Assembly (NCBI GenBank): GCA_963726255.1
Contig: CAVSBL010000002.1
Coordinates: 1,120,001 to 1,184,000, forward strand
DNA from: Candidatus Bathyarchaeota archaeon
GTDB taxonomy: Archaea; Thermoproteota; Bathyarchaeia; 40CM-2-53-6
Reading direction: 5' to 3'
Length of the DNA stretch: 64,000 bases
The number at the start of each line of letters is the position of its first letter. Position 1 is the stretch's first letter. The position numbers were made by a program, and so were the translations under genes. The notes beneath the pieces were generated by a model. That model was not told the DNA's origin and did no database searches. It saw only the letters and a program-made list of their open reading frames with translations. This document shows positions 1 through 64,000 of the stretch, piece by piece.

Positions 1-265
1 CAGGCAACCACCACATATAGCCTGCCAGGCGACTCCCCTAAGCTACAAGTTTGGTAGGTCTCGTACCACCCTTACCTTGAATTTGTCTCGTTTGCCGAGA
101 ATTCGAAAAGCAGCCCTATGCCAAATTTGACACGCCCCAATCCATACAAATCATCATGAAAGTGTAACCAAGCCTTATCTTCGCACCTCCTGAGCAGCCG
201 ATAGCCCACGAGAGTTGCTAATGTGACAAAACCCGCGAATCACTCGCGGCGAGCATGAATTACCA

Positions 266-3200
266 TTGGTGTACATTAAGAGAATTGACCTGAGAGGCTT
301 CAAGACCTTCGGGAAGAAGGCGACTGTTCACCTCGACCGCGGCCTCACGATCATAACCGGGCCGAACGGGTCCGGCAAATCGAACATCCTTGACTCGGTA
401 AAGTTCGCGTTGGGAGAATTAAGCGCCAAAGAACTTAGGGGAGAGACAATAGGCGATCTGATTCACAAGGGAGTGATGGCGGCTACATCCCGCTCGGCCT
501 GGGTCGCAGTACAATTTGACAACCAAGATAGACGAATACCCGTGGATGCCGAAGCGGTCACGATCTCACGAGAATTCCGGCGAGGCGGCGAGGGCATTTA
601 CAGGCTTAACGGAAGAAAGGTCTCCCGAAAGCAGCTTACGGACATTCTCTCCTCAGCAGACATCCAAGTCTCCAGCTATAACATCGTCCCACAACACGCG
701 ATTACACGCCTTGCTGAAGTAACAACCGAAGAGCGCCGGACGATAATTGAGGACATGATCGGAATCGCCGTCTACGATACTAAGAAAGCCTCGGCCCAAG
801 TTGAACTCCAAAAGGCTGACGTGAACCTGCAAGTAGCATCAGCAAAGATTGAGGAAGTCAGACTCCGAGTCGAATCGCTGGAAAGGGAACGCAACGACTA
901 CCTCAAGTACAAGCAGATTCAGAATGAAATTAACGGACTTCAAGCCAAAGCAATCTCCCACAAGATCAAGAAAACTCAACAAGAAAACAGCGAATTAGAA
1001 CAAGACCTCACCAAACATCAGCAGCAACTCCAAGAATTGAAAGCTGGCAAAGACCAGGTTATTCAGGAAAAGACGAAGCTTGAGTCTGAAAAAAGGGAAT
1101 ACGAAGAAACCGTAGCGGACAAAGGCAGCAGCAGGCTACTTGAAGTACAACGCAAAATGGGCGACGTCAACGCAACCATTGCAGGCCTACAGGCCCGGGC
1201 AAATGCCGCACAATCGAACATCAAATCCCTCCAAGATCAGAAAAGCGAACTGGAAAAGAACTCGACCGAAATACTCCAGAAAGTTAACAACTCAAAGAAT
1301 GAACTTTCGGAACTTAGAGCATCCCACGCCGCGCTCCTCCAGGCCATTGAAGCAAAACAAACTAAAGTTGGCGAATCATTCAAAGCACTCACCGATCTAA
1401 GAGACAAACTAGGCGCCCGCAACAAAGAGGCCGAAGACCTAGAACACACCATAGGCAGCCTAACGAGTAGAGTTGCTAGATTCACCTCGCAGGTCAAGGC
1501 GAGCGCCACAAAAATCGATTTGTTGAACAATCATTTGAAAACACTGCGAACACGCAAACAAGAATATGAGAACGCCCTTCAAAACGCCGCCAAGCATGTT
1601 GACGAACTGCTATCAGCAAAGGTCCAGGAGGGGAAAAGCTCAGCTGAGGCCGACAAGAAGATTTCTGGATACGTGAAGATTAAGCAACAACTTGCCCAAG
1701 ATGCGGAAAAGGCCAACGAGGTTGCAAAACGTTCTGCTCTAGAACTCACCGAGATAGAAACACAGAAGAACGTAACAGAGAACTTAGCCTCGGACGACAA
1801 AGCGCTCTCCCTGATCGAACAAATGGCTGAGGCGGGCGCCGTATCGGGTGTTTATGGGCGGCTAGCTGACCTTGTCAAGGTGAAAGACGGTTATGGGAAG
1901 GCTGCCCAAGCCGCAGCGGCGGGTTGGATGAAAGCCCTCGTTGTGAGGAACATTGAGGCGGCACTCTCATGCATCGAAGTTCTAAAGAAAACGAAAGTGG
2001 GACGCGTCAAACTTATTCCTCTCGAAGGCCTCACGCCGCCAAAGAAGGTCTACGTTCCCAAAGGAATTCAGGAAATCATCGGGCCAATCACAGACAGTCT
2101 TGAATTTGCAGAACGCGTTAGGCCAGCAGTGAACTATGTTTTCGGAGACACCCTGCTGACTTCGAATCAGAAATCAGCTTTCCTCGCGTCCCTGAAAGGC
2201 GTTCGAGCAGTCGCAGTCTCAGGCGATTTATACGAGCCGGGAGGCGCGATGGAAACAGGATACTTCAGGCAACCACTTGACGTCTCAAAACTGCTCCTGA
2301 AGGGCAAGACAATCGATCACCTAAGGACCACGCTTTCGTCCCTCGAGAAGTTGGCGGTGAAGGCCAAAGAGGAAATTGCCAGGATAGACCAGGAAATTCT
2401 TGACCAGCGCAACAGCAAAGTAAAGAGTCAAAACCTGATTCGGTCAATAGAGAGAGAAATCGCCACGCTCAAGGGAAACCTTGAACGAGCCCATAAGATT
2501 ATTGAGGATACCTCGGAACGAATCGAACAGATAACGCACGAAGTCGGTACGGAGCAAACGGTGCTCGAGGCCAGCGTATCGCAGAAGGAGAAGATACAAC
2601 CCAAACTGGCTGAGTTTGAGCAGACCCACAGCTCTCTAAAGATCCGTTCACAATCCGCCGTCCTCCTCGAGCGCGAGAACGAACACTCAACACTCACGAG
2701 TGAACTTACTGACCTCGTCCGACAGAAGATTGAAGCTGAAAGTCGAATTGAGTCGTTGAAATCTACTGTAACTGCGATAGAGCCGACTGCGGAACAAACG
2801 AAAATTCAGTCTACTAGCATTGACAGGCAACTGGAGAAACTGGCGTCAGAACTGCCATTGACCCAAACTGAACTTTCGAAGAACGAAGAGCAACTGAAGC
2901 AGCTTGCAGCAGCCAGGGACCAACTTACGCAGGAACTTGCTGGAGTCAGAGTCAAACGAGACGAGTACAATTCGCGCCTTCGTGAAATGGACGCGGAAAT
3001 AAACGAACTCTTCGGCAAACTTGACCCACTAAACAATAAGGTCGCTAACCTAACCGCCTCGCTCAAGCACACGCAGATGCAAACCGACTTTCACATGAAC
3101 GAACTGAAGGAACTGGGGTACCCAGAGGCAGTGGAAGTCAGTGACGATGAAATCCAAAAGCTAGAGACCACGCTTCCAGTGCTCAAGAAAGAGCTCGCTG

Positions 3201-3817
3201 GGATAGGGGGCGTCAACGAACTCGCTGCTTCCCAGTACGAGGAAGTTAAAGAAAATTACAAGCACCTAGCCACTAGAATTTACGACCTTGAGAAAGAGAA
3301 AATGTCGATAGTCCAATTCATGAACGAACTGGACCAACAGAAGCTTGAAGCTTTCATGAAAGCATTCAACCAAGTCAGTGAATCCTTCAGCCAAATTTTC
3401 TCAACAGTCACGAGCGGGGCTGGAAGGCTCTTTCTTGAGAAGCCTGAAAACCCGTTCGACGGAGGCGCTGACATTAGGTTACAGTTTCCTGGAAAGACTG
3501 AAATGTCGATTGGAAGCGCTAGCGGTGGCGAGAAATCAGTCGGAACTGTCTGTTTCATACTTTCCCTCCAAGCAATTCATCCGATGCCATTTTACATGAT
3601 GGATGAAATCGACGCCCACCTAGATGTGGTTAATTCACAGCGACTGGCGGAATTGCTAAAATCGAAGTCGAAGGGCTCTCAATTCATCGTCGTTTCGCTG
3701 AAGGACGTGACTATCGCTCGAGCTGATACGGTTTATGGCGTCTTCATTCAGGAAGGCGTCTCCCAAGTAGTTGGCCTGCCAATGCAGGAGGTAAGGACGG
3801 TTGGAAGAACTCAGTAA
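266..3817 (+). CDS. smc: Chromosome segregation protein SMC
   Basis: Walker A GPNGSGKSN, long coiled coils, hinge (GVYGRLADLV...SGDLYEPGGAMETG), signature SASGGEKS, Walker B/D-loop MDEIDAHLD. Confidence 0.97.
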   Translation: MVYIKRIDLRGFKTFGKKATVHLDRGLTIITGPNGSGKSNILDSVKFALGELSAKELRGETIGDLIHKGVMAATSRSAWVAVQFDNQDRRIPVDAEAVTISREFRRGGEGIYRLNGRKVSRKQLTDILSSADIQVSSYNIVPQHAITRLAEVTTEERRTIIEDMIGIAVYDTKKASAQVELQKADVNLQVASAKIEEVRLRVESLERERNDYLKYKQIQNEINGLQAKAISHKIKKTQQENSELEQDLTKHQQQLQELKAGKDQVIQEKTKLESEKREYEETVADKGSSRLLEVQRKMGDVNATIAGLQARANAAQSNIKSLQDQKSELEKNSTEILQKVNNSKNELSELRASHAALLQAIEAKQTKVGESFKALTDLRDKLGARNKEAEDLEHTIGSLTSRVARFTSQVKASATKIDLLNNHLKTLRTRKQEYENALQNAAKHVDELLSAKVQEGKSSAEADKKISGYVKIKQQLAQDAEKANEVAKRSALELTEIETQKNVTENLASDDKALSLIEQMAEAGAVSGVYGRLADLVKVKDGYGKAAQAAAAGWMKALVVRNIEAALSCIEVLKKTKVGRVKLIPLEGLTPPKKVYVPKGIQEIIGPITDSLEFAERVRPAVNYVFGDTLLTSNQKSAFLASLKGVRAVAVSGDLYEPGGAMETGYFRQPLDVSKLLLKGKTIDHLRTTLSSLEKLAVKAKEEIARIDQEILDQRNSKVKSQNLIRSIEREIATLKGNLERAHKIIEDTSERIEQITHEVGTEQTVLEASVSQKEKIQPKLAEFEQTHSSLKIRSQSAVLLERENEHSTLTSELTDLVRQKIEAESRIESLKSTVTAIEPTAEQTKIQSTSIDRQLEKLASELPLTQTELSKNEEQLKQLAAARDQLTQELAGVRVKRDEYNSRLREMDAEINELFGKLDPLNNKVANLTASLKHTQMQTDFHMNELKELGYPEAVEVSDDEIQKLETTLPVLKKELAGIGGVNELAASQYEEVKENYKHLATRIYDLEKEKMSIVQFMNELDQQKLEAFMKAFNQVSESFSQIFSTVTSGAGRLFLEKPENPFDGGADIRLQFPGKTEMSIGSASGGEKSVGTVCFILSLQAIHPMPFYMMDEIDAHLDVVNSQRLAELLKSKSKGSQFIVVSLKDVTIARADTVYGVFIQEGVSQVVGLPMQEVRTVGRTQ

Positions 3818-4472
3818 GCCCTTTTGGATGAGGCCCCCTTACCTTATCCTATTCGACCTGTTGAGGCTTCACCGGGTGAAGCCTTGGGACGTCGACATAA
3901 GCAACCTACTGAATGCTTTCCTTGCCGAGATGAAGAAGAGCGGCTACATCGACTTTTCCGCCTCGGGCACGGCCTTGCTTTCATCCTCAGTCGTTCACCG
4001 CATGAAATCCGAACTTGTCCTGAAAATGGAAGAGCCTCCGAAACCCCCGGTTGCTAGACCTGACGTGGAGGTCCCACCACCCCTACCATTTCCTATTCGG
4101 TTTGAGTACACCTCAACATCAGTCGCTGAAATCCTCCGTACACTCCAACAGGTTTTGGAAAACGAGAAGACTGTCCTCGCGAAGAAGCCATTCGTGCTAA
4201 GCCCACCGTCGGTTTTCGAGCAATTAGATGCATTTCTCGCGAACATACAAGAGAACATCGAGAATTTTTATGCCGAACTCATCAAACTCAGCATTAGGGG
4301 ATTACCTCTCTCCTTCAAAGACCTCGTCAAGGGCCAAACGTTTCTCGAGGCGGTTCGAATTTTCATAATGTTACTCTTCCTAGCCAACGACAAGAAGATT
4401 CTGCTAACACAAGACGACCTAGGTTCCGACCTATTCGTCCGTTTAGGTGAGGTGTCGCCACCAATTGCTTGA
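3801..4472 (+). CDS. scpA: Segregation/condensation protein A (kleisin)
   Basis: N-terminal KPWDVDI motif, C-terminal IFIMLLFLA...ILLTQ winged helix, directly after smc. Confidence 0.88.
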   Translation: MEELSKPFWMRPPYLILFDLLRLHRVKPWDVDISNLLNAFLAEMKKSGYIDFSASGTALLSSSVVHRMKSELVLKMEEPPKPPVARPDVEVPPPLPFPIRFEYTSTSVAEILRTLQQVLENEKTVLAKKPFVLSPPSVFEQLDAFLANIQENIENFYAELIKLSIRGLPLSFKDLVKGQTFLEAVRIFIMLLFLANDKKILLTQDDLGSDLFVRLGEVSPPIA

Positions 4473-5088
4473 ACCGCCCAATGAAACCAATGAACCCACA
4501 CTAATTGTCCCCAAAGCAAAAACAAAGCTTGCCTTGATAGAGGCCGCCCTCTACGTTACTGGCAAGCCCTTAGACCTTAAGACACTTGGGTCAGTGGTGG
4601 GGTTTCGGTCGGAAGAGAAGACCAGGGACCTCGCTCGTACTCTGAAGGACAAATACGGAAAAGACGGAAGTTCACTTGAAGTGTTGGAGCTCAGCGACGG
4701 TAGGTTCGTGATGCAATTGAAGCCGCAGTACGTGCGGCATGTTAAGCGGCTGGCGACACGGCAACTGCTCACACCTGGGCCGATGAAGACACTTTCCTTT
4801 ATTGCAGTCAGGCAGCCCGTAACCCAGTCTTACCTTGCGAAAGTTAGAGGGAACCTAGCGTACTCACACGTCAAACAGCTTCGGGAAATGGGGCTCTTAG
4901 CAGAGGAGAAGTTGGGACGGACGAAAATGCTTCGAACAACTCCAAACTTCGCTGATTACTTCAACCTTAGTCATGACATGGCTGCCATGAAGAAGCAGCT
5001 GGAAAAACTGTTTGAAAACATCAAAATAGAAAGATCCCAACAAAAACCCGGTCCGAAAGTCGAAAAAGAGAAAGTTCTAAGTCCTTAG
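4447..5088 (+). CDS. scpB: Segregation/condensation protein B; true start may be TTG near 4465
   Basis: LIEAALY, TLSFIA.RQPVTQ, Y/RTTPNFADYF motifs of ScpB. Confidence 0.93.
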   Translation: MRCRHQLLEPPNETNEPTLIVPKAKTKLALIEAALYVTGKPLDLKTLGSVVGFRSEEKTRDLARTLKDKYGKDGSSLEVLELSDGRFVMQLKPQYVRHVKRLATRQLLTPGPMKTLSFIAVRQPVTQSYLAKVRGNLAYSHVKQLREMGLLAEEKLGRTKMLRTTPNFADYFNLSHDMAAMKKQLEKLFENIKIERSQQKPGPKVEKEKVLSP

Positions 5089-5131
5089 GGAAATAAGAGA
5101 GCATTGCGATACGAGTCTTGAGGCGCAGCGA

Positions 5132-5296
5132 ATGGTTATGGTTGAATTTAACAAGCTGAAGGAGACCGTCGACATCTTCATACCTAGAACCACGGAGGGT
5201 GCTTCGATTACTTTGACGATGACCGTCGACAAGGCGAAGCAACTTTACCAACTCCTCCAAAAAGTTTTGAAAGAAAACGATCAACTACCCGCCTAG
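5132..5296 (+). CDS. Small hypothetical protein (54 aa, MVMVEFNKLKETVDIFIP...KVLKENDQLPA), below the ORF-track cutoff
   Basis: ATG at 5132 preceded by GAGGCG; fills the scpB-rps8e gap on the same strand; beta-beta-alpha-like amphipathic pattern. Confidence 0.6.
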   Translation: MVMVEFNKLKETVDIFIPRTTEGASITLTMTVDKAKQLYQLLQKVLKENDQLPA

Positions 5297-5375
5297 TCGG
5301 ACGGAAACATAACAACGCTTAAAAGAACCGCCCCTTGCCTCTCAGTGAAATTCAACTTAGGAGCTGGAATACAGT

Positions 5376-5771
5376 ATGCCCCAATGGCACGGAGACCTTC
5401 ACAAACGCAAGAAAACAGGCGGCAAGAAACACATGTTCCGCGGCAAGCGTGCTTTTGAAATGGGAAGCGACCCCGCGCAGACCATTGTGGGAGAAAAGAG
5501 AATATCGAAGAAACGAGGCCGCGGCGGGAAACCAAAGTTCGCTGCCTTGGCAGTTAACACTGTCAACGTCACCGACCCTTCAACGGGGAAAAGTCAAAAG
5601 ACAGAGATTAGAAGCGTCGTGAAGAACCCTGCCAACGTCGATTACCAACGCCGGGGAGTAATTACCAAAGGTGCCGTTGTCGAGACGCCCTTGGGACAGG
5701 CGATTGTGACCTCGAGACCAGGCCAGCACGGCGTCGTGAACGCCGTTCTCCTTCAAGGCACACAGCAGTAA
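5376..5771 (+). CDS. rps8e: 30S ribosomal protein S8e
   Basis: KRKKTGGK, NPANVDYQRRGVITKG, VTSRPGQHGVVNAVL. Confidence 0.97.
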   Translation: MPQWHGDLHKRKKTGGKKHMFRGKRAFEMGSDPAQTIVGEKRISKKRGRGGKPKFAALAVNTVNVTDPSTGKSQKTEIRSVVKNPANVDYQRRGVITKGAVVETPLGQAIVTSRPGQHGVVNAVLLQGTQQ

Positions 5772-5816
5772 TCCCACGCCTTCGTCCGTTCCCGCATTGC
5801 CTAGGCGAAGCTCTCC

Positions 5817-6128
5817 TTGAAACTTCAAGGGAAAATGGTTGTCTGGCCAGCCAACCTCGATTCTTCAAAATCTCGGAAAGGAGGAAGAAAACTACCTAAG
5901 GCTTCAGCGATTCAAGCTCCTAGGCTCGAGGAAATTAACGACGCTGCCGAACGCCTCTCCTTCGAAGCTGAAATAGTTCTCGCAAAATCGCTGCCCAGCT
6001 CATGGTGGGAGAAAGGTGGGTACGCCATACTCGCAAAGAAGGGCCCGAAGGGGAACCTGCTCCGATCCCTCGCAAGCGAGATTAAGAAGGCCAGGGCCGC
6101 GAAAACCGGGCAGGAAAAGAGAACCTGA
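5817..6128 (+). CDS. srp19: Signal recognition particle 19 kDa protein
   Basis: VVWPANLDSSKSRKGGRKLP, PSSWWEKGG. Confidence 0.92.
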   Translation: MKLQGKMVVWPANLDSSKSRKGGRKLPKASAIQAPRLEEINDAAERLSFEAEIVLAKSLPSSWWEKGGYAILAKKGPKGNLLRSLASEIKKARAAKTGQEKRT

Positions 6129-6134
6129 GGGCGC

Positions 6135-7400
6135 TCAGGGCGGGAGCCCCCCGATCAGCGTCACATCTACGTTTTGCCCTCCCTCAATAGCTATAATCCC
6201 TTCATTGAGAGTGACGATTCCGTTCGCCCTAACCATGCTCATCAGAACTGAAGAACGTTGTAGTTTGAGCGGCTCGGCAACTAACCCCCGCCCATCACGC
6301 TTTACCATGACCCTCACAAAGGTCCTGTTACCGGGCGCCCCCGTGATTCTTTCACTCAAGAGCGCACTGACAGTTGGTTCGAACAATTCCTGAACGCCCA
6401 ACATCTTCGCGAGGACAGGACGTACGAAGGTTCGGAATGCGAAGAATGCGGAGACTGGAAACCCAGGCAGTGAAAATACGGCTTTGCCGTTCACCACTGC
6501 CAAGCCTGTTGGCATGGCAGGCCTCATGGCAACCCCATGTACCAACATACCCGGCTTGCCTAAGGTGTTGACACACTCAGGGACGAGATCCCTTTTGCCG
6601 ACCGAAGACCCTGCGCTTACAATGAGCGCATCGCATGTCTTCAATCCACTCCTCATAGCGTTCTTAATGCTGGATTCCAGATCCTTGACAATTCCCAGGT
6701 CAACGGCTCTCGCCCCCAATTCCTGAAGCATACCGGATATGATTGCCCTGTTGATGTCGATAACTTTGCCCGGGCTACGGCTACTGATCGAATCTACGAG
6801 CTCGTTACCAGTTGATATGACAGCTACGCGTGGCTCCCTAGCAACATACACTCTCGACAATGCTAGTACCTTCGATATGCCAATATCCTGCGGCCGGAGG
6901 CGCATCCCCTTCTTGAGCACAACCGTATGTGGTGTAACGTCCTCACCCTTCATCGCGATGCTCTGGCCGGGCGTAGTCGGGACGTGGACTGCGATTCTGC
7001 CTGCCGGAAGCTTGGTCGTTCGCTCAATCATCACGACGGCGTCTGCACCGGGGGGAATCACGCTCCCGGTTGCGACAGCAACGCTCTCTCCCGGCTCAAC
7101 CTGCAGTCTGGGTAAGGCGCCTATCCTGCTTTCCCCAACCACCCGAAGGATTGCGGGTTTGTCTTGAGAAGCATTCTTCACGTCTTCAACGCGGACAGCG
7201 TATCCGTCCATCACCGAGCGATCAACTGGTGGCAGGTACTGATTTGCAACGACGTCTTTTCCAAGGTATCGTCCCAAGGCCCGCTGAACAGCGACGGATT
7301 CGAGCTTGACAGTCGGCTCTCCGAGGGCAGCGAAAAGCATCTCAAGCGCGTCGTCAACCCTAGTTAGTTTTTGGAAACCTTCGGTGTGCAAATGACTCAT
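6135..7400 (-). CDS. moeA: Molybdopterin molybdotransferase MoeA
   Basis: SVMDGYAV, TGSVIPPGADAVVMIE, STGNEL, GSSVGKRD, LPGFPVS. Confidence 0.95.
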   Translation of the reverse strand: MSHLHTEGFQKLTRVDDALEMLFAALGEPTVKLESVAVQRALGRYLGKDVVANQYLPPVDRSVMDGYAVRVEDVKNASQDKPAILRVVGESRIGALPRLQVEPGESVAVATGSVIPPGADAVVMIERTTKLPAGRIAVHVPTTPGQSIAMKGEDVTPHTVVLKKGMRLRPQDIGISKVLALSRVYVAREPRVAVISTGNELVDSISSRSPGKVIDINRAIISGMLQELGARAVDLGIVKDLESSIKNAMRSGLKTCDALIVSAGSSVGKRDLVPECVNTLGKPGMLVHGVAMRPAMPTGLAVVNGKAVFSLPGFPVSAFFAFRTFVRPVLAKMLGVQELFEPTVSALLSERITGAPGNRTFVRVMVKRDGRGLVAEPLKLQRSSVLMSMVRANGIVTLNEGIIAIEGGQNVDVTLIGGLPP

Positions 7401-7472
7401 GGGATTAACACTAATCCGACGGGAAGATATTATGCGCGGCAGATATCTAACACACTCTGCCGGTGGCCGCCC

Positions 7473-7748
7473 ATGGCCGATTCGCTGACCACGACGATTA
7501 CAATCCTTGGGGCGCTCGTCGTACTAATTGGGCTAATCTTCTGGATCCGAAGAGTTCGACAAAAAGGAGACGGCGGGCCTTTCATCGAACTTGAGAAATT
7601 GGTCAAGTGCAGGTCCTGCGGTTCTCTGATACCGGAAGGTGTCCGCAAATGCGCTTTTTGTGGCGTCTGGCAACGCCAAGAGGATTCCGGAGAACAAATA
7701 AATGGCCCAAAGAGCAATGGCACGAACGCCGCCGAAATGGCACACTAG
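7473..7748 (+). CDS. Small membrane-anchored zinc-ribbon protein
   Basis: N-terminal hydrophobic helix then CRSC...CAFC; likely start ATG 7473. Confidence 0.7.
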   Translation: MADSLTTTITILGALVVLIGLIFWIRRVRQKGDGGPFIELEKLVKCRSCGSLIPEGVRKCAFCGVWQRQEDSGEQINGPKSNGTNAAEMAH

Positions 7749-7883
7749 CCGCCGTATGCGCATTCGCGTAGACGACAGCTCAGTGGTGGAGCAGCGGACC
7801 CTTCTCAGTAAGGGGCTGAAGCTGTTAAGCGGGCAGACACAGCTACCCGTTGGTCGCAGGTTCGAGCCCTGCCGGCGGCGCCA
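7748..7883 (+). tRNA. tRNA-Asn(GTT) with three introns (8/9: 7756-7776; 30/31: 7798-7820; 37/38: 7828-7844) and encoded CCA
   Basis: After removing the introns: GCCGCCG TA GCTC AGTGGTG GAGC A GCGGG CT GTT AA CCCGT TGGTC GCAGG TTCGAGC CCTGC CGGCGGC G CCA, a complete cloverleaf with G73 discriminator; each intron forms a BHB-type motif. Confidence 0.92.
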
Positions 7884-7933
7884 ATAAATCCTGCGATGAC
7901 CTTTTCTCGGCTAAAGGAGTTCCGTTCATTCAG

Positions 7934-8350
7934 ATGCGAATACGTGAATTTCAACTCAATGATTACGGCGATGTTGTGAACGTTTGGAATACAGCCGGGC
8001 TCATTCTCCGTCCAGGCGACGAATTTGAGGGAGTCAAGTTGAAGTTGCAAAGAGACCCTGACCTATTCTTGGTCGCCGAAGACGAAGATGAGATTGTGGG
8101 GGTCGTCATGGGAGCTTGGGATGGAAGGCGCGGCTGGATCAATCATCTTGCAGTGGTACCCAGTCATCAAAGACGTGGTATAGGCCAGGCGCTCATCGGG
8201 GAGGTTGAGAAACGCCTAATTGAGAAAGGGGCAAAGAAGGTTAACGCGCAGATCTACCGGTGGAACACAAAATCCTTTGATTTCTTCAAGTCAGTTGGTT
8301 ATGAGGTTCATTCCGACCTCGTAATGATAGGAAAGCACCTTAAGAAATAG
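7934..8350 (+). CDS. GNAT family N-acetyltransferase; start ATG 7934 because the longer ORF overlaps the tRNA
   Basis: DGRRGWINHLAV, HQRRGIG acetyl-CoA motif, N...FF...GY. Confidence 0.9.
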   Translation: MRIREFQLNDYGDVVNVWNTAGLILRPGDEFEGVKLKLQRDPDLFLVAEDEDEIVGVVMGAWDGRRGWINHLAVVPSHQRRGIGQALIGEVEKRLIEKGAKKVNAQIYRWNTKSFDFFKSVGYEVHSDLVMIGKHLKK

Positions 8351-8371
8351 GACCGGCGTCTTATGCTTACG

Positions 8372-9442
8372 TTACTGCTTACTGCTTACTGCTTCTGGGA
8401 CGGGTATGTAGTCACAGATCGGTGAGGGCTTTTCGAGGATACGGTTGATTGTGACTTCGCCGATCATTCGGCAGTACTTGGTGATCTGGGCAAGGTTCCA
8501 GACGATCATTCGGAGGCTTGCAGCTGCGCTCGCGTCCTTCACGTGGGTAAGAACCCTCTGGGTTAACTTTCTCGAATCGTCCTCTGCTTCTTCTACCATT
8601 TCAATGGCTTCATTTGACATGGCGATGTCCCCGGTGAGAAGCGCCTTGACGGTGTGATTTGAAATCTTGATTGTTGCGTTGCTGAACTTCGCAATTTCGT
8701 TGAGAATTGCTTCGCTTGTTATTTCGCGGACCTTCAGGTCTAGCACTTCCTTCGCAATGTTTTCAGCGCAGTCAGCCATCTCTTCGAGTGTTTTTGCGAC
8801 CACTCTGTTTCCGGGTATGTGAAGCGGCGAGTCGATACCTATCTTTGTTCCGACACTCCTGTCTCTTATCGCCAAGAGCAGTTGTCTGACTATCAACCAG
8901 TATATTCGATCCGATTCCTCTTCCATATGGCTTACTTCGGCCGCGAGTTCGGGCCGCTTTTCGACGAGAGCCTTGATCGAGACCTCGATCATCGAGTTGA
9001 TTATGATATGCAAGCGTCGCATAAGGCCGTAGATTGGAAAGCGGGTTGGATCAACGAAGCTTTGAAGCGTAACCTGCTTCAAGGTTTGTTCAACAATGCT
9101 AAGCCCTGTAAGACGCTGAGTGGTGGCACGAATCTCCTCGAGGTGGCCTTTCTTCAATTCATCCTTTGCAACAATTTGTATCGTGTCATGACCGAGAATA
9201 TAGTTCGCTGTGATGACCCGGGTTAGGAGATTGGGGGAAGTGCAGAGGTCTGGGTTAACAATGCAGTCCTTGATTTCCTCTCGCTTATGCTCGGTCCCCG
9301 GGATTAGCTTGAGCGACCCGTCGTCTTCGCGTTTGATTGAGACAATGTCACCTGCTTTCAGTTTTACGTCTTCAACCCACTCTCGAGGCAGAGAAACAGT
9401 TAGAGTTGAATATCCAACCCTCTGAACTTTACGAGCTTCCAA
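8372..9442 (-). CDS. AbrB-PhoU type regulator (archaeal phosphate-uptake-regulator family), paralog 1
   Basis: RKVQRVGYSTLTVSLPREW AbrB N-terminus plus two PhoU repeats (EEESDRIYWL). Confidence 0.9.
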   Translation of the reverse strand: MEARKVQRVGYSTLTVSLPREWVEDVKLKAGDIVSIKREDDGSLKLIPGTEHKREEIKDCIVNPDLCTSPNLLTRVITANYILGHDTIQIVAKDELKKGHLEEIRATTQRLTGLSIVEQTLKQVTLQSFVDPTRFPIYGLMRRLHIIINSMIEVSIKALVEKRPELAAEVSHMEEESDRIYWLIVRQLLLAIRDRSVGTKIGIDSPLHIPGNRVVAKTLEEMADCAENIAKEVLDLKVREITSEAILNEIAKFSNATIKISNHTVKALLTGDIAMSNEAIEMVEEAEDDSRKLTQRVLTHVKDASAAASLRMIVWNLAQITKYCRMIGEVTINRILEKPSPICDYIPVPEAVSSKQ

Positions 9443-9453
9443 ACTTCCGCACA

Positions 9454-9463
9454 GGTAATTACC
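9454..9463. promoter_or_regulatory. Palindrome GGTAATTACC, candidate operator
   Basis: Perfect 10-bp palindrome 12 nt upstream of the regulator start; same core at 10875 and 14589. Confidence 0.4.
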
Positions 9464-9587
9464 GTCTAATCCCTAGAATATATACTTCCATATTGTTTCT
9501 CATGGTCTAAACTAACCTTTACCAATATAGAGGCGGCCACCCGTATTCTATACACGTAGCTAAGTCTGTAACCGAACCGGCATTACC

Positions 9588-10811
9588 CTAGCTCGCTACT
9601 GAAAAGGCGAATGAAAATACGTACTCCCCGATGCGCTTTGCACCGGCCCTTATTCTTTCTTCGGGCTCGCTGACGAAGGTCATTCTCACATGCCCTGCGC
9701 CCTTTTCGCCGAAGAAGGACCCTGGAATGACCACCACGCCTTTACTGGACATCAGATGATTGCAGAATTCCTCCTCGCTCTGCTCCATAGACTTTAGGTA
9801 TCGTTTGATGTCGACGAAGAAATAGAACGCCCCGTCGGGTCTAACAGTTTTCGCATCGGGCAAGTTCTCCCTGATAGCTTTCTCCATGCAATCTCTTCGC
9901 TTCATGTACGTAGGAATTACGAAATCGCGCAGGTATTTCTCTTTCACATCGCCGCTTAGGAAGCGAATCATTGCATTTTGGCTAAGGGTGTTCGGTGCGA
10001 GGGAGGTATACTGCTTTACCTTTTCCATCCCATCAATAAGGTCCTGTGGTCCGAGCGCATATCCCAATCTTAAGCCGGGTACCGAAGCTTCCTTAGAGAA
10101 GCTACCTACGGAGACTACTCTTTCTCGGGCACCAGGGAATGTCGTAATTCTAGGCTGGTTATCTTTTCCATAAACGATATCGCGATAGGTTGAGTCGTTG
10201 ATAATCCAGAAGTCGTGGTCAATCGCCAGGTCGACGAGCCCCTTGACAAAGTCAGGTCGGACTATCCGGCCTGTGGGATTGTCCGGGCTGAGGAGAACAA
10301 TTGCCTTCGTCCGTTTGGTTACCAGCGACTTCAGTAATTCAAGGTTAGGCTGGTATCCGTCTTCCACGCGTACAGGCAGTTTAATGATGCGCGCCCCAGC
10401 CAACTGAGCCGCTTCCAAATAACCGAGGTAAGTTGGGTCGGTTACGATTAGCTCGTCGTTCTTGTTGAAAATTGAGAGGTAGGCGATGAATATGGCTTCA
10501 GTGGCACCGTCCGCCAAAATGACTTCCTTTTCTGGACCATACCTCGTGCCTTGATGCTTCGCCCAATCATCAGCAATGAGCTTCCTCAATTCAAAGTAAC
10601 CGCGCGTTCCGGTATAGGCTGTGGTCCCCTGCGGATCATGCGTGATTCTCTTCACTATTTCTTCAGAGACTTCTTTCGGCGGGGGAAGACTTGGTCCTCC
10701 GCCTCCAAAAGAGATGAGTTCCTTTCTCTTGCTTGCTTCGGCCAGAAGAGCGGTGACGCGGCGGATGGGTGAGATATGAAGGGAGGTAACACGGTCCGAG
10801 AGAGTTACCAT
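9588..10811 (-). CDS. PLP-dependent aminotransferase class I/II
   Basis: SPDNPTG, D..Y, GSFSKEASVPGLRLGY (PLP lysine). Confidence 0.93.
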   Translation of the reverse strand: MVTLSDRVTSLHISPIRRVTALLAEASKRKELISFGGGGPSLPPPKEVSEEIVKRITHDPQGTTAYTGTRGYFELRKLIADDWAKHQGTRYGPEKEVILADGATEAIFIAYLSIFNKNDELIVTDPTYLGYLEAAQLAGARIIKLPVRVEDGYQPNLELLKSLVTKRTKAIVLLSPDNPTGRIVRPDFVKGLVDLAIDHDFWIINDSTYRDIVYGKDNQPRITTFPGARERVVSVGSFSKEASVPGLRLGYALGPQDLIDGMEKVKQYTSLAPNTLSQNAMIRFLSGDVKEKYLRDFVIPTYMKRRDCMEKAIRENLPDAKTVRPDGAFYFFVDIKRYLKSMEQSEEEFCNHLMSSKGVVVIPGSFFGEKGAGHVRMTFVSEPEERIRAGAKRIGEYVFSFAFSVAS

Positions 10812-10873
10812 CTCACTATGCCTACTTCTGGAGCGCGGGTTTACTTGGGCTCAGTATAAGCTTTCCAAAATAA

Positions 10874-10883
10874 TGTAATTACA
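10874..10883. promoter_or_regulatory. Palindrome TGTAATTACA, candidate operator
   Basis: Perfect 10-bp palindrome in the divergent promoter between the aminotransferase and the Cys-rich ORF. Confidence 0.4.
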
Positions 10884-10942
10884 CTAAATGCCAAGAGAAT
10901 ACGACTGAGACAATAATTAGAAGTGCAGGAGGCGCCGGTTCG

Positions 10943-11386
10943 TTGTGTCGAAACTTTGTTGAGGACGGTGGCTGTTATGCGACCGGTGGGAAATGCCTCT
11001 TGGGGCTGAGCGGCGCCTTGGCGAGGAACAAGGATGGTGCTTGTGAACTCCACGGGAACCTTGATGTGTGGCTGACAGAGAAGAACGACCTTCTCATTAC
11101 TGACCTAGGTTTTCCATCCGAGGAACCAAAACAATGCCTGGCACTTGGTGTAAATGAAACTCTGGCCAGAGAAATCGCAGCGAACAAAGCACATCAGCTC
11201 CAAACATCGATCCTCACAAGCGAGCGCAGATGTTCGAAATGCCAGAGGAGCTACTGGGTTAGTGAACACAGCCGCTCGACCGGACTTCTTGAAATTGGCG
11301 CTAGGTACTTCTGCCCGGATTGCATTGACAAGGAAAGTGCAAGTGTTGAGGGGAAGGTGGGAGTTCAGCGATACTGGTGCGGATGA
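10943..11386 (+). CDS. Cys-rich hypothetical protein, putative metal-binding
   Basis: GGAGG upstream; N-terminal Cys/His cluster and C-terminal CSKC...CPDC. Confidence 0.6.
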   Translation: MCRNFVEDGGCYATGGKCLLGLSGALARNKDGACELHGNLDVWLTEKNDLLITDLGFPSEEPKQCLALGVNETLAREIAANKAHQLQTSILTSERRCSKCQRSYWVSEHSRSTGLLEIGARYFCPDCIDKESASVEGKVGVQRYWCG

Positions 11387-11392
11387 TTTCGT

Positions 11393-12025
11393 TTACTGTG
11401 TGGCCCATGTGGGAATGCAATGGAAAGGTGATTTGGCTTCGAATTCGGGGATTGGGTTGGACCTGACAAACTCCCTTCCCTTAGTCAACGCCAAATAATT
11501 CAATGACATCAGGCTTTCCTTCTTCCCTGCCAAGAAATACTTCAACGATTCTTTTACGCGGGCATCAGTAACTTGTGGGTGGCACAACTGAATGAAGGCA
11601 CCGTACATTACTGCGTTAGCAAACATCTTCGTATCCTGCACCTCCGTTGGAAACTCACTCCTCAATTTATCTGCAATCTCCGTTGCTGGAATACCGAGCG
11701 CCTTGACATCATCGCGGTCGACATCAGTGGCTATTAGCGACGTGTTGTAGAGGACCAATCCGTTCGACCGAAGGTAGTTGAGGAAATCCATTGATGGTTG
11801 GTTCATGATTATTTCAACGTCGGGTTCCTCGGCTATCGGGTTGTCAACTTCCTCGTCCGAGATTACGACATAGCATTTTGCTTTCCCACCACGGGTCTCG
11901 GGGCCGTAGGATGGAGTGTATGCGACATGTTTGCCCTCTAGCATAGCCGTGTAGGCTATGTAGTCGCTGAGGAGCAGGACGCCCTGGCCACCGTGCCCAG
12001 CTATGAGAACCTTGGTCTTGGTCAT
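11393..12025 (-). CDS. 2-oxoacid:ferredoxin oxidoreductase gamma subunit
   Basis: AGHGGQGV, PSYGPETRGG. Confidence 0.93.
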   Translation of the reverse strand: MTKTKVLIAGHGGQGVLLLSDYIAYTAMLEGKHVAYTPSYGPETRGGKAKCYVVISDEEVDNPIAEEPDVEIIMNQPSMDFLNYLRSNGLVLYNTSLIATDVDRDDVKALGIPATEIADKLRSEFPTEVQDTKMFANAVMYGAFIQLCHPQVTDARVKESLKYFLAGKKESLMSLNYLALTKGREFVRSNPIPEFEAKSPFHCIPTWATQ

Positions 12026-12822
12026 TGCTTCTCAACTCCGAACTTATCCTTGTACACGCCAAGCGGGAACTTCTTGGCCATGTGCTCGTACACGAATCGC
12101 TTCGCATCTAGGATTGGCAACTTCCAGTTTATCGAGCAGGTGCTCAGAAGTTCAACGAAGGCGAACCCGCCTAATTCCTGGACTTTGAAGGCGTTCTGGA
12201 CAGATTTCTTCGCGTCGAGGAGGTTCTTAATCGTGTACACATTGCCCCTCGGGCTCGAAATCTCTTGAACTGCTAGGCTTGCACGTTTCACATAGGCTGC
12301 ACCGTCTATTCCTGAGAGAAGCTTTGAAACATCGAGCTCGGTTCCTGTCATGGCTGCGTCCCTTCCGAAGGGTGTCGTCGTTGTGACCTGCCCTTCCAGT
12401 GTTGTGGGGGCCATTTGGCCGCCGGTCATGCCATAGATTGCGTTGTTTACAAGGAACACTGTGATCGGAGTGTTTCTCTGCGCTGCGTAGACCAATTCCA
12501 GAAGGCCGATCGATGCAGCGTCCCCGTCCCCCTGAACTGTAAAGACGGTCAGTTCTGGCTTGATCCTCTTTAGGCCTGTAGCAACTGCTGGCGCCCTTCC
12601 GTGGGCCGCCACGATATGGTCGCAGTTGAAGTAATTGTAGGCCAGAACGCTGCAACCTACTGAGTCTATCATAACCGTTTTTTCGCGGATTCCTAGTTCA
12701 TCCATAGCGGCCGCGATTAGTCGCGTTAGTGTTCCATGTTCGCATCCTGCGCAGTAGTGCGTTGGGTTGTCGGTCAGGGATTCTAGTTTGCCAACCTTTG
12801 TCTTGAGGGTGATTTGGCTCAT
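12022..12822 (-). CDS. 2-oxoacid:ferredoxin oxidoreductase beta (TPP-binding) subunit; start ATG 12822
   Basis: YCAGCEHG, VGCS, HGRA, GDGDAASIG...NNAIYGMTGGQ. Confidence 0.93.
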   Translation of the reverse strand: MSQITLKTKVGKLESLTDNPTHYCAGCEHGTLTRLIAAAMDELGIREKTVMIDSVGCSVLAYNYFNCDHIVAAHGRAPAVATGLKRIKPELTVFTVQGDGDAASIGLLELVYAAQRNTPITVFLVNNAIYGMTGGQMAPTTLEGQVTTTTPFGRDAAMTGTELDVSKLLSGIDGAAYVKRASLAVQEISSPRGNVYTIKNLLDAKKSVQNAFKVQELGGFAFVELLSTCSINWKLPILDAKRFVYEHMAKKFPLGVYKDKFGVEKQ

Positions 12823-13895
12823 GCTGCAACAACCTCCAGTCGTCGGAGTTTGCTTTCTATTTCGGCTTCGGTTGGGACGATTCCACCCCACTTGCCTAGA
12901 AAGTCGACTGTGACTCCTTCGCCAACCGCTAGTCTCACGTCTTCGTACATCTGGCCGGTGTTCAATTCAATGTCCAAGAATTGTTTTCCTTCTGATGCAA
13001 GTTTTCTGAGTGCAAGCGTGGGAAATGGCCAGAGGGTGATTGGTCTGAAGAGGCCGACCTTAACGCCTTTCGAACGAAGTCGATTGATGACGCCCTTTGC
13101 GATGCGTGACACAATTCCGAAGGCGACGATGACCTTCTCCGCATCTTCTGTCATGTAAGCTTCAAACCTGACCTCATTCGCTTCAGCTTGCTTGTACTTC
13201 TCGAAAATCCTGCCCATGTGTTTGTAGTGCTTTTGGTAATCGAGTTCAAGCGAATTAAGTATGTGCGGCCCGCGGCCCTTGGCGCCAGTAGCCGCCCAAG
13301 AAGAGACATCGTACTTCTCCGGCGTGAACTCGGGGAACACGACGTCCTCTTTCAGTTGCCCTGTGAAGGCGTCTCCCAGAATTAGTGCTGGGTTTCGGTA
13401 CTTGAAGGCTAGGTCGAAGCCAATTCTTGGGAAGAGGGCCATCTCTTGGACTGAGGCTGGGGCTAGGACAAATAGCCGGTAATCCCCATGGCCGCCTCCT
13501 TTTGTTGATTGGAAGTAGTCGCTCTGTTCCGGACCAAGGTTTCCTAGGCCCGGCCCTGCCCGGCAGATGTCGACGACCAAGAATGGAAGCTCCATTCCAG
13601 CCGCATACGACAACCCCTCCTGTTTCAGGCTGAACCCGGGGCTAGAGGTCGCGGTCATCGCTCGTACTCCACCTGACGCGGCCCCGATGACCATGTTGAT
13701 GGCTTCTAGTTCACTCGCAGCCTGCAGGAAAAATTTGAAATCTGGGTATTTCTTGTTGCCAAACTCTCTTGCTAGGGTTTCCGGAATTTCACTGGATGGG
13801 GTAATTGGGTAGGCGAAGTACGCATTGAGCCCGGCCTCGAGTGCTCCGTATGCCACGGCCTCGTTGCCTTTCAGGTAAACTCGTTGCTTCGGCAT
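12819..13895 (-). CDS. 2-oxoacid:ferredoxin oxidoreductase alpha subunit (VorB-like)
   Basis: GNEA, YPITPSSE, TSSPGFSLKQE, GPGLGNLGPEQSDY. Confidence 0.93.
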   Translation of the reverse strand: MPKQRVYLKGNEAVAYGALEAGLNAYFAYPITPSSEIPETLAREFGNKKYPDFKFFLQAASELEAINMVIGAASGGVRAMTATSSPGFSLKQEGLSYAAGMELPFLVVDICRAGPGLGNLGPEQSDYFQSTKGGGHGDYRLFVLAPASVQEMALFPRIGFDLAFKYRNPALILGDAFTGQLKEDVVFPEFTPEKYDVSSWAATGAKGRGPHILNSLELDYQKHYKHMGRIFEKYKQAEANEVRFEAYMTEDAEKVIVAFGIVSRIAKGVINRLRSKGVKVGLFRPITLWPFPTLALRKLASEGKQFLDIELNTGQMYEDVRLAVGEGVTVDFLGKWGGIVPTEAEIESKLRRLEVVAA

Positions 13896-14147
13896 CTATG
13901 CTTTCACCTGGACCTCACTGATAGCGAAATCGGGGCAGACCCAATAGCAGATGGCGCATCCCGTGCACTCACCCTTTGTCCCGCGATACGTAAATTCGGC
14001 TGGGTGGAAGCCAGCATGATTCAGCTTCGTAGAGAGCTTCAGGTTTCCTTGCGGGCAAGTAACGACGCACAGTTCGCATGCTTTGCAGCGCTCATCCAAG
14101 ATCTTTACTGAGGCTCTAGGTTGAAGAATCGTTGCGGTTTCGGTCAA
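13896..14147 (-). CDS. 2[4Fe-4S] ferredoxin, delta subunit of the oxidoreductase
   Basis: CKACELCVVTCP and CTGCAICYWVCP. Confidence 0.93.
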   Translation of the reverse strand: MTETATILQPRASVKILDERCKACELCVVTCPQGNLKLSTKLNHAGFHPAEFTYRGTKGECTGCAICYWVCPDFAISEVQVKA

Positions 14148-14563
14148 GCCTTCACGACCTCCTTCTTATCAACGAAATTTTCCAACACGTAACGGAGCAT
14201 AGCGTAATGCTGTTCTTCATCCAAAGCGAGCATCGTGAACAAGGTCTTTAAGTGCGGGTCTCTGACCTGCGATGTCGCTGAAGTGAAGAGTCGTAGCGCG
14301 TTTTCCTCCATGTCCATCAAGCGCAGTAATTCTTCCCGACTTTCGTTGACGGGTGCAAGTCCTTCCCACTGGTTTGTGGCGAGGTAGCTGATTGCGCAGT
14401 TGATGACATCGGCATGTTGCATGGTGTCCCGCATGAGTTTGGTGTAGAGAATCTTGACGACGCTGTGCTTGGTTTCTCTGACCTTCTTGGCATAGACTTC
14501 GGTTTCATGTTCTTCGTGGTCTAGCTGCTCATGCAGCAAAGCCAAGAGTTGCTCGTTTCGCAT
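14144..14563 (-). CDS. Ferritin/rubrerythrin-like four-helix di-iron protein
   Basis: E...Y, DTMQH, E..A, DEEQH repeated iron-ligand pattern. Confidence 0.75.
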   Translation of the reverse strand: MRNEQLLALLHEQLDHEEHETEVYAKKVRETKHSVVKILYTKLMRDTMQHADVINCAISYLATNQWEGLAPVNESREELLRLMDMEENALRLFTSATSQVRDPHLKTLFTMLALDEEQHYAMLRYVLENFVDKKEVVKA

Positions 14564-14588
14564 ACGCCTGTCGCGAGAAAGCAGCCAG

Positions 14589-14596
14589 GTAATTAC
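14589..14596. promoter_or_regulatory. Palindrome GTAATTAC, candidate operator
   Basis: 26 nt upstream of the oxidoreductase operon start; shares CAGGTAATTAC with the 9452 site. Confidence 0.4.
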
Positions 14597-14647
14597 TCTT
14601 AGCGGTTCTGCTAGTATTCTATGTATTGTATCGACCCGTTGGTGGCA

Positions 14648-15871
14648 TCACGTCGTTTCTCGCGGCTTCACTAGCAGCAAAGCCGAAACTGCACCAAACA
14701 ACGCTGCCGCGCTGCCAGCCATAAGCGCGAAGAAGAACCCCTTCGTGACTTCCAGAATGTAACCAGTCAAGACGGCCACGACGATTCCGGCGACGTTTCC
14801 CCCGAAGTTTTGAACGCCACCCATCGTCCCCGTGAACTTCTTCGGTGTCGCTTCAACTAGCGCAACCCAGAGTGATGGCGTTGCGAATCCGAGAGCTGCT
14901 CCTGCGAGGCTCAAGGCAAACAATGCGGAGTAGGGATCTGGGGCGTAAGCGGTCGCGAACAGCATAATTGATGCCCACACCATTCCGAGCGCAAAGAGCT
15001 TGTTCCGGAGTCCAACTGGGGAACCGCCCCGTTTTACAAGATAGTCTGAAACTACGCCACCAACCAGAAGCAATGTCACAACAGCGGATAACAGCGGAAG
15101 GGTTGAGAAGATACCCGCGTTGAGAATTGTGAACTTCTGTTCACGAACAAGATACGTGGGCAGCCAGAGGTTCAAGTAGTAGGCCACATACCCCTGACCG
15201 AAGCTAGCTAAGGTAAGTCCCAACCCCAAAGGACTGATCACTACAGGGATGCTTCCGCGAAGGTCCGTTTTCTGTTTCAGTCCCTTTCTTGGTATCCGCC
15301 CTCGAGGGTTGTCCTCGAATACAAGAAGCCATACGGCACACCAAAAAAGCCCGAGAAGCCCTGTAGCGAAAAATGCCCATGGCCAGCCGTATACGACGGC
15401 CAACCATGCTGCGAACGGAAAGGCGAGCACAGGACCTAGTCGGCCGCCTGCGATCCAAATCGATGTTGCTCGCGCCCGCTCTTCCTTCTTGTACCATCCG
15501 GAGGAGGATACCTTCGCCCCAGACACAAAGTTTGGTGCTTGGGTGACGCCGAGAGCGGCGCGGAGCGCGAAGAGGGCGAAGAAGGAGTTTGCGAATCCTG
15601 TGGCAATGGTTAGTATTGATGTAGCTAACCCGCCGACAAATAGGCTCAGCTTCGCGCCGAACCGGTCTGTGAGAAGACCGGCAACTGGCTGAAGAAGCGT
15701 ATAGATCCATAGGAATGCTGAGAGTGTGAGTCCCAGTTGGAAATCGGACATGTGGAGATCGCTTTGGAGGATCGGCGCAACTGGCGACAAGTTGACCCGG
15801 AGTACGAAGGTTACGAAGATTCCTGCACTCGTGAGAATGGCCATGGTCCAGCGGTTGCGTAGTGGGTCCAT
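14648..15871 (-). CDS. MFS transporter (ACS/galactonate-like)
   Basis: 12 hydrophobic segments, RVNLS, GLLTDRFGAK, WY..EERA. Confidence 0.92.
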   Translation of the reverse strand: MDPLRNRWTMAILTSAGIFVTFVLRVNLSPVAPILQSDLHMSDFQLGLTLSAFLWIYTLLQPVAGLLTDRFGAKLSLFVGGLATSILTIATGFANSFFALFALRAALGVTQAPNFVSGAKVSSSGWYKKEERARATSIWIAGGRLGPVLAFPFAAWLAVVYGWPWAFFATGLLGLFWCAVWLLVFEDNPRGRIPRKGLKQKTDLRGSIPVVISPLGLGLTLASFGQGYVAYYLNLWLPTYLVREQKFTILNAGIFSTLPLLSAVVTLLLVGGVVSDYLVKRGGSPVGLRNKLFALGMVWASIMLFATAYAPDPYSALFALSLAGAALGFATPSLWVALVEATPKKFTGTMGGVQNFGGNVAGIVVAVLTGYILEVTKGFFFALMAGSAAALFGAVSALLLVKPRETT

Positions 15872-15893
15872 CTCGTGCCCTCAGTGCGCTTCT

Positions 15894-16679
15894 TTACTGT
15901 GGGACCGGGACCATGTTGGCAAGCGCCATATCTGACAGAGTGTACTTCCTAAGATTGGCGATTTGCGGCTGGGTCAGGGTTGTACAAGCAAATCCCCAGT
16001 GGAACGATATCCAATCCCCCGGCCTGGCGCCTCTCACAAAACTTCGGCCTTGAACGTCGGCGAGAACCTTGGTCTTGGTTGTTTCACCCAAGGATAAGCG
16101 GCCGTTGATGCGTAGGACCGGTTCGTACTCGACGATCAAATTTCCCTTGTCGTCGGCTTCCAGTATTTTTCCCCAAGAGATGCGGCACTTGTCCATCAAT
16201 GCTCCCACCTCATCATCAAGTCCAGTGGCGTTCGCAAACGCATCCGGAACATTGCCACTCATTGAGAAAGCGTTGAAGACGTGAAGTGCGTGGTGGGGAA
16301 AAGCGGCGTACGGCTGCGTATCGAATAGTTTCTTTATTTGCTCCTTCGAGAATTTTGCCTTCAACCGTTCCCTTAGGTGGTCATAGAATTCCCCGGGCGA
16401 AATCTTCTCAAGAAGATCATTTCCGATCCAGTAGGCTTCGACGGCGCGGTAATCGAAGGGGTTGTCGGCCCCCACAGACTTGGCGATGAAACGAAGATAA
16501 GGGTAGGCAGCCTGGAAGCCTTCCAAGGCTTTGATCAATTTCTTGCTAGGCTTGTTGCTCAAACACGCGTCGAGTAGGACGTCGTTTTCATCTGGTCCGC
16601 AATAGCCCAAGCGGTTCGGCATGAAGCTATGTCGGGCAGCGAGAATTGCTCCGTCGACTCCACGTGAACTCAACTCCAT
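15894..16679 (-). CDS. DUF6390-family protein with HypC-like C-terminus
   Basis: PNRLGYCGP, YPYL, VEAYWIG, PHHALHVF, MDKCRISWG, GDWISFHWG. Confidence 0.8.
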   Translation of the reverse strand: MELSSRGVDGAILAARHSFMPNRLGYCGPDENDVLLDACLSNKPSKKLIKALEGFQAAYPYLRFIAKSVGADNPFDYRAVEAYWIGNDLLEKISPGEFYDHLRERLKAKFSKEQIKKLFDTQPYAAFPHHALHVFNAFSMSGNVPDAFANATGLDDEVGALMDKCRISWGKILEADDKGNLIVEYEPVLRINGRLSLGETTKTKVLADVQGRSFVRGARPGDWISFHWGFACTTLTQPQIANLRKYTLSDMALANMVPVPQ

Positions 16680-16689
16680 GCCCCGCCTT

Positions 16690-16917
16690 CTAACTTCCTT
16701 GCAGTTCGCGAATTATCTTCCAAGCTTCCAGCGTCTCTTCTGCCTCTCGGTTAGAGAGAACCCTAATTGCGAAACCGCCTTGAACTAGAACATAGTTGCC
16801 AATCTGCGCATTGACGAGGGAGATGTTCACGTTGTCCCTTACGCCGTCGGCGCCGTAATCCACCGATGCAGAGTCACCCCTGATCGCCACGACTTTGCCG
16901 GGGAAACTGAGGCACAC
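16690..16917 (-). CDS. hypC: Hydrogenase maturation chaperone HypC (His to Gln variant)
   Basis: MCLSFPGKV N-terminus; GNYVLVQGGFAI. Confidence 0.88.
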   Translation of the reverse strand: MCLSFPGKVVAIRGDSASVDYGADGVRDNVNISLVNAQIGNYVLVQGGFAIRVLSNREAEETLEAWKIIRELQGS

Positions 16918-17060
16918 CGTGGGACACTCCTATAGGTACCTGTTTTCCAAGGCTATATGTTTGTAATGCTGTCCCCAAGATTGGGATGGGGATTTGCTCC
17001 GGAAATCAGCAACCACCTTCATAACCCGATATACCCAAGCCCGGCCTAGGTGCGTTAGAA

Positions 17061-17744
17061 TTGACTAGGCCATCCGAAGTCGTCACCTCCGCGGAGGGCG
17101 AAGTATTCGACGTGGAGCTTGAGGTTGACATCCTAAAAGAAAACCAACGCCTCGCCGACGAGAACAAGAAGAAGCTGGGTGTGAACAAGATCCATGCGAT
17201 CGACGTTATGGGTTCCGTGGGGTCAGGAAAAACCTCCCTCATCAAGGCTATAGTTTCGAAACTCAAGCACAAATACCGAATCGCAGTCATTGAGGGCGAT
17301 GTAACGACGACGATTGATTCTGAACTCATCGCATCTGAGGGAGTTCCGACAGTTCAGGTCAACACTGGCAAAGAATGCCACTTGGACGCGAACCTGATCA
17401 AGAAAGCTTTGGATCGACTGCAACTCGACCGGCTCGACCTGATATTCATCGAGAATGTCGGAAACCTGATTTGCCCAGCCGAGTTCCCGCTTGGGTCTGA
17501 CAAGCGGTTGGTCGTGATCAGTGTGACGGAGGGCCCCTACATGGTTCTCAAACATCCAATGATGTTCCTAGGCGCCGACGTGGTAGCCATAAACAAGGTA
17601 GACTTGGCCAAGGCAATGGAAGTTGAACCCAAGAAACTCAGCGCGGACGTTGCTAGACTGAACCCGAAGGCCGTTACGTTGCACACAAGCTGCAAGAATG
17701 GAGAAGGGGTTGAAGCAGTCGTTAAGGCGCTCGGCTTGAGCTAG
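17061..17744 (+). CDS. hypB: Nickel-insertion GTPase HypB
   Basis: GSGKT, ECHLDA, ENVGNLICPAEF, NKVD. Confidence 0.95.
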   Translation: MTRPSEVVTSAEGEVFDVELEVDILKENQRLADENKKKLGVNKIHAIDVMGSVGSGKTSLIKAIVSKLKHKYRIAVIEGDVTTTIDSELIASEGVPTVQVNTGKECHLDANLIKKALDRLQLDRLDLIFIENVGNLICPAEFPLGSDKRLVVISVTEGPYMVLKHPMMFLGADVVAINKVDLAKAMEVEPKKLSADVARLNPKAVTLHTSCKNGEGVEAVVKALGLS

Positions 17745-17755
17745 GCGTTTGGAAT

Positions 17756-18172
17756 ATGCATGAGTTTTCGTTTGCTTCATCAATTGTAGAATCGGTTCTT
17801 GACCTGGCAACCAAGCAAGGAGCGAGTAGGGTGTTAGAAGTTCATCTGAGAATTGGAAAGCTGAGGGCCCTGTCGATTGAGCAGTTGCGCTTTTCCTACG
17901 GCATCCTTGCTGAGGGGGCCATTCTTGGAGGCTCCCAGCTCATTGTAGAGGAGTCAAATGGAAGCCTTACGTGTGGTCATTGCGGGTATCATGCTGAATT
18001 CGACCCAGAGGGCGATTCGTCCTTCCACTTTGGGATACCGCCGCTGATCTGCCCGGGGTGCGGTGGCGCTCTAAGTATCGAAGGCGGTGACGAATGCCTG
18101 ATAACGAGCGTTCGAATGGTCCTTCCGACGACCGTGGGAGGAAACCAGGCAGCGGGTAATGCCACGAATTAA
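17756..18172 (+). CDS. hypA: Nickel metallochaperone HypA
   Basis: MHE N-terminus, CGHC...CPGC. Confidence 0.95.
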   Translation: MHEFSFASSIVESVLDLATKQGASRVLEVHLRIGKLRALSIEQLRFSYGILAEGAILGGSQLIVEESNGSLTCGHCGYHAEFDPEGDSSFHFGIPPLICPGCGGALSIEGGDECLITSVRMVLPTTVGGNQAAGNATN

Positions 18173-18295
18173 GTTGACTACGTAGCGCCATTTCTCTATA
18201 TAGAATTGCTGCGGAATATATAACTGGTCACTATCGCTGACACTAATTCCGGTTTACGGGCGTCATCTAAGTAATGGCGACAGAGTGAACCAATA

Positions 18296-19390
18296 TTGGA
18301 GATTAGAAAGGTTCAGAGAGTCGGGCATTCGACGTTAACAGTCTCCCTCCCAAGGGACTGGGTCAGGCAGGTTGGACTGAAGCAGGGAGGCGTAGTAACA
18401 CTCCGCCTTTCCGAATTCGGCGAACTCATAGTTACTCCAGGGAGTGAAATAGAATCAGAAGAAATGGCCGTCTGCAAGATAAACGCCGACGCCTGCAGGG
18501 ATCACGAATTTCTTGGTAGAATGATCACTGGGAACTACATCTTAGGCCGCGACACCATAATTATCTCATCATCGAAGGATCTGACCCCAGAACAACTAAC
18601 CGAAATCCGTAACTCAACCCGGAGGCTAAGCGGTCTAGGCATCGTGGAGCAAACTCCAAAGGAAGCAGTGGTTCAATGTTTCTTGGACCCCTCCAAGTTC
18701 ACAGTTACTGGAGTGCTATCACGCCTTCACAAAGTAGCCGTTTCAATGCTCGAGACTTCTATGCAGGCGTTAGTTGACCGGAAGTTTTCTCTAGCGGTGG
18801 AAGTGTTAGAACTCGAGAACGAAGCCGATCGGCTGTACTGGTTGATCCTGCGGCAGATATTTCGGGCAATATCGAAGATACCACTATCGCGCCATGTTGG
18901 AATAGAATCAGCAACAAACGCAGTTGGTTACCGTGCTGTCTCGAAATACTTCGAAGAGATGGCTGACTGCAGCGAGTCAATCGCTAGCTTAGTACTCTCC
19001 ATGGCTGATGAAAACTGCGCCGAATACGCCACTGTAATTGACGAAGTGTGCAAGTTCGGAGCTGAAACTCTCGCCATATCGAACAGTGCGATGGATTCGT
19101 TGAGCATGCTGGATGTCGAGTTAGCTAACCAAGTAATCGCACGCTCAAAGCACGCTGAGGAACATGAAAAAGACATCATAGAGCTCGTTGTATCATCTGT
19201 TCAAGAACGCAAACTGGCAATAGCCCTTAGGGGAATAGTATGGAACCTAGCGGAAATATGCCGCTCCGCTCAAATGGTCGCCGAGGTAGCAATGAACCGC
19301 TACCTTGAAAGCAATAGCGACATGTGTCAATTTTGGAAAGAGCGGAAGAACGGGGGAGACGTTCAATACCTGAAGAAGGTCGTAGCCTAG
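18296..19390 (+). CDS. AbrB-PhoU type regulator, paralog 2
   Basis: RKVQRVGHSTLTVSLPRDW; ENEADRLYWL; clearly similar to 8372-9442. Confidence 0.9.
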   Translation: MEIRKVQRVGHSTLTVSLPRDWVRQVGLKQGGVVTLRLSEFGELIVTPGSEIESEEMAVCKINADACRDHEFLGRMITGNYILGRDTIIISSSKDLTPEQLTEIRNSTRRLSGLGIVEQTPKEAVVQCFLDPSKFTVTGVLSRLHKVAVSMLETSMQALVDRKFSLAVEVLELENEADRLYWLILRQIFRAISKIPLSRHVGIESATNAVGYRAVSKYFEEMADCSESIASLVLSMADENCAEYATVIDEVCKFGAETLAISNSAMDSLSMLDVELANQVIARSKHAEEHEKDIIELVVSSVQERKLAIALRGIVWNLAEICRSAQMVAEVAMNRYLESNSDMCQFWKERKNGGDVQYLKKVVA

Positions 19391-20844
19391 ACTCATTCTT
19401 TGAACCCAAATCCATAGCCATCGTAGGCGCATCGCCCACACCTAGCCGCATAGGCTACGTGATGGCCCAAAACATGGTGACCAATCACGCGAGAGGAGTC
19501 TTCAAGGGCGAAGTCTACCTCGTAAACCCGAAACGCAACGAAATCCTCGGCCAGAAAAGCTATCCGTCAATCTCAGCGATCCCAAACCCCATCGAGACAA
19601 TTCTAGTCGCGATACCCGCTGTAGGAGTCCCAGACGTAATTGAAGAAGCTGGAAAGATGGGGACAAAAGCAGCTATCGTGATATCGTCAGGTTTCGCAGA
19701 GGTCGGCAACCGAGCGTTAGAAGAACAACTCGTAGATGTGGCAAGAAGATACGGCGTCAGAGTAATAGGGCCCAACTGCCTAGGAATCTACGATGCCTAC
19801 ACTGGAATGGACACGCTGTTCCTTCCCGAAACAAAATTCCTTTCCGACGGCCGCGAAGTCGTTGCCACCCCGCGGCCGAGACCTGGTTCGGTTTCGTTTC
19901 TAACCCAAAGCGGAGCCTTCGGCGCGGCAGCGCTGGACTACATGGCAGGCCATGGAATGGGTATACGCGGATTCGTTAGTTACGGAAATAGGTGCGACGT
20001 GACGGAAGACGAACTCCTTGAATACTTCGCAAACGACCCCCAAACCAAAGTTATCCTCATGTATGTTGAAGGCCTAGCTAAGGGACGGAAGTTTCTCGAG
20101 AGAGCGAAGGACACGACGCGAAAGAAACCTGTCGTCGCGCTCAAGTCAGGCAGGACTGAGGCAGGAACAAGGGCCGCGGCATCCCATACAGCAGCGTTAG
20201 CTGGAATAGAACAAATCTACGAGGGAGCATTCAGGCAGGCAGGAATCATAAGGGTTCGAAACGTTGAAGAACTCTTCGACTTTGGGCGCGCATTAGCCCT
20301 ACAGCCACCCGGTTACACTCAGAGCGTAGCCGTTTTGACGAACGCTGGCGGACCAGGAATCATTGCGGCGGATGCGTTGGAAGAATCAGGATTGAAGGTC
20401 CACAAATTCTCCGAACGAATTATGACACAGTTTGATGCCTTCAAAGCGAAGAAGCTACTTCTACCAGTACTTTCAGGGTTTAATCCGATGGACCTTTCAG
20501 CCGAGGCCACGAGCGAAATGTTTTCGCTTGCCCTCTCAACGATCTTGGACGACCCCGAAATAGGAGGGCTTGTGTTGATTACATTGCACCATGCGCCAAC
20601 AATTCTTGATGATGCTGTAGATAAGATCGCGAAAACTGTACCCAAGTACGGCAAACCTGTTACAGTCTGCGACATGGGCGGGACCGAAATGGCAGAAACC
20701 ATGAGAATGGCGTTTGAGAAAAGGGGAATACCGTCTTACTCAGTGCCCGAAAGGGCCGCACGCGCCCTCTGGGCATTGGTCTACTACGGGACTTATCTGC
20801 AAGACCATGGTGTCGTAAAGGCCGCAGGGGAAATCGAAGCCTAG
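19324..20844 (+). CDS. ADP-forming acetate/acyl-CoA synthetase alpha subunit; start uncertain
   Basis: PKSIAIVGAS, GPNCLG, SHTAALAG (phospho-His), TNAGGPG, NPMDL. Confidence 0.92.
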   Translation: MSILERAEERGRRSIPEEGRSLDSFFEPKSIAIVGASPTPSRIGYVMAQNMVTNHARGVFKGEVYLVNPKRNEILGQKSYPSISAIPNPIETILVAIPAVGVPDVIEEAGKMGTKAAIVISSGFAEVGNRALEEQLVDVARRYGVRVIGPNCLGIYDAYTGMDTLFLPETKFLSDGREVVATPRPRPGSVSFLTQSGAFGAAALDYMAGHGMGIRGFVSYGNRCDVTEDELLEYFANDPQTKVILMYVEGLAKGRKFLERAKDTTRKKPVVALKSGRTEAGTRAAASHTAALAGIEQIYEGAFRQAGIIRVRNVEELFDFGRALALQPPGYTQSVAVLTNAGGPGIIAADALEESGLKVHKFSERIMTQFDAFKAKKLLLPVLSGFNPMDLSAEATSEMFSLALSTILDDPEIGGLVLITLHHAPTILDDAVDKIAKTVPKYGKPVTVCDMGGTEMAETMRMAFEKRGIPSYSVPERAARALWALVYYGTYLQDHGVVKAAGEIEA

Positions 20845-20859
20845 GATGAGACTTTCCTT

Positions 20860-22023
20860 TTGTCAGCCACAAGTCTACCTAAGTATGTTGAACAGCTGAA
20901 AGCCCGCCCTCTGGACCAATTCATGTCCAGTCCAGTTGAATTATCAGCTGACAGCAACCTCGCCAAGGTAGTAGGACTGCTAAAAGAACGCGGCGTCTAC
21001 GAAGTCTTCATTCCGGAAAGCAGTCGTTGCGGAATGATATGCACGAGGGACATTCTGAAGACAACGAACATCGAAACGACAAAACCAAGCGCCCTGATGT
21101 CCTACATACCTTCGCTTGGCAAAGATGCGCTTGTCAGCGAAGCGGCGAGACTGATGGCGGACTACAGGGTGAGAGCCGTACCCATATCCGACGGCCGCAA
21201 AATCGTAGGCCAAGTAAACTGCGCAAGCATCCTTCTGGAGCTGAAAGGTAAGATTGGTGGTGACCTGCGAATTTCCTCTCTTGCGACAAAGAACCCGATC
21301 ACGGTCGACGAAACAGCAGCAATCGGTAAGGCGAGAGAACTCATGGTCCGGAAGCGAATTGACCACCTACCCGTAACTTCAGGCGGTCGAGCAACTGGAA
21401 TCATAACCTCATTTCAAATCGTCACGAGTATGTCCCCACCCGAACGCGTTGGGAGCAAATCGATGAAACCGGAAACCCGGAGTAGTCTAGACTTTCTTGT
21501 TGGAGACGCAATGGAGCGAGATCCCTTGACCTGTCAACCTGAAACTAGCGCCGAACAAGCTTTAGGTACGATGCTAAAGAGCGCGAAGACTTACATTCTC
21601 GTCAACCAATGGGAAGAACTTCAAGGGATAGCCACACAACGGGATTTCATGTCCCTGCTTGCGGAGGTGGAACCTGAACCTGAAGTCCCGATATTCATGG
21701 TTGGACTTCCGGAAGACCCCTTCGAAGCTGAGGCAACGAAAGCGAAGTTCAAACGAACAATCAATCAACTTCACCGTCATTTTCCCGACCTTCTCGAGGC
21801 AAGGTCCGTCATAAAATCGAAATACACGAAACCCGGAAAGGAACGAGGACGGTATGAAGTGACGGTGCACATCAAAACCCCCACGAACTCCTACAGCTAC
21901 TCAGAGGGCGGGTGGGAACTCCCCGTCATATACGACATAATAACGGACAGACTTAAACGACTGTTGACGCAGAAACAAAAGCGTCGAAGAACCCGCGATA
22001 GGGAGCGCCAAGAAACAGTCTGA
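20860..22023 (+). CDS. Four-CBS-domain protein with C-terminal HPF/RaiA-like domain, putative ribosome hibernation factor
   Basis: CBS repeats (VRAVPI, IDHLPV, GIATQRD); C-terminal alpha-beta-beta-beta-alpha segment (RYEVTVHIKTP...GWELPVIYDIITDRLKRLL) with basic tail. Confidence 0.75.
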   Translation: MSATSLPKYVEQLKARPLDQFMSSPVELSADSNLAKVVGLLKERGVYEVFIPESSRCGMICTRDILKTTNIETTKPSALMSYIPSLGKDALVSEAARLMADYRVRAVPISDGRKIVGQVNCASILLELKGKIGGDLRISSLATKNPITVDETAAIGKARELMVRKRIDHLPVTSGGRATGIITSFQIVTSMSPPERVGSKSMKPETRSSLDFLVGDAMERDPLTCQPETSAEQALGTMLKSAKTYILVNQWEELQGIATQRDFMSLLAEVEPEPEVPIFMVGLPEDPFEAEATKAKFKRTINQLHRHFPDLLEARSVIKSKYTKPGKERGRYEVTVHIKTPTNSYSYSEGGWELPVIYDIITDRLKRLLTQKQKRRRTRDRERQETV

Positions 22024-22054
22024 ATCGTTTTGAACCATCGGGAGTAATCAGTTC

Positions 22055-24076
22055 TTGCTGCTACCTACCAGTATGAGGCGGGTCGAGATCATTGTCCCGC
22101 AGAAAAAGTTCGATGACGTAATGCTCTACCTCCGCGAGCAGAATGCGATTGAACTCCTCGACATGAAGGAGATGATCAAGGGGTACGGCGGGGGCGTAGT
22201 TTCAACAACAGTCTCAGACCGACTGTACCGCCTAACGACACTTGAGTCAAAAATCAATTCAATCATCGCAGCACTCGAAATTACCTCACGCCCAAAACAA
22301 GTTCTCGTGGAACCAAGAATTTCAGATGAAGAACTGGGCAAAGTAGAGAAACGAATCGCCGAAATCGAACAACAGGTAACTGTGCTCACTACTGAAGCCC
22401 AAGCCCTCGAGTCATTAGTAGCCTACGCGGAGCGCCAGCTTCAGCTCAGTATAGATGAGATCCTGGGAATAGAGAATGTAAACTCCCCCGAGGGAAGACA
22501 CAGGCTGGAAGAAATCGTCGCCGGTATATTTCAGACGCTGAAACCCTCAGAGCTCAAAGTCGCGGGGCCGGTCGGAGAATTAATTCAACCCAAGGCATTG
22601 GAAGATGCCGTTGTCAAAGACATTACAAATAACGTAACCACGATCCTAACAACAAAGCGCGACAGAACAGCAGTTGCTGATGCCGTGACCCAGACGCTAG
22701 GCCTCAAACTGAAAACCGTGTTCAGGAACAAACGCTTGGCCTACGAGCCGACCAGCAGAATTGAAGAAGCGAAGCGAAGGCTCAACGAACTCAAAGACAA
22801 ACTCGACGACATCAGCAGAACCGGCGGTGAATACCTCCTAGTGAACAGGGAGGTAGTCGGGGCAGAGAGAGCCTTCGAGCAAGCGAAGGCCTACACTGGC
22901 AAAACAGAATCCACTTCTATGATTGAAGGTTGGGTGCCCGCATCAAAGCTAGGCAAAATCAAGTCAGCGCTTCAAGAAATCTGCGACGGAGAAGTCATAA
23001 TCAAGGATTGGGCTAGTAAGCATGCCCCAACTAATGTCGCTAAACCCAAGCTCCCAATGCTTCAGATTTTCGAGAAGCTGACGATCGGCTTCGGCGTCCC
23101 CAAGAGTGATGAAATCGACCCAACGATTCTGTGGCTCGTCACCTACCCACTCTTCTTCGGATTCATGTTTGGCGACGTGGGTAACGGAGTTGTAGTAATC
23201 ATTGTTTCAGCTATGTTTTGGCTCAAGAAGAGACAGGGCTTGGTAATTCCAGACACCGCTTATGGCGGTATGGGAGGAGTATTCAATATGATAATTCAGG
23301 GAGCACCCTTACTTGTGCTCAGCGGCGCGTCAGCGCTCGTTGTGGGGTTCCTCTACGGGAGCGTTTTCGGAAACGTTCAGTGGTTCCGATTGATCACAGG
23401 GCTTCCCGGGCCACTGTGGTTCGAACCTTTCGATAATATACGGCTCATGTTGAGGGTATCCATTACTATTGGTGTTATTCACATAATGTCAGGCCTCTGC
23501 CTCGACATCTTCAACAAGGCCTACGCAAAGGAATACCGCGAACTAGTCTCTGGCCCACTGGTATGGCTTTGGTTCTACGGCGCGTTCGGAATAACCTTGC
23601 TGCAATATGGCCTGCGGTTTCCAAACTATCTTTTTGACCCCCGTAACACAACTGACCTCTTCCTGAGGATTGGCATCCCGCTGATCGCTATGATGGTGCT
23701 CAAGTTCTGGTCGGAGGGGCCCATGGGCCTAATGCATGCATTCGAAAATCTTCTGTCGTCCCTGTCCCACACGATCTCCTACGTCCGAATCTTGGCCATG
23801 AAGCTAATCGAGGATGTCTTCTTCCGACTCTTTCTGGGAGTCCTGTTGTTCTTCATGGCCTGGGGCAATATTGGAGGGGCAGTACTCGGATACGTGCTTT
23901 TCGCAGCCCTAACTATCGTTCTAATACTGATCTTGGAGACCGCTTTCGTATTCATGCAGTCGCTTCGACTTCACTGGGTCGAATGGTTCATGAAATTCTA
24001 TGGAGGCAGCGGCACAGCCTTCAAACCCTACGGGGCCGAACGAACCCATACAAAGGTTCGTACAGGCGTACCGTAG
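22055..24076 (+). CDS. atpI: A/V-type ATP synthase subunit I (a)
   Basis: EGWVP, EIDPT, FGFMFGDVG, SHTISYVRILA (essential Arg), RLHWVEWF.KFY. Confidence 0.93.
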   Translation: MLLPTSMRRVEIIVPQKKFDDVMLYLREQNAIELLDMKEMIKGYGGGVVSTTVSDRLYRLTTLESKINSIIAALEITSRPKQVLVEPRISDEELGKVEKRIAEIEQQVTVLTTEAQALESLVAYAERQLQLSIDEILGIENVNSPEGRHRLEEIVAGIFQTLKPSELKVAGPVGELIQPKALEDAVVKDITNNVTTILTTKRDRTAVADAVTQTLGLKLKTVFRNKRLAYEPTSRIEEAKRRLNELKDKLDDISRTGGEYLLVNREVVGAERAFEQAKAYTGKTESTSMIEGWVPASKLGKIKSALQEICDGEVIIKDWASKHAPTNVAKPKLPMLQIFEKLTIGFGVPKSDEIDPTILWLVTYPLFFGFMFGDVGNGVVVIIVSAMFWLKKRQGLVIPDTAYGGMGGVFNMIIQGAPLLVLSGASALVVGFLYGSVFGNVQWFRLITGLPGPLWFEPFDNIRLMLRVSITIGVIHIMSGLCLDIFNKAYAKEYRELVSGPLVWLWFYGAFGITLLQYGLRFPNYLFDPRNTTDLFLRIGIPLIAMMVLKFWSEGPMGLMHAFENLLSSLSHTISYVRILAMKLIEDVFFRLFLGVLLFFMAWGNIGGAVLGYVLFAALTIVLILILETAFVFMQSLRLHWVEWFMKFYGGSGTAFKPYGAERTHTKVRTGVP

Positions 24077-24104
24077 CCTGACCTCGAAATATCGACGCCA
24101 CCCG

Positions 24105-24111
24105 TTTATAT
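24105..24111 (+). promoter_or_regulatory. Probable TATA box of the TrmB gene
   Basis: TTTATAT about 45 nt before the TrmB reading frame opens. Confidence 0.45.
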
Positions 24112-24155
24112 CAGCCTTGTCGCTTTCGTGTCAGACAGTTCAGACGGTGGTATAA

Positions 24156-25475
24156 TCAACGAGTAGTACTGCTTCACAAGTACAGGCAGTCAATGACATT
24201 GTCGCGGAGCTACAGGATTATGGCCTAACTCGCAATGAAGCTCGCGTTCTAATCTTCCTAGCCAAGACCGGCCCTTCGAAAGCCAGCGAAGTAGCTCGGG
24301 GAGTGCAAATCAACCGGACAGAGACCTACAGGACAATAAGAAACCTACAGCGCCGCGGACTCGTGGAAGCTACACTCGAACGGCCAGTGCGCTTCCAATC
24401 CGTACCTTTCGACAGGTGCCTACGTATCCTAATCGATGAAAGAAAGGCGAAGTTGAGAATTCTCGAGCAACGTGGCGAAGAGTTGCGCCGCCACTTCGCG
24501 GACGTTCGGGTTGAACCCGTCAGCCAGGAAGTTGAACGTTTCCAGGTGGTTGAAGGCAGGCTTCGAATTGAGCAACGGTTACTCGGTATGTACGGCCAAG
24601 CTCAAAAATCCGTCATGACCGTTCTCTCGCCGTCCGAAGTGATACGAGCCGATACCTCGGACCTGCTCGACAGGCTTGGTGACGCTGCAAAGAACGGCCT
24701 TCGAGTAAGGGTGATAACCTCGATAAATCAAAGCAACTTGGGAATTGTCGAGAAGCTTCACGGAAACATTGAGATAAGGCATATTGACTTGAAAGCAAAA
24801 CCGATTCCTCGGGTTTCCATAATCGATGATAATGAAGCCCTCTTCGAAATCACAACTGCTGACGAAAGTTCGAGAAGCGACGAGGAAGTCGCATTATGGA
24901 TTAACAGCCACGCTTTCATAAGAAACCTTCAGGCGTACTTCGAAGAGATGTGGAATTCCAGCACGCTGGCTGAAGGCCGGTTGGAGGCACTGCGAAGAGG
25001 AATACCGTCGGACGACCTAAGAATTTTCAAGGGCAGAAGCGAAGTAAGCAGGAAACTCAATGAGATGATAGCGTTAGCCAACCAGAGTGTTGAGATTTGG
25101 ACAACGATGAGGGGAATTCAAGCCATCGCAGACTTCCATTTCGACCAGCTCAAAGAAGCAAAGGCTAGAGGTGCGAAGATACGCATCATAGCGCCCATCA
25201 CGAGCGAGAATACAGAGGGGGCCCGCAAGCTTGTCCCCGTTTCAGAATTACGTTATTCTGAAGCTCTCGGGCCAGCGGGAATTGCGATTTCTGATCAACG
25301 AGAGTTGATGTTGTACGAGAGATTGCCTGACGACCACAACGCCGATGTCGGCGCAGACGTAGGATTCTGGACCAATAGTACACGCTTCATAGAAACAATG
25401 AGCAGAGCCTACGACGCGATGTGGAAAGGCGTATTTGCGATCTATGCTCCAAAACGCCGCGGACTACACAGATAG
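24156..25475 (+). CDS. TrmB-family transcriptional regulator with two effector (PLD-like) domains; start codon unresolved
   Basis: Open frame from 24156 encodes ELQDYGLTRNEARVLIFLAKTGPSKASEVARGVQINRTETYR, a classic TrmB HTH, upstream of the first canonical start at 24303. Confidence 0.88.
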   Translation, partial: STSSTASQVQAVNDIVAELQDYGLTRNEARVLIFLAKTGPSKASEVARGVQINRTETYRTIRNLQRRGLVEATLERPVRFQSVPFDRCLRILIDERKAKLRILEQRGEELRRHFADVRVEPVSQEVERFQVVEGRLRIEQRLLGMYGQAQKSVMTVLSPSEVIRADTSDLLDRLGDAAKNGLRVRVITSINQSNLGIVEKLHGNIEIRHIDLKAKPIPRVSIIDDNEALFEITTADESSRSDEEVALWINSHAFIRNLQAYFEEMWNSSTLAEGRLEALRRGIPSDDLRIFKGRSEVSRKLNEMIALANQSVEIWTTMRGIQAIADFHFDQLKEAKARGAKIRIIAPITSENTEGARKLVPVSELRYSEALGPAGIAISDQRELMLYERLPDDHNADVGADVGFWTNSTRFIETMSRAYDAMWKGVFAIYAPKRRGLHR

Positions 25476-25528
25476 AATCCCTATCGCGACGCTGACCGTT
25501 AGAGAAGTGACGAATAAGGTTCTGTACT

Positions 25529-26398
25529 TTGCCTAAGTCGAATTTTGGATGCCAGCTTCCCCAGGACAGCGATGATTTCGACCACGTGATCGAAGTGGCG
25601 AAACATTGTGAGAGCCTCGGCTACGACAGTGTCTGGGTCTATGACCACCTGTCCCCTTTCTGGTCATGTTCCGGCCGAGCGTTGGAGTGTTGGACTACTC
25701 TCTCGGCAATTGCTGCGCGGACGAACAGCATTAAGGTCGGCACGCTAGTGACAAACGTTGGCCTACGCAACCCGAGTTTGCTTGCCAAAATGTCGAGCAC
25801 CCTCGACAACATCAGCAACGGCCGGCTAATCCTCGGCCTCGGCACCGGTGACAAAATGAGCCACGAAGAACTCCATTCGCATGGGTATAAGTTTCACGAC
25901 CTCAATGAGAGAATCGAACGCCTCAGGGAATGCATTGTGATTCTGAAGACCATGTGGACCAAAGAAGAAGCCACGTTTCACGGAAAACACTACCAGATTT
26001 CAGGTGCACTTAACTTTCCGAAGCCGAAGCAACAGCCACATCCACCGATCTGGATTGGTGGACGACACTTTAGGATCTTAGATGTCGTCGCAGAGCATGC
26101 TGACGGTTGGAACCACTGGGGGCTCAGCAAAGATGGAGTCGAACGTCGAAACGAATACCTCAACAAAAGATGCGCTGGGTATGGGCGTCAGCCAAACAGT
26201 ATTCTAAGATCGTGGTCGGGAACCTTTCGGCGACTTTCAGAGGGCGCTGGGAATAATTCGGAAGCAGTCCGGAATATTGCTGGGAAGTTGCAAAAACTGG
26301 CTGGCCCAGAAACTGCATACTTCATTGCGTCGTTCGACTCACGTGCCGGACCGGAAAGTTACCAAGCCTTTGCCGACGCAGTAAAGAGCTTCTCTTAG
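25529..26398 (+). CDS. LLM-class (possibly F420-dependent) oxidoreductase
   Basis: GYDSVWVYDH, RNPSLLAK, GRLILGLG, PKPKQQPHPPIWIGG. Confidence 0.9.
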   Translation: MPKSNFGCQLPQDSDDFDHVIEVAKHCESLGYDSVWVYDHLSPFWSCSGRALECWTTLSAIAARTNSIKVGTLVTNVGLRNPSLLAKMSSTLDNISNGRLILGLGTGDKMSHEELHSHGYKFHDLNERIERLRECIVILKTMWTKEEATFHGKHYQISGALNFPKPKQQPHPPIWIGGRHFRILDVVAEHADGWNHWGLSKDGVERRNEYLNKRCAGYGRQPNSILRSWSGTFRRLSEGAGNNSEAVRNIAGKLQKLAGPETAYFIASFDSRAGPESYQAFADAVKSFS

Positions 26399-26399
26399 G

Positions 26400-27128
26400 A
26401 TGCTCCCTATGCCTCTATTCAGTCATAGTAGGCCAAGAACTCGCCAAATCACGTTGGCCGCGTCCTTTGCCGCGGTCTATTTCGTGCTCCGAAGTGTTCC
26501 CACATTTCAAATGGTCGGAATTTCCAGCCGATTCACTGCGGGCGATCTTCTTCTGACCTCGATTGCTCTGCTCTGCGGCCTTTGGAGCGGCACTCTTTCA
26601 GTCTTCATCGGAACAGTTCTGGCCTATGGCGTTAGGCCACCTGTGTTCTTCGGCCTCGATTTCCTTCCAGCCCTTGTCAATGTCACTGTGGCCGCTCTTT
26701 TGCTCTCAGGCCGCTACAGAATCGCACAGGGAATTTACGGTACAGTCTTTCTTGCATTCATCTTGAGTCCTTACAGCCTATTGTTTGGCTTTGGCTACGT
26801 ACCTTACACGTGGCTGCACATTGTCGCACTCATCCTCCTTCTATCGCCAATCGCCCCCAAGACCCCTCGGTGGGTAAACAGCTCTGGTTTGCAGCAGATC
26901 GTAGCAATAGGATTCCTAGCCTTTGTAGGCACTATGGGACAACACCTCGCGGGGGGCCTTCTTTACGAATTGGCGGCAGGGTTCGTCGGGGGCGTGAGCC
27001 CAGCCAATTTCATGGAATTCTGGAGGATCATCTTCTGGCTTTACCCAATCGAACGGCTCCTAATCGTTGCCTTTTCCATGTTCATAGCGCTGGCCATGAA
27101 ACGCTCCCTAAGGAAATGGGTTCCGTAG
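26400..27128 (+). CDS. Membrane protein, ECF S-component-like
   Basis: 6-7 TM helices, N-terminal TRQITLAASFAA, LLCGLWSG motif, terminal P.ER. Confidence 0.6.
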   Translation: MLPMPLFSHSRPRTRQITLAASFAAVYFVLRSVPTFQMVGISSRFTAGDLLLTSIALLCGLWSGTLSVFIGTVLAYGVRPPVFFGLDFLPALVNVTVAALLLSGRYRIAQGIYGTVFLAFILSPYSLLFGFGYVPYTWLHIVALILLLSPIAPKTPRWVNSSGLQQIVAIGFLAFVGTMGQHLAGGLLYELAAGFVGGVSPANFMEFWRIIFWLYPIERLLIVAFSMFIALAMKRSLRKWVP

Positions 27129-27220
27129 CTGGTTTCGAGGCCGCTCTGAGGTCGCCGCGAAATTTTCGGTGATTAGGGTTCGGTTCAGACAACGGAGAGA
27201 AAGCCGTTGGCTCTCAATTG

Positions 27221-28342
27221 TCAGCTGATTTCTTTCAGTTTGGCAGGCAGATATTTGTCTACGATGTAGGCCAGCCCGTATCGGCTGAAAGCTTCCTGTT
27301 CTGCCTTGCGTTTAACTTTCAGGAATGTTTCGATTTCCTTCTTCCATAGCTTTCCATTATACCTTGGATCCTTCTCGAGTTCATAGAGCCTCTTTATGTC
27401 CAGGTCCGTTAAGGGGTCGCTTGGAAGCTTGTAGTCTACGATATCAGAGGCCCATACACCCGCCCATTTAGCGTCTGGCGTGTTGAGTTCCCGGAGATGC
27501 GCCGCGTTTGCTGAGCCGGATATTATGACGTTGGCAATGTGCATACCCCAGGGGTCTGCGTCGCAGAAGATGTAGACTGGAAGTTTCAATTCTTTGTTCA
27601 ATCTCCGAAGGAGTGCCCGTGTTGCGCGCGGTGCCTGCCCGGCGGTGTGAATCAATAGGGCCTTATATTTTTCGTGAACCCTCTCTTCAATGAAGCGCGT
27701 GAATAGGCCGCCTTTCTCGATGGCAATTACCTTGTCAGCGTTGCAATCTGCAAATTCTGCGTTTGTGAGCGCTGGCCCTATCATCATTCCATCGGGGTGT
27801 GATGCAAGGTTCAGTTCTTTTCCTTCATACCCTCGGACCGTGTACTGGATGGTCAAGTCGCCGAAGATTGCGCTGCGTTCTTCGGGAAAGACGTTGAAGT
27901 CTTCTCTCGAGTAGCCGAGAACTGTTTCAAGGTCCGTTATGATGTCGTCGCTTTCAGCTTGGTCTGTGAAGCTCATTTCATATGCTTGCGCCGAATAGAA
28001 AACGTCTCTGAGGGTTGATGTTTTTCCTTCCCGTGCAAGTTCGTCGACGAAGGATCCGGTCCAGACGAGTTGTGTTAGTGGCCGAACATGTCTGATGTTT
28101 CGGGCGCTGCGCTTCACATTATGCTCGCCGAGTATGTATTGCCGGGTCTTCTCGTCATAGTGTATGTTGTTTATGGACCGGCTGGGCATTCGAACCGTGG
28201 GCCATTGTTTCTGGGAGAGTTGTTCGTAGATTTGGCTACCTAAACCCTTGAGGCTGTCTAACACTTGGCCTCTGCGTTGTTCTACTCGGCTAGTCTTGCT
28301 CGCTTTGGTCGCTTTGGTCGTCTTCACTATCTTCTTTTTCAT
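27221..28342 (-). CDS. top6A: DNA topoisomerase VI subunit A
   Basis: TLRDVFY (catalytic Tyr), IEKGG, DADPWG toprim. Confidence 0.96.
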   Translation of the reverse strand: MKKKIVKTTKATKASKTSRVEQRRGQVLDSLKGLGSQIYEQLSQKQWPTVRMPSRSINNIHYDEKTRQYILGEHNVKRSARNIRHVRPLTQLVWTGSFVDELAREGKTSTLRDVFYSAQAYEMSFTDQAESDDIITDLETVLGYSREDFNVFPEERSAIFGDLTIQYTVRGYEGKELNLASHPDGMMIGPALTNAEFADCNADKVIAIEKGGLFTRFIEERVHEKYKALLIHTAGQAPRATRALLRRLNKELKLPVYIFCDADPWGMHIANVIISGSANAAHLRELNTPDAKWAGVWASDIVDYKLPSDPLTDLDIKRLYELEKDPRYNGKLWKKEIETFLKVKRKAEQEAFSRYGLAYIVDKYLPAKLKEIS

Positions 28343-29852
28343 GCTTCAAAACACTCCTGAGCAGTGGGGAAACATCCGGAGGCTTGCCTTTCTTAGCGAG
28401 CTTAGCTGAGAACGATGCAATCTTAGGCAGGTATTTCTGGAACACATCAAGCCTGTGCTTATCATGCGCCAGGTGGATCTTTTTCGAAAGGAACAACGAG
28501 AGTCTACGCGCAACTTCGCGAACGGCGTTCAGGACCTCTCGTTCTACATCAGGTCGGTCGGCAATGAATTCCTTACCCACAGTCTTGTAGGGAACCTTTG
28601 TGGAACAGATGTGAACGAAAACTGCAATCGGCATATCTGGGGAGACTTTATAGTGTCTCCAATCAACCTCTGTGTTCACAACTTTCCATGATACGTCACT
28701 TGCCTCATCGAAGAGTAATGGAATCTTGTTCGCAAATCTGAAAAGTTTGATTCCTCCCCCGGCCTCGATTTGACCGCCATAAGCTATGCCCACTTCGACT
28801 ATGAATGGGAAACCCGCGTAAGCTGATGGCTTCCTTTGATAAACAGCAACGAACTCCGGCGCGAGCTCTTTCTTGATTCCCGCTTCAAGCAATTCCTCCC
28901 CAAGGGGTGACAAACAACTTGCGTCTGGGGCAAGGAACTTGTAATTCTTCATTGCGTTTACAATCTGAACGATTTCTTCCGGTGTCAGCTTCTTCGGGTT
29001 CTTCTTGGTGGGCAGGTCAACTTGCTGCAGGAATGAAGTTGCGATTGTTCGGCCAACTCTGTGAAAGTGGCTCTTCATGAACCCGACGAGTGTGCGTTCC
29101 TTGGTCAACTCGATAAGGCGCTTCATCGTTTCGACGTCGACGCCATAGGGGTGCGGTAGAGTTTCTTGCGGCGGTTTAGGCATTAGTAGGGTCGCACGGT
29201 CGAACCTATAGAGCCTGCCTCTCGGGTCAACGTAGGTTATGGTTGCATAGGGTGCGACGATCGCGGTTTCCATTAGGTAATCCAGAATCTTGGACATCGC
29301 ACGAGTGTAATCTGCCTCGGTGGAGAATTCGATGACGGAGCCGTGCCAATGGTTCTCGTTCGGGTGCGTCTTGTGCTTGAGAATGACCGGCTTGTTCTTT
29401 TGGATATCAATCATCAAATTGTACTGGTGTATCTTCGTTCGACCAGTACTGGACATGATTATTGCGTTTCCATGGGTCGTAATCTGGCCGTACAGTATGG
29501 CCATCTTACCGCCCAACCCGAAGGTGCCACGTGTCTGACGAAGCTTGTACTTGGAACCGAAGAGAACCTGCGCGAAGGCTGAAGGTATGATGTCGTAGGG
29601 AATCCCTATCCCGTTGTCTTCAATATGAACCCTGTAAACTCCCGGGCCATCTGTCGGCCCCGACTCGTGAGATATTCGGATGTAAATGTCAGGTGGAATC
29701 TCTCGTGTCTCACATGCGTCGAGTGAATTCTCGACTAGTTCACGGATGGTGGAGTATATCGCCCTTGTCGGATTTGTGAACCCGGCGATGTCCCGGTTGC
29801 GGTAGAAGAAATCTGCCGCCGATATTTCTTGGAATACTTCTTGGAGCGCCAT
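28290..29852 (-). CDS. top6B: DNA topoisomerase VI subunit B
   Basis: ELVENSLDA, DNGIG, QTRGTFGLG, RFANKIPL, STKVPYKTVGKE. Confidence 0.97.
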   Translation of the reverse strand: MALQEVFQEISAADFFYRNRDIAGFTNPTRAIYSTIRELVENSLDACETREIPPDIYIRISHESGPTDGPGVYRVHIEDNGIGIPYDIIPSAFAQVLFGSKYKLRQTRGTFGLGGKMAILYGQITTHGNAIIMSSTGRTKIHQYNLMIDIQKNKPVILKHKTHPNENHWHGSVIEFSTEADYTRAMSKILDYLMETAIVAPYATITYVDPRGRLYRFDRATLLMPKPPQETLPHPYGVDVETMKRLIELTKERTLVGFMKSHFHRVGRTIATSFLQQVDLPTKKNPKKLTPEEIVQIVNAMKNYKFLAPDASCLSPLGEELLEAGIKKELAPEFVAVYQRKPSAYAGFPFIVEVGIAYGGQIEAGGGIKLFRFANKIPLLFDEASDVSWKVVNTEVDWRHYKVSPDMPIAVFVHICSTKVPYKTVGKEFIADRPDVEREVLNAVREVARRLSLFLSKKIHLAHDKHRLDVFQKYLPKIASFSAKLAKKGKPPDVSPLLRSVLKHEKEDSEDDQSDQSEQD

Positions 29853-29909
29853 CAGGGTTCGCCTATGTTGGTGAAGCTGGGGGATAAAGCTGATGATGGT
29901 TGCTCCGTG

Positions 29910-30488
29910 TCACGTAGGCGGCTTCTGCCATAGCTCAAGGGTTTCTCTTTTCTTGGCTTCGCTCTTTATCTTTCTAAGCAGTTTGTACACGGTGGAATGT
30001 TGTTTGCCTTTGAGCAAGAGTTCGATTGCTACCCTCGCGGCAGTCACGGTTTCGTATTCGCCTATCATAGAAATTGTGTGGCCGTAGACCGAGACTTTCG
30101 CGTCCGTCATTTCCTCTATTAGCCTGCGAATTTTGCCTTCGCGCCCAATCACTCGACCCTTAAGCCTTGAAATCTCGTTTTCGTTTCTTCCGAGTGTTTC
30201 CCTCAGGTCGATGATGTCTAGGATGATGTCGTCATCGACGAGTTCCATCGCTCGCTCGGGCGAGAAACCGCGGCCAATCGCGAGGACAACGTCGCGAGCT
30301 CGAAGGATGGTGGTTGCGTCATCAGAATTTTCTCGAGGAACGATTTCTACGACACCGCCTTGACTTTGGATTAGCAAGTGCGCCTTGAACGCATCTTCAA
30401 TTTTGCTCTTAGTCGAACCGTCCTTTCCGATGAGCACGCCCATGCGTTCGGAGGGGATTGTGGTGCTAATTCGCGTCGACATCTTCAC
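29910..30488 (-). CDS. KH-domain rRNA processing protein (Dim2/Pno1-like)
   Basis: GVLIGKDG, AIGRGFSPERA, GRVIGREG, GKQHSTVY. Confidence 0.92.
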   Translation of the reverse strand: MKMSTRISTTIPSERMGVLIGKDGSTKSKIEDAFKAHLLIQSQGGVVEIVPRENSDDATTILRARDVVLAIGRGFSPERAMELVDDDIILDIIDLRETLGRNENEISRLKGRVIGREGKIRRLIEEMTDAKVSVYGHTISMIGEYETVTAARVAIELLLKGKQHSTVYKLLRKIKSEAKKRETLELWQKPPT

Positions 30489-31275
30489 TCGTCACCCACT
30501 TCGTTAATCTTTCAATCGGAGGTACGGTTACACCGATCCGCGAGAAATATTCATTCATGCGAACCAAGTCTCTTTCGAGAAACTTGCGGGCCATGGGATG
30601 TTCAGGGGGCACGGCTTGGGCGAAGTCAAAGATTACCGGCTCTAGGTCAACTATCATGATGTTATACTCACTTAGGTCACCGTGTACAAGTTGGGCTTTT
30701 TGGTAGAGCCTTTTTACAGCTTCAGCAATTTTGTCGTACACTTGGGCTGGGTGGTCTAAGGGTGTCTCCCTCAGCAGCGGAGCGGGAATACCGTTTCTTC
30801 CGATGAACTCCATAAGCAGTACGTTTCCCTCTACCTTCAATGGCATGGGGACCCGGACGCCCGCGTCACGTGCTTGTTGGAGGTTCCTGAACTCCTTCAG
30901 AGCCCAAAGGTTGACGAGCGACCTTGTGTCTTTTCTAGTGTTCTTGAACCTTTCATCGCCTTGTATGTACATCATCCTGCCGCTCACAAATCCCGCAGAC
31001 GTGGTCAAGAAAATCTTGATTGCCACTAGCTTGTTTCTTCGTCCAACTCCCCAATACAGACGTGATTCTTTTCCTGAGCGCACTACACCGTTGATGTTTC
31101 GGATGTACCCGCGGTTCAGCAAACGATATACTATCATCAGAGTCGATTTATCGAAAACCTCTTCAAGAGACTCCATCTCCTCGCTACGTTTCTTCCTCAT
31201 TAACCGGTCTACTTCGTAGCGGGCAACCCTGCGGCGTAGCTTCCGCTCAGCTACGGACTCCACTTTCCCCACCAA
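30466..31275 (-). CDS. rio1: RIO1-type serine kinase
   Basis: SGKES, VAIKIF, WALKEFRNL, LVHGDLSEYN, IFDFAQ. Confidence 0.94.
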   Translation of the reverse strand: MVGKVESVAERKLRRRVARYEVDRLMRKKRSEEMESLEEVFDKSTLMIVYRLLNRGYIRNINGVVRSGKESRLYWGVGRRNKLVAIKIFLTTSAGFVSGRMMYIQGDERFKNTRKDTRSLVNLWALKEFRNLQQARDAGVRVPMPLKVEGNVLLMEFIGRNGIPAPLLRETPLDHPAQVYDKIAEAVKRLYQKAQLVHGDLSEYNIMIVDLEPVIFDFAQAVPPEHPMARKFLERDLVRMNEYFSRIGVTVPPIERLTKWVTSEDVDAN

Positions 31276-31296
31276 GCAATCTCATCTAAGAAAAAA

Positions 31297-31611
31297 CTAG
31301 GCAGCCAGACGACCTTGGCTTCGTAGCCAGTTTGATTGGCTTTCCGTATACCGCCAGAGAATATCTCCTCTGCTATCGGCCTGGAAGTCCCACGGAGCAA
31401 CCAGTACCGTGTCTCCGACCTTGATCCAGACTCGGCGCTTCATCTTACCTCGAATTCTGCAGACCCTCTCGTGTCCGTCCCCACACTTGACCATTAGCCT
31501 ATCATAACCCAGCATCTGGGTTACAATTCCCAGTAGCTGCCCCTCATCGGGCATGACCATTTCCCTGAGTTCGCCTTCACTCAGAACCTTCTTCTTACCC
31601 ACATTTTCCAC
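31297..31611 (-). CDS. eif1a: Translation initiation factor aIF-1A
   Basis: RIRGKMKRRVWI..GD.VLVAPWDFQ. Confidence 0.96.
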   Translation of the reverse strand: MENVGKKKVLSEGELREMVMPDEGQLLGIVTQMLGYDRLMVKCGDGHERVCRIRGKMKRRVWIKVGDTVLVAPWDFQADSRGDILWRYTESQSNWLRSQGRLAA

Positions 31612-31692
31612 CGAAGTTTCGTCGCGCCTATATTCCGACCAGCCTAAATAAGCCTACAGCCCACCGCAAGCAAACAGACCGCTCAGCGCCAT

Positions 31693-31992
31693 TCACATTC
31701 TGATCATCTGGACGTGCGGCACCCCGCCGATACGGAGAATCGCGGATGGGTCGACAAAACCCCCTTGAACCGCCGCTTCAACTATGCCCTCGCCCACCAG
31801 GTTCGCTATGTCTGCCCCGTCAATGGCCTGCAGCGCTTCAGGAATGCTAGTGGAAACGCCCTTGTAGAAATCAACCTTCACTTCGAGCTTCAACTTTCCC
31901 TCACGAAATGTTGCCCCGAGAAGTTCCGAATCACAAACGGCCACGAGGGTGTACTTTGCGTCTTTGAAGATTCGAAGAGAGACTTTGCTCAC
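31693..31992 (-). CDS. DUF424 family protein; likely start GTG 31992
   Basis: LVAVCDSELLG, FY.G, ANLVG, IGGVPH. Confidence 0.85.
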   Translation of the reverse strand: MSKVSLRIFKDAKYTLVAVCDSELLGATFREGKLKLEVKVDFYKGVSTSIPEALQAIDGADIANLVGEGIVEAAVQGGFVDPSAILRIGGVPHVQMIRM

Positions 31993-32008
31993 GCGGGGGC
32001 ACACTTTC

Positions 32009-32419
32009 TTAGACGGGGAGTATGGAAGACCTCGCACCACACGCCTCGCAGCGGAGGAAGAGGTACCTCCCTTCCTTCTCGATTTTCGTATCAGGCCGGT
32101 TGCATATGGGACATATCACATAACGTTGAGCGTAAATGTTCAGAAGCCGTGTTACGGTTCCAACATCGAACCTGCCTTGGAATATGGCCCTCGCGCCATC
32201 GAGGGACGCGGCCGTTGCCAGCTCCCCAGACAGAAACTTGAGCAAATGGTGGGGGTCCCGATTGATCTTGCCACTAATCTCGCCGAAATTCTGGATTATT
32301 GTCCTCCTACCCATCCTTATGCCGACAACTCTCGGTATCTCGAACCTTTCCCCACTCCCCACGACCTTAGGAAGGTTGGAATAGGCACGCTCAAGCAGTT
32401 TCGTGTAATCTCCACTCAA
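32009..32419 (-). CDS. eif2b: Translation initiation factor aIF-2 beta; start TTG 32419 after GGTGG
   Basis: YTKLLERAY, ERFEIP, YVICPICNRPDT...CEACGA. Confidence 0.95.
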   Translation of the reverse strand: MSGDYTKLLERAYSNLPKVVGSGERFEIPRVVGIRMGRRTIIQNFGEISGKINRDPHHLLKFLSGELATAASLDGARAIFQGRFDVGTVTRLLNIYAQRYVICPICNRPDTKIEKEGRYLFLRCEACGARSSILPV

Positions 32420-32620
32420 AGTTGATTTCCACCAGAAGCATACGAAGCGCCATATTTCTTGATTCCCCTTTAGGAAAGAAATGTTAATCTGGTCACACGG
32501 ACGGTAAGCGTAAGGAAGCTTTTGGAGGGGCCGCAACTAAAGATCATCACGAACAGGCGGAAAAAACACTTACTGATTTCTTGCTTGTTGGCGAACGGGC
32601 CCGACTGGAGGCGGTCATGA

Positions 32621-34258
32621 ATGGGGAAATGGATAGTCAACTCTGCCTGGCCCTACGTAAATTCAGTCCCTCATTTGGGCACATTTATCCACATTCTCAG
32701 CGCGGATGTCTTCGCTAGATACCTACGCCTCAAAGGCGAACAGGTCATTGCCGTAACGGGTTCGGACGAACATGGAACGCCCATTGAAGTTGAAGCCATA
32801 AAGCGGGGTGTTTCGCCGAGGCAGCTGACTGACGAAATCCACAAGCAAATCTGCGACCTACTGGAGGCCTACAATATACGCCTCGACAATTACACGAGGA
32901 CCGAAAGCCCGGTCCATATTCGATACACTCAAGAGCTCTACAAGAAAGTGTACGAGAACGGTTACGTGTATACTCAAGACGTCAACTTACCATATTGCGA
33001 GAAGGATCAAAGATTCCTCCCCGACCGCTTTGTCGAGGGAACATGCCCCCACTGCGGCTACGAACAAGCTAGGGGCGACCAATGCGATTCATGCGGCCGC
33101 GTACTCGACCCGCTCGAACTAATTCGGCCCAGATGCGTTTTCTGTGGTAAGGCTCCTACCGTTAAGACATCAAAACACTGGTTCTTCGACCTGCCGAAAT
33201 TTAGAGACAAACTCCTCACCCTTGTCCAAGAGAACAAACAACTGCCAGACAACGCTCGCAACTTCTCACTAAAATGGCTCGAGGAAGGCCTTAAGCCCCG
33301 AGCCCTGACGAGGGACAACAAATGGGGCATTGCAGCACCATTTCCAGGAGCCGAGGGAAAGACCATCTATGTCTGGTTGGAAGCGGTCTTAGGCTATGTT
33401 TCGGCATCGATAGAGTGGGCTGAAAAATCAGGCAGGCCCGATGCTTGGAAGGATTTCTGGTTCGACAAGCAGACCAGAAACGTGCATTTCATCGGGAAGG
33501 ACAACATTCCATTCCACGTGATCATTTTCCCAAGCCTCCTCCTAGCGACGCATGAGGATTATGTACTACCATGGCAGGTATCCTCAACCGAATTCATTCT
33601 ATTTGATGGACAAAAATTCTCTAAGAGCAAGAAGGTCGGAGTCTGGATTGATGAAGCATTGAAAGTTGCCCCGGCCGAATATTGGCGGTACGTCCTTATA
33701 GCAATCCGGCCTGAGGCTCGAGACGCAAACTTCACGTGGCGGGATTTCGAAAGTCACGTGAATAGCGAATTAAACGATGTGTTAGGAAACTTCGTCCACC
33801 GCACGCTCACATTCGTGAACAGCAATTTCGACTCAAAGATACCCGAACCGAAACAGCTGGACGAAAAGGATGAAGTCTTGAAGAATCGAATAGAGTCATC
33901 ACCCTCAAAGGTATCCCAACTCTTCGACCAATTTCAATTGAGAAGCGCCCTTGCGGAAATCATTGAACTCGCAAGGACCGGAAACCAATACCTAAGCGAA
34001 CGGGAACCGTGGCATCTCCTGAAGAAGGATCGGGCGAAAACGGCTACAACGCTCTACTTCGCCGCGCAGGTCGTCAGATCGATAGGCATCCTAATTTCCC
34101 CATTCCTGCCGGAAACGGCGCAACATATTCGCGAACAACTCAACCTGACCGAAGAGCAAGGATGGTGGGACGCGGGGAAACTTGCCCTCAAGCCTGGTCA
34201 CGCCATAGGCAAATCGACCCCACTGTTCCACAAGGTCTTCGTGCCGGCGCAGTCATGA
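32621..34258 (+). CDS. metG: Methionyl-tRNA synthetase (no C-terminal tRNA-binding domain)
   Basis: PYVNSVPHLG (HIGH), zinc knuckles, GKDN, KFSKS. Confidence 0.96.
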   Translation: MGKWIVNSAWPYVNSVPHLGTFIHILSADVFARYLRLKGEQVIAVTGSDEHGTPIEVEAIKRGVSPRQLTDEIHKQICDLLEAYNIRLDNYTRTESPVHIRYTQELYKKVYENGYVYTQDVNLPYCEKDQRFLPDRFVEGTCPHCGYEQARGDQCDSCGRVLDPLELIRPRCVFCGKAPTVKTSKHWFFDLPKFRDKLLTLVQENKQLPDNARNFSLKWLEEGLKPRALTRDNKWGIAAPFPGAEGKTIYVWLEAVLGYVSASIEWAEKSGRPDAWKDFWFDKQTRNVHFIGKDNIPFHVIIFPSLLLATHEDYVLPWQVSSTEFILFDGQKFSKSKKVGVWIDEALKVAPAEYWRYVLIAIRPEARDANFTWRDFESHVNSELNDVLGNFVHRTLTFVNSNFDSKIPEPKQLDEKDEVLKNRIESSPSKVSQLFDQFQLRSALAEIIELARTGNQYLSEREPWHLLKKDRAKTATTLYFAAQVVRSIGILISPFLPETAQHIREQLNLTEEQGWWDAGKLALKPGHAIGKSTPLFHKVFVPAQS

Positions 34259-34270
34259 CGGTGGTCGAGG

Positions 34271-34900
34271 ATGCCATCACTTAAACTCGATTTGCACGTC
34301 CACACAATCGGCTCGTACGACGGCCACACTAGGCGTGAGGACCTCCCCAAAATCATCAGGAGCCGAGGGCTCGACGGTGTGGCTGTGGCGGAACATGATA
34401 GATTCGACCCGCCCAAACTGCCGGACGCACTAATCCTTCCTGCTGTGGAAATTTCTTCCAAGGATGGGCACGTATTGGCGTTGGGCATTCGAGAGATGAT
34501 TCCGCCAAGGCTTCCAGCGGACGAAACCATTCAGAAGATCCACGATCAAGATGGAGTTGCAATAATTCCTCACCCCTACGACCCCGTCTCCGAGTGTGTC
34601 AAGATTGCAAGACTAACAGTGAGGCCAGACGCGGTCGAGACAGTTAATGCTGACGCCTTGTCGTTCTACGTGTCAAATTGGTTGGCACGCAGAGATGCGC
34701 GAAGGTTCAAGCTTCCACAGGTCGGAGGGAGTGACTCCCATATCCCACAGACAATTGGCGACGCCTACAGCGTCATTGATGCCGATTCCAGCGATGTGAA
34801 GGACATCCTTGCAGCCATTAAAGCAGGGAAGGTCCGGGCAGAAGGACACGCCACGTCCATCATGAATAAAGTCCGGAAACTAAGTTACAAGTTCAAGTGA
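34271..34900 (+). CDS. PHP-domain metallophosphoesterase
   Basis: DLHVHT, EHD, PHP, GGSDSH. Confidence 0.9.
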   Translation: MPSLKLDLHVHTIGSYDGHTRREDLPKIIRSRGLDGVAVAEHDRFDPPKLPDALILPAVEISSKDGHVLALGIREMIPPRLPADETIQKIHDQDGVAIIPHPYDPVSECVKIARLTVRPDAVETVNADALSFYVSNWLARRDARRFKLPQVGGSDSHIPQTIGDAYSVIDADSSDVKDILAAIKAGKVRAEGHATSIMNKVRKLSYKFK

Positions 34901-35021
34901 GCGTTTCAACCTGATCGATACCCAACCTTAGGCTGAGACGTTCGCCTTCCGCTGATTGCGGTTCCATTTGGAATAAATCAAATTCGTCAAGGATATTCCG
35001 AATGGAAATCTCTGTAGCCAA
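34893..35021 (-). CDS. Small hypothetical protein (42 aa, MATEISIRNILDEFDLFQMEP...)
   Basis: TTG preceded by strong AGGTGA Shine-Dalgarno; otherwise unexplained gap. Confidence 0.4.
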   Translation of the reverse strand: MATEISIRNILDEFDLFQMEPQSAEGERLSLRLGIDQVETLT

Positions 35022-35256
35022 TAGCTCACCTTTACTGACGGACTGAGGGATTTGTGATGGAGATACGTTGGACTATTTTTGGGAACGGGTCTCAGTCCGG
35101 TGCGATTTGAGCATCCTAGCGGTGGCGAAAGGCTCTAACGGACGAGTTCGCTTGCGATATTTCTCCAAGAATCAGGAAAGATTGCTCGTTCCTGCGCTAG
35201 GGTTTGGCATAGCGGTGCCTAGTTTAGGCTTGATGATGGATAGGCTCAACGGAGAG

Positions 35257-35541
35257 TTACCCTCCGCCGACGGGGGGTATAATTGCAAATGTGCATCCGT
35301 CCGTCAATTCAGTTAAGAATCCGCCCGATTCAGAAATCGACTTCTCATTCAGAATGAATTGAAGGTATGAGCGGGGGTTCCCAGTCTCATCGAACAGGTA
35401 TTCCTTCAGTTTGTCGCCATGTTTTGTCACGATGAGGTCGAGAAGCTTCCGTACATTTGTGCCACGGGGAATGTCCACGTTCTCCTCTCGCATGTTGACC
35501 ACTTCCCGAACCGATGCGAAATAGTAGATTTTGACTTTCAA
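35257..35541 (-). CDS. Ubiquitin-like SAMP/MoaD protein
   Basis: VKIYYFASVRE, C-terminal PPVGGG. Confidence 0.92.
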   Translation of the reverse strand: MKVKIYYFASVREVVNMREENVDIPRGTNVRKLLDLIVTKHGDKLKEYLFDETGNPRSYLQFILNEKSISESGGFLTELTDGCTFAIIPPVGGG

Positions 35542-35575
35542 GGAGTTCCCACGAGAACGATTCTTCGTTTGAGGG

Positions 35576-37084
35576 CTACTTGTGACCTGAACTGCTCATT
35601 CTCCATGTTAACTGCATTGACTTTGGCCTGTTGGCCTTCGCTTCGTCAATTCTCGTTACACTCGTTGCATGAGGGCTGGTTGCGGGTTCGCTGGATTTCG
35701 AGTAGGCCTCATCGCTAATCCGTGCGAAGCCGTCTATCATAGCGTCAAGTTCCTCTTTAGCCACCGTTTCGGTAGGCTCCGTCATCATTGCCTCTTCTAC
35801 AATCATGGGGAAATAGACGGTTGGTGGGTGCACTCCGAAGTCTAGTAACCTCTTTCCTACCTGCAGTGCCGTAACGCCTGTTTCCTTTGCAAGGCCCGAA
35901 GCGGACAAAACGAATTCATGCTTTCTCGGGACGCCTTCCCCGTAAGGAAGCGAAAAGCCCTTGATTCTTCGAAGTTTGTGGGCCATGTAATTGGCGTTGA
36001 GAACCGCAACCTCAGAAGCTGTTTCTAGGCCTTCTTTCCCATGGAGCAGAACGTAGACGTAAGCACGAAGAACCACGGCGGCGCTTCCGTAAAACGCCCT
36101 GACCCGTCCGATACTCTTCGGCCTATTGTAGTCCAAATAGTATCTCGTCCCATCAAATTCCACGGTTGGAACGGGCAGGTAGTCCACGAGGCGGCTTGTG
36201 ACACCTACAGGTCCGGCGCCTGGTCCTCCTCCTCCGTGCGGGGTTGCGAAGGTTTTGTGCAGGTTGATGTGAACGACATCGAAGCCCATGTCGCCCGGTT
36301 TAGCTTTACCCATGATTGCGTTTAGGTTGGCACCATCGTAATAGAGCAACCCGCCAGAATCATGGACTATGCCAGCGATTTCGAGGATATCACGTTCGAA
36401 GATACCGAGCGTGTTGGGGTTTGTGATCATTAGCCCAGCCGTTTTCGGCCCGACCGCGCTCTTCAGCGCCTCCGTGTCTACGCACCCCTGTGAATTTGAC
36501 GGAACCTCGACGACTTTGTACCCGGCCATCGCTGCGCTCGCTGGGTTCGTCCCATGGGCTGAGTCTGGAACGATAATCTCATCACGTTTCATGTCAGACC
36601 TGTCTCGATGGTAAGCCCGCATTAGCATTACACCCGTGTATTCACCGTGCGCCCCGGCGGCTGGTTGCAATGTTACCTTCTGCATGCCCACGATGTTCGA
36701 GAGGAAATTCGTCGCCTCGTATAGGATCTGAAGAATCCCCTGAACGGTCCTCGATTCTTGGTAGGGGTGCATTTCTTGTATTTTATGTGAAGCAGCTATG
36801 AGGTCGCAGAGTTTCGGGTTGTATTTCATTGTGCAACTTCCCAGCGGGTAGATGCCGAGGTCGACCCCGAAGTTCTCTTGCGAGAGGCGGGTAAAGTGGC
36901 GAATTACTTCAATCTCCGTAACTTCCGGCAACGCTGGAGGAGCGGCGCGTCGAAGTCTAGATGGGATGCTCCTCAAGGCAGCATCGCCTTCGTTAGTGGA
37001 GGAAAGTTGATGGAAACCTATTTTCCCCGGCTGCGATAATTCGATGATAAGCGGTTCGTCCCATTTCGCTTGAGCATACACCAA
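35576..37084 (-). CDS. gcvPB: Glycine dehydrogenase (decarboxylating) subunit 2
   Basis: YPLGSCTMKYNP, HGTNPASA, NLHKTFATPHGGGGPG. Confidence 0.96.
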   Translation of the reverse strand: MVYAQAKWDEPLIIELSQPGKIGFHQLSSTNEGDAALRSIPSRLRRAAPPALPEVTEIEVIRHFTRLSQENFGVDLGIYPLGSCTMKYNPKLCDLIAASHKIQEMHPYQESRTVQGILQILYEATNFLSNIVGMQKVTLQPAAGAHGEYTGVMLMRAYHRDRSDMKRDEIIVPDSAHGTNPASAAMAGYKVVEVPSNSQGCVDTEALKSAVGPKTAGLMITNPNTLGIFERDILEIAGIVHDSGGLLYYDGANLNAIMGKAKPGDMGFDVVHINLHKTFATPHGGGGPGAGPVGVTSRLVDYLPVPTVEFDGTRYYLDYNRPKSIGRVRAFYGSAAVVLRAYVYVLLHGKEGLETASEVAVLNANYMAHKLRRIKGFSLPYGEGVPRKHEFVLSASGLAKETGVTALQVGKRLLDFGVHPPTVYFPMIVEEAMMTEPTETVAKEELDAMIDGFARISDEAYSKSSEPATSPHATSVTRIDEAKANRPKSMQLTWRMSSSGHK

Positions 37085-37089
37085 CTATT

Positions 37090-38478
37090 TCAAGCCCCCA
37101 AGATTTGTTGAAGCTTGTCGACGAGCAGGTCAATGTCGTGGCGTCTGTGAACTTCGGTAAAGCAGTAAAGCGCTGTTTGGCCGAGTTCTGGGAAATACCT
37201 GCTTAAGTCTAGGCCCCCTTGTATCCCTGCGTTCAACATTAACTGGTTTATTTCGGCCACACTTTTCCCGGACTTATCGAAGTTCACTGTGAACTCCATG
37301 AAGTGAAACGCGTCAAAACATGGAGCTGAAACCCCGCGAACCTTTCGCAATTGGCTCATGGCGTAACCGGTCCGATCCAATATTGTCGCACAAAGTTCCT
37401 CGATCCCTTTCGGCCCTAGCAAGGCTAAGTAACTCGCGGCGGCTAGCGCCAAGAGAGCTTCATTTGTGCAAATGTTTGAGGTTGCCTTCTCCCGCCGAAT
37501 GTGTTGCTCTCTCGTTTGTAACGCCATACAATAGGCGTCCTGTCTGCCATCTTGAGTCGTTGTCTTTCCGATTATTCGACCCGGCATCTGTCGGAGAAGC
37601 TCATCGCCTTTGCAGGCAAAGATGCCCAGTAGCGGGCCTCCATAGTTCATATGGTTGCCCAGCGGCTGTCCTTCCCCAACAACTATGTCCGCCCCTATTT
37701 CGCCGGGGGCTTTCAGAACGCCTAACGAGATTGGTTCGCTTCCAACAACAAAGAGAGCCCCGCCATTGTGGGTGAGTTGGGCTATTTCTTCACACGACTG
37801 CTCCACGAACCCCAGAAACGAAGGATATTCTACGTAAATTGCTGCTGTCCGCGCCGTCAATTTCCTCTTTAGGTCAGTAAGATCCAGGGCTCCCGTCCGC
37901 CTATCTTGTGCGACCTCAACGACTTTGATATCTGCGGGCTCGCAAAACGTTCGCAACGTTGAGAGGCGTTCGGGGTGAATGAAATGCGGTACAATGAACT
38001 CGTCACGGTGAGTAACGCGTGAAGCCATTCTGGCCGCTTCTCCTAGTGAGGTTGACCAGTCGTACAACGAACTGTTTGCGTAGTCCATTGAGGTTAGCTC
38101 GCAGATCATGCTCTGATATTCGAACATGGCCTGAAGCATCCCTTGCGAGATTTCAGGCTGGTAAGGTGTATAGGAGGTTAGGAATTCTCCGCGGCTGGTA
38201 ATTGCGTCGACCGCTGCCGGAACATGGTGGGGCCAGACACCCGCTCCAAGAAAAGACAAGAGATCACGCGTTGAGAGGTTCTTGTTGAGAAGCGCTTCGA
38301 CATGGCGCCTTACCTCCATCTCCGAAAGCTTCGACGGTATCGCGAGGAAAGCTTTCGCTCGTATGGGTGAAGGAATGTCCTTGAAGAGATCCTCGATTAC
38401 CCCCACGCCAATATCGCTAAGCATCTGGCGCTTGATCGATTCGTCGCTATTGGGAATGTACGGATGAGCCCTCGACAA
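37090..38478 (-). CDS. gcvPA: Glycine dehydrogenase (decarboxylating) subunit 1
   Basis: YTPYQPEISQG, QTREQHIRREKATSNICTN. Confidence 0.96.
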   Translation of the reverse strand: MSRAHPYIPNSDESIKRQMLSDIGVGVIEDLFKDIPSPIRAKAFLAIPSKLSEMEVRRHVEALLNKNLSTRDLLSFLGAGVWPHHVPAAVDAITSRGEFLTSYTPYQPEISQGMLQAMFEYQSMICELTSMDYANSSLYDWSTSLGEAARMASRVTHRDEFIVPHFIHPERLSTLRTFCEPADIKVVEVAQDRRTGALDLTDLKRKLTARTAAIYVEYPSFLGFVEQSCEEIAQLTHNGGALFVVGSEPISLGVLKAPGEIGADIVVGEGQPLGNHMNYGGPLLGIFACKGDELLRQMPGRIIGKTTTQDGRQDAYCMALQTREQHIRREKATSNICTNEALLALAAASYLALLGPKGIEELCATILDRTGYAMSQLRKVRGVSAPCFDAFHFMEFTVNFDKSGKSVAEINQLMLNAGIQGGLDLSRYFPELGQTALYCFTEVHRRHDIDLLVDKLQQILGA

Positions 38479-38531
38479 GTTCCGCTTCCTCGCGGCGACC
38501 CTTACCCTCAGTTCATATTATTCGATTATGG

Positions 38532-39380
38532 TTGCTTGAAGAGTCGGAGAATAGCCCTCAAACAAATGCAGTTAAGTCCTTGAACATCATTGAAGGAACG
38601 GTTAGGATTCCTTTGAATTCACGCAAGATTGATCGAACAGCAGTTGTTGAGAACAAACGCTTGCTTGGCCCTGGAACGCATGTTGGCGCGGGCGCTAGGC
38701 TGCTTGGCCGGGTACGAACCGGTAAGGGAACATTCATCGATTCGAATGCGGTCCTGTACGGGCCTCTAACGATCGGGAAAGGTACCTATGTCGGCCCGAA
38801 CTGCATTATTGGGTTCCCAGCCGCTAATGAGCTTAAGGAAATGGCACGTTCGCACAGAATAAAGGAGAAGAAAGCAACCACCGTCGGCGAGAACTGTATC
38901 CTGAGGCCTGGAACAACACTCTACTCGAACGTGAAGGCTGAAGACGATGTCGCATTCGGACACAACGTGCTAGTCCGAGAGAATGTGACGATTGGCAGCG
39001 GAACCAAAATTGGAACCAACGTAGTGATTGATGGAAGCACGAAGATAGGGGCGAAGGTCTCGATTCAAACTGGGGTATACATTTGCACCTATTCGACTGT
39101 AGAGGACGGAGTGTTCCTCGGGCCCTGCTGCGTCTTCACAAACGACAAGTACGTCACCCAGAAACCATTCAAACTAGTTGGGCCAACTGTGAAGAGGGGC
39201 GCTAGCATCGGAGCGAACGCACTAATCTTCCCAGGCGTCATTGTGGGGGAGGGGTCTGTCGTCGGTTCACAAGCAATGGTGAACTCCAATGTGCCCCCGC
39301 GAACAGTTTTCGCAGGAATTCCAGCGAAGAAAATGAGGGATACTCCCGACGAATGGCATTCGTCACTCTTGAAAAATTGA
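38532..39380 (+). CDS. Hexapeptide-repeat (left-handed beta-helix) acetyltransferase; start uncertain
   Basis: [IV]G..x repeats, VFLGPCCVFTND, GASIGANA, AGIPAK. Confidence 0.85.
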   Translation: MLEESENSPQTNAVKSLNIIEGTVRIPLNSRKIDRTAVVENKRLLGPGTHVGAGARLLGRVRTGKGTFIDSNAVLYGPLTIGKGTYVGPNCIIGFPAANELKEMARSHRIKEKKATTVGENCILRPGTTLYSNVKAEDDVAFGHNVLVRENVTIGSGTKIGTNVVIDGSTKIGAKVSIQTGVYICTYSTVEDGVFLGPCCVFTNDKYVTQKPFKLVGPTVKRGASIGANALIFPGVIVGEGSVVGSQAMVNSNVPPRTVFAGIPAKKMRDTPDEWHSSLLKN

Positions 39381-39481
39381 ATCAATCCATAGACAACAGA
39401 ATGAATAAATATTGAACTCCGCATTGACGGGACAATCCTTTCGTGGAACCCGATGAAAGCGGAGCCAAACTGAAGTTGAAA

Positions 39482-41194
39482 ATGAAGCTAGCAGTAGTTG
39501 CCCTAGTCTTGGTCTTGGCTCTAGGGATGGTTGCTCCGCTCCATGCAGACTCACAGCCGCACCTGACGATAGATGTCGTGAGGATCGTCGACCTAGGGCA
39601 GTGGGGAGTCTTACATCTTTTGGACAGTTACAGAGTCCATTATGACAGCGGTTCAACCCCAGTATCCTCATTGGATTTCGGCTTTTCACGCCAGTATCGA
39701 AACAACGTGTACTATGCGCTCTCAAGGGACAGCGCGGGAAGAACCCTGACCGTAGACGGCGACGTCAACCCAAGCCCAGACGTCTATTGGATGCGGGTTC
39801 ATTTCGCTGAAGACTTGACCTTGAACAAAACTTACGAATTCAGAGTGGCATTGCTGATGAGCGGTTTGATAACAGAGGTCGTTGGCGGGTTTCAGTATAA
39901 TTTTACAGCGGCGCCCATTCTTACGCAGGACGCTAGAGTAGCAAATGTGACGTTTGTAGCGGTGCAAGCCTCAAACTTCGTGCTTCCCCAGAACTCACCC
40001 TACCAAATCGTAACTCTGAACGGTCTACCCGCCCTTTTCCGGCAGTACCAACCTTGGAAGGCATACTCAACCGACACGTTCTATGCTCCGTACAGCACGG
40101 TCAACCAATATCTTGTAGACATAACTTCGGCTGAGCGCGACATCACGGTCGGCAGTACCGGCGTACTCAAGGTGCAGGACACTTACAACCTACACAACAT
40201 CGGCATACCAATCACATCCATGCCCATCACCCTTCCCAAAGGCGCCTCAAACGTTATGGCGTATGACGTGGTGGGCGCGATGTGGACAACCACACAGAAT
40301 CCTACCGCACCCTACCAAGTCACGGTATCCCCAAGGTATGCTTCCGGCGTGAGATCTAAGGAGAACTTCACATTCACATTGACCTACGACCTCCCCACGT
40401 CGCAGTACCTCAAACAACTGAACTGGTGGGGAACATACAACCTAACCATCGGCCTTTTGAACAATGGAGACGACCTTCTATTCGATAATGCAACTGTCAG
40501 AATCATAACGCCCAGCGGAGTTACCGTCAGCGATATCAAGACCCTACCGCAGTCACCCATATCGAGCCCCATTGAATATAACCCAGACAGTCGCGAGTTT
40601 GCGCTTCAGGGCATCTCGACGATGAACAACTTGACTGTTGGACTAACCTTGAATGGTTCGCCGTTCTCGTCAGCGTTTGGTGGTCTGCCGTGGCTTGTCG
40701 GCCTGGAGCTTGCGATTGCAGCATTTGCATTGGCGGTCATGGTTAGGCGAGGCCCAGAACTCGCAGTCCCAGTTCCCGTTGAGAAGCTTAGGGAGTTCGT
40801 TGGCCTGTATGACGAGAGACTTGCATTATCAAGGGAACTCGTTGTAATGGAAGAGGAAGTGGCTAGGGGCGGTTTGGTGAAGCATGAGTTCAGGCGACGA
40901 ACGAAGGTTATGGAACTCCGGCTGGACGAAATCAATAAGTCCCTGATGGAGATCAAAGCCGAACTTCGTGCAGTCAGCCCACGGTACGATGAACTGATTC
41001 GAAGAATCGACAGGGCAGAAGCGGAAATCCACGTGTCACGAACCAGCCTGAATCAGGTGAGATCCCAGTACAGGGCAGGCAGATCGACTCGTGAAACGTA
41101 CGATGCCATGGTCAATGATATCACGAAACGCATCGACCGAGCAGAAGAAACAGTTGAAACCATTTTGATCACTCTGCGAGAAGACGCAAGATAA
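39482..41194 (+). CDS. Ribophorin-I (Ost1/RPN1)-like type I membrane protein
   Basis: Signal peptide, two beta-rich repeats (VRIVDLGQWG / ERDITVGSTG), LP.GA, PRY, Y.LP, FDNATVRIITPSG, single TM, helical C-terminus. Confidence 0.65.
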   Translation: MKLAVVALVLVLALGMVAPLHADSQPHLTIDVVRIVDLGQWGVLHLLDSYRVHYDSGSTPVSSLDFGFSRQYRNNVYYALSRDSAGRTLTVDGDVNPSPDVYWMRVHFAEDLTLNKTYEFRVALLMSGLITEVVGGFQYNFTAAPILTQDARVANVTFVAVQASNFVLPQNSPYQIVTLNGLPALFRQYQPWKAYSTDTFYAPYSTVNQYLVDITSAERDITVGSTGVLKVQDTYNLHNIGIPITSMPITLPKGASNVMAYDVVGAMWTTTQNPTAPYQVTVSPRYASGVRSKENFTFTLTYDLPTSQYLKQLNWWGTYNLTIGLLNNGDDLLFDNATVRIITPSGVTVSDIKTLPQSPISSPIEYNPDSREFALQGISTMNNLTVGLTLNGSPFSSAFGGLPWLVGLELAIAAFALAVMVRRGPELAVPVPVEKLREFVGLYDERLALSRELVVMEEEVARGGLVKHEFRRRTKVMELRLDEINKSLMEIKAELRAVSPRYDELIRRIDRAEAEIHVSRTSLNQVRSQYRAGRSTRETYDAMVNDITKRIDRAEETVETILITLREDAR

Positions 41195-41262
41195 GCCACG
41201 GAACATATTATAATCCGGCCATAACCTCTAAGCCGCGTCATCCGAAGGCTAGCAAATCCCTA

Positions 41263-42522
41263 GTGTCCTCCATGGCCAATCAAATTCCAGTTTCAAAATT
41301 ACAAGAATGGCTGCGGAAATCACTCTCATCAAACCTATCCCAAGCAGAACGTGAACGTGACAAACTAATCACGGAGATAACACGCGGATTAGATTCGATT
41401 ACAGAATTCTGCACTCAACTCGCACGTAAAGCGGAACAAGAAATGGAATCAAAACGCGACAACAGAGCCCAGTACAGGGCGGCGAAAGCAGTTGCAAGGT
41501 TGACAACAATAATCCCGGATATGTTCAAACAGTTTAGCGTCCCGACTGAGAAAGATTCGGGAAGCCTGAGGAACCTACAACGCGAGACGTCGAAGCTTGC
41601 GTCGGAAGCAGCCCGAACTAGGGAGACATGGCTCCGACAGATCCGGCCGTACTACATTATCGACATGATGACGCTCGGTGGCAACATTGACAAACTACGA
41701 AGGCTAGGCGACGAACTTCACAATTTCCTGATCGGGCGAGGAGCCTTACTTCACTCCCTAGAAGGGTTGAGCGAGAAGCTTAATTCCCTATCAAAGATGC
41801 GGACGCTAAGGGAATCCGCATCACAACAAAGACAATCCTTAGAGGAAAACCTCGGAGAAACTGAACGCGTTGACAAATCGCTGAAGGACCAAGCCGGGGA
41901 GATTCGTCGAAACCCGAAGATCAAGGAATACATGCAACTTGACTCAGAGCTGAGAGCGCTGAGAGGGGAACTAATCCTTACCGGGTTTAGTAGGCTAGGG
42001 AGGCCGTTAAAGAAACTCATCTCGATTTCTGAGCGCGGGGACTACCCGCTCCCTATCGAAGTAAGAGATAGCACGAAGGAGTACGTCAAGAAACCTTTCG
42101 CGACATTCCTCTCGGAAGAGAGTGGCTACCCGCGCTTGAAGGCTGTCATGACAGCGTTATCGGGGGCAGTGACGAGCGGGAAACTGGCGCTCAAACAGCG
42201 TGAGGCGAAGAAAGTGGTTGAACGAGCAGAACAGGTTGTTGCAGGAAATTCGTTGTCGAAAATTCATGAAACATCTCGCGACCGCAAGAGTACCTATGAG
42301 AGGCTTTTAGCTGACCAAGAAACGGCGGCCCTAGTCCAGAAACTTAGAGACCTCCGCCAGAAGGGACGAGCAAACCGCGCTGCCCATGAAGAGCTGGTGG
42401 GAGAGTTGCAACGAGCAGTTGGAAATGAAAGGCGACTTGACGAACAGATTGGTTCGTTATTGAGAGAGATCGAGGCATTCTCACGGAAGCTGTCCGGGGC
42501 AGATGTGAAGCTGGAACTCTGA
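41263..42522 (+). CDS. Coiled-coil hypothetical protein
   Basis: 419-aa helical ORF, AT-rich promoter-like sequence at about 41205. Confidence 0.75.
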   Translation: MSSMANQIPVSKLQEWLRKSLSSNLSQAERERDKLITEITRGLDSITEFCTQLARKAEQEMESKRDNRAQYRAAKAVARLTTIIPDMFKQFSVPTEKDSGSLRNLQRETSKLASEAARTRETWLRQIRPYYIIDMMTLGGNIDKLRRLGDELHNFLIGRGALLHSLEGLSEKLNSLSKMRTLRESASQQRQSLEENLGETERVDKSLKDQAGEIRRNPKIKEYMQLDSELRALRGELILTGFSRLGRPLKKLISISERGDYPLPIEVRDSTKEYVKKPFATFLSEESGYPRLKAVMTALSGAVTSGKLALKQREAKKVVERAEQVVAGNSLSKIHETSRDRKSTYERLLADQETAALVQKLRDLRQKGRANRAAHEELVGELQRAVGNERRLDEQIGSLLREIEAFSRKLSGADVKLEL

Positions 42523-42528
42523 TTGCGG

Positions 42529-44337
42529 CTAGATGAGAACACGAATCCTCTGCTTTGAGACTAAAGCTCGCAACAGGCTGCGGCCTAAGTCAGATTTCTT
42601 TGACACCCTGATTTGGCCCTTCTTGCCGATTGTTGCAGAGAAGAGGTATTGGTCGCCAACGTAAACGTTGGCAGCCACACCGGTAAGGTCTTCATCAAAT
42701 ACGAGGTCGATACGGTTGCCGACTTCCCTTACCTCGTACCGAACCTCTTTGCCTGCAGCACTTGGCGCTAGCGGTTCTACATCGATCTTGACGCCGAGCT
42801 TCTCCTCCAGTTTTGTAACGGTAGCGCCTTTCTTCCCGATGAGTATGGGAACAATTTCGTTATCGACGCGGACGAGGGCGCGGTTGTCGGACACCAATGT
42901 GACCTCTCCACCAGGGTCAAACTTCCTGATTTCCTGCAGTATTCGTTCCTCAGCGAGCTTATGTGCAGCGCTGATTGCGGGTTTTGCGTCGCTTACTGGA
43001 ATGATCACATTCTCCTCGCCGAACGTGTAGATCTCGTATTGCAAAGCGCCTTTTTCGAAATCACGAACCTCAACCACTGGCCGGGCGAGGTCAGCTTCAG
43101 TCATCCCAGTTGGAACCTTAACCGTGAGGTTTAGCGTGAAGAGGTTGCGTACTTCCCCATACTGGATGAAAATTATTGTGTCTATGATGTGCGGGATCAT
43201 TCCCAGCTCAACGCGGCCGATGAATCTTTGTATGGCATTGATCGCCTCGCTGGCGTGCACGACGCCGATCATACCGACTCCCGCTAAGCGCATGTCGGCG
43301 AAGATCATGAAGTCCTTGGTTTTCCTCACTTCGTCGAATACCGTATAGTCCGGCCTCACGAGGAGGAGGATCTCCGCCGTTTTCTCGAAATCTCCTTCCA
43401 GCGGGCCGTACTGAGTTATTTCTGGGCCAACCTGTAAGTCTCTCGGGGATTCAAGCGTCTTGACGATTTTGTTTTGCTTCAAGTAGAACTCAGCTAGGGA
43501 CGAAGCAAAAGTTGTTTTGCCCGACCCCGGAGGCCCTGCTATGAGGATGCCTTCGGCGCCCGTAGCGAGCCGTTCCATCAGTTTCCCAGACAGCTTATAG
43601 TCTTGGAGCGTGAGGCTCACGACGGGACGAACAATCGTAACTTCCACGCCGTCTGATAACGGTGGCCTGGTAATCGCAACACGAAAGCGGCCCAATTGGA
43701 TGACCATAGCGCCCGCCCTGTTTATTTCAACAAAGCCTTCCCGGCTAACCCTTGCTGCCTCGGTAACTTCTCGAATGACTTGTTCGACCTCTTCAGTTGT
43801 GCTGGGTGTTTCAGAGAGTGTAACTAACTCGAATTTTCCTGGCTTGCCTGTCTTTGCAAGAGGCCGCGTTCCCTCCTTTAGGTGAACGCTCGATGTGTCA
43901 GCTGTGAATAGCCTCTCGAAATCGAGGCCTGTGGTCTTCACCTCGCCTGGGACGTGTTTCACTTGCACGCCTGATGCTTCAGCGACCAGTGCTTGCACGT
44001 AGTCGGCGGTAAGAAGAATTCCATTCTCAGACCTCGCAACATCCGTGATGAGGGCGTCGAGCCTTCCGCTCCTTGCAAGCATGATATCGTTGTACCCGGG
44101 ACGCTGGCCAAGAAATGTTAGTTTGATGCCTTTACTCTCACAAAAGGTCCTCAGTTTCTTGATTTCCTCAAGCCCAACGAACCCTGGTTCCCGTCCCTTC
44201 GAAGCCTGTGCCTGAAGTTCATCTAACACTGCGTATGGGATGACAATTTCAACGTCGGTCAGTCCACCTTTCTCGATTACCGACGGTACGTTGCCGTCGA
44301 TAATTATCGAAGTATCTGGGACCAGTTTCTGAGTCAA
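42529..44337 (-). CDS. PIN-domain ATPase with KH domain (PINA)
   Basis: VPDTS PIN, GPPGSGKT, ESPRDL, RPDYTVFDEVR, IGKKG KH. Confidence 0.93.
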   Translation of the reverse strand: MTQKLVPDTSIIIDGNVPSVIEKGGLTDVEIVIPYAVLDELQAQASKGREPGFVGLEEIKKLRTFCESKGIKLTFLGQRPGYNDIMLARSGRLDALITDVARSENGILLTADYVQALVAEASGVQVKHVPGEVKTTGLDFERLFTADTSSVHLKEGTRPLAKTGKPGKFELVTLSETPSTTEEVEQVIREVTEAARVSREGFVEINRAGAMVIQLGRFRVAITRPPLSDGVEVTIVRPVVSLTLQDYKLSGKLMERLATGAEGILIAGPPGSGKTTFASSLAEFYLKQNKIVKTLESPRDLQVGPEITQYGPLEGDFEKTAEILLLVRPDYTVFDEVRKTKDFMIFADMRLAGVGMIGVVHASEAINAIQRFIGRVELGMIPHIIDTIIFIQYGEVRNLFTLNLTVKVPTGMTEADLARPVVEVRDFEKGALQYEIYTFGEENVIIPVSDAKPAISAAHKLAEERILQEIRKFDPGGEVTLVSDNRALVRVDNEIVPILIGKKGATVTKLEEKLGVKIDVEPLAPSAAGKEVRYEVREVGNRIDLVFDEDLTGVAANVYVGDQYLFSATIGKKGQIRVSKKSDLGRSLLRALVSKQRIRVLI

Positions 44338-44476
44338 TGCGCAGTCCTTATGCCGCTAGCAGTATGATGCTTTCAATAAAAACAGTACCAAACACCAAAC
44401 GGAACAATTTGGCGCATCGATCCCTCCCTGGGCGAACCTCTCATATTCACGGCCACTATTCGAGACCTGGATAGAA

Positions 44477-44998
44477 ATGGAACGTTGCACGTCTTCGTCC
44501 CGTGTGTACGATGGCCGGATCTTGAATCTGCGCGTCGACCAAGTGATGTTGGGGAACGGCAAGACGACGACCCGTGAGGTTATCGAACACCGGGGCGCTG
44601 CCGCAATTGTACCGATAATCCAAGAACGCAAGGTCGTCTTAGTGCGCCAATTTAGGTACGCAATCGCAACAGACCTCCTCGAAGTCCCCGCCGGAACAAT
44701 GGAACGAGGAGAACAACCCGAAGAGTGCGCTGTTAGAGAACTCGAAGAAGAGACAGGATACGGCTGCAAGGAAATTGAGAAAATCATGGAATTCTTCCCC
44801 GTCCCCGGCTATAGTACGGAAAAAATTCATGTTTACCTGGCTAAGGGACTGGTCAAATCCGAGACGCATACAGAGGAAGATGAGGAAATCAACCTGGAAA
44901 TATTGTCATTGGAGAATGCCCTAGGAAAGGTCCGCTCGGGTGAAATCCGTGATGCGAAATCGATCTGCGCATTGTTCCGGGCTGCGGAACTGCTCTAG
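44477..44998 (+). CDS. NUDIX hydrolase (ADP-ribose pyrophosphatase-like)
   Basis: GTMERGEQPEECAVRELEEETG Nudix box. Confidence 0.93.
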   Translation: MERCTSSSRVYDGRILNLRVDQVMLGNGKTTTREVIEHRGAAAIVPIIQERKVVLVRQFRYAIATDLLEVPAGTMERGEQPEECAVRELEEETGYGCKEIEKIMEFFPVPGYSTEKIHVYLAKGLVKSETHTEEDEEINLEILSLENALGKVRSGEIRDAKSICALFRAAELL

Positions 44999-45588
44999 CT
45001 AGTTGTCGTGATCTTGAAAAAATCGGGGCTCCCAGTCAGCATTCTCCCGACGGTTTCCTTTAGAGCCGAAATATCAACTCGGAAATGTTCACCGCTGTGT
45101 CCCGCCAGTTTCTCGTAGCCGCGATTCATCACAGAGAGCGAAACATCATGTTCGCCTTTCTGCAGATGGACGAGTGCTGCCGCTAGGAGGATAATCCCCT
45201 GTAGAATTTCCTTCTCAGCACCAGTTGACCGGCGCCATGCTTCTTCCAAGGCTTCGTGGCTTTCCCAGTATCGTTCCTCATTAAACAGGGCCAACCCGAG
45301 TCTGATCGCCTCAGCACTTTCCATAGGAACGTTCTGCACGTCCAGCTGCCTAATCGTCAACTTCGGCCCTATCCGTTCCTCCAGCGCCCTAACTGCCTTG
45401 TCCACATTTGCCTGGAAGTCTAGCAAAAGGTCCAGCTCCACTGCGGCGCTGCTGACTCGAAGGTTTCCCACATCCGCACCCAACGCTCGAACGGCTGCGT
45501 ATGCGACAGTACTCAACTGCTTTCTATCCGACGGCGCATATTTTCGCCTATTCGACAGCCGAACCAAGAATCTCATAATCCCGACCAT
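44995..45588 (-). CDS. DUF309-domain protein
   Basis: LFNEERYWESHEALEEAW, LQGII. Confidence 0.88.
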   Translation of the reverse strand: MVGIMRFLVRLSNRRKYAPSDRKQLSTVAYAAVRALGADVGNLRVSSAAVELDLLLDFQANVDKAVRALEERIGPKLTIRQLDVQNVPMESAEAIRLGLALFNEERYWESHEALEEAWRRSTGAEKEILQGIILLAAALVHLQKGEHDVSLSVMNRGYEKLAGHSGEHFRVDISALKETVGRMLTGSPDFFKITTTS

Positions 45589-45627
45589 TTTTTGGGGGTA
45601 TCGGAAAACAGCTATAACAATGGTTGA

Positions 45628-46071
45628 ATGTCAACAGTTCTCCCCGAGATGAACCTTCCCATGTCCGAGACGCAAGAGTACGTTATCGACGGTAACACAT
45701 TGAGCAAGCTGCTCGACCCATTCAATCTTGAAGCCTACCAGCCCACTAGTGAATTGCACCACATGTTAACGGGACAAGCCTTCGACACTATCGAGAAGAA
45801 ACTCGTCAAAGGCTTGTTGGATGAGATTGAGAAGGCGAAGGCTCAGACTGTTAGATTTGTGAATCTTGAAGCTCTAGCTTCAGGCCCCCACAGGGATTAC
45901 CTATACGCAATCGGTGGTGGACTTGCCGTTCTGGTAGATGCGCTGGTAGCGAAGAAAATAACGGTCGTCGGAACGATCCAGAACCCATTTGCTCTACCTT
46001 GGCATCTGGTCGCGAAACTAGACAAGGACTTCAAAGGCCTACCTGCACCGGGACAAACGGTACCACCATGA
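45628..46071 (+). CDS. Hypothetical protein; start uncertain (45628/45649/45661)
   Basis: Uninterrupted ORF with normal composition filling the gap. Confidence 0.65.
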   Translation: MSTVLPEMNLPMSETQEYVIDGNTLSKLLDPFNLEAYQPTSELHHMLTGQAFDTIEKKLVKGLLDEIEKAKAQTVRFVNLEALASGPHRDYLYAIGGGLAVLVDALVAKKITVVGTIQNPFALPWHLVAKLDKDFKGLPAPGQTVPP

Positions 46072-46201
46072 AGGCCAGCTGCACTCTCGAAACGGACGAA
46101 TGTATTTGGAAGTTACGAATACGATGTGAACAACTCACCCAGACCTGAATGGGGTAACGGTTAATTGTAAGGCTAATTTCTTCCAAATCAGGCGACTTGG
46201 A

Positions 46202-46663
46202 TTGTCCATCGAGATTGGGCTGAAACTTCCAGAATTCCAATTGCACGACCAAGACCGAAAGCAGAGGTCAATGAACGAATTCTTGGGAAAGAAAATCGTC
46301 GTAGCCTTCTTCCCCGGTGCCTTCACAGGGCCCTGTACTAAGGAGATGTGCACTTTCCGGGACTCAATGCAGACCTTGCCGGGACAGGTTGTGGCCATAA
46401 GCGTCAACGACCCTTTCACCAACAAGGGATTCGCTGAAGCCCACCAGTTGCAGTTTCCCATACTGAGCGACTATTCGAGGGACACTATCAAGAAGCTCAA
46501 CATATTCCACAACGACTTCGCTGGCCTGAAAGGCTACACCGCAGCCAAGAGATCCGTATTCATTCTAGATAAGAACGGAGTCGTTCGATACAAGTGGGTT
46601 TCAGAAGACCCGACTAAGGAACCGAACTACGAAGAGATCAAAAGCACACTAGCCAAGCTCTGA
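46202..46663 (+). CDS. Peroxiredoxin (BCP/AhpE-like)
   Basis: FFPGAFTGPCTKEMC, RSVFILD. Confidence 0.92.
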   Translation: MSIEIGLKLPEFQLHDQDRKQRSMNEFLGKKIVVAFFPGAFTGPCTKEMCTFRDSMQTLPGQVVAISVNDPFTNKGFAEAHQLQFPILSDYSRDTIKKLNIFHNDFAGLKGYTAAKRSVFILDKNGVVRYKWVSEDPTKEPNYEEIKSTLAKL

Positions 46664-46732
46664 CCAACGTGGGCGTTGTTGATTTAACAATCAACTTAAA
46701 TATTCCCTACGGCATGCGGGTGGGGATGAAAA

Positions 46733-47109
46733 ATGGTATCAAGAAATGACTTCGCAATCGGCATACTAGTGCTCATCGCAGGCATTGTAATCTACTCATT
46801 CGCACCAGGCGGTGCGATGTACATGCCAATGCCAGGACACACGACGACTCATTATGTAGGCGGTGCACTCGCAATTGTCTTTGGCCTCATAGGCCTCGCA
46901 CTCTACAAGAAAACCAACATGATCACGGCAGCAGTTTCAGTGCTCAGCATCATACTTGGCATCGTCTTCATATTGGACGCGCCCCGAGCGGCCCGCTCTT
47001 TATGGCGCTACCAAAGATGGACCATGGTATGCACATGCAGATTACCGGCGGCCTCATCGCACTGGTTGGCATCGTCGGAATTGCCGGCTCAGCACTAAAG
47101 AAAAAGTAG
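46733..47109 (+). pseudogene. Four-TM His/Met-rich membrane protein with a frameshift in the C4 run at about 46982-46985
   Basis: The -1 frame continues PSGPLFMALPKMDHGMHMQITGGLIALVGIVGIAGSALKKK*, mirroring the N-terminal half. Confidence 0.7.
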
Positions 47110-47274
47110 AGAGCTCGTCCCTCCAGCCGTTTCTCTCTCCCCGATTATTCTCTCACCTTTAGCGAACGATTCACCCGACATTGAAAATACGGAACCTGCT
47201 GTTGGCACGAATCCCTAGATCAGGGACGACAAATTGATCGGAAAAAGGGAAAAAGTGTAGGAAACGATTACGGC

Positions 47275-47898
47275 TTAGTCGATTTTGATTTCTTTGCCCC
47301 GTGGTTTTGGTTTTAGCTTTCGGAGGGCGATTTCTAAGACGCCGTTGTTGTATGAGGCTTTGGAGCTGTCTGGGTCGACGGTTGAAGGGAGTTCAATTTC
47401 TTTGTAGTATTTTCGTGAAGGGGAGGCGACGCTGATGGTTATCGTGTTTTCAGTCATTGTTGTTTTGATGTCGGACTTCTCGACGCCGGGGAGCTCTGCA
47501 ACTACTCGCACCTGTTCTGATTCGTTGATGACATCGACTAAGGGTTCGCGAGAATCCTTTGGTTCAAGTGCGGGTTGCTCGAAGCCGAAGGCACCGGGCT
47601 TCTTGGAAGGTTTGACGTTTCCGAACTCCTGGATGACTGGTTTGCCGTCAGGGCCGACGGACATCGAGTAGCCGTAAACGAAGGGGCCGTATTGGCGTAT
47701 GGTTGAACCGTCAGGTAATTTCTTTTCCGTTACGTGTTCTTTGGGTATACCCTTAGCCATGTCCTCGAACATGCGTTCGAACATTTGGTCGATATCGCTG
47801 AACCACCTGTCCATCCAACCGAACGGCGAACCACGCCCTCGACGTGACCTAAACCATCCGGGGAAGAATTCGTCATCAGATGACATTTTCAATTTCAC
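47275..47898 (-). CDS. hsp20: Archaeal small heat shock protein Hsp20
   Basis: GPFVYGYSMSVGPDGKP, EPLVDV, AELPGV, ASYNNGVLEI. Confidence 0.95.
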   Translation of the reverse strand: MKLKMSSDDEFFPGWFRSRRGRGSPFGWMDRWFSDIDQMFERMFEDMAKGIPKEHVTEKKLPDGSTIRQYGPFVYGYSMSVGPDGKPVIQEFGNVKPSKKPGAFGFEQPALEPKDSREPLVDVINESEQVRVVAELPGVEKSDIKTTMTENTITISVASPSRKYYKEIELPSTVDPDSSKASYNNGVLEIALRKLKPKPRGKEIKID

Positions 47899-48034
47899 CT
47901 CGCATACGCAATGTTTGTTACCCTTGGTAACACTTCGATATAAATATTGTTACGCCAGGTAACGTCACGTCTACGTTTGGTGGTGGAAGGCGCGGTAAAT
48001 CGTTTGGTGAGCCATTTTTCTGTTAACTGGGAGT

Positions 48035-48286
48035 ATGAGTGTAAGAAACCGTTTGGTAGTGATGATTCACGATTCCTTGCGTAAACATGGCTTCGTGCTT
48101 TCGGTCATATACCTTAATGTGGTATTGGGGTTAGTTCTGTTGGACTCTGTGTTATACCGACTCGGTTACAACCTGTTCAACCTGTTCTCGATAAGCGGTA
48201 GACTCGTTGTGTTCAGCGCCACCTTACTGTGTGGAATAGGTACGATCTCCGCCCTAGCAGACGACTCTATTCTTAGTCGAGTTTAG
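48035..48286 (+). CDS. Small 2-TM hypothetical protein
   Basis: Two hydrophobic segments. Confidence 0.4.
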   Translation: MSVRNRLVVMIHDSLRKHGFVLSVIYLNVVLGLVLLDSVLYRLGYNLFNLFSISGRLVVFSATLLCGIGTISALADDSILSRV

Positions 48287-48843
48287 CAGTCAGGGCTAAC
48301 GGAAACTACTCGGACAATCGGTTCAGGTACCTCTTGAACATTTGCTGTTATGACGAAAATGATTTTGATTATCTTCGGTCCAGAGGCGAGTACCTTGAAA
48401 TGCGCTATGAGATTGAATGTGTGCGATGTGCCATATGCTGGGGTATAATCCGTCCGTACTTCGTTAACTGTAACCACGGTACCGTTTGCCAAGGTGTAAT
48501 TCACAAAAAGGATATTGGCAGACAGAAAGTGAAAGGCTATGCTCTGGTTATTTTGCAATACTGCTGTAACTTGGCTGATTTTGAAATGGTTCGTATCATA
48601 TCCACAAATACCGATTTGGGACGTGACCTGAAAATCCCTTTCCAAGAGTGAGAGGCCATTCGTGGAAGCTGCTGAACTGGTAGATGGAGAAATGCTTGAA
48701 CGCTGCGTGGAACTTGGATTTGACTGTAGGATGGCATTAGTCACAATAAGTAGAAAGGCTGCAATGAAAGCAATCACAAACAGATTTCTTCCAGTGTGCG
48801 ATCTTTTCTTCTTTGCTTTCGATATATGAGAAGAATGAGACAT
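48283..48843 (-). CDS. Membrane-anchored/secreted hypothetical protein
   Basis: Basic N-terminus, TM, Ser-rich linker, beta-rich domain with N-X-S/T sequons. Confidence 0.6.
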   Translation of the reverse strand: MSHSSHISKAKKKRSHTGRNLFVIAFIAAFLLIVTNAILQSNPSSTQRSSISPSTSSAASTNGLSLLERDFQVTSQIGICGYDTNHFKISQVTAVLQNNQSIAFHFLSANILFVNYTLANGTVVTVNEVRTDYTPAYGTSHTFNLIAHFKVLASGPKIIKIIFVITANVQEVPEPIVRVVSVSPDC

Positions 48844-48866
48844 AAGTTAGATCACTTTTCAGTTAG

Positions 48867-49150
48867 CTATTTCTGATTTTTCTTGCTAACGTTCTGAATC
48901 AAGGTTAGCCACTTGTTTTCGCCCTCAATCTTGATACCTGCCTGTTCGCTTGGTGTTTTGCCTTTCAATGCCTCATGATGTCTTACGTAATTAGGGTAAA
49001 TTTGCATGCCCTTCAAGATAGCTGTGTCAGGTTTTTCGAGAGTACGCATTACCTTTTCTCTTTGGCGTAGTTCTCCGTTCATGCGTTCCATCTTGTTGTT
49101 GTGTCGAACGCCATCTAATGTGATTTCTCTGATATGTACGGTTGAATTCG
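48867..49150 (-). mobile_element. C-terminal remnant of a DDE (IS6-like) transposase
   Basis: NNKMERMNGELR, IY.NYVR.H.AL.GKTP.E.AGI, W.TLIQN; catalytic N-terminal part absent. Confidence 0.8.
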
Positions 49151-49337
49151 TAGTAGTCACACTTACATTCGCCTGTCTGCCCAACTTAAGGAACCCATTA
49201 CAGTTTGCCAAGAGAACTGGGACCAGTAGCCCACCAGTCTACTTGATGAGAACGGTTATAGTCCAGACGAGGTAGAACCTACCCGTCGAAAAAGAGACGC
49301 GGCAAGATGACTAGCGCTAGAGGGAGGTTCTTCTAGT

Positions 49338-49799
49338 TTGGATGAGCTTCAAAGAATCAAGTGGATTGAAGGGCTAACAATCCTCATTATGGCGGTTGCC
49401 GTAGTGGTAAGTGTCATTCACGGCAACTTGTATGACTATGCGTTTAACTTGTTCTCGATTTCCAGTGTCAATTTCAACTTTCGCGCTCTCTACCTGAGCA
49501 TATTGCTATACGGCACTCTGGGCGCACTAATCTTCGCGGCGTTATACCTCTATGATGAACAAACTCCAAAAGTTCGCTGGTATATGTACGTTCAAGGTTG
49601 GTTTTTCTTGCTAGTTGCGGCAGCAGGCTACGAATGGCTTGACAGCGCACTAAATCAAGCGGCAAGTGTAGTGGTGAATAACATGTTAGTCGTAGAGAAC
49701 CCGTACACTTGGATTGAGAAGCGGTATTCTGTAATCTTCTTCGGCGCAATATTCCTATTTTGGTTGCTGGAAGCACGGAAAAAGAAGATTCAAAAATGA
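49338..49799 (+). CDS. Four-TM hypothetical membrane protein
   Basis: GGAGG upstream, four hydrophobic segments. Confidence 0.65.
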   Translation: MDELQRIKWIEGLTILIMAVAVVVSVIHGNLYDYAFNLFSISSVNFNFRALYLSILLYGTLGALIFAALYLYDEQTPKVRWYMYVQGWFFLLVAAAGYEWLDSALNQAASVVVNNMLVVENPYTWIEKRYSVIFFGAIFLFWLLEARKKKIQK

Positions 49800-50041
49800 C
49801 CGTGAAATCCGTTTTCATTCAAGCATTAAAGTTCGGAGTTAGTGGCATCCTTGGTGCTCTGATTAGCGGCTCAATCTACTATACCTATCACGGAGCCCTA
49901 CCTATCCTCATTAAAGTTGTGCGCGGACACCCAATCAACCTAGCTGAAACCAGCTTCTATGTAGCCACGAGCATTGCCGGAGGCACAGTACATTTTACTC
50001 TTAGCAAAGTATGGGTCTTCGTGAAAAAGAAACCAACGTGA
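49797..50041 (+). CDS. GtrA-like small membrane protein
   Basis: QALKFGVSG...VHFTLSKVWVF resembles half of GtrA; ATG overlaps the upstream TGA. Confidence 0.55.
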
Positions 50042-50332
50042 TAGTTTATGGTTGTTCGGGCAATCCGTAGCGTGGAAGCCAATACAGATAGTTGATTGCT
50101 ATCGCCAATGATGCCAGAATAGTCATTACAAGAGCAAAATTACCTGTCATCTTGTGCCCCCATATGAGCAGAATCGCGACCGCCACCAAAATTACCTAGT
50201 GTGTTTGCCTCAGAGTAACACTGATTCCGCACAAAATTACAGGGTGGATCCACCCATTGAGGGGGTGGTGGCAAACGGTGCCAAGAGTGCTGGTTGACTA
50301 TGCGAATCAGTGTAATTGGTAACGACTCTGGA

Positions 50333-50779
50333 TCATCGTCGTCTAATTTTGCTCAAGAGAACGTAGAGTCCTGATGCAATCAGTATGGCGACGACGGCGT
50401 AGACGATATATCTCTCGAGTACGCCAATGCTCACCCCGAGTGCAGTTATGTAGCATGGCTCCCCCGGCTCACATGAGCCGTAAACTGCGTAGTTGTAGAA
50501 CGAATATGCTGTGATGAATAATGAGACAAAGAAGGTTGCGGTAAATGCCCACGCGAAAATTCGAAAGTTACGATAGAAGCCCCTCGCTAGGGCGGGGGAC
50601 ATGTTGAGCAGTTTTGCTGTGACTTTCGCTTTAACTCGCTGTTCAAAAGCCATGTCGCAAGGGCTTAGCGTCAGCGTCTTCATGACGCACTTGAATGCTT
50701 CCTTTGCAAGCCGGCGGTATTTCGAAGAAAAGATGCTCATCGCTGAAAAGACGACGAGTGCGACGAGGCAAAGGGGCAA
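50333..50779 (-). CDS. Hypothetical membrane protein with conserved-looking Cys residues
   Basis: C.VAL.VF, EAFKC...TL.PCD, YGSC. Confidence 0.7.
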   Translation of the reverse strand: MPLCLVALVVFSAMSIFSSKYRRLAKEAFKCVMKTLTLSPCDMAFEQRVKAKVTAKLLNMSPALARGFYRNFRIFAWAFTATFFVSLFITAYSFYNYAVYGSCEPGEPCYITALGVSIGVLERYIVYAVVAILIASGLYVLLSKIRRR

Positions 50780-50998
50780 TTACGTGCCAACTCAAGAACT
50801 CCAAAGTCTCGATGTCTGATAACCTTCTTCAATAGAGAACATATACCATTCTGATGGGCCGGCTGCGCCGGAGCTTTCGCAACGATTAAAGGAATCAAAG
50901 TTCGCCAAACATTGAACGCCTAGACTATGATTCGCTTAGAAGCGAAATGCCGGGGATGATGAGAGATTTCTTCGAAAACATGGATTAAACGTGGCCTT

Positions 50999-51628
50999 TT
51001 GAGGATCCTTCTAGGCGTGTTTTTGGTATTGGCGATGCTGACTTCGTTTGGAGACTACTTGGACACATCACTTACGTTGCATATGATCATCCAACACGCA
51101 TTCTATCTTGCGGGTGCGTTCTTGATTACTTCTGGCGCCGACATGTTAGTGCTCGCTGGCGCGGGAGTTTCGAATACAGTTTCAAAGGCGTATTCGGCTT
51201 TGCTTCGAATCAATGCCACATACAACAAGAAAGGGTTAGTGACCTTCCTTATCGCGGGCATTCTTGTTGCCTACTGGCACCTGCCAACAAACTTTGACGC
51301 GGCAGTCTTAAACGAGAACATCCACATCGTGATGCATACGACATTCATGGTAGTCGGTAGTTTGATTTTTGCCGGTTCTAAGCTCTTCACTTGGCGTGTT
51401 CGCACCTTTCTGTTGCTCATACCGAGCAAGGCGATGGGCGTCTTCGGGGCTTTTCTGATGTTTACGCCAGGGTACGTTTATTCCGTATACCCTCAGTGGC
51501 AACAGGCGCAGTGCGGCCTTGCGATGGTGGTCATGATGTTGGGCATGGATTTGACGCTTGTCCCATATTGGTTGTACAAATACTTCCAAACAGCACCAGC
51601 AGCACCCGTACACACAAGTAACCGCTAG
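50999..51628 (+). CDS. CtaG/DUF1404-like membrane protein
   Basis: LHMIIQH, YWHLP..FD, IH..MH motifs. Confidence 0.75.
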   Translation: MRILLGVFLVLAMLTSFGDYLDTSLTLHMIIQHAFYLAGAFLITSGADMLVLAGAGVSNTVSKAYSALLRINATYNKKGLVTFLIAGILVAYWHLPTNFDAAVLNENIHIVMHTTFMVVGSLIFAGSKLFTWRVRTFLLLIPSKAMGVFGAFLMFTPGYVYSVYPQWQQAQCGLAMVVMMLGMDLTLVPYWLYKYFQTAPAAPVHTSNR

Positions 51629-51725
51629 CTCGAACAAAACTGAAATATCGAACAATGGCCTTACCCCCAGTACTGAAAACGGCATATAGGTCAAGTTCCC
51701 CGAAGCCTACACCCCGGTTTATGAC

Positions 51726-52247
51726 ATGCCCGCCGATGACCTGCGCGAGAAAGTATTCGCTCTAATCTACTCGAAGAACAAGACGGAAGAGGCGATTCTG
51801 CAACTCAATGGCATACTCAAGACTTCACCAGAAAACAGCCAGGCTTTGGCTCTGAAAGCCTACGCGCTTAACAAACTTGCAAACGCACGCCGGGAGTGGG
51901 CGTACTCGCACCAGGCGCTTCAGTACGCGGATCGTGCTTTGGCCTTGAACGCCGATGATGACATCGCTCTGACAAGCAAAGGGTGGGCACTAATTGATAC
52001 TGGTAGAGCTGTAGGGGCCATCCCCTTCTTAGAGCAGGCAGTACGAGTCAACCCGAGTAACGAATATTCTTGGTACAATCTTGCTTGGGCACAATACCTG
52101 ACAGGGGATGGAGTCGCATCAAGAGAGTCGATCGCAAGGGCACTGAAGATTAGCCCCGGCAATCCCATCGTTAAGCGGGGCAAGGAAATGATGGAGAGGG
52201 GGGAAGTGCCCGAGCATTTGAAGAAAACTCCGCGAACTCCTGAATGA
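51726..52247 (+). CDS. TPR repeat protein
   Basis: Repeated AL..NP / W...A patterns. Confidence 0.85.
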   Translation: MPADDLREKVFALIYSKNKTEEAILQLNGILKTSPENSQALALKAYALNKLANARREWAYSHQALQYADRALALNADDDIALTSKGWALIDTGRAVGAIPFLEQAVRVNPSNEYSWYNLAWAQYLTGDGVASRESIARALKISPGNPIVKRGKEMMERGEVPEHLKKTPRTPE

Positions 52248-52267
52248 GGAGCTCACGTCTCAGCTAG

Positions 52268-52939
52268 TCAACTAGTCGAGCTTTCGACAAAGTCAGCTAG
52301 TTCAGTTAGGTCTCCAAACTCATGGTCAGCTCGTTGATTTGAAGGAGCATGTTCGGATTTTCGGTTCACCCACGCGGTTTTGAACCCCAACCGGCGGGCT
52401 GGGGGGACGTCGTACCGGAACCCTGACGAGACATGTAGTATGTTCGTCGCTTTCGAGGAGAGTTTCTTGAGGGCAAGTTGAAATGGCGTTAACGTTGGCT
52501 TGTAAGCCCCCGCCTCCTGAGCCGTCACTGTAACGGCGAAGGAAACACCAATGCTCGCCTTTGTCTTTTCGATTATGTCCTTGTCAATGTTTGAGATTAT
52601 TGCCAATGGATACTTTCTCGCGAGCCTGTCAAGTGCTGGCCTAGTCTCTTCGAACACGGGCCAAGTTGGCACTGATTGAATAAGTCTCTCACCGTCTTGG
52701 TCGTTGTACGCAACCTGGAACCGATTGAAAGTCTCCTTCAGACTGAGCCGGAGGATTTCTTTGTAAGGCCTGTACGGAGCCTGAACCATTTCAAAATCAA
52801 TATCCTCACGAGCCCTGACTACTTCAGGTATGTTTGCCATGGTGCCCTTCTCTCGCAGTACCTGGTCGAGGAAGCTGGTAATTCCTGCTTCCCAATCCAC
52901 CAACGTCCCATAGCAGTCGAAGGTTATGGCCGAAAGCAC
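52268..52939 (-). CDS. HAD-superfamily hydrolase (haloacid dehalogenase type II-like)
   Basis: FDCYGTLVDWE, SN, YKP, LHVS...D. Confidence 0.9.
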   Translation of the reverse strand: MLSAITFDCYGTLVDWEAGITSFLDQVLREKGTMANIPEVVRAREDIDFEMVQAPYRPYKEILRLSLKETFNRFQVAYNDQDGERLIQSVPTWPVFEETRPALDRLARKYPLAIISNIDKDIIEKTKASIGVSFAVTVTAQEAGAYKPTLTPFQLALKKLSSKATNILHVSSGFRYDVPPARRLGFKTAWVNRKSEHAPSNQRADHEFGDLTELADFVESSTS

Positions 52940-52991
52940 GTAGCATACCCCATGTGAATGTTCTGAGCTAGTTTTCGCTCTGGGGGCGAGT

Positions 52992-54476
52992 TTAACCCTT
53001 AGTTACGCCGATCGGGACGAGTCTCGCCACTTTCGTCGCTATGCCGAGTTGGTGGCTGACTTCAGCTACGCTGTCGACATTCTTGTAGGCTTCCGGGGCT
53101 TCTTCGCTTACGGTTCCGAAGTTCTCGGCTCTTATCATGATGCCTTTCTTTGAGAGCAGGTCTTCAACTGCGCGTGCTGGGTTCCGCCGTTTTGCTGCTG
53201 CTCGACTCATGAACCTTCCCGCTCCGTGCGCCGTTGTCCCGAAGCTGAGCTCCATCGACTTCGGTGTGCCGATTAGAACCCAGGATGCAGTGCCCATGCT
53301 ACCAGGGATTAGAACCGGCTGGCCGATCTCCCGATACTCTGGAGGAATGGCTGGATGGCCGGGCGGAAAGGCCCTTGTTGCACCTTTTCGGTGTACGTAC
53401 ACCTTCTTCGTTCCGCCGTCGATCACATGCTCTTCAATCTTCGCGATGTTGTGCGCAACATCGTAGATCAGTGCCATGTCCATCTGGTCTGCTGATTTTC
53501 CGAACGTCTTCTCGAAAGACTCCCTCGTCCAGTGAGTTATCATTTGCCTGTTTGACCATGCGAAGTTTGCTGCGCATGACATGGCGCCTATGTAATCCTC
53601 AACCTCGTTACTCTTAGCTGGGGCGCAGGCCAACTGACGGTCCGGAAGCTTAATCCCATATTTTTGCACAGCTCGTTCCATAACTCGCAAGTAGTCGCTG
53701 CAAACCTGATAGCCAAACCCCCTGCTCCCAGTATGAACCAAAACAAGGATTTGGTCTTCGTTCTTTATTCCTAATTTCTCGGCAACGGGAACGTCGAAGA
53801 TCTTGTCGACTTTCTCGATTTCGAGGAAGTGGTTGCCGCTTCCTAGGCTGCCGAGTTGCGGTGCACCGCGTTGTTTTGCAACGCCAGACACCATATCCGG
53901 GTTCGCAGTTTCCATGCACCCGTCTTCCTCACAATGCTTCTTGTCGTCAGCCCAACCGTACCCGTGATCAATGGCCCATTCAACTCCTTCACTCGTAACC
54001 TTCTCCAAATCCCCGATGGAGAGTCTGCCAACCTTTCCCCGACTCCCCAACCCCGAAGGAATGTTCACAAACAACGTATCAAGCAATTTCCCGAGAACAG
54101 GACGAACATCAGCCTCGGTCAAGTTCGTGCGTATCAATCTGACCCCACAATTTATGTCGTAACCGATCCCGCCGGGGCTTACGACGCCTTCGTCGTAGTC
54201 GCTTGCTGCTACACCGCCGATTGGGAAGCCGTATCCTTCGTGGCCGTCGGGCATGGTGATTGACCAGTTGTAGAGGCCGGGGAGAGTAGCGACGTTCGCG
54301 CATTGCTGCAGCGTAGCGTCGGTCCGCATTTTCTCAATTAACGCATCGTCCGCGTATATTCTGCCTGGTACCCGCATTCCGGGCTGCGAGTCTTTCGGAA
54401 TCTCCCAAACGTACTTGTCAATTCGTTTCAGTGCCACTTGCTGGGACGCACGACCGTATGCCGGAGCTTGAGACAT
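52992..54476 (-). CDS. rtcB: tRNA-splicing RNA ligase RtcB; start ATG 54476
   Basis: MPDGHEGYGFPIGG, GYDINCG, GSGNHF, HTGSRG, HRKGAT, HGAGR. Confidence 0.97.
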   Translation of the reverse strand: MSQAPAYGRASQQVALKRIDKYVWEIPKDSQPGMRVPGRIYADDALIEKMRTDATLQQCANVATLPGLYNWSITMPDGHEGYGFPIGGVAASDYDEGVVSPGGIGYDINCGVRLIRTNLTEADVRPVLGKLLDTLFVNIPSGLGSRGKVGRLSIGDLEKVTSEGVEWAIDHGYGWADDKKHCEEDGCMETANPDMVSGVAKQRGAPQLGSLGSGNHFLEIEKVDKIFDVPVAEKLGIKNEDQILVLVHTGSRGFGYQVCSDYLRVMERAVQKYGIKLPDRQLACAPAKSNEVEDYIGAMSCAANFAWSNRQMITHWTRESFEKTFGKSADQMDMALIYDVAHNIAKIEEHVIDGGTKKVYVHRKGATRAFPPGHPAIPPEYREIGQPVLIPGSMGTASWVLIGTPKSMELSFGTTAHGAGRFMSRAAAKRRNPARAVEDLLSKKGIMIRAENFGTVSEEAPEAYKNVDSVAEVSHQLGIATKVARLVPIGVTKG

Positions 54477-54847
54477 GAAGATCTCCTGTAGAACGCGTGA
54501 GAACAAGTCCGCGCTGTATTTAAGCTTCGACAACCGTTGCCTACTGAATTCTTGCAATCACGATTTTGAAATGCGATGTCACGAAAATCCCGCCGGCTTG
54601 CCGCTGATATATTTGGGGTGAGTGGCACACGGTTTCTGCCTTTGAACTCTGTCACTTTCAGCTCTCTCTTACACCTTAATCCCTGTCCTCGTGAATTCTC
54701 CTTGTGATGCGTCAATGGGACGTACGGTTCTTTCTGGACGCTTTACGAACTAGTCAGGGAAATTGAAAGAATAAAGTCACCACAGAGAGCAAAAGAACTG
54801 AAAGGAATCGAAAAGTTTCTACAGCCACTTGCCTTGGTGAATGGAGT

Positions 54848-55330
54848 ATGCCAAGCGACCTTCGAAATTACGCGGTAGCCCGGCAGCAGTTAATCGCATT
54901 CCTGCAAAGCCAAGGATTCAGGCCGCATCCCAATGAGGTGTTCTGCCCCACCGAGCATTGTTGGGTTGACGTAGGGGCCCTGAAAGGACAAGATTATTGG
55001 GCATTCGAGTACAAATCCCGAAACGACTCCATAAAGCGTGGGCTAGAGCAATGCTGCTGCTACGCTGAAGCTTTCAACTATGTTGTATTGGTTGCTGATC
55101 GGCATCGAACAACCTCAAGCCCTTACTTCGGACGCTTCAAAAGCTACGGGTTTGGTGTCTGGTCTCACACACCAACCGGGTTCTATCCAGTGTTGAACCC
55201 GAAAAGGCGGTGTGCAGTCAGAAAAGCCAAAGCTGTTGTGGAGCGACAGTTCAGGCGACTGTTGCCGGATAGGAGTTCGTTTGCAGATTCGCGCCTAACA
55301 GACTGGTTTGTTTCTCAGCAGCCCTCATGA
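54848..55330 (+). CDS. PD-(D/E)XK nuclease-like protein with C-terminal PIP-like motif
   Basis: E...VDV...FEYK...Q...Y; terminal SRLTDWF. Confidence 0.65.
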   Translation: MPSDLRNYAVARQQLIAFLQSQGFRPHPNEVFCPTEHCWVDVGALKGQDYWAFEYKSRNDSIKRGLEQCCCYAEAFNYVVLVADRHRTTSSPYFGRFKSYGFGVWSHTPTGFYPVLNPKRRCAVRKAKAVVERQFRRLLPDRSSFADSRLTDWFVSQQPS

Positions 55331-55346
55331 ATAGCGTGTTCTGGGT

Positions 55347-56168
55347 CTAACGAGATGGATTTCGAGGTAGATGACCTGAAGGCTGCAGCGGCTTCTCGAG
55401 GGCACCATTCTTCCATGCGCTTATCTGGTTCGATGCTTCGATGAGGGTAGTTACGGTTGCCTCTGGAGCAGCATGATTTACGGGTTCGCTAGGTCTGCGG
55501 AGCACATGGATCGAGTGCATTCCAACCTTTCTAGCCCCGCTTATGTCCGCCTCCACCGAATCTCCAACAAAAACGGTCTCAGAAGCTTTGACTCCCAAAT
55601 CGGTGAGTGCGCGAGTGAAGATCTCTGGCCTAGGTTTTCTTATCCGCATTGAAGCCGACGTTACGACGCTGTTAAAGTATTCTTCAATACCGTTTTTTTC
55701 TAAAATCGCGTGAACTGCCCAGTCGCTTTTGGCGTTCGAGATGAGCCCCATTTTGAACTTTTCATTTCTGAGAGCCGTCAGAGTCTCACGGGTGTCGGGA
55801 TATAGCTGCCAGGCTTCAACCTCGGGCGTAAAGAACTCAATCTCTGCGTTTCGAATTAGGTCGACGCCTAGGACTTCTAGCTTTGATTTTCGAAGCGTTT
55901 TTGCGATTATGTCTACCATCGGGATTTCCACCTTATAGACATCGGCTCTGGACGCAGCGTCTTCGAAGATCCGGATGAATGTCTCCGCAAACTGCTGAAA
56001 GTCTAGTTGAAGACCCAACTTCGTGAGGTAGTTGTGGAGTGATTCAATGTTGGCGTGGAATACGTCGTCCCAAGGCCTGCTCATGTGGACAAGGGTATCG
56101 CCTAGGTCGAGCAAGACAGCTTGAAGCAACGAAACCACGTATGCGATTCCTGGAGCTGGGACCGGCAC
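55347..56168 (-). CDS. HAD-superfamily hydrolase; start uncertain
   Basis: DLGDTL, ISN, RKP, VGDS..DI.GA. Confidence 0.9.
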   Translation of the reverse strand: MPVPAPGIAYVVSLLQAVLLDLGDTLVHMSRPWDDVFHANIESLHNYLTKLGLQLDFQQFAETFIRIFEDAASRADVYKVEIPMVDIIAKTLRKSKLEVLGVDLIRNAEIEFFTPEVEAWQLYPDTRETLTALRNEKFKMGLISNAKSDWAVHAILEKNGIEEYFNSVVTSASMRIRKPRPEIFTRALTDLGVKASETVFVGDSVEADISGARKVGMHSIHVLRRPSEPVNHAAPEATVTTLIEASNQISAWKNGALEKPLQPSGHLPRNPSR

Positions 56169-56247
56169 ATAACTCTTTGTTGGTGGGAGCTGAGACTTGC
56201 GCCCCTGTCTACGTCTTATAAAAGACCGTGCCGTTCATTGAACCATC

Positions 56248-57597
56248 GTGTCCTGCATGCCTTCCGATTCTACTGCAATCACGTTCTATGGCGGCGTTGG
56301 TGAAATCGGAGGGAACAAGATACTCATTGAAGACAAAGGCACCCGGGTGATGCTAGACTTTGGGATGAGTTATTCAGACAGGCGTAAGTTCTTCTTTGAC
56401 CCGATGCTTTCGCCCGGCGACGAACGAGACCTTCTTGAATTTGGGATTCTTCCGAACATTAAGGGAATCTACGAGTTTGAGGAGTCTAAGCCATCTCTCG
56501 ATGCAGTCTTCCTCTCCCACGCTCATGGGGACCACTGGGGCTACATCTCGTTCCTCAAGCGAGAGATACCTCTCCACTGCGGCGATACTTGCGCACAGAT
56601 TCTGGAAGCGATATCAGCCACCAAGGTTAGGCACTTCGAATCAGACATTCGAGGGCTCAGCTTTCAAACATTCAGAACCGGGAAAACAATCAAGGTTGGA
56701 ACCATCGAGGTAACCCCGTGCCACGTCGACCATTCCATACCCGGCGCCTGCGGTTTCGTCATAAGAACTTCACGAGGCGTGATAGCATACACGGCTGACT
56801 TTAGGGCACACGGAACCAAACCGCAGTTAACAGAAGATTTCGTCGAACTCGCCACCAAATCCGATCCCGAGGCCCTGTTGGCTGAGGGAACAAATATTCT
56901 AGGCGGGCAAGTAACGAGTGAACCCGAAGTCCAGTCTAAGGTTGACAAACTAATCTCGTCCACAAGAAACCTCGTCCTAGCCAACTTCTCCAACGTAGAT
57001 GTTGACCGTATACGGACATTCTACGAAGTCGCCAAGGAGAACGATAGAATCCTCGCAATTTCCCTCAAACAGGCCCACCTGCTTAATCAGTTATCATTGG
57101 ACCCAAAGCTACGACTTCCTAGGGTTCTCGACGCTAACGAGAATATCGCTGTCTTCAGACGCGCCAAGAAGCGATACTACGATTGGGAAGAGTCTGTAAT
57201 GGAGAAGGCGAAGACGATTACAAGCGAAGAATTAAGGCAGGAGCAGGACAGGTTCGTGGTAGCTTTTTCAATGCCTGATTTCAAGGAACTCGTCGACATA
57301 AAGCCGAAGGCTGGCAGCGTATTCGTGCTCTCAACCTCAGAGCCGTTCAATGAGGAGCAGGAATTCGAGTTCGAACGGTTGCAGAACTGGTTAGACCATT
57401 TTGGCTTACCGATGTACCACATCCATTGTTCAGGCCACATAATGCCAAGCGAATTAAAGGCGAACATTCAGCGGATCAAACCACGAATGTTGTTCCCTAT
57501 CCACACAGACCACCCGGGGCTCTACGCCAAATACGTGGCTGACGCAGCAAGAATCGAATCCCCCCTGAGGGGTAGGATGTATGAGGTCGGCGTGTGA
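56248..57597 (+). CDS. MBL/beta-CASP ribonuclease (RNase J-like)
   Basis: GGVGEIGGN, SHAHGDH, VDHSIPG, HCSGH, PIH. Confidence 0.88.
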   Translation: MSCMPSDSTAITFYGGVGEIGGNKILIEDKGTRVMLDFGMSYSDRRKFFFDPMLSPGDERDLLEFGILPNIKGIYEFEESKPSLDAVFLSHAHGDHWGYISFLKREIPLHCGDTCAQILEAISATKVRHFESDIRGLSFQTFRTGKTIKVGTIEVTPCHVDHSIPGACGFVIRTSRGVIAYTADFRAHGTKPQLTEDFVELATKSDPEALLAEGTNILGGQVTSEPEVQSKVDKLISSTRNLVLANFSNVDVDRIRTFYEVAKENDRILAISLKQAHLLNQLSLDPKLRLPRVLDANENIAVFRRAKKRYYDWEESVMEKAKTITSEELRQEQDRFVVAFSMPDFKELVDIKPKAGSVFVLSTSEPFNEEQEFEFERLQNWLDHFGLPMYHIHCSGHIMPSELKANIQRIKPRMLFPIHTDHPGLYAKYVADAARIESPLRGRMYEVGV

Positions 57598-57600
57598 GGG

Positions 57601-58116
57601 TTAGAAGCGCTCGAACTCAACCCTTAGCGTCATGCCCTTGAGCTCTTGGGCAATTTTGCGGACCTTATCAAGGTCAACTGGCATGTTCCACGGCTGCCTC
57701 CCAGTCAGTATGACCTTAGTTTCTGTGCTCCCATCCGGGATCCAGACGGTGTTTATCGTTAGGATTGAGAGTGGGCTGAAGAGGTCTTCCAAGAACTCTC
57801 GGTCGTCTCCTCCGTAGCTTATGAGCTTTACACGCTTACCAAAGGTCTCCCCGAGGTCTTTGACAATTTTAGCCCCGCCGCCCAGCAGCTTCGGCATATC
57901 CTTCTTATCCACAAGAACGGCCATCACACCGTCAGCTTCAACAGCCCGATGAAAAGTAACGTCCTGAAGAATCGGATTATCCTTCTCCAGCTCCACAATT
58001 CGCTGGATTACCTTAAGGTCTAGCTCCGTGACCTGACCTTTCTCGACCTTCTCCTCACATCTTCGACAGAGGATGCCGGACTTCACGCAAAATGCGTCCA
58101 GGATTGTCTTTACCAT
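57601..58116 (-). CDS. NusA-like KH-domain protein (archaeal paralog with N-terminal Cys motif)
   Basis: FCVKSGILCRRC, KH-like LLGGGAKIVK, LFSPL.I..IN.VWIPDG. Confidence 0.8.
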   Translation of the reverse strand: MVKTILDAFCVKSGILCRRCEEKVEKGQVTELDLKVIQRIVELEKDNPILQDVTFHRAVEADGVMAVLVDKKDMPKLLGGGAKIVKDLGETFGKRVKLISYGGDDREFLEDLFSPLSILTINTVWIPDGSTETKVILTGRQPWNMPVDLDKVRKIAQELKGMTLRVEFERF

Positions 58117-58276
58117 TCACTTTCAACTTTATCTTGGTCCCACACATCGTCGGCTAGCTTCGCGTTTGCGATGCCAGCGTCATCGCGCAGGACGAGGTCT
58201 TACAAACTATTTGAAGATATTGTCAACAAGTGCACAACTGAAAATTGTGAAGAGTTCTCAAAATCTGGCAAACCCT

Positions 58277-59164
58277 TCACGGGTGAGCTAGCCCGACGAG
58301 GTCACTACTGACTTCCCATAACCGCTTTGCAATTTCCAAGTCGTAAGACTCTCTTGACGACTTCATCTCTGATTGTTTTGCAAAGTACTTACCGGTGACG
58401 TGCTCAAGTTCAGGAGAAGAAGCCAACGAGACTACCGTCTTTGCACCCTCCTCCGGGCTTAGCATAAAAGGGGCGAACAGTTTGACAGCCACACCCATCA
58501 ATCCTCCATTTTTCCGACCAAAGTTCGTTCTCACAGTTCCCGGGTGAACACAATTCACTGTAACTCCAGTTCCTTTCAACCGCCTGGCCAATTCATATGT
58601 GAAAAGGACGTTTGCAAGCTTGGATTGCGGATATGACTTCCATCCACCATACCTACGCTGGCCCTGTAGGTCACTGAAGTTGATATGCCCCCTGCTTTGC
58701 GCTTCTGAGCTGACGTTCACGATTCTTGACGGTGCGCTAGCCTTCAGTAACTCCAGCAGTAGATTAGTCAGAAGGAAATGGGCTAGGTGGTTGATCGCGA
58801 ATGTGGATTCGAACCCGTCCACCGTGACAACTCGTTTGCTCGAGTAGATGCCCGCATTGTTCACGAGAACATCGAGGCGCGAGAACTTATGTTGGAAATC
58901 ATTCGCAAATGAGTGGACAGAGTCGAGGTTTGCCAGATCCACTAGAGATAAGCTCACATCTCGGTTGTTGGATCCTTTGATGATGTCTCGTTTAGCTGCT
59001 TCGCCACGTTCAGCGTCTCTGCAAGCAAGCACGACCGTCGCTCCCAGTCCAGCCAGTCCGAGCGCAGTTGATTTCCCAATACCACTGTTGGCTCCCGTTA
59101 CCAAGCAGAGCTTTCCTTGCATCAGGCCGGCTTTATTGCCAGTTCGCGACTCACCAGCATTCAT
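58277..59164 (-). CDS. Short-chain dehydrogenase/reductase (retinol-DH-like)
   Basis: TGANSGIG, NNAG, YPQSK, HPG. Confidence 0.93.
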   Translation of the reverse strand: MNAGESRTGNKAGLMQGKLCLVTGANSGIGKSTALGLAGLGATVVLACRDAERGEAAKRDIIKGSNNRDVSLSLVDLANLDSVHSFANDFQHKFSRLDVLVNNAGIYSSKRVVTVDGFESTFAINHLAHFLLTNLLLELLKASAPSRIVNVSSEAQSRGHINFSDLQGQRRYGGWKSYPQSKLANVLFTYELARRLKGTGVTVNCVHPGTVRTNFGRKNGGLMGVAVKLFAPFMLSPEEGAKTVVSLASSPELEHVTGKYFAKQSEMKSSRESYDLEIAKRLWEVSSDLVGLAHP

Positions 59165-59326
59165 TGGAAATTGATCCTTCTAACTGCCGGATTGGGCGTC
59201 TATATGTTGTCGGCTTTACACATTACCGAATATGCAGTATCGGCATTGATAGTTCAAGCGGTATTTTATTACGGAACCCGAACAGTCTAGGGCTCGCACT
59301 TACAAAGCCAGCGGACGAAGATTCAA

Positions 59327-60472
59327 TTGAAACTCTTCGAATATGAAGCGAAGGAGATTGCGCAACAGTACGGCGTTCCCGTTCCGAAGGGGTTAGTAGC
59401 CTCAACCCCTGAAGAAGCAAAGGACGCTTACATGAAACTCGGGCAACCCTCGATGGTTAAAGCGCAGGTTCTGGTTGCCGGACGCGGAAAGGCGGGAGGG
59501 ATCAGACCAGCCTCAAGCCCCGAGGAGGCTGAGGAGGTTGCGAGAGCAATTCTTTCGATGTCGGTCAAGGGTGAAAAAGTTGCTAAGGTTCTCGTCGAAC
59601 AGAAATTGGCCAGCAAGCACGAGCGGTATGTGAGCATAGTCGTTGACCGGGCTTCGCGTTGCTATACGGTTCTCTGCTCGACCGATGGCGGCGTGGACAT
59701 TGAACAGGTCGCTGACCAGCATCCGGAAAGAATTATCCGGCACAAGCTTGACCCGTTGATAGGGCTGCAAGACTTTGAGAGCAGAGCCATTGCGAAAGGG
59801 ATAGGGTATTCCGGAAAGCAAATGGGCCAGGTGGCCTCAGTCATCAACAAACTCTTTCAAATCATGCTTGATTACGACGCTGAACTAATCGAATCTAATC
59901 CCCTAATTGAAACAGAGTCAGGGGAGCTGATCGCCGCCGACCTAAGAATCCTATTGGATGATAACGCGCTCTTCAGGCATCCGAAATTTCTGGAACGAAT
60001 GAAGAGCTTTGAACCCGATATGACACCGCTCGAGGTCAGGGCGCGGGAGAAGGGCCTGGCCTACGTCGAACTCGATGGGGACGTAGGAATAATTGGTAAC
60101 GGCGCAGGCCTCGTTATGGCCACGTTGGACATGATATTGGACTACAAAGGGAAACCAGCCAACTTCTGCGACGTGGGCGGCGGTGCAAGCGAAGAAAGAA
60201 TTGCTGCCGCGCTCGAGATCGTCCTCGCGAATCCGAAGGTGAAAATTCTGCTAATCAACATAATGGGCGGCATAACAAGGTGCGATGACGTCGCGAGAGC
60301 CATTCTCGATATTCAGAAGAAAATGGGCATAACTAAACCCATGGTTATCCGCCTCGTAGGCACGAACGAGAAAGAGGGGCAAAAGATACTCTCGGCGGCC
60401 AACATTCCCTCGTTGAACAGCATGGAAGAAGCGGCTGCGAAAGCTGTGGAACTGGTCATGGAGGCGCAGTAA
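59327..60472 (+). CDS. sucC: Succinyl-CoA synthetase beta subunit
   Basis: MKLFEYEAK, KAQVLVAGRGKAGG, GNGAGL, PANFCDVGGG. Confidence 0.95.
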   Translation: MKLFEYEAKEIAQQYGVPVPKGLVASTPEEAKDAYMKLGQPSMVKAQVLVAGRGKAGGIRPASSPEEAEEVARAILSMSVKGEKVAKVLVEQKLASKHERYVSIVVDRASRCYTVLCSTDGGVDIEQVADQHPERIIRHKLDPLIGLQDFESRAIAKGIGYSGKQMGQVASVINKLFQIMLDYDAELIESNPLIETESGELIAADLRILLDDNALFRHPKFLERMKSFEPDMTPLEVRAREKGLAYVELDGDVGIIGNGAGLVMATLDMILDYKGKPANFCDVGGGASEERIAAALEIVLANPKVKILLINIMGGITRCDDVARAILDIQKKMGITKPMVIRLVGTNEKEGQKILSAANIPSLNSMEEAAAKAVELVMEAQ

Positions 60473-60473
60473 C

Positions 60474-61340
60474 ATGCCGATCCTAATTGGGAAAAAAACC
60501 AAGGCGATCGTTCAGGGCATCACTGGTTCGCAGGGAAAGTTTCACTCCCAGCTGATGCTTGAGTATGGAACAAAAATAGTTGCAGGAACAAACCCCGGCA
60601 AGGGCGGGACGGAGGTGCACGGGATCCCGGTCTTCGACACGGTGCAGGAAGCGGTTGATAAGTACAAGGCCACCGCCTCTATCATTTTCGTTCCCGCACC
60701 TGGTGCCAGGGATGCAGCTCTCGAAGCCATCGCTGCTGGCCTCAACCCGGTTATAGTAATTACAGAGGGAATTCCCGTTAAGGATGAAATTCAGATGATG
60801 GAAGTCGCCAAGCTAAAGGGGACCACAATCATCGGGCCCAACACGCCGGGCATCATAACCCCAGGCCAATGCAAGCTCGGCATAATGCCGGGCCACATAT
60901 TCAAAACCGGCAAGGTCGGCTTGGTATCGAGAAGCGGGACGCTGACTTACGAGATTGCCGCAAGCCTAACCAACGCCCGCCTCGGACAATCCACCTGCCT
61001 AGGCGTCGGAGGTGACCCTATAGTAGGTTTGAGCTTCGTCGACGTACTCGCCATGTTCAGAAAGGACCCTGCGACCAAGGCGGTGGCTATGATTGGTGAA
61101 ATTGGGGGAAACGCCGAGGAAATGGCAGCGGAATACGTGAGGAAAACGAAATACCCCAAACCTATCGCCGCATACATCGCAGGCCGAGCAGCACCGGCAG
61201 GGAAGCGAATGGGCCACGCAGGCGCAATTATCACCGGCAAAGCTGGGACAGCGGAAACAAAAATTGACGCCCTCCGAGACGCAGGCGTAAGAGTTGCGCT
61301 CAAGCCGGGAGAGATTGCGAAGCTCCTCAAACGACGTTAG
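60474..61340 (+). CDS. sucD: Succinyl-CoA synthetase alpha subunit
   Basis: QGITG, GPNTPG, SRSGTLTYE, RMGHAGA. Confidence 0.96.
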   Translation: MPILIGKKTKAIVQGITGSQGKFHSQLMLEYGTKIVAGTNPGKGGTEVHGIPVFDTVQEAVDKYKATASIIFVPAPGARDAALEAIAAGLNPVIVITEGIPVKDEIQMMEVAKLKGTTIIGPNTPGIITPGQCKLGIMPGHIFKTGKVGLVSRSGTLTYEIAASLTNARLGQSTCLGVGGDPIVGLSFVDVLAMFRKDPATKAVAMIGEIGGNAEEMAAEYVRKTKYPKPIAAYIAGRAAPAGKRMGHAGAIITGKAGTAETKIDALRDAGVRVALKPGEIAKLLKRR

Positions 61341-61797
61341 CTGCAAACCCTGCAATTCGTTTACGGGGCACTCGCCCTGTATGGGTTGAAATGTAGCCTA
61401 TTCGCGGGCGAGATGAGGTGGTTTCGGCCCGCATAATGGCTCCATTTCGGTAGTGCTCAATGAAATAGCGAAACTGCTCAGACAATGCTATGGACTATCC
61501 TGAGTTGTGACGGGCGGTGACACCATCATAGGTTGGTGACACTCATCCCTTCCCATGCTGTGATGTAATGAAGCTCCCCAGTGATAGGGCACAGGGTTGC
61601 TTCCACCTTCCGTCAATAGGTGAGTACACTCAGGTAGTCCTTGACATTCTTTGCCTGTCGTAATCGCGATTTCTGGACGCGACATCATGCAATTCTCCAT
61701 GGAATCTCTGAGCCGACTCTGAAAACTCCACCTAACGCCTTCTTGCACATTGAATTAATAGCGCCGCGACTGAAAGAGTTCGGATTGGTAGTTGTAG

Positions 61798-63114
61798 TTG
61801 TTGAGGCGGACGCATTACACAGACGAGATAGAGAGCACGCAGGGCGGGAAGGTTGTTCTAGCTGGCTGGGTCCACGACGTGAAGGACCTAGCGCGGGCCA
61901 GGTTCATTTGGTTAAGGGACAGAGAAGGCGTAGCGCAGGTTACAATAATCAAAGCAAATGCCACCCCTGAAATTCTCAAAGCATCAGAGAGCCTCGGGAA
62001 GGAAGATGTCATCGCAGTAGAAGGTACCCCTGTCAAAGAAAGGATCGCTAAGGTCGGCTCCGAAATCACACCAACCAAGATTGAACTTGTCGTTAAAGCG
62101 CAAGCTGCAGCCCCTCTGGACATGTCGGGTAAGATCGAATCTAACTTGGACATCCGCCTCGATTGGCGTGTTATCGACTTACGGAGGCGGGAAAACCTCG
62201 CCATATTCCAGATACAATCCAAACTCGTTGAGGGAATGGTGCAGTACCTTGGGCAGAAGGGCTACTTACAGGTCTTCACACCCTGCCTGCTTGGCGGAAC
62301 ATCCGAGGGCGGCGCGGAAGTTTTCAAGCTTGACTATTTTGGAAAAGAAGCGTTCCTCCGACAAGACCCACAGCTTCACAGGCAGTTATGCATCGCAGCA
62401 GGTTTCGACAAAATCTACGACCTAGGGCCAAATTGGCGGGCTGAACTCTCGCACACCCCTCGCCACCTTTGCGAACATAGAGGTATGGCGGTTGAGTTCG
62501 GGTTCATGAACGACGAGACCGACATGATGAGGGTTGAAGAGGAAATGGTCGTAGCTGCAATGAGCAAGATTAAGGCCGATTGCACGCGTGAACTTGAACT
62601 ACTACAAATTCAAATGGAAATCCCGAACACTCCCTTTCCGGAAATGAGGTTCCCAGAAGTCTACCGAATCCTTGAGGAGTACGGCAAGAACATACCGTAC
62701 GGAAGCGACCTCGACAAGGAAAGCGAAACCTTGCTCAGCAAGCACGTTCGAGAGAAACACAAAGCCGACGTGTATTTCGTCAATAGGTACCCGTTCAAAG
62801 TCAAACCCTTCTACGTTATGCGCGTCGACGAAGATCCACAATGGTCTCGGGGCGTCGACCTCGTGTTCAGGGATATTGAACAGTCATCGGGCGGCCAACG
62901 GGAACACCGATACGAAAAAATCATGGCTCAGCTACGGGAGAAGAATGTGAACCCTGAAGCAATGAAATGGTTCACTGAACCCTTCAAGTTCGGCGTCCCA
63001 CCCCACGGCGGCTTCTGCCTAGGAATTGAAAGGTTCACGATGGCCCTACTTAACAAGGAAAACGTAAAGGAAACAACCCTCTTCCCGCGAACCCCAGAAC
63101 GACTCCTCCCGTAG
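61798..63114 (+). CDS. aspS: Archaeal-type aspartyl-tRNA synthetase
   Basis: GWVH OB fold, RAE.SHT.RH motif 2, SGGQREH, PPHGG..LGIER motif 3. Confidence 0.93.
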   Translation: MLRRTHYTDEIESTQGGKVVLAGWVHDVKDLARARFIWLRDREGVAQVTIIKANATPEILKASESLGKEDVIAVEGTPVKERIAKVGSEITPTKIELVVKAQAAAPLDMSGKIESNLDIRLDWRVIDLRRRENLAIFQIQSKLVEGMVQYLGQKGYLQVFTPCLLGGTSEGGAEVFKLDYFGKEAFLRQDPQLHRQLCIAAGFDKIYDLGPNWRAELSHTPRHLCEHRGMAVEFGFMNDETDMMRVEEEMVVAAMSKIKADCTRELELLQIQMEIPNTPFPEMRFPEVYRILEEYGKNIPYGSDLDKESETLLSKHVREKHKADVYFVNRYPFKVKPFYVMRVDEDPQWSRGVDLVFRDIEQSSGGQREHRYEKIMAQLREKNVNPEAMKWFTEPFKFGVPPHGGFCLGIERFTMALLNKENVKETTLFPRTPERLLP

Positions 63115-63285
63115 TGAAGGGAGCGGTCGTACTGGCTGGCTTTCGTTTTTCTGACCATAGAACAGTACAGCCTTTTGCTTTGGTCATTTGATGCGGGCTT
63201 CTGGTCATTTGCCTTCGCGCACTTGTCACGACTTCTCGGTCTGGGCGCTATTGCGCTTGAAGGATTTCGTCGCCAGTGATTTGGG

Positions 63286-63573
63286 TTGAATCCCTCAGGG
63301 TCGAGCACGCAGTGGCCTAGGGAACGTACAAGAATTTACTACGACATTCTGCGTTCCATCCTGAGGGAAGAGAGATCGTCAGAGAGTGTGAGAATTGCAC
63401 GAGTCCAGAATCGTCTTAATCTTCCTTCAGACAGGTTCAGGCGACATTTCAGGCAGATGGAAAGGCTCGGGCTTGATTTTCGGGACACTCTTTTGACTAC
63501 GGTGAAGGGGAGAGAGTTTGTGTCCGAGTATAGGAGATTTTCGGAGTTTTTGAGGCGCTTCGGCCTAGTGTAG
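63286..63573 (+). CDS. Winged helix-turn-helix protein
   Basis: RER..IYYDIL, T.KGREF pattern of small archaeal wHTH proteins. Confidence 0.7.
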   Translation: MNPSGSSTQWPRERTRIYYDILRSILREERSSESVRIARVQNRLNLPSDRFRRHFRQMERLGLDFRDTLLTTVKGREFVSEYRRFSEFLRRFGLV

Positions 63574-63665
63574 GGGAGACAGAGTGCATTACACTTAGCG
63601 TTCGCCGTTTCGTCGCGTAACCTGACAAATGAGTCGGCTGTGCAAAGCATCCTACAAGAGTCGGA

Positions 63666-64000
63666 CTAAATCATTATGGCAGCCGCGATGGCGGTCGTCC
63701 ACAGTCCATCTTTGTTGCCCTCTGCCGATTGGCATATGTTTCTGGTGGTGACCTTCTTGCCTGATATGTTCCATATCTCTTGCTTGATGTCCCACGCGTT
63801 GTCAACATCAAAGGGTACGCCAAGTGTTGACGCGAGCATTGAAGCAGCAAGATCTTCGGCGTAATCACCAGCTTTCTCCTGCGTCTGACCATACGACTCG
63901 TGTTCAGACAGGTAACCGTACACTGTTCTGTCGGAAGGCAGTGCCATCCCTATGGCTACAGCCATCAACCTGTTCGGCTCATTCGTGTCAATCCGGCTCA
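63666..64000 (-). CDS. pdaD: Pyruvoyl-dependent arginine decarboxylase, 3' part (runs off the window)
   Basis: YGYLSEH, YAEDLAASMLASTLG, GLWTT.IAAA. Confidence 0.88.
   Translation of the reverse strand, partial: SRIDTNEPNRLMAVAIGMALPSDRTVYGYLSEHESYGQTQEKAGDYAEDLAASMLASTLGVPFDVDNAWDIKQEIWNISGKKVTTRNICQSAEGNKDGLWTTAIAAAIMI

Follow-up and report, generated by a model that had tools for sequence, protein, structure and literature searches.

Introns in archaeal tRNA genes have been described at a range of positions. A 2014 review (PMC4090602) names 30/31 and 37/38 among them, and its text mentions the sites 20/21, 22/23, 25/26, 29/30, 30/31, 45/46, 53/54, 56/57, 59/60, 'etc.', with position 3/4 presented as an extreme case. 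For the 3/4 introns of the Thermoproteales (Sugahara et al. 2008, as related in PMC4090602), the splicing motif must make use of acceptor-stem bases. In the split and permuted tRNA genes of Nanoarchaeum, Caldivirga and Thermofilum, transcribed flanks that are later discarded supply the pairing of the BHB motif, according to the passages concerned in PMC4090602 and PMC3218864.

The locus analyzed here carries three BHB introns, at positions 8/9, 30/31 and 37/38; the running text of PMC4090602, as distinct from its site figure, does not name the first of these. Our literature search, which covered papers outside their figures and supplements, found no paper on an 8/9 intron so named; since '8/9' cannot be searched as a term, this does not establish absence from print. 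The gene lies in a window of 64,000 nucleotides, by which we mean the whole stretch of DNA that was analyzed, from a soil/sediment Bathyarchaeia MAG assembled into 5 contigs (completeness 98.5%, contamination 9.3%). A neighbouring MoeA-like protein has its closest relatives in Candidatus Bathyarchaeia / Bathyarchaeota. An earlier, sequence-only reading of this DNA had framed its multiple introns by reference to the Thermoproteales, a frame that does not fit, the host being a Bathyarchaeia MAG outside that order.

Excision of all three inserts from positions 7748-7883 (+) of the window yields a 75-nt tRNA-Asn(GTT) cloverleaf including CCA, and ARAGORN, applied to the exons joined by script, called a tRNA-Asn(gtt) of 75 nt with a complete cloverleaf. 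On the unspliced stretch the same program called no tRNA, intron mode included, and the Rfam tRNA model gave a partial match to the unspliced gene, scoring 23.6 bits where the gathering score is 29, in agreement with the earlier prediction that tRNA scanners would miss or truncate the gene. The anticodon GTT sits in a 7-nt loop with U33, and the discriminator base is G73; the loop CTGTTAA and G73 are common to 14/14 intronless Bathyarchaeia Asn genes, 13 of which also share the acceptor strand GCCGCCG (the remaining gene, L063, has GCCGTCG). Furthermore, exons are near-invariant and intron loops variable among 19 same-genus loci. When the gene is aligned with five intronless orthologues in MAFFT, a 21-nt gap falls precisely at the T8/A9 junction, and the remaining insert forms one 40-nt gap, equal to the summed lengths of introns 2 and 3 (23+17). 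The motifs, the ARAGORN call on the spliced sequence and this alignment bear out what the sequence-only reading had proposed about the gene, the sites of its three introns and their BHB structure, and we regard the locus as almost certainly a real tRNA-Asn gene with three introns (Table 1). A covariance model (R1) was also tried as an intron locator and set aside, as it aligned part of the anticodon-stem-like intron 3 and returned a 69-nt insert in the D arm.

Table 1. Features of the tRNA-Asn locus, in coordinates of the window.
Feature	Coordinates	Strand	Basis
A/T-rich box AAATAAAT, putative archaeal TATA box	7696..7703	+	consensus and spacing only
Leader copy ('decoy') GCCGCCG, equal to tRNA positions 1-7	7728..7734	+	sequence, 43 Asn genes, folding
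Leader spacer, 13 nt; 3' part CACACTA	7735..7747	+	minimum-free-energy structure
Exon 1, tRNA positions 1-8 (GCCGCCGT)	7748..7755	+	in-silico splicing, MAFFT
Intron 1, 21 nt, position 8/9	7756..7776	+	BHB; covariation; MAFFT gap
Exon 2, positions 9-30, D arm and anticodon-stem 5' strand	7777..7797	+	in-silico splicing
Intron 2, 23 nt, position 30/31	7798..7820	+	strict hBHBh'; covariation
Exon 3, positions 31-37, carries anticodon GTT	7821..7827	+	in-silico splicing
Intron 3, 17 nt, canonical position 37/38	7828..7844	+	relaxed BHB
Exon 4, positions 38-73 and encoded CCA	7845..7883	+	in-silico splicing
3' acceptor strand CGGCGGC within exon 4	7873-7879	+	sequence, folding
Encoded CCA	7881-7883	+	sequence
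T tract, possible archaeal terminator	7902..7905	+ (3' of gene)	sequence only

The BHB motif of intron 1 is composed of an outer helix formed by G1-C11 and C2-G10 (2/2 pairs), a central helix CGCC/GACG with 3/4 pairs and one C.A mismatch, bulges GT^A and AC^A, and an inner stem TGCGC/GCGTA that includes one G.T pair (2/2 inner pairs scored). Intron 2 presents a perfect central helix CAGC/GCTG (4 pairs) with bulges GG^A and AA^G, flanked by the inner helix CCCTT/AAGGG and the outer helix AG/CT (2 inner and 2 outer pairs scored). Intron 3 has a perfect central helix, CTGT/ACAG, and weak flanking helices. Its outer helix is limited to 1 bp in the primary transcript (21/22 distinct sequences) because intron 2 splits the anticodon stem, so that intron 2 has to be excised before the motif is complete. 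Hence, the site and central helix that had been assigned to this intron stand, but the complete motif is absent before excision of intron 2. Within the genus, intron 3 is 17 nt long, 11 nt long or absent.

The inner helices of introns 1 and 2 covary, with three to four standard pair types at each of their pairs. Among 36 distinct 8/9 introns, the inner pair i3:j-7 is GC in 11, AT in 12, GT in 7, CG in 4 and a non-pair in 2, and the central pair C5:j-4 is C.A in 27/36 and C-G in 9/36; the inner helix of intron 2 behaves likewise across 41 distinct sequences. The exon-side letters of the outer and central helices are invariant and thus carry no information on covariation. The genome also encodes two EndA paralogues (188 and 187 aa), with genes at about 748,000 and 1,451,700 of G000:C2, that share 28% identity. 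Both contain an N-terminal and a C-terminal domain, with matches to PF02778 and PF01974, and the pair would be consistent with the broad-specificity (alpha-beta)2 heterotetramer type. An archaeal RNase P RNA is present as well (173.6 bits).

The sequence-only reading had also raised the question of a second tRNA-Asn in this genome, and DNA, covariance-model and exon searches of the genome found none. The unspliced gene, used as a DNA query, gave one match; a covariance model of intronless Asn genes recovered this locus at full length (44.6 bits) and no other genome match above 53.4 bits; exons 2 and 4 matched at full length at this locus only; and the Asn anticodon loop in its context occurred in 0/34 of the other tRNA-like loci of the genome. 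With tRNA-Asn being essential and no further copy found, all three introns need accurate removal.

Position 8/9, which had been described as not typical, proved to be a recurrent and not a singular site in this lineage. In the host genome, 8/9 introns occur in four tRNA genes (Asn, Cys and two class II genes read as Leu), and they are present in 43 orthologous Asn genes, drawn from related genomes that are not independent samples and recognized by the pattern GCCGCCGT, so that T8 after the proximal copy is fixed by the search. Our own BHB-plus-cloverleaf solver, the anticodons of which clash with those of ARAGORN for several genes, was used only for 8/9 sites that were read by eye. An intron at this position poses a folding problem. 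Its BHB uses tRNA bases 1-6 and 10-11 and is thus in competition with an acceptor stem of seven G-C pairs, with the result that the splice signal and a far stronger helix claim the same bases; the earlier deduction that the acceptor stem must be open while intron 1 is presented thus holds.

An element directly relevant to this conflict, overlooked by the reading that had raised it, lies in the leader: 13 nt upstream of the gene, the acceptor 5' strand is repeated without a mismatch. We consider this upstream copy, hereafter the decoy, a new element of the present analysis; our literature search, again outside figures and supplements and hence not establishing absence from print, found no paper on a leader copy of the acceptor strand. 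The decoy and the 8/9 intron co-occur, with two exceptions, Leu(GAG) (intron, no decoy) and L075 (decoy, no intron). Every one of the 43 Asn genes with an 8/9 intron has the copy, at 7/7 identity in 34 and 6/7 in 9, compared to 2/26 at 6/7 or better among Asn genes without that intron. In the latter group 24/26 score at most 5/7, L071 scores 6/7 and L075, which keeps the copy in the absence of the intron, scores 7/7; families f14 and f32 each include both states, with and without. In tRNA-Cys the repeated strand is that of the Cys gene itself, GCCGGGG; it recurs without a mismatch upstream of 27/27 genes that have an 8/9 intron and of 0/2 that lack the intron, and the leader of one Leu gene holds GCGGGG, again from its own acceptor strand. 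Because the Cys leader copies the Cys strand, the element tracks the acceptor sequence of each tRNA. In the host genome, the four 8/9 genes reach copy scores of 7/7, 7/7, 6/7 and 5/7, and all other anchored tRNA genes (23/23) score at most 5/7. The host gene without a decoy is Leu(GAG), with a perfect 8/9 BHB and a best copy of 5/7; its leader pairs with the D arm instead.

The position of the decoy relative to the putative promoter is also conserved. The A/T box starts 32 nt ahead of the leader copy at this locus, and the distance from box to copy start is 29-45 nt (median 34) across 39 Asn loci, matching the box-to-+1 distance of ordinary tRNA genes. We therefore predict the copy to be the 5' end of the transcript, on the grounds that the spacing from the promoter box alone would place +1 there; transcription would then start at 7728-7734, about 20 nt upstream of the gene. 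The spacer between copy and gene varies from 5 to 24 nt and has diverged in sequence among relatives, with the 7-mer kept.

In the predicted fold of this locus, the decoy pairs with 7873-7879 at P about 1. Folding with the leader gave P of at least 0.97 for decoy and 3' strand and at most 0.01 for the true acceptor in 38/38 loci, with the BHB outer helix at P of at least 0.5 in 26/38, whereas folding without the leader gave an acceptor P of at least 0.85 and a BHB outer helix P of 0.00 in 38/38; the Cys and both class II (Leu) 8/9-intron genes showed the same behaviour. The 3' part of the spacer, CACACTA, may in addition lengthen the outer helix of the intron 1 BHB through pairing with the D arm. 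As controls, a single A/T replacement looked clean, but the true acceptor also fell below P 0.5 in 41/100 shuffles of the whole leader and in 91/97 shuffles restricted to the decoy. Because shuffles often act alike, the folding effect is not specific to the letter order of the decoy, and we rejected folding as proof of the decoy and kept it as weak support. Nearest-neighbour energies favour the decoy by 5.3 kcal/mol before splicing and still by 3.0 kcal/mol with the three introns taken out in silico. These energies show no return to the true acceptor once splicing is complete, which leaves the required strand exchange unexplained by the model; the exchange would depend on tertiary contacts or on capture by RNase P.

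Taken together, these data suggest a mechanism in which transcription would start at the spare acceptor 5' strand and, in the precursor, this leader decoy would pair with the 3' acceptor strand. The true 5' strand would thereby stay in a local hairpin presenting intron 1, the outer helix of which the 3' end of the leader may extend. Intron 2 would be cleavable in the same precursor, and intron 3 would gain its complete motif only once intron 2 is gone, the archaeal splicing endonuclease excising all three introns at their BHB motifs. After ligation, the true strand would displace the decoy, and RNase P would trim the leader. The start of transcription, the pairing of the decoy in the cell, the sequence of steps and the exchange of strands are the inferred parts of this scheme. 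A single found tRNA-Asn with three BHB introns and a leader decoy is, in our judgment, the best and a reasonably probable explanation of the locus, and we put slightly above even the chance that the decoy ties up the 3' strand and thereby leaves the true 5' strand free for BHB formation.

The distribution of the copy bears on the possibility that it is a neutral scar that plays no part in splicing and was left behind when the intron was inserted, for instance through a tandem duplication of exon 1. In both L080 and L077, the copy is part of a longer duplication comprising exon 1 and the first intron bases, pointing to a duplication origin, and L075 retains a copy without an intron; the co-occurrence of copy and intron would, moreover, follow from common descent. 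A scar, however, would be expected to decay as fast as the spacer, and the 7-mer is exact in 34/43 intron-bearing Asn genes from at least 16 families with a spacer that varies between 5 and 24 nt. The same arrangement recurs in 27/27 tRNA-Cys genes, the copy keeps a fixed distance from the promoter box, and genes without the intron nearly always lack it (24/26 at 5/7 or less), all of which makes a neutral scar unlikely in our view.

The folding results, for their part, would equally suit a copy that pairs with the 3' strand for another purpose, either protection against exonucleases or a role towards CCA or quality-control enzymes while the acceptor stem is open. Such a purpose fits the same co-occurrence data too, and Leu(GAG), with its perfect 8/9 BHB and no decoy, indicates that the decoy is not strictly required. 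Against this, the predicted acceptor stem at P of at least 0.85 and outer helix at P 0.00 without the leader (38/38) imply that some device freeing the 5' strand is needed, and the decoy supplies one; protection and BHB presentation are, in any case, not exclusive. We likewise judge it improbable that another purpose accounts for the copy.

The location of the copy at the +1 position of the ordinary tRNA genes of this genome would also be expected if it were the 5' exon of a leaderless transcript, with the endonuclease cutting behind the copy and at the 3' site of intron 1, spacer, second copy and intron leaving as one piece, and no RNase P step. The copy would provide the 3' half of the BHB with the same outer and central helix letters, and in 4/39 loci it is followed by T, giving a normal U8. 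U8 is near-universal in tRNA, and a non-T follows the copy in the other 35/39 loci, including an A at this locus, which would leave the product without U8. Furthermore, 9/43 copies match at only 6/7, the inner helix at the 5' bulge covaries with the proximal and not the distal copy, two copies with the same letters cannot pair into a BHB, and an RNase P RNA is present, so that we consider a 5' exon distinctly improbable. A separate arrangement, in which a fourth intron would be bounded by the two repeats, was excluded on the grounds that identical strands cannot form a central helix.

A start-site element acting at the DNA level, as an initiator or protein-binding site and with no RNA pairing, would account for the fixed distance from the A/T box, yet the copy matches the acceptor strand of each gene (GCCGCCG in Asn, GCCGGGG in Cys, GCGGGG in one Leu gene) and is missing from the ordinary tRNA genes of the genome (23/23 at 5/7 or less), and we deem it very improbable.

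RNA data were sought in 24 listed runs. One run contained part of the stretch, as a single 381-nt unspliced contig without joints that stems from a relative of less than 90% likeness and is uninformative on splicing or expression; two other libraries labelled as metatranscriptomic (X21, RNA; X24, 'RNA? (probably DNA)') yielded nothing. That the locus is a decayed or unexpressed pseudogene, with a working tRNA-Asn elsewhere and perhaps in unassembled sequence, is barely credible: a missing gene is conceivable in an assembly of this contig number, completeness and contamination, and the RNA runs checked lend no support to expression, but the exons are invariant or nearly so in 43 intron-bearing orthologues, the stems covary, the promoter box and encoded CCA are kept, and a second Asn gene was not found by DNA, covariance-model or exon search.

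The leader copy, as a decoy for the acceptor strand, thus offers a simple and testable answer to the folding conflict of an 8/9 intron. If this is true, a leader sequence that is itself discarded can determine in which order archaeal pre-tRNAs are processed. More tentatively, with a probability that we place somewhat short of even, the leader copy may be a dedicated cis-acting folding helper, a placeholder for the acceptor strand without which introns located where the acceptor and D stems meet could not be presented to the splicing endonuclease; it would be gained and lost together with them, would require splicing to precede RNase P, and would recur across distant archaeal phyla. It would then represent a general, undescribed element of archaeal pre-tRNA architecture. 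In practical terms, standard scanners miss such genes, and annotations of Bathyarchaeia MAGs will therefore show tRNA-Asn, tRNA-Cys and others as missing; such tRNA genes could be recovered with an intron finder designed to seek a duplicated upstream acceptor strand.

Compared to the non-canonical and multiple BHB introns of Thermoproteales, Thaumarchaeota and Asgard archaea, the introns of this locus are likewise short (17-23 nt), of hBHBh' or relaxed form and within the limit of three per gene. A known system of another phylum, in which nearly all tRNA genes are interrupted, resembles it further in having many introns in the D-arm region that standard annotation misses; the word 'leader' is absent from the main text of the paper that describes this heavily interrupted set. 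The 3/4 introns of the Thermoproteales are similar to the 8/9 intron in that the acceptor stem cannot fold during splicing, but they differ in position, and the passages of PMC4090602 that treat them do not mention an acceptor-strand copy in the leader. The proposed mechanism has in common with split and permuted tRNA genes, as presented in the passages considered here, the use of a discarded flanking transcript to aid presentation of the BHB. In those genes, however, the flanks pair together and thereby build the motif, whereas the leader described here resembles one strand of the mature tRNA and would take its place opposite the complementary strand.

Joining the four exons by coordinates in a script yields 75 nt that ARAGORN calls as tRNA-Asn(gtt), with a 7-bp acceptor stem, four complete arms, G as the discriminator base and CCA encoded in the gene, and all three inserts show the expected archaeal bulge-helix-bulge (BHB) geometry. 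ARAGORN called no tRNA in the unspliced stretch, intron mode included, and none over the entire 64-kb window. Rfam at gathering thresholds gave no match across the window; in a permissive Rfam search the tRNA model covers positions 9-63 only, at 23.6 bits versus a gathering score of 29. The sequence-only reading had proposed a triple-intron tRNA-Asn(GTT) gene that standard scanners would probably miss or truncate, and both points are borne out by these results. The gene call and all three introns are secure.

Features of the tRNA-Asn locus and the other genes with 8/9 introns (bare coordinates are window positions; C2 is the contig of the window)
Feature	Coordinates	Strand	Description
A/T-rich box	7696-7703	+	putative promoter element
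Leader copy GCCGCCG	7728-7734	+	exact acceptor 5' strand, 13 nt upstream of tRNA +1
tRNA-Asn(GTT) gene	7748-7883	+	four exons, inserts of 21, 23 and 17 nt
Exons	7748-7755, 7777-7797, 7821-7827, 7845-7883	+	
Intron 1 (8/9)	7756-7776		BHB: outer G1-C11, C2-G10; central CGCC/GACG with one C.A mismatch; bulges GT^A, AC^A; inner stem 5 bp
Intron 2 (30/31)	7798-7820		hBHBh' motif, strict
Intron 3 (37/38)	7828-7844		central helix CTGT/ACAG perfect; flanks weak
tRNA-Cys(GCA)	C2:667339-667483 (locus L100 to 667495)	-	8/9 intron
Class II genes read as Leu (L101, L102)	C2:2253994-2254130; C2:1670790-1670957	+; -	8/9 introns

Without use of the motifs, a MAFFT alignment to five orthologues that lack introns places a 21-nt gap precisely at T8/A9 and leaves the remaining extra sequence as a single 40-nt gap, equal to 23 plus 17 nt. 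Alignment to a covariance model was discarded as an intron locator because it was misled into misplacing the introns by part of intron 3 that resembles the anticodon stem; this intron holds GCGGGCAG, which nearly repeats the 5' strand of the anticodon stem and the loop start (GCGGGCTG). Intron 2 splits the anticodon stem in the primary transcript, and the outer helix of intron 3 is therefore only 1 bp there (21 of 22 distinct sequences); judged from the sequence, the full motif of intron 3 would arise only once intron 2 is out. The same situation is set out for introns close together in the accessible text of the tRNAscan-SE 2.0 paper (PMC8450103).

Used as a query, the unspliced gene has a single match in its own genome. 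A covariance model built on 14 intronless Bathyarchaeia Asn genes finds the window locus full length at 44.6 bits, together with 23 other matches in the genome, all at or below 53.4 bits; the six that score above the window locus (45.4-53.4 bits) look like other tRNA kinds with fewer inserts. Exons 2 and 4 match full length only at this locus in a genome search, and the two occurrences of YTGTTR among 34 other tRNA-like loci are neither of them an anticodon loop. Hence DNA query, covariance model and exon search found no second tRNA-Asn in the assembled genome, a possibility that the earlier reading had raised.

Of 61 related genomes, the window's own counted, 51 give a match to the unspliced query, among them 18 of the 22 other genomes of the genus. 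The 19 same-genus loci have near-invariant exons and all carry introns 1 and 2, with variable loops. Intron 3 may be missing, and otherwise measures 17 or 11 nt; the 11-nt form, with an alternative 3' site, occurs in five relatives (L005, L007, L008, L011 and L014). The 8/9 intron of the Asn gene also occurs elsewhere in the order, in further genera and families, and in several more families of the class. Of 36 distinct sequences of the 8/9 intron, 27 have C.A at the central pair C5:j-4 and 9 have C-G; at G4:j-3, 34 have G-C and 2 have G.T. Inner-helix pairs of these introns show compensatory changes (i3:j-7 is GC in 11, AT in 12, GT in 7, CG in 4 and a non-pair in 2), and both intron bases of the 3' bulge differ freely from one intron to another. 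In intron 2, the inner helix likewise covaries among 41 distinct sequences.

Reading the genome's tRNA loci by anchoring on the T arm and CCA revealed 8/9 introns in four genes: Asn, Cys(GCA) and two of class II. The site, earlier thought untypical, is thus recurrent in the host genome. The tRNA-Cys gene has three introns: 33 nt at 8/9, 19 nt at 37/38 and 20 nt within the variable loop. Its 8/9 BHB has a conserved G.A mismatch in the central helix, and an exact leader copy of its own acceptor strand lies 5 nt upstream. Of the two class II genes read as Leu, one has a 6/7 leader copy and the other, with anticodon GAG, has none; the leader of Leu(GAG) can pair with about 10 D-arm bases to form a long BHB outer helix.

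Almost all tRNA genes of this 2.42-Mb genome (5 contigs, 51% G+C) are interrupted. Genome-wide, ARAGORN without intron mode finds clean genes only for Arg-CCG (C2:662893-662970) and Asp-GTC (C2:1442025-1442100), and 17 loci exceed the Rfam tRNA threshold; we found no report of comparable tRNA-intron richness for Bathyarchaeia in the searchable literature. A Leu-like locus (C2:1289644-1289789, minus strand) has GCGGGGGT just before a D arm that contains roughly 26 inserted nt, and its ARAGORN-called 3' end does not fit the GCGGGGGT acceptor strand; it may hold more introns near the 3' end or be decayed. For the neighbouring MoeA-like protein, the nearest relatives are encoded on contigs whose titles read Candidatus Bathyarchaeia or Bathyarchaeota and which stem from MAGs of peat, soil and sediment; the frame is therefore Bathyarchaeia rather than the Thermoproteales invoked before. 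The genome encodes an archaeal RNase P RNA (173.6 bits) and two divergent EndA paralogues (188 and 187 aa, 28% identity), each with N- and C-terminal domains, a pair that fits the broad-specificity heterotetramer type; the subunit roles assigned to them are presumptive.

The leader copy is present in all 30 loci of the order (7 letters in 28, 6 letters in 2). In a presence/absence count that did not require the copy, it lies upstream of 43/43 Asn genes with the 8/9 intron (7/7 identity in 34, 6/7 in 9), whereas 22 of 24 Asn genes without that intron score at most 5/7, the others being L071 (6/7) and L075 (7/7); two further intronless Asn genes, L066 and L068, have no upstream copy by eye. Both Asn states, with and without intron and copy, occur in families f14 and f32. 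For tRNA-Cys, GCCGGGG recurs exactly upstream in 27/27 genes with the 8/9 intron, versus a single-copy acceptor strand in 2/2 without it (one further Cys locus was unparsable). One genome (G048) has a Cys gene with neither intron nor copy, yet an Asn gene with both, so the leader copy belongs to the gene and not the genome. In the window's own genome, copy scores are 7/7, 7/7, 6/7 and 5/7 for the four genes with an 8/9 intron and at most 5/7 for the 23 others.

The upstream copy is best explained as a leader decoy, which would occupy the 3' acceptor strand of the precursor and thereby leave the true 5' strand in the hairpin presenting intron 1. Across 39 loci the start of the A/T-rich box precedes the copy by 29-45 nt (median 34); box-to-+1 spacing is 26-46 nt in ordinary tRNA genes of the genome and 30-49 nt in intronless Asn genes. 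The copy thus stands relative to the promoter as a mature 5' end usually does, and this spacing suggests that the transcript probably begins with it. The putative promoter and leader are overlapped by a putative 125-aa ORF (7371-7748, plus strand) whose last base is the first tRNA base; its product would have a hydrophobic segment and a CxxC...CxxC pattern. A 166-aa ORF (7850-8350, plus strand), presumably acetyltransferase-like, has its listed TTG start inside the tRNA; its true start is probably the ATG beyond the tRNA 3' end (MRIREF from residue 29).

Folded without the leader, 38/38 loci give the acceptor stem a P of at least 0.85, and in none does the intron 1 BHB form its outer helix. 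With the leader, the copy pairs with the 3' strand at P of 0.97 or higher and the true acceptor drops to 0.01 or lower; the outer helix reaches P of at least 0.5 in 26/38. The Cys and both Leu genes show the same flip; in Leu(GAG), without a copy, the folded leader pairs with the D arm and extends the outer helix. Shuffle controls weaken this modelled support, as the true acceptor fell below P 0.5 also in 41/100 whole-leader and 91/97 7-mer-only shuffles. Furthermore, the decoy form is favoured by 5.3 kcal/mol before and 3.0 kcal/mol after in-silico removal of all introns, so the energies do not explain the return to the true acceptor needed by RNase P. The Asn stretch is contained wholly or partly in 20 of 24 listed sequencing runs, only one of the 20 being on record as RNA; this run yields one unspliced contig, from a relative, with no joints, and is uninformative on splicing or expression.

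A neutral duplication scar is a weaker explanation of the copy. Such an origin suits L080 (G084), where the copy lies within a 12-letter duplication of exon 1 and the first intron bases, and L077 (G079), where it likewise extends beyond exon 1, but the 7-mer is retained although the adjoining spacer diverges freely. The L075 Asn gene (G113) has an 8-letter upstream copy of exon 1 without the 8/9 intron, and there are hints that decoys may arise through duplication and outlast the intron. Also weaker than the leader decoy are an alternative 5' exon, protection of the 3' end and a DNA-level start-site element.

BHB introns at non-canonical sites, or several in one gene, are a familiar class. In their accessible text, a 2014 review names 30/31 and 37/38 among the sites, with 3/4 as the extreme case (PMC4090602), and acceptor-stem regions are mentioned as intron sites in a 2025 paper (PMC12397907). 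We found no description of a leader copy of the acceptor strand in the literature, where '8/9' is unsearchable and figures, supplements and key older papers lie outside the search. The main text of a 2026 preprint on Asgard genes places the few cases in the acceptor stem and at junctions under 'other' and never uses the word 'leader'.

Follow-up and report, generated by a model that had tools for sequence, protein, structure and literature searches.

DUF6390 from this Candidatus Bathyarchaeota genome carries a genuine HypC-like C-terminal domain in which both the cysteine and the histidine of HypC are retained, and we propose, with moderate confidence, that it is a HypC-derived iron-site scaffold that works without HypD, HypE and HypF in the source genome. 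The window, by which we mean the whole 64,000-nt stretch of DNA analysed here, comes from a genome that is 98.5% complete, with one 2.36 Mb contig, and that contains a single copy of DUF6390 according to a whole-genome search. Its gene lies between hypC and an MFS permease gene, all three running in one direction with spacers of only 10 and 22 nt (Table 1). The PF19927 match covers residues 9–256, corresponding to model positions 4–239 of 244, and far exceeds the cut-off of 25 bits. The permease is most similar among NCBIfam models to TIGR00893, the D-galactonate transporter subfamily, with a score (217 bits) below the cut-off. Downstream of the MFS gene, the window encodes a 2-oxoacid:ferredoxin oxidoreductase (OFOR) and rubrerythrin-like proteins, and in most of 13 Bathyarchaeia-like genome loci this gene is followed by ORFs matching these in size and order. 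An Rfam search of the window gave no match, and a full-text literature search returned no paper naming DUF6390.

Table 1. The DUF6390 gene, its two domains and the adjoining genes (positions within the window).
Feature	Position	Strand	Details
DUF6390 gene	15894..16679	(-)	261 aa; PF19927 E=3.2e-55, 187.7 bits; AF2 model pLDDT 90
N-terminal helical domain, residues 1-164	16188..16679	(-)	conserved Cys27 (YCGP), His129/His130/His133 (PHHALH)
C-terminal HypC-like OB-fold domain + helix, residues 165-261 + stop codon	15894..16187	(-)	internal Cys165, His227
hypC	16690..16917	(-)	75 aa; Cys2 kept, Gln replaces conserved His; 10 nt upstream of DUF6390 start
MFS permease	14648..15871	(-)	407 aa; PF07690 E=7.8e-56; 22 nt downstream of DUF6390
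hypB	17061..17744	(+)	227 aa; divergent from hypC; TIGR00073 248.4 bits vs cut-off 121.2
hypA	17756..18172	(+)	138 aa; PF01155 82.5 bits; TIGR00100 75.6 bits, below cut-off 88.1

A first-pass annotation of this DNA had noticed a resemblance between the C-terminus of DUF6390 and HypC, which profile, profile-profile and fold searches bear out for residues 165–254. Plain BLASTP of DUF6390 against the HypC of the window returned nothing (best E 0.62), so profiles were needed to detect the relationship. PF01455 matches 31 of 115 DUF6390 family members at E ≤ 1, the best at 4e-7, whereas the window protein itself shows no PF01455 or TIGR00074 match at E ≤ 0.01 and thus falls short of the HypC family cut-off. 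The two best PDB matches of the DUF6390 family profile are both T. kodakarensis HypC (2z1c and 3vyr, E 0.013–0.014), and in the corresponding alignment Cys165 is paired with Cys2 and GDxVSxHW with GDWVIVHTGF, so that Cys165 and His227 coincide with the HypC Cys2 and conserved His, as the annotation had suggested. Direct comparison of the C-domain profile with the HypC profile by hhalign gave a probability of 95.1% (E 3.3e-8, 71 columns). Using an AlphaFold model of DUF6390 (pLDDT 90, pTM 0.89), a VIA fold search of 48,161 chains ranked HypC 2z1c_A first (Z 5.5, rmsd 2.2 Å), with 71 of its 71 residues aligned to model residues 165–254; the structural match to the HypC OB fold, on which the first-pass proposal depended, is therefore present. 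Foldseek with the same model gave no match at E ≤ 0.001, HypC chains ranking second and third at E about 0.026.

Like HypC, HybG and HupF (PF01455, TIGR00074; E. coli HypC structure 2ot2), the C-terminal part of DUF6390 consists of an OB-fold barrel followed by a C-terminal helix, as seen with both VIA and hhalign, and its gene likewise sits in hydrogenase and hyp clusters. It differs from these proteins in its length (261 aa vs about 75–100 aa), in coexisting with a separate true HypC, and in the position of its cysteine. Canonical HypC needs this cysteine at a free N-terminus, whereas in DUF6390 it is internal, at residue 165 of 261, behind a 164-residue helical domain without known fold, which counts against a HypC-like scaffold role.

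This N-terminal domain is predicted to be all-helical, both in the full model and when folded alone (pLDDT 80 in the latter case). Searches against solved folds found no counterpart (VIA best Z 4.2, Foldseek best E 0.92) and are weak enough that no fold can be named, and an ESM Atlas search with residues 1–164 yielded no usable match. HypD is built of alpha/beta domains with a [4Fe-4S] site, whereas DUF6390 gave no match to PF01924 (HypD), has no sequence or fold likeness to HypD, and lacks in its model both the [4Fe-4S] cysteine motif and the alpha/beta Rossmann domains, which also speaks against the scaffold reading. The translation contains CRISWGKILEADDKGNLIVEY and PGDWISFHWGFACTTL, as well as the YCGP and PHHALH motifs put forward earlier as candidate metal ligands, all within the DUF6390 coordinates of Table 1. 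C27 and C165 are each kept in 114 of 115 family members, and H130 and H227 in all 115, among which there are only three conserved Cys positions; all four residues are kept in 26 of 26 genome loci.

The neighbouring protein is the sole HypC of the genome (whole-genome search) and scores well above the family cut-offs (PF01455, 76.8 bits vs 28.5; TIGR00074, 61.7 bits vs 48). It starts with a GTG codon, begins M-C-L-S-F-P-G and contains CLSFPGKVVAIRGDSASVDY and IGNYVLVQGGFAIRVL. The first-pass annotation was right that Gln stands in place of its conserved His, the motif reading YVLVQGGFA instead of VxVHxGFA. This His has a role in E. coli HypC, and it is present at the same position in 5 of 5 HypCs from HypD-bearing relatives. 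Among HypCs that adjoin DUF6390, the His is absent from 19 of 19 in genome loci and 36 of 36 in Bathyarchaeia-like metagenome loci, as well as from 19 of 26 in distant metagenome loci and 11 of 16 in Chloroflexota. The expected association of the two proteins is thus seen across genomes, and outside Bathyarchaeia the loss of the His is a strong tendency, not a rule.

The annotation had also found no hydrogenase and no HypD, HypE or HypF, which is correct for the window but not, as regards hydrogenase, for the genome, which has three [NiFe] large subunits; a local HMM scan of the whole genome places the nearest hydrogenase gene at C2:1311480 (the window ends at C2:1184000). RxCGxC and DPCxxC motifs are present in these subunits, so their metal ligands are intact, and a HycI-like endopeptidase gene follows two of the three. 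The suggested client, a Ni or NiFe enzyme encoded elsewhere, is accordingly found elsewhere in the genome, but it can be specified as [NiFe] hydrogenases: three in this genome, and hydrogenase clusters surrounding DUF6390 in 12 of 13 bacterial loci. The lack of HypD, HypE and HypF extends genome-wide, with no HypD match from either the standard model or a local HMM built from Bathyarchaeia HypDs, no HypF above cut-off (best 35.5 bits vs 466.1) and no HypE above cut-off (best 130 bits vs 251.6), so that three large subunits occur here with an incomplete HypABCDEF set. The best HypE-like ORF was considered as a divergent HypE and rejected, as its 130 bits are close to its ThiL score of 111, it has no C-terminal Cys, and its neighbours are unrelated. 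A tblastn search of the genome for a homologue of the HypC-fused radical-SAM protein found none.

Across the sampled genomes DUF6390 is linked to HypC and nearly exclusive with HypD and HypE. A HypD match occurs in 2 of 69 DUF6390 genomes, one of the two being truncated, and the 26 genomes that hold the DUF6390 loci have large subunits in 26 cases and HypD in 2. In one of these two (G406) the HypD frame begins at model position 71 and HypE is split; a bacterial contaminant was ruled out as its source, since this HypD is 71% identical to that of the window's own family. In G419, intact HypD, HypE and HypF are all present along with DUF6390, whose gene lies away from the hydrogenase genes. Our sample of 251 Patescibacteria included 53 genomes with a large subunit, among which 23 have DUF6390, 13 have HypD, none has both and 17 have neither (Fisher p = 1.9e-4 for DUF6390 vs HypD, with kin not independent), and a HypE above cut-off occurs in 10 of the 13 with HypD and in 0 of the 23 with DUF6390. 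In four of the genomes with neither, an ORF of ~245 aa occupies the DUF6390 slot; it scores about 0 bits with the HMM and was left uncounted. For Chloroflexota, where genomes were taken in list order and the count covers DUF6390-bearing genomes only, HypD was found in 0 of 20 and HypE in 0 of 5, and G814, a single 2.24 Mb contig, has no match to either. As a control, the HypD model detects HypD in 119 of 151 Bathyarchaeia genomes and in 116 of the 125 that bear a large subunit (lists compared by eye), and none of the other 150 contains DUF6390. These genomes are mostly MAGs, and related ones do not count as independent samples. Among the matches listed by a full-text search, none described a natural HypD-less organism.

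DUF6390 genes occur in hydrogenase clusters of Bathyarchaeia, Patescibacteria and Chloroflexota, with HypC and a permease (EamA or MFS) as neighbours. The clients span Hdr-linked group-3, group-4, 3b-type and 1h-like hydrogenases, a range more in keeping with a core factor than with one dedicated to a single class. EamA is encoded directly upstream in 11 of 13 bacterial loci, and among the 23 Bathyarchaeia-like metagenome loci that extend far enough downstream, 13 have an MFS gene next to DUF6390. Where metagenome loci include upstream DNA, 36 of 37 Bathyarchaeia-like loci and 25 of 37 distant ones encode HypC within 1.5 kb of DUF6390; the flanks analysed for 80 loci contained no HypD. In Chloroflexota, 14 of 20 loci encode a large subunit no more than 10 kb from DUF6390, and HypC is fused to DUF6390 in L100 and L118. 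In P0395, on a high-GC contig, DUF6390 directly follows hypE, whose C-terminus runs into the DUF6390 gene. Clustering of 799 neighbouring ORFs produced no further universal partner. A HypC-like family has been noted near CPR hydrogenases (Jaffe et al. 2020, PMC7304191), and the words 'maturation' and 'hypD' do not appear in that text.

These observations lead us to the following model, in which DUF6390 would serve as a dedicated scaffold, as the annotation had proposed. A HypC-type OB domain, carrying His227 and a cysteine that has become internal (Cys165), would have gained a new helical domain contributing Cys27 and His130 as well as His129 and His133. Cys27, His130, Cys165 and His227 are predicted to form one iron site within a single chain, which would do the job of the HypC-HypD interface, where Fe(CN)2CO has been proposed to be held by Cys41 of HypD and Cys2 of HypC/HybG (PMC8692609). 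The HypC lacking its His, with Cys2 kept, may then dock on this site, as the fusion of HypC to DUF6390 in some organisms suggests, and take the iron unit to the hydrogenase large subunits, after which HypA and HypB would insert nickel and cleavage by the endopeptidases would follow. The operon permease (MFS here, EamA in bacteria, and sometimes fused) may import something that the DUF6390 module needs. Because HypD, HypE and HypF are missing here and in most of the sampled lineages, we consider it most likely that the scaffold step of HypD, at a minimum, has passed to the module. We regard it as a more speculative extension, and a rather doubtful one, that Bathyarchaeia and many Patescibacteria and Chloroflexota make Fe(CN)2CO altogether without HypD, HypE and HypF, with DUF6390 contributing Cys27/His130 and Cys165/His227, the permease bringing a precursor, and the His-less HypC as recipient of the finished iron unit. 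We found no source of CN or CO ligands for the module.

Two known systems can be compared with this model. Relative to the HypC-HypD complex (PF01924; 3vyr), DUF6390 fills the gene slot after hypC, almost never occurs together with HypD in the sampled genomes, and has Cys and His residues that are candidates for holding iron jointly with a HypC-type Cys, but no HypE- or HypF-equivalent partner was found for it. HoxV and HupK of O2-tolerant hydrogenases are, according to a review (PMC12134894), extra proteins proposed to hold the iron unit before the large subunit, and they work with HypC-type proteins, as we propose for DUF6390; they differ in being large-subunit homologues acting downstream of HypCD, whereas DUF6390 is HypC-derived and mostly found without HypD.

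The same gene contexts leave room for a different function, which we consider possible though less probable than the scaffold: DUF6390 may be a metal- or ligand-sensing regulatory domain that recognises nickel, iron or a small metabolite through its Cys/His site, and which gates the adjacent or fused permease or, in DNA-binding fusions, controls transcription, and so tunes the supply for hydrogenase assembly. The permease partner and the permease and HTH fusions, which the first-pass annotation had overlooked, keep this reading alive. A permease is the commonest neighbour of DUF6390, 6 of 7 longer homologues are EamA-DUF6390 fusions, and N-terminal HTH domains of four kinds (GntR, ArsR, PadR and XRE) are fused to DUF6390 in P0129, P0135, P0137, P0139 and P0160. 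Such fusions are typical of sensor domains and weigh against a scaffold; those HTH fusions that are complete retain C27, H130, C165 and H227, and they are scattered through the family tree. The coexistence with canonical Hyp proteins in G419 and the adjoining hypE in P0395 also favour a sensor and argue against a general swap of DUF6390 for the Hyp proteins, and the 17 hydrogenase-bearing Patescibacteria without HypD and without recognisable DUF6390 sit poorly with the scaffold. However, a sensor would explain neither why HypD, HypE and HypF are missing nor why DUF6390 and HypD never overlap in the 53 Patescibacteria or the 20 Chloroflexota genomes. The HypC-DUF6390 fusions, and the fact that the partner HypC has lost its His in complementary fashion, point instead to joint chemistry with HypC, and the permeases look like carriers of organic anions or amino acids rather than known carriers of metals (all NCBIfam matches below cut-off).

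It is improbable that DUF6390 is just an additional client-specific HypC paralogue, like HybG, HupF or HoxL, acting with ordinary HypD, HypE and HypF that were missed through incomplete genomes or divergent genes. The HypC-like C-domain and the preponderance of MAGs are in keeping with this idea, but the source genome is 98.5% complete with one 2.36 Mb contig, G814 is a single contig without a HypD or HypE match, the HypD model works in 119 of the 151 same-class genomes and in 13 Patescibacteria, an HMM from relatives finds no HypD in the source genome, and the clients belong to several hydrogenase groups. Least plausible of all is service to another enzyme, either the downstream OFOR and rubrerythrin-like genes, whose size-matched counterparts recur in Bathyarchaeia-like loci, or a different nickel enzyme, since the genes that consistently accompany DUF6390 outside Bathyarchaeia encode hydrogenase subunits, HypC, HypA and the endopeptidase, not OFOR.

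With the iron-site scaffold as our preferred reading, the distribution of DUF6390 bears on how hydrogenases are assembled, as all six Hyp proteins are regarded as necessary for every [NiFe] hydrogenase (review PMC12134894). Near-complete genomes from three distant lineages contain canonical-looking hydrogenases, HypA, HypB, HypC and endopeptidases without HypD, HypE and, where tested, HypF, and have in common, at the same position in the gene order, a permease and a hitherto unstudied protein derived from HypC; the metal centre may therefore be built by an unknown route. If the module does replace HypD, HypE and HypF, the Fe(CN)2CO centre could be reached by a second route, with consequences for the long-standing question of where its CO ligand originates. 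The module would also offer a smaller gene set for hydrogenase production in other hosts and would alter how hydrogen metabolism is inferred from metagenomes, where gaps in hyp genes are usually put down to incomplete bins. Read more modestly, the analysis still provides a function class and four testable residues for the DUF6390 family, which comprises about 1,000 clusters at 50% identity.

The genome that contains the window (2.42 Mb in five contigs, 98.5% complete, 9.3% contamination) encodes three [NiFe] hydrogenase large subunits, each retaining its RxCGxC and DPCxxC motifs intact: two with Hdr-like neighbours and a HycI-like endopeptidase gene downstream, and one of the membrane-bound group-4 type. 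The names of homologues assign the organism to Bathyarchaeia. HypC and DUF6390 (PF19927) are each present in a single copy. The lack of HypD, HypE and HypF reported by the first-pass annotation holds genome-wide: HypD was found neither with the Pfam model nor with a local HMM made from relatives, no HypF reached the cut-off (top score 35.5 bits), and the best HypE candidate, which lacks the C-terminal Cys, scored 130 bits against a cut-off of 251.6. This 340-aa protein belongs to the AIR-synthase family, with HypE as its top model and ThiL second at 111 bits; comparable HypE-like matches (141–144 bits) occur in two other genomes, G407 and G408.

The spacers between hypC and DUF6390 (10 nt) and between DUF6390 and the MFS permease gene (22 nt) led us to read these genes as a single operon, from which the hypB-hypA pair diverges. 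In most of 13 Bathyarchaeia-like genome loci, the MFS or DUF6390 gene is succeeded by ORFs that match the rubrerythrin-like and oxidoreductase genes in size and order. The PhoU-domain gene past hypA overlaps the start of an ORF that by eye reads as an ADP-forming acetyl-CoA synthetase.

Coordinates of features in the window (no prefix) and in other fetched loci or contigs
Feature	Position	Strand	Remarks
DUF6390 gene	15894-16679	-	261 aa; PF19927 E=3.2e-55
hypC	16690-16917	-	75 aa; PF01455 76.8 bits, TIGR00074 61.7 bits
hypB	17061-17744	+	TIGR00073 248 bits
hypA	17756-18172	+	PF01155 82.5 bits
MFS permease gene	14648-15871	-	starts 22 nt past DUF6390
Rubrerythrin-like gene, four-subunit 2-oxoacid:ferredoxin oxidoreductase	11393-14563	-	downstream of MFS gene
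MazE/AbrB-type DNA-binding domain, two PhoU domains	18296-19390	+	just past hypA
ORF overlapped by the preceding gene	19324-20844		
HypE-like protein	G000:C2:938199-939092 (L006:1399-2421)		window's genome
DUF6390 with partial HypD and split HypE	L044:404-2364		G406
HypC-radical-SAM fusion	L139:5302-6606	+	open frame 435 aa; CxxxCxxC motif
HypC-radical-SAM fusion	L141:5309-6781	-	open frame 491 aa; CxxxCxxC motif
~245-aa ORF in DUF6390 slot	L130:11401-12252	-	Patescibacteria
~245-aa ORF in DUF6390 slot	L131:10850-11701	-	Patescibacteria
~245-aa ORF in DUF6390 slot	L132:11512-12465	-	Patescibacteria
~245-aa ORF in DUF6390 slot	L138:7577-8410	+	Patescibacteria

The resemblance of the DUF6390 C-terminus to HypC, proposed by eye, escapes BLASTP between the two window proteins but emerges from profile, profile-profile and predicted-fold comparisons. 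PF01455 is matched at E<=1 by 31 of 115 family members (best 4e-7), the top two PDB matches of the family profile are T. kodakarensis HypC (E 0.013–0.014), with Cys165 paired to Cys2 and GDxVSxHW to GDWVIVHTGF, and the C-domain profile matches that of HypC with 95.1% probability (E 3.3e-8). The AlphaFold model (pLDDT 90, pTM 0.89) is helical through residue 165, followed by a beta domain and a last helix, and of 48,161 chains the one closest to it in fold is HypC 2z1c_A (Z 5.5, rmsd 2.2 A), aligned over 71 of 71 residues to model residues 165–254. Foldseek returned nothing at E<=0.001 with this model, its second and third ranks being HypC chains, and the N-domain modelled alone (pLDDT 80) had no clear counterpart in fold searches. 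H130 and H227 are invariant across the 115 members, C27 and C165 are each present in 114, and all four residues are kept in 26/26 genome loci.

The partner HypC has Gln in place of the conserved His (YVLVQGGFA), as first noted, whereas all five HypCs of HypD-bearing Bathyarchaeia, three from the window's own family, carry His and adjoin hypD. The His is missing from the DUF6390-adjacent HypC in 19/19 genome loci, in 36/36 Bathyarchaeia-like and 19/26 distant metagenome loci, and in 11 of 16 Chloroflexota cases. The predicted association is strong, yet not absolute beyond Bathyarchaeia.

Among the genomes sampled, DUF6390 and HypD seldom occur together. All 26 genomes with the loci have a large subunit, and HypD, HypE and HypF (the latter two over cut-off) occur in two, two and one of them, respectively. 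Among 53 large-subunit genomes in 251 sampled Patescibacteria, 23 have DUF6390, 13 HypD, none both and 17 neither (Fisher p = 1.9e-4, over kin that are not independent); HypE exceeds the cut-off in 10 genomes, all of them among the 13 with HypD. DUF6390 is present in 43/401 sampled Chloroflexota, with no HypD in the first 20 of these by handle order and no HypE in the five searched, one a single 2.24 Mb contig. In all, the co-occurrence survey suggested initially gives any HypD match in 2/69 DUF6390 genomes. One, G406, a Bathyarchaeia-like bin labelled Acidiferrales, lacks HypF; its 299-aa HypD frame begins at model position 71 and is convergent with a split HypE (247 and 80 aa, the latter ending PRIC), and both may be decaying remnants of a canonical system.

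In bacterial genomes, DUF6390 lies within a group-3b-type hydrogenase cluster in 12/13 loci and directly downstream of an EamA gene in 11/13, with no HypD, HypE or HypF within 4.5 kb in any. The same partners recur, without HypD, in 80 metagenome loci. A third context comprises 1h-like large subunits, Rieske and HycI genes and includes two HypC-DUF6390 fusions (L100, L118); six of seven longer homologues are EamA-DUF6390 fusions. Clustering 799 neighbouring ORFs revealed no further universal partner.

We found no paper naming DUF6390 by full-text search, and a 2025 review still counts six Hyp proteins as necessary (PMC12134894). The original observation is confirmed and its interpretation stands in part: DUF6390 is very probably a HypC-derived hydrogenase maturation factor, and that it replaces HypD at the scaffold step in the window's genome is an even call. 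Against a simple swap, G419, the second of the two genomes with a HypD match, has intact HypD, HypE and HypF together with DUF6390, which lies away from its hydrogenase genes; the cofactor features of HypD are all missing from DUF6390; and in P0395 (460 aa, high-GC contig) a HypE-like C-terminal half reads through into DUF6390, so that hypE and DUF6390 are adjacent there. The DUF6390 part of P0395 appears frameshifted near the Cys165 region. No CN or CO source was found. The main rival, a somewhat doubtful one, is that DUF6390 is a sensor or regulator: N-terminal GntR, ArsR, PadR and XRE HTH fusions exist (P0129, P0135, P0137, P0139, P0160), and the complete ones retain all four Cys/His residues, as expected of a sensor domain, so the family also serves as the sensor module of one-component regulators.

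Also against a simple swap, the 17 Patescibacteria with neither protein show that other solutions exist. In two with a 3b-type hydrogenase (L139, L141), a HypC-radical-SAM fusion adjoins the hydrogenase genes; it recalls HydG/HydE of [FeFe] hydrogenases and may represent a third way of maturation. In four others, a ~245-aa ORF that the DUF6390 HMM does not recognise stands where DUF6390 would be expected, with EamA on one side and the small subunit on the other; its FHHFGV motif aligns with the SxHWG motif, and the ORF may represent either an analogue or a relative that has diverged strongly.

In a same-class control of 151 Bathyarchaeia, 119 have HypD, 125 a large subunit and 116 both, and only the window's genome has DUF6390. 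Within its own family, the canonical set with hydrogenase and HypD is found in one genus (3/3 genomes), and two sister genera have no large subunit, HypD or DUF6390 (0/8). The window's lineage may have regained hydrogenases along with the DUF6390 module.
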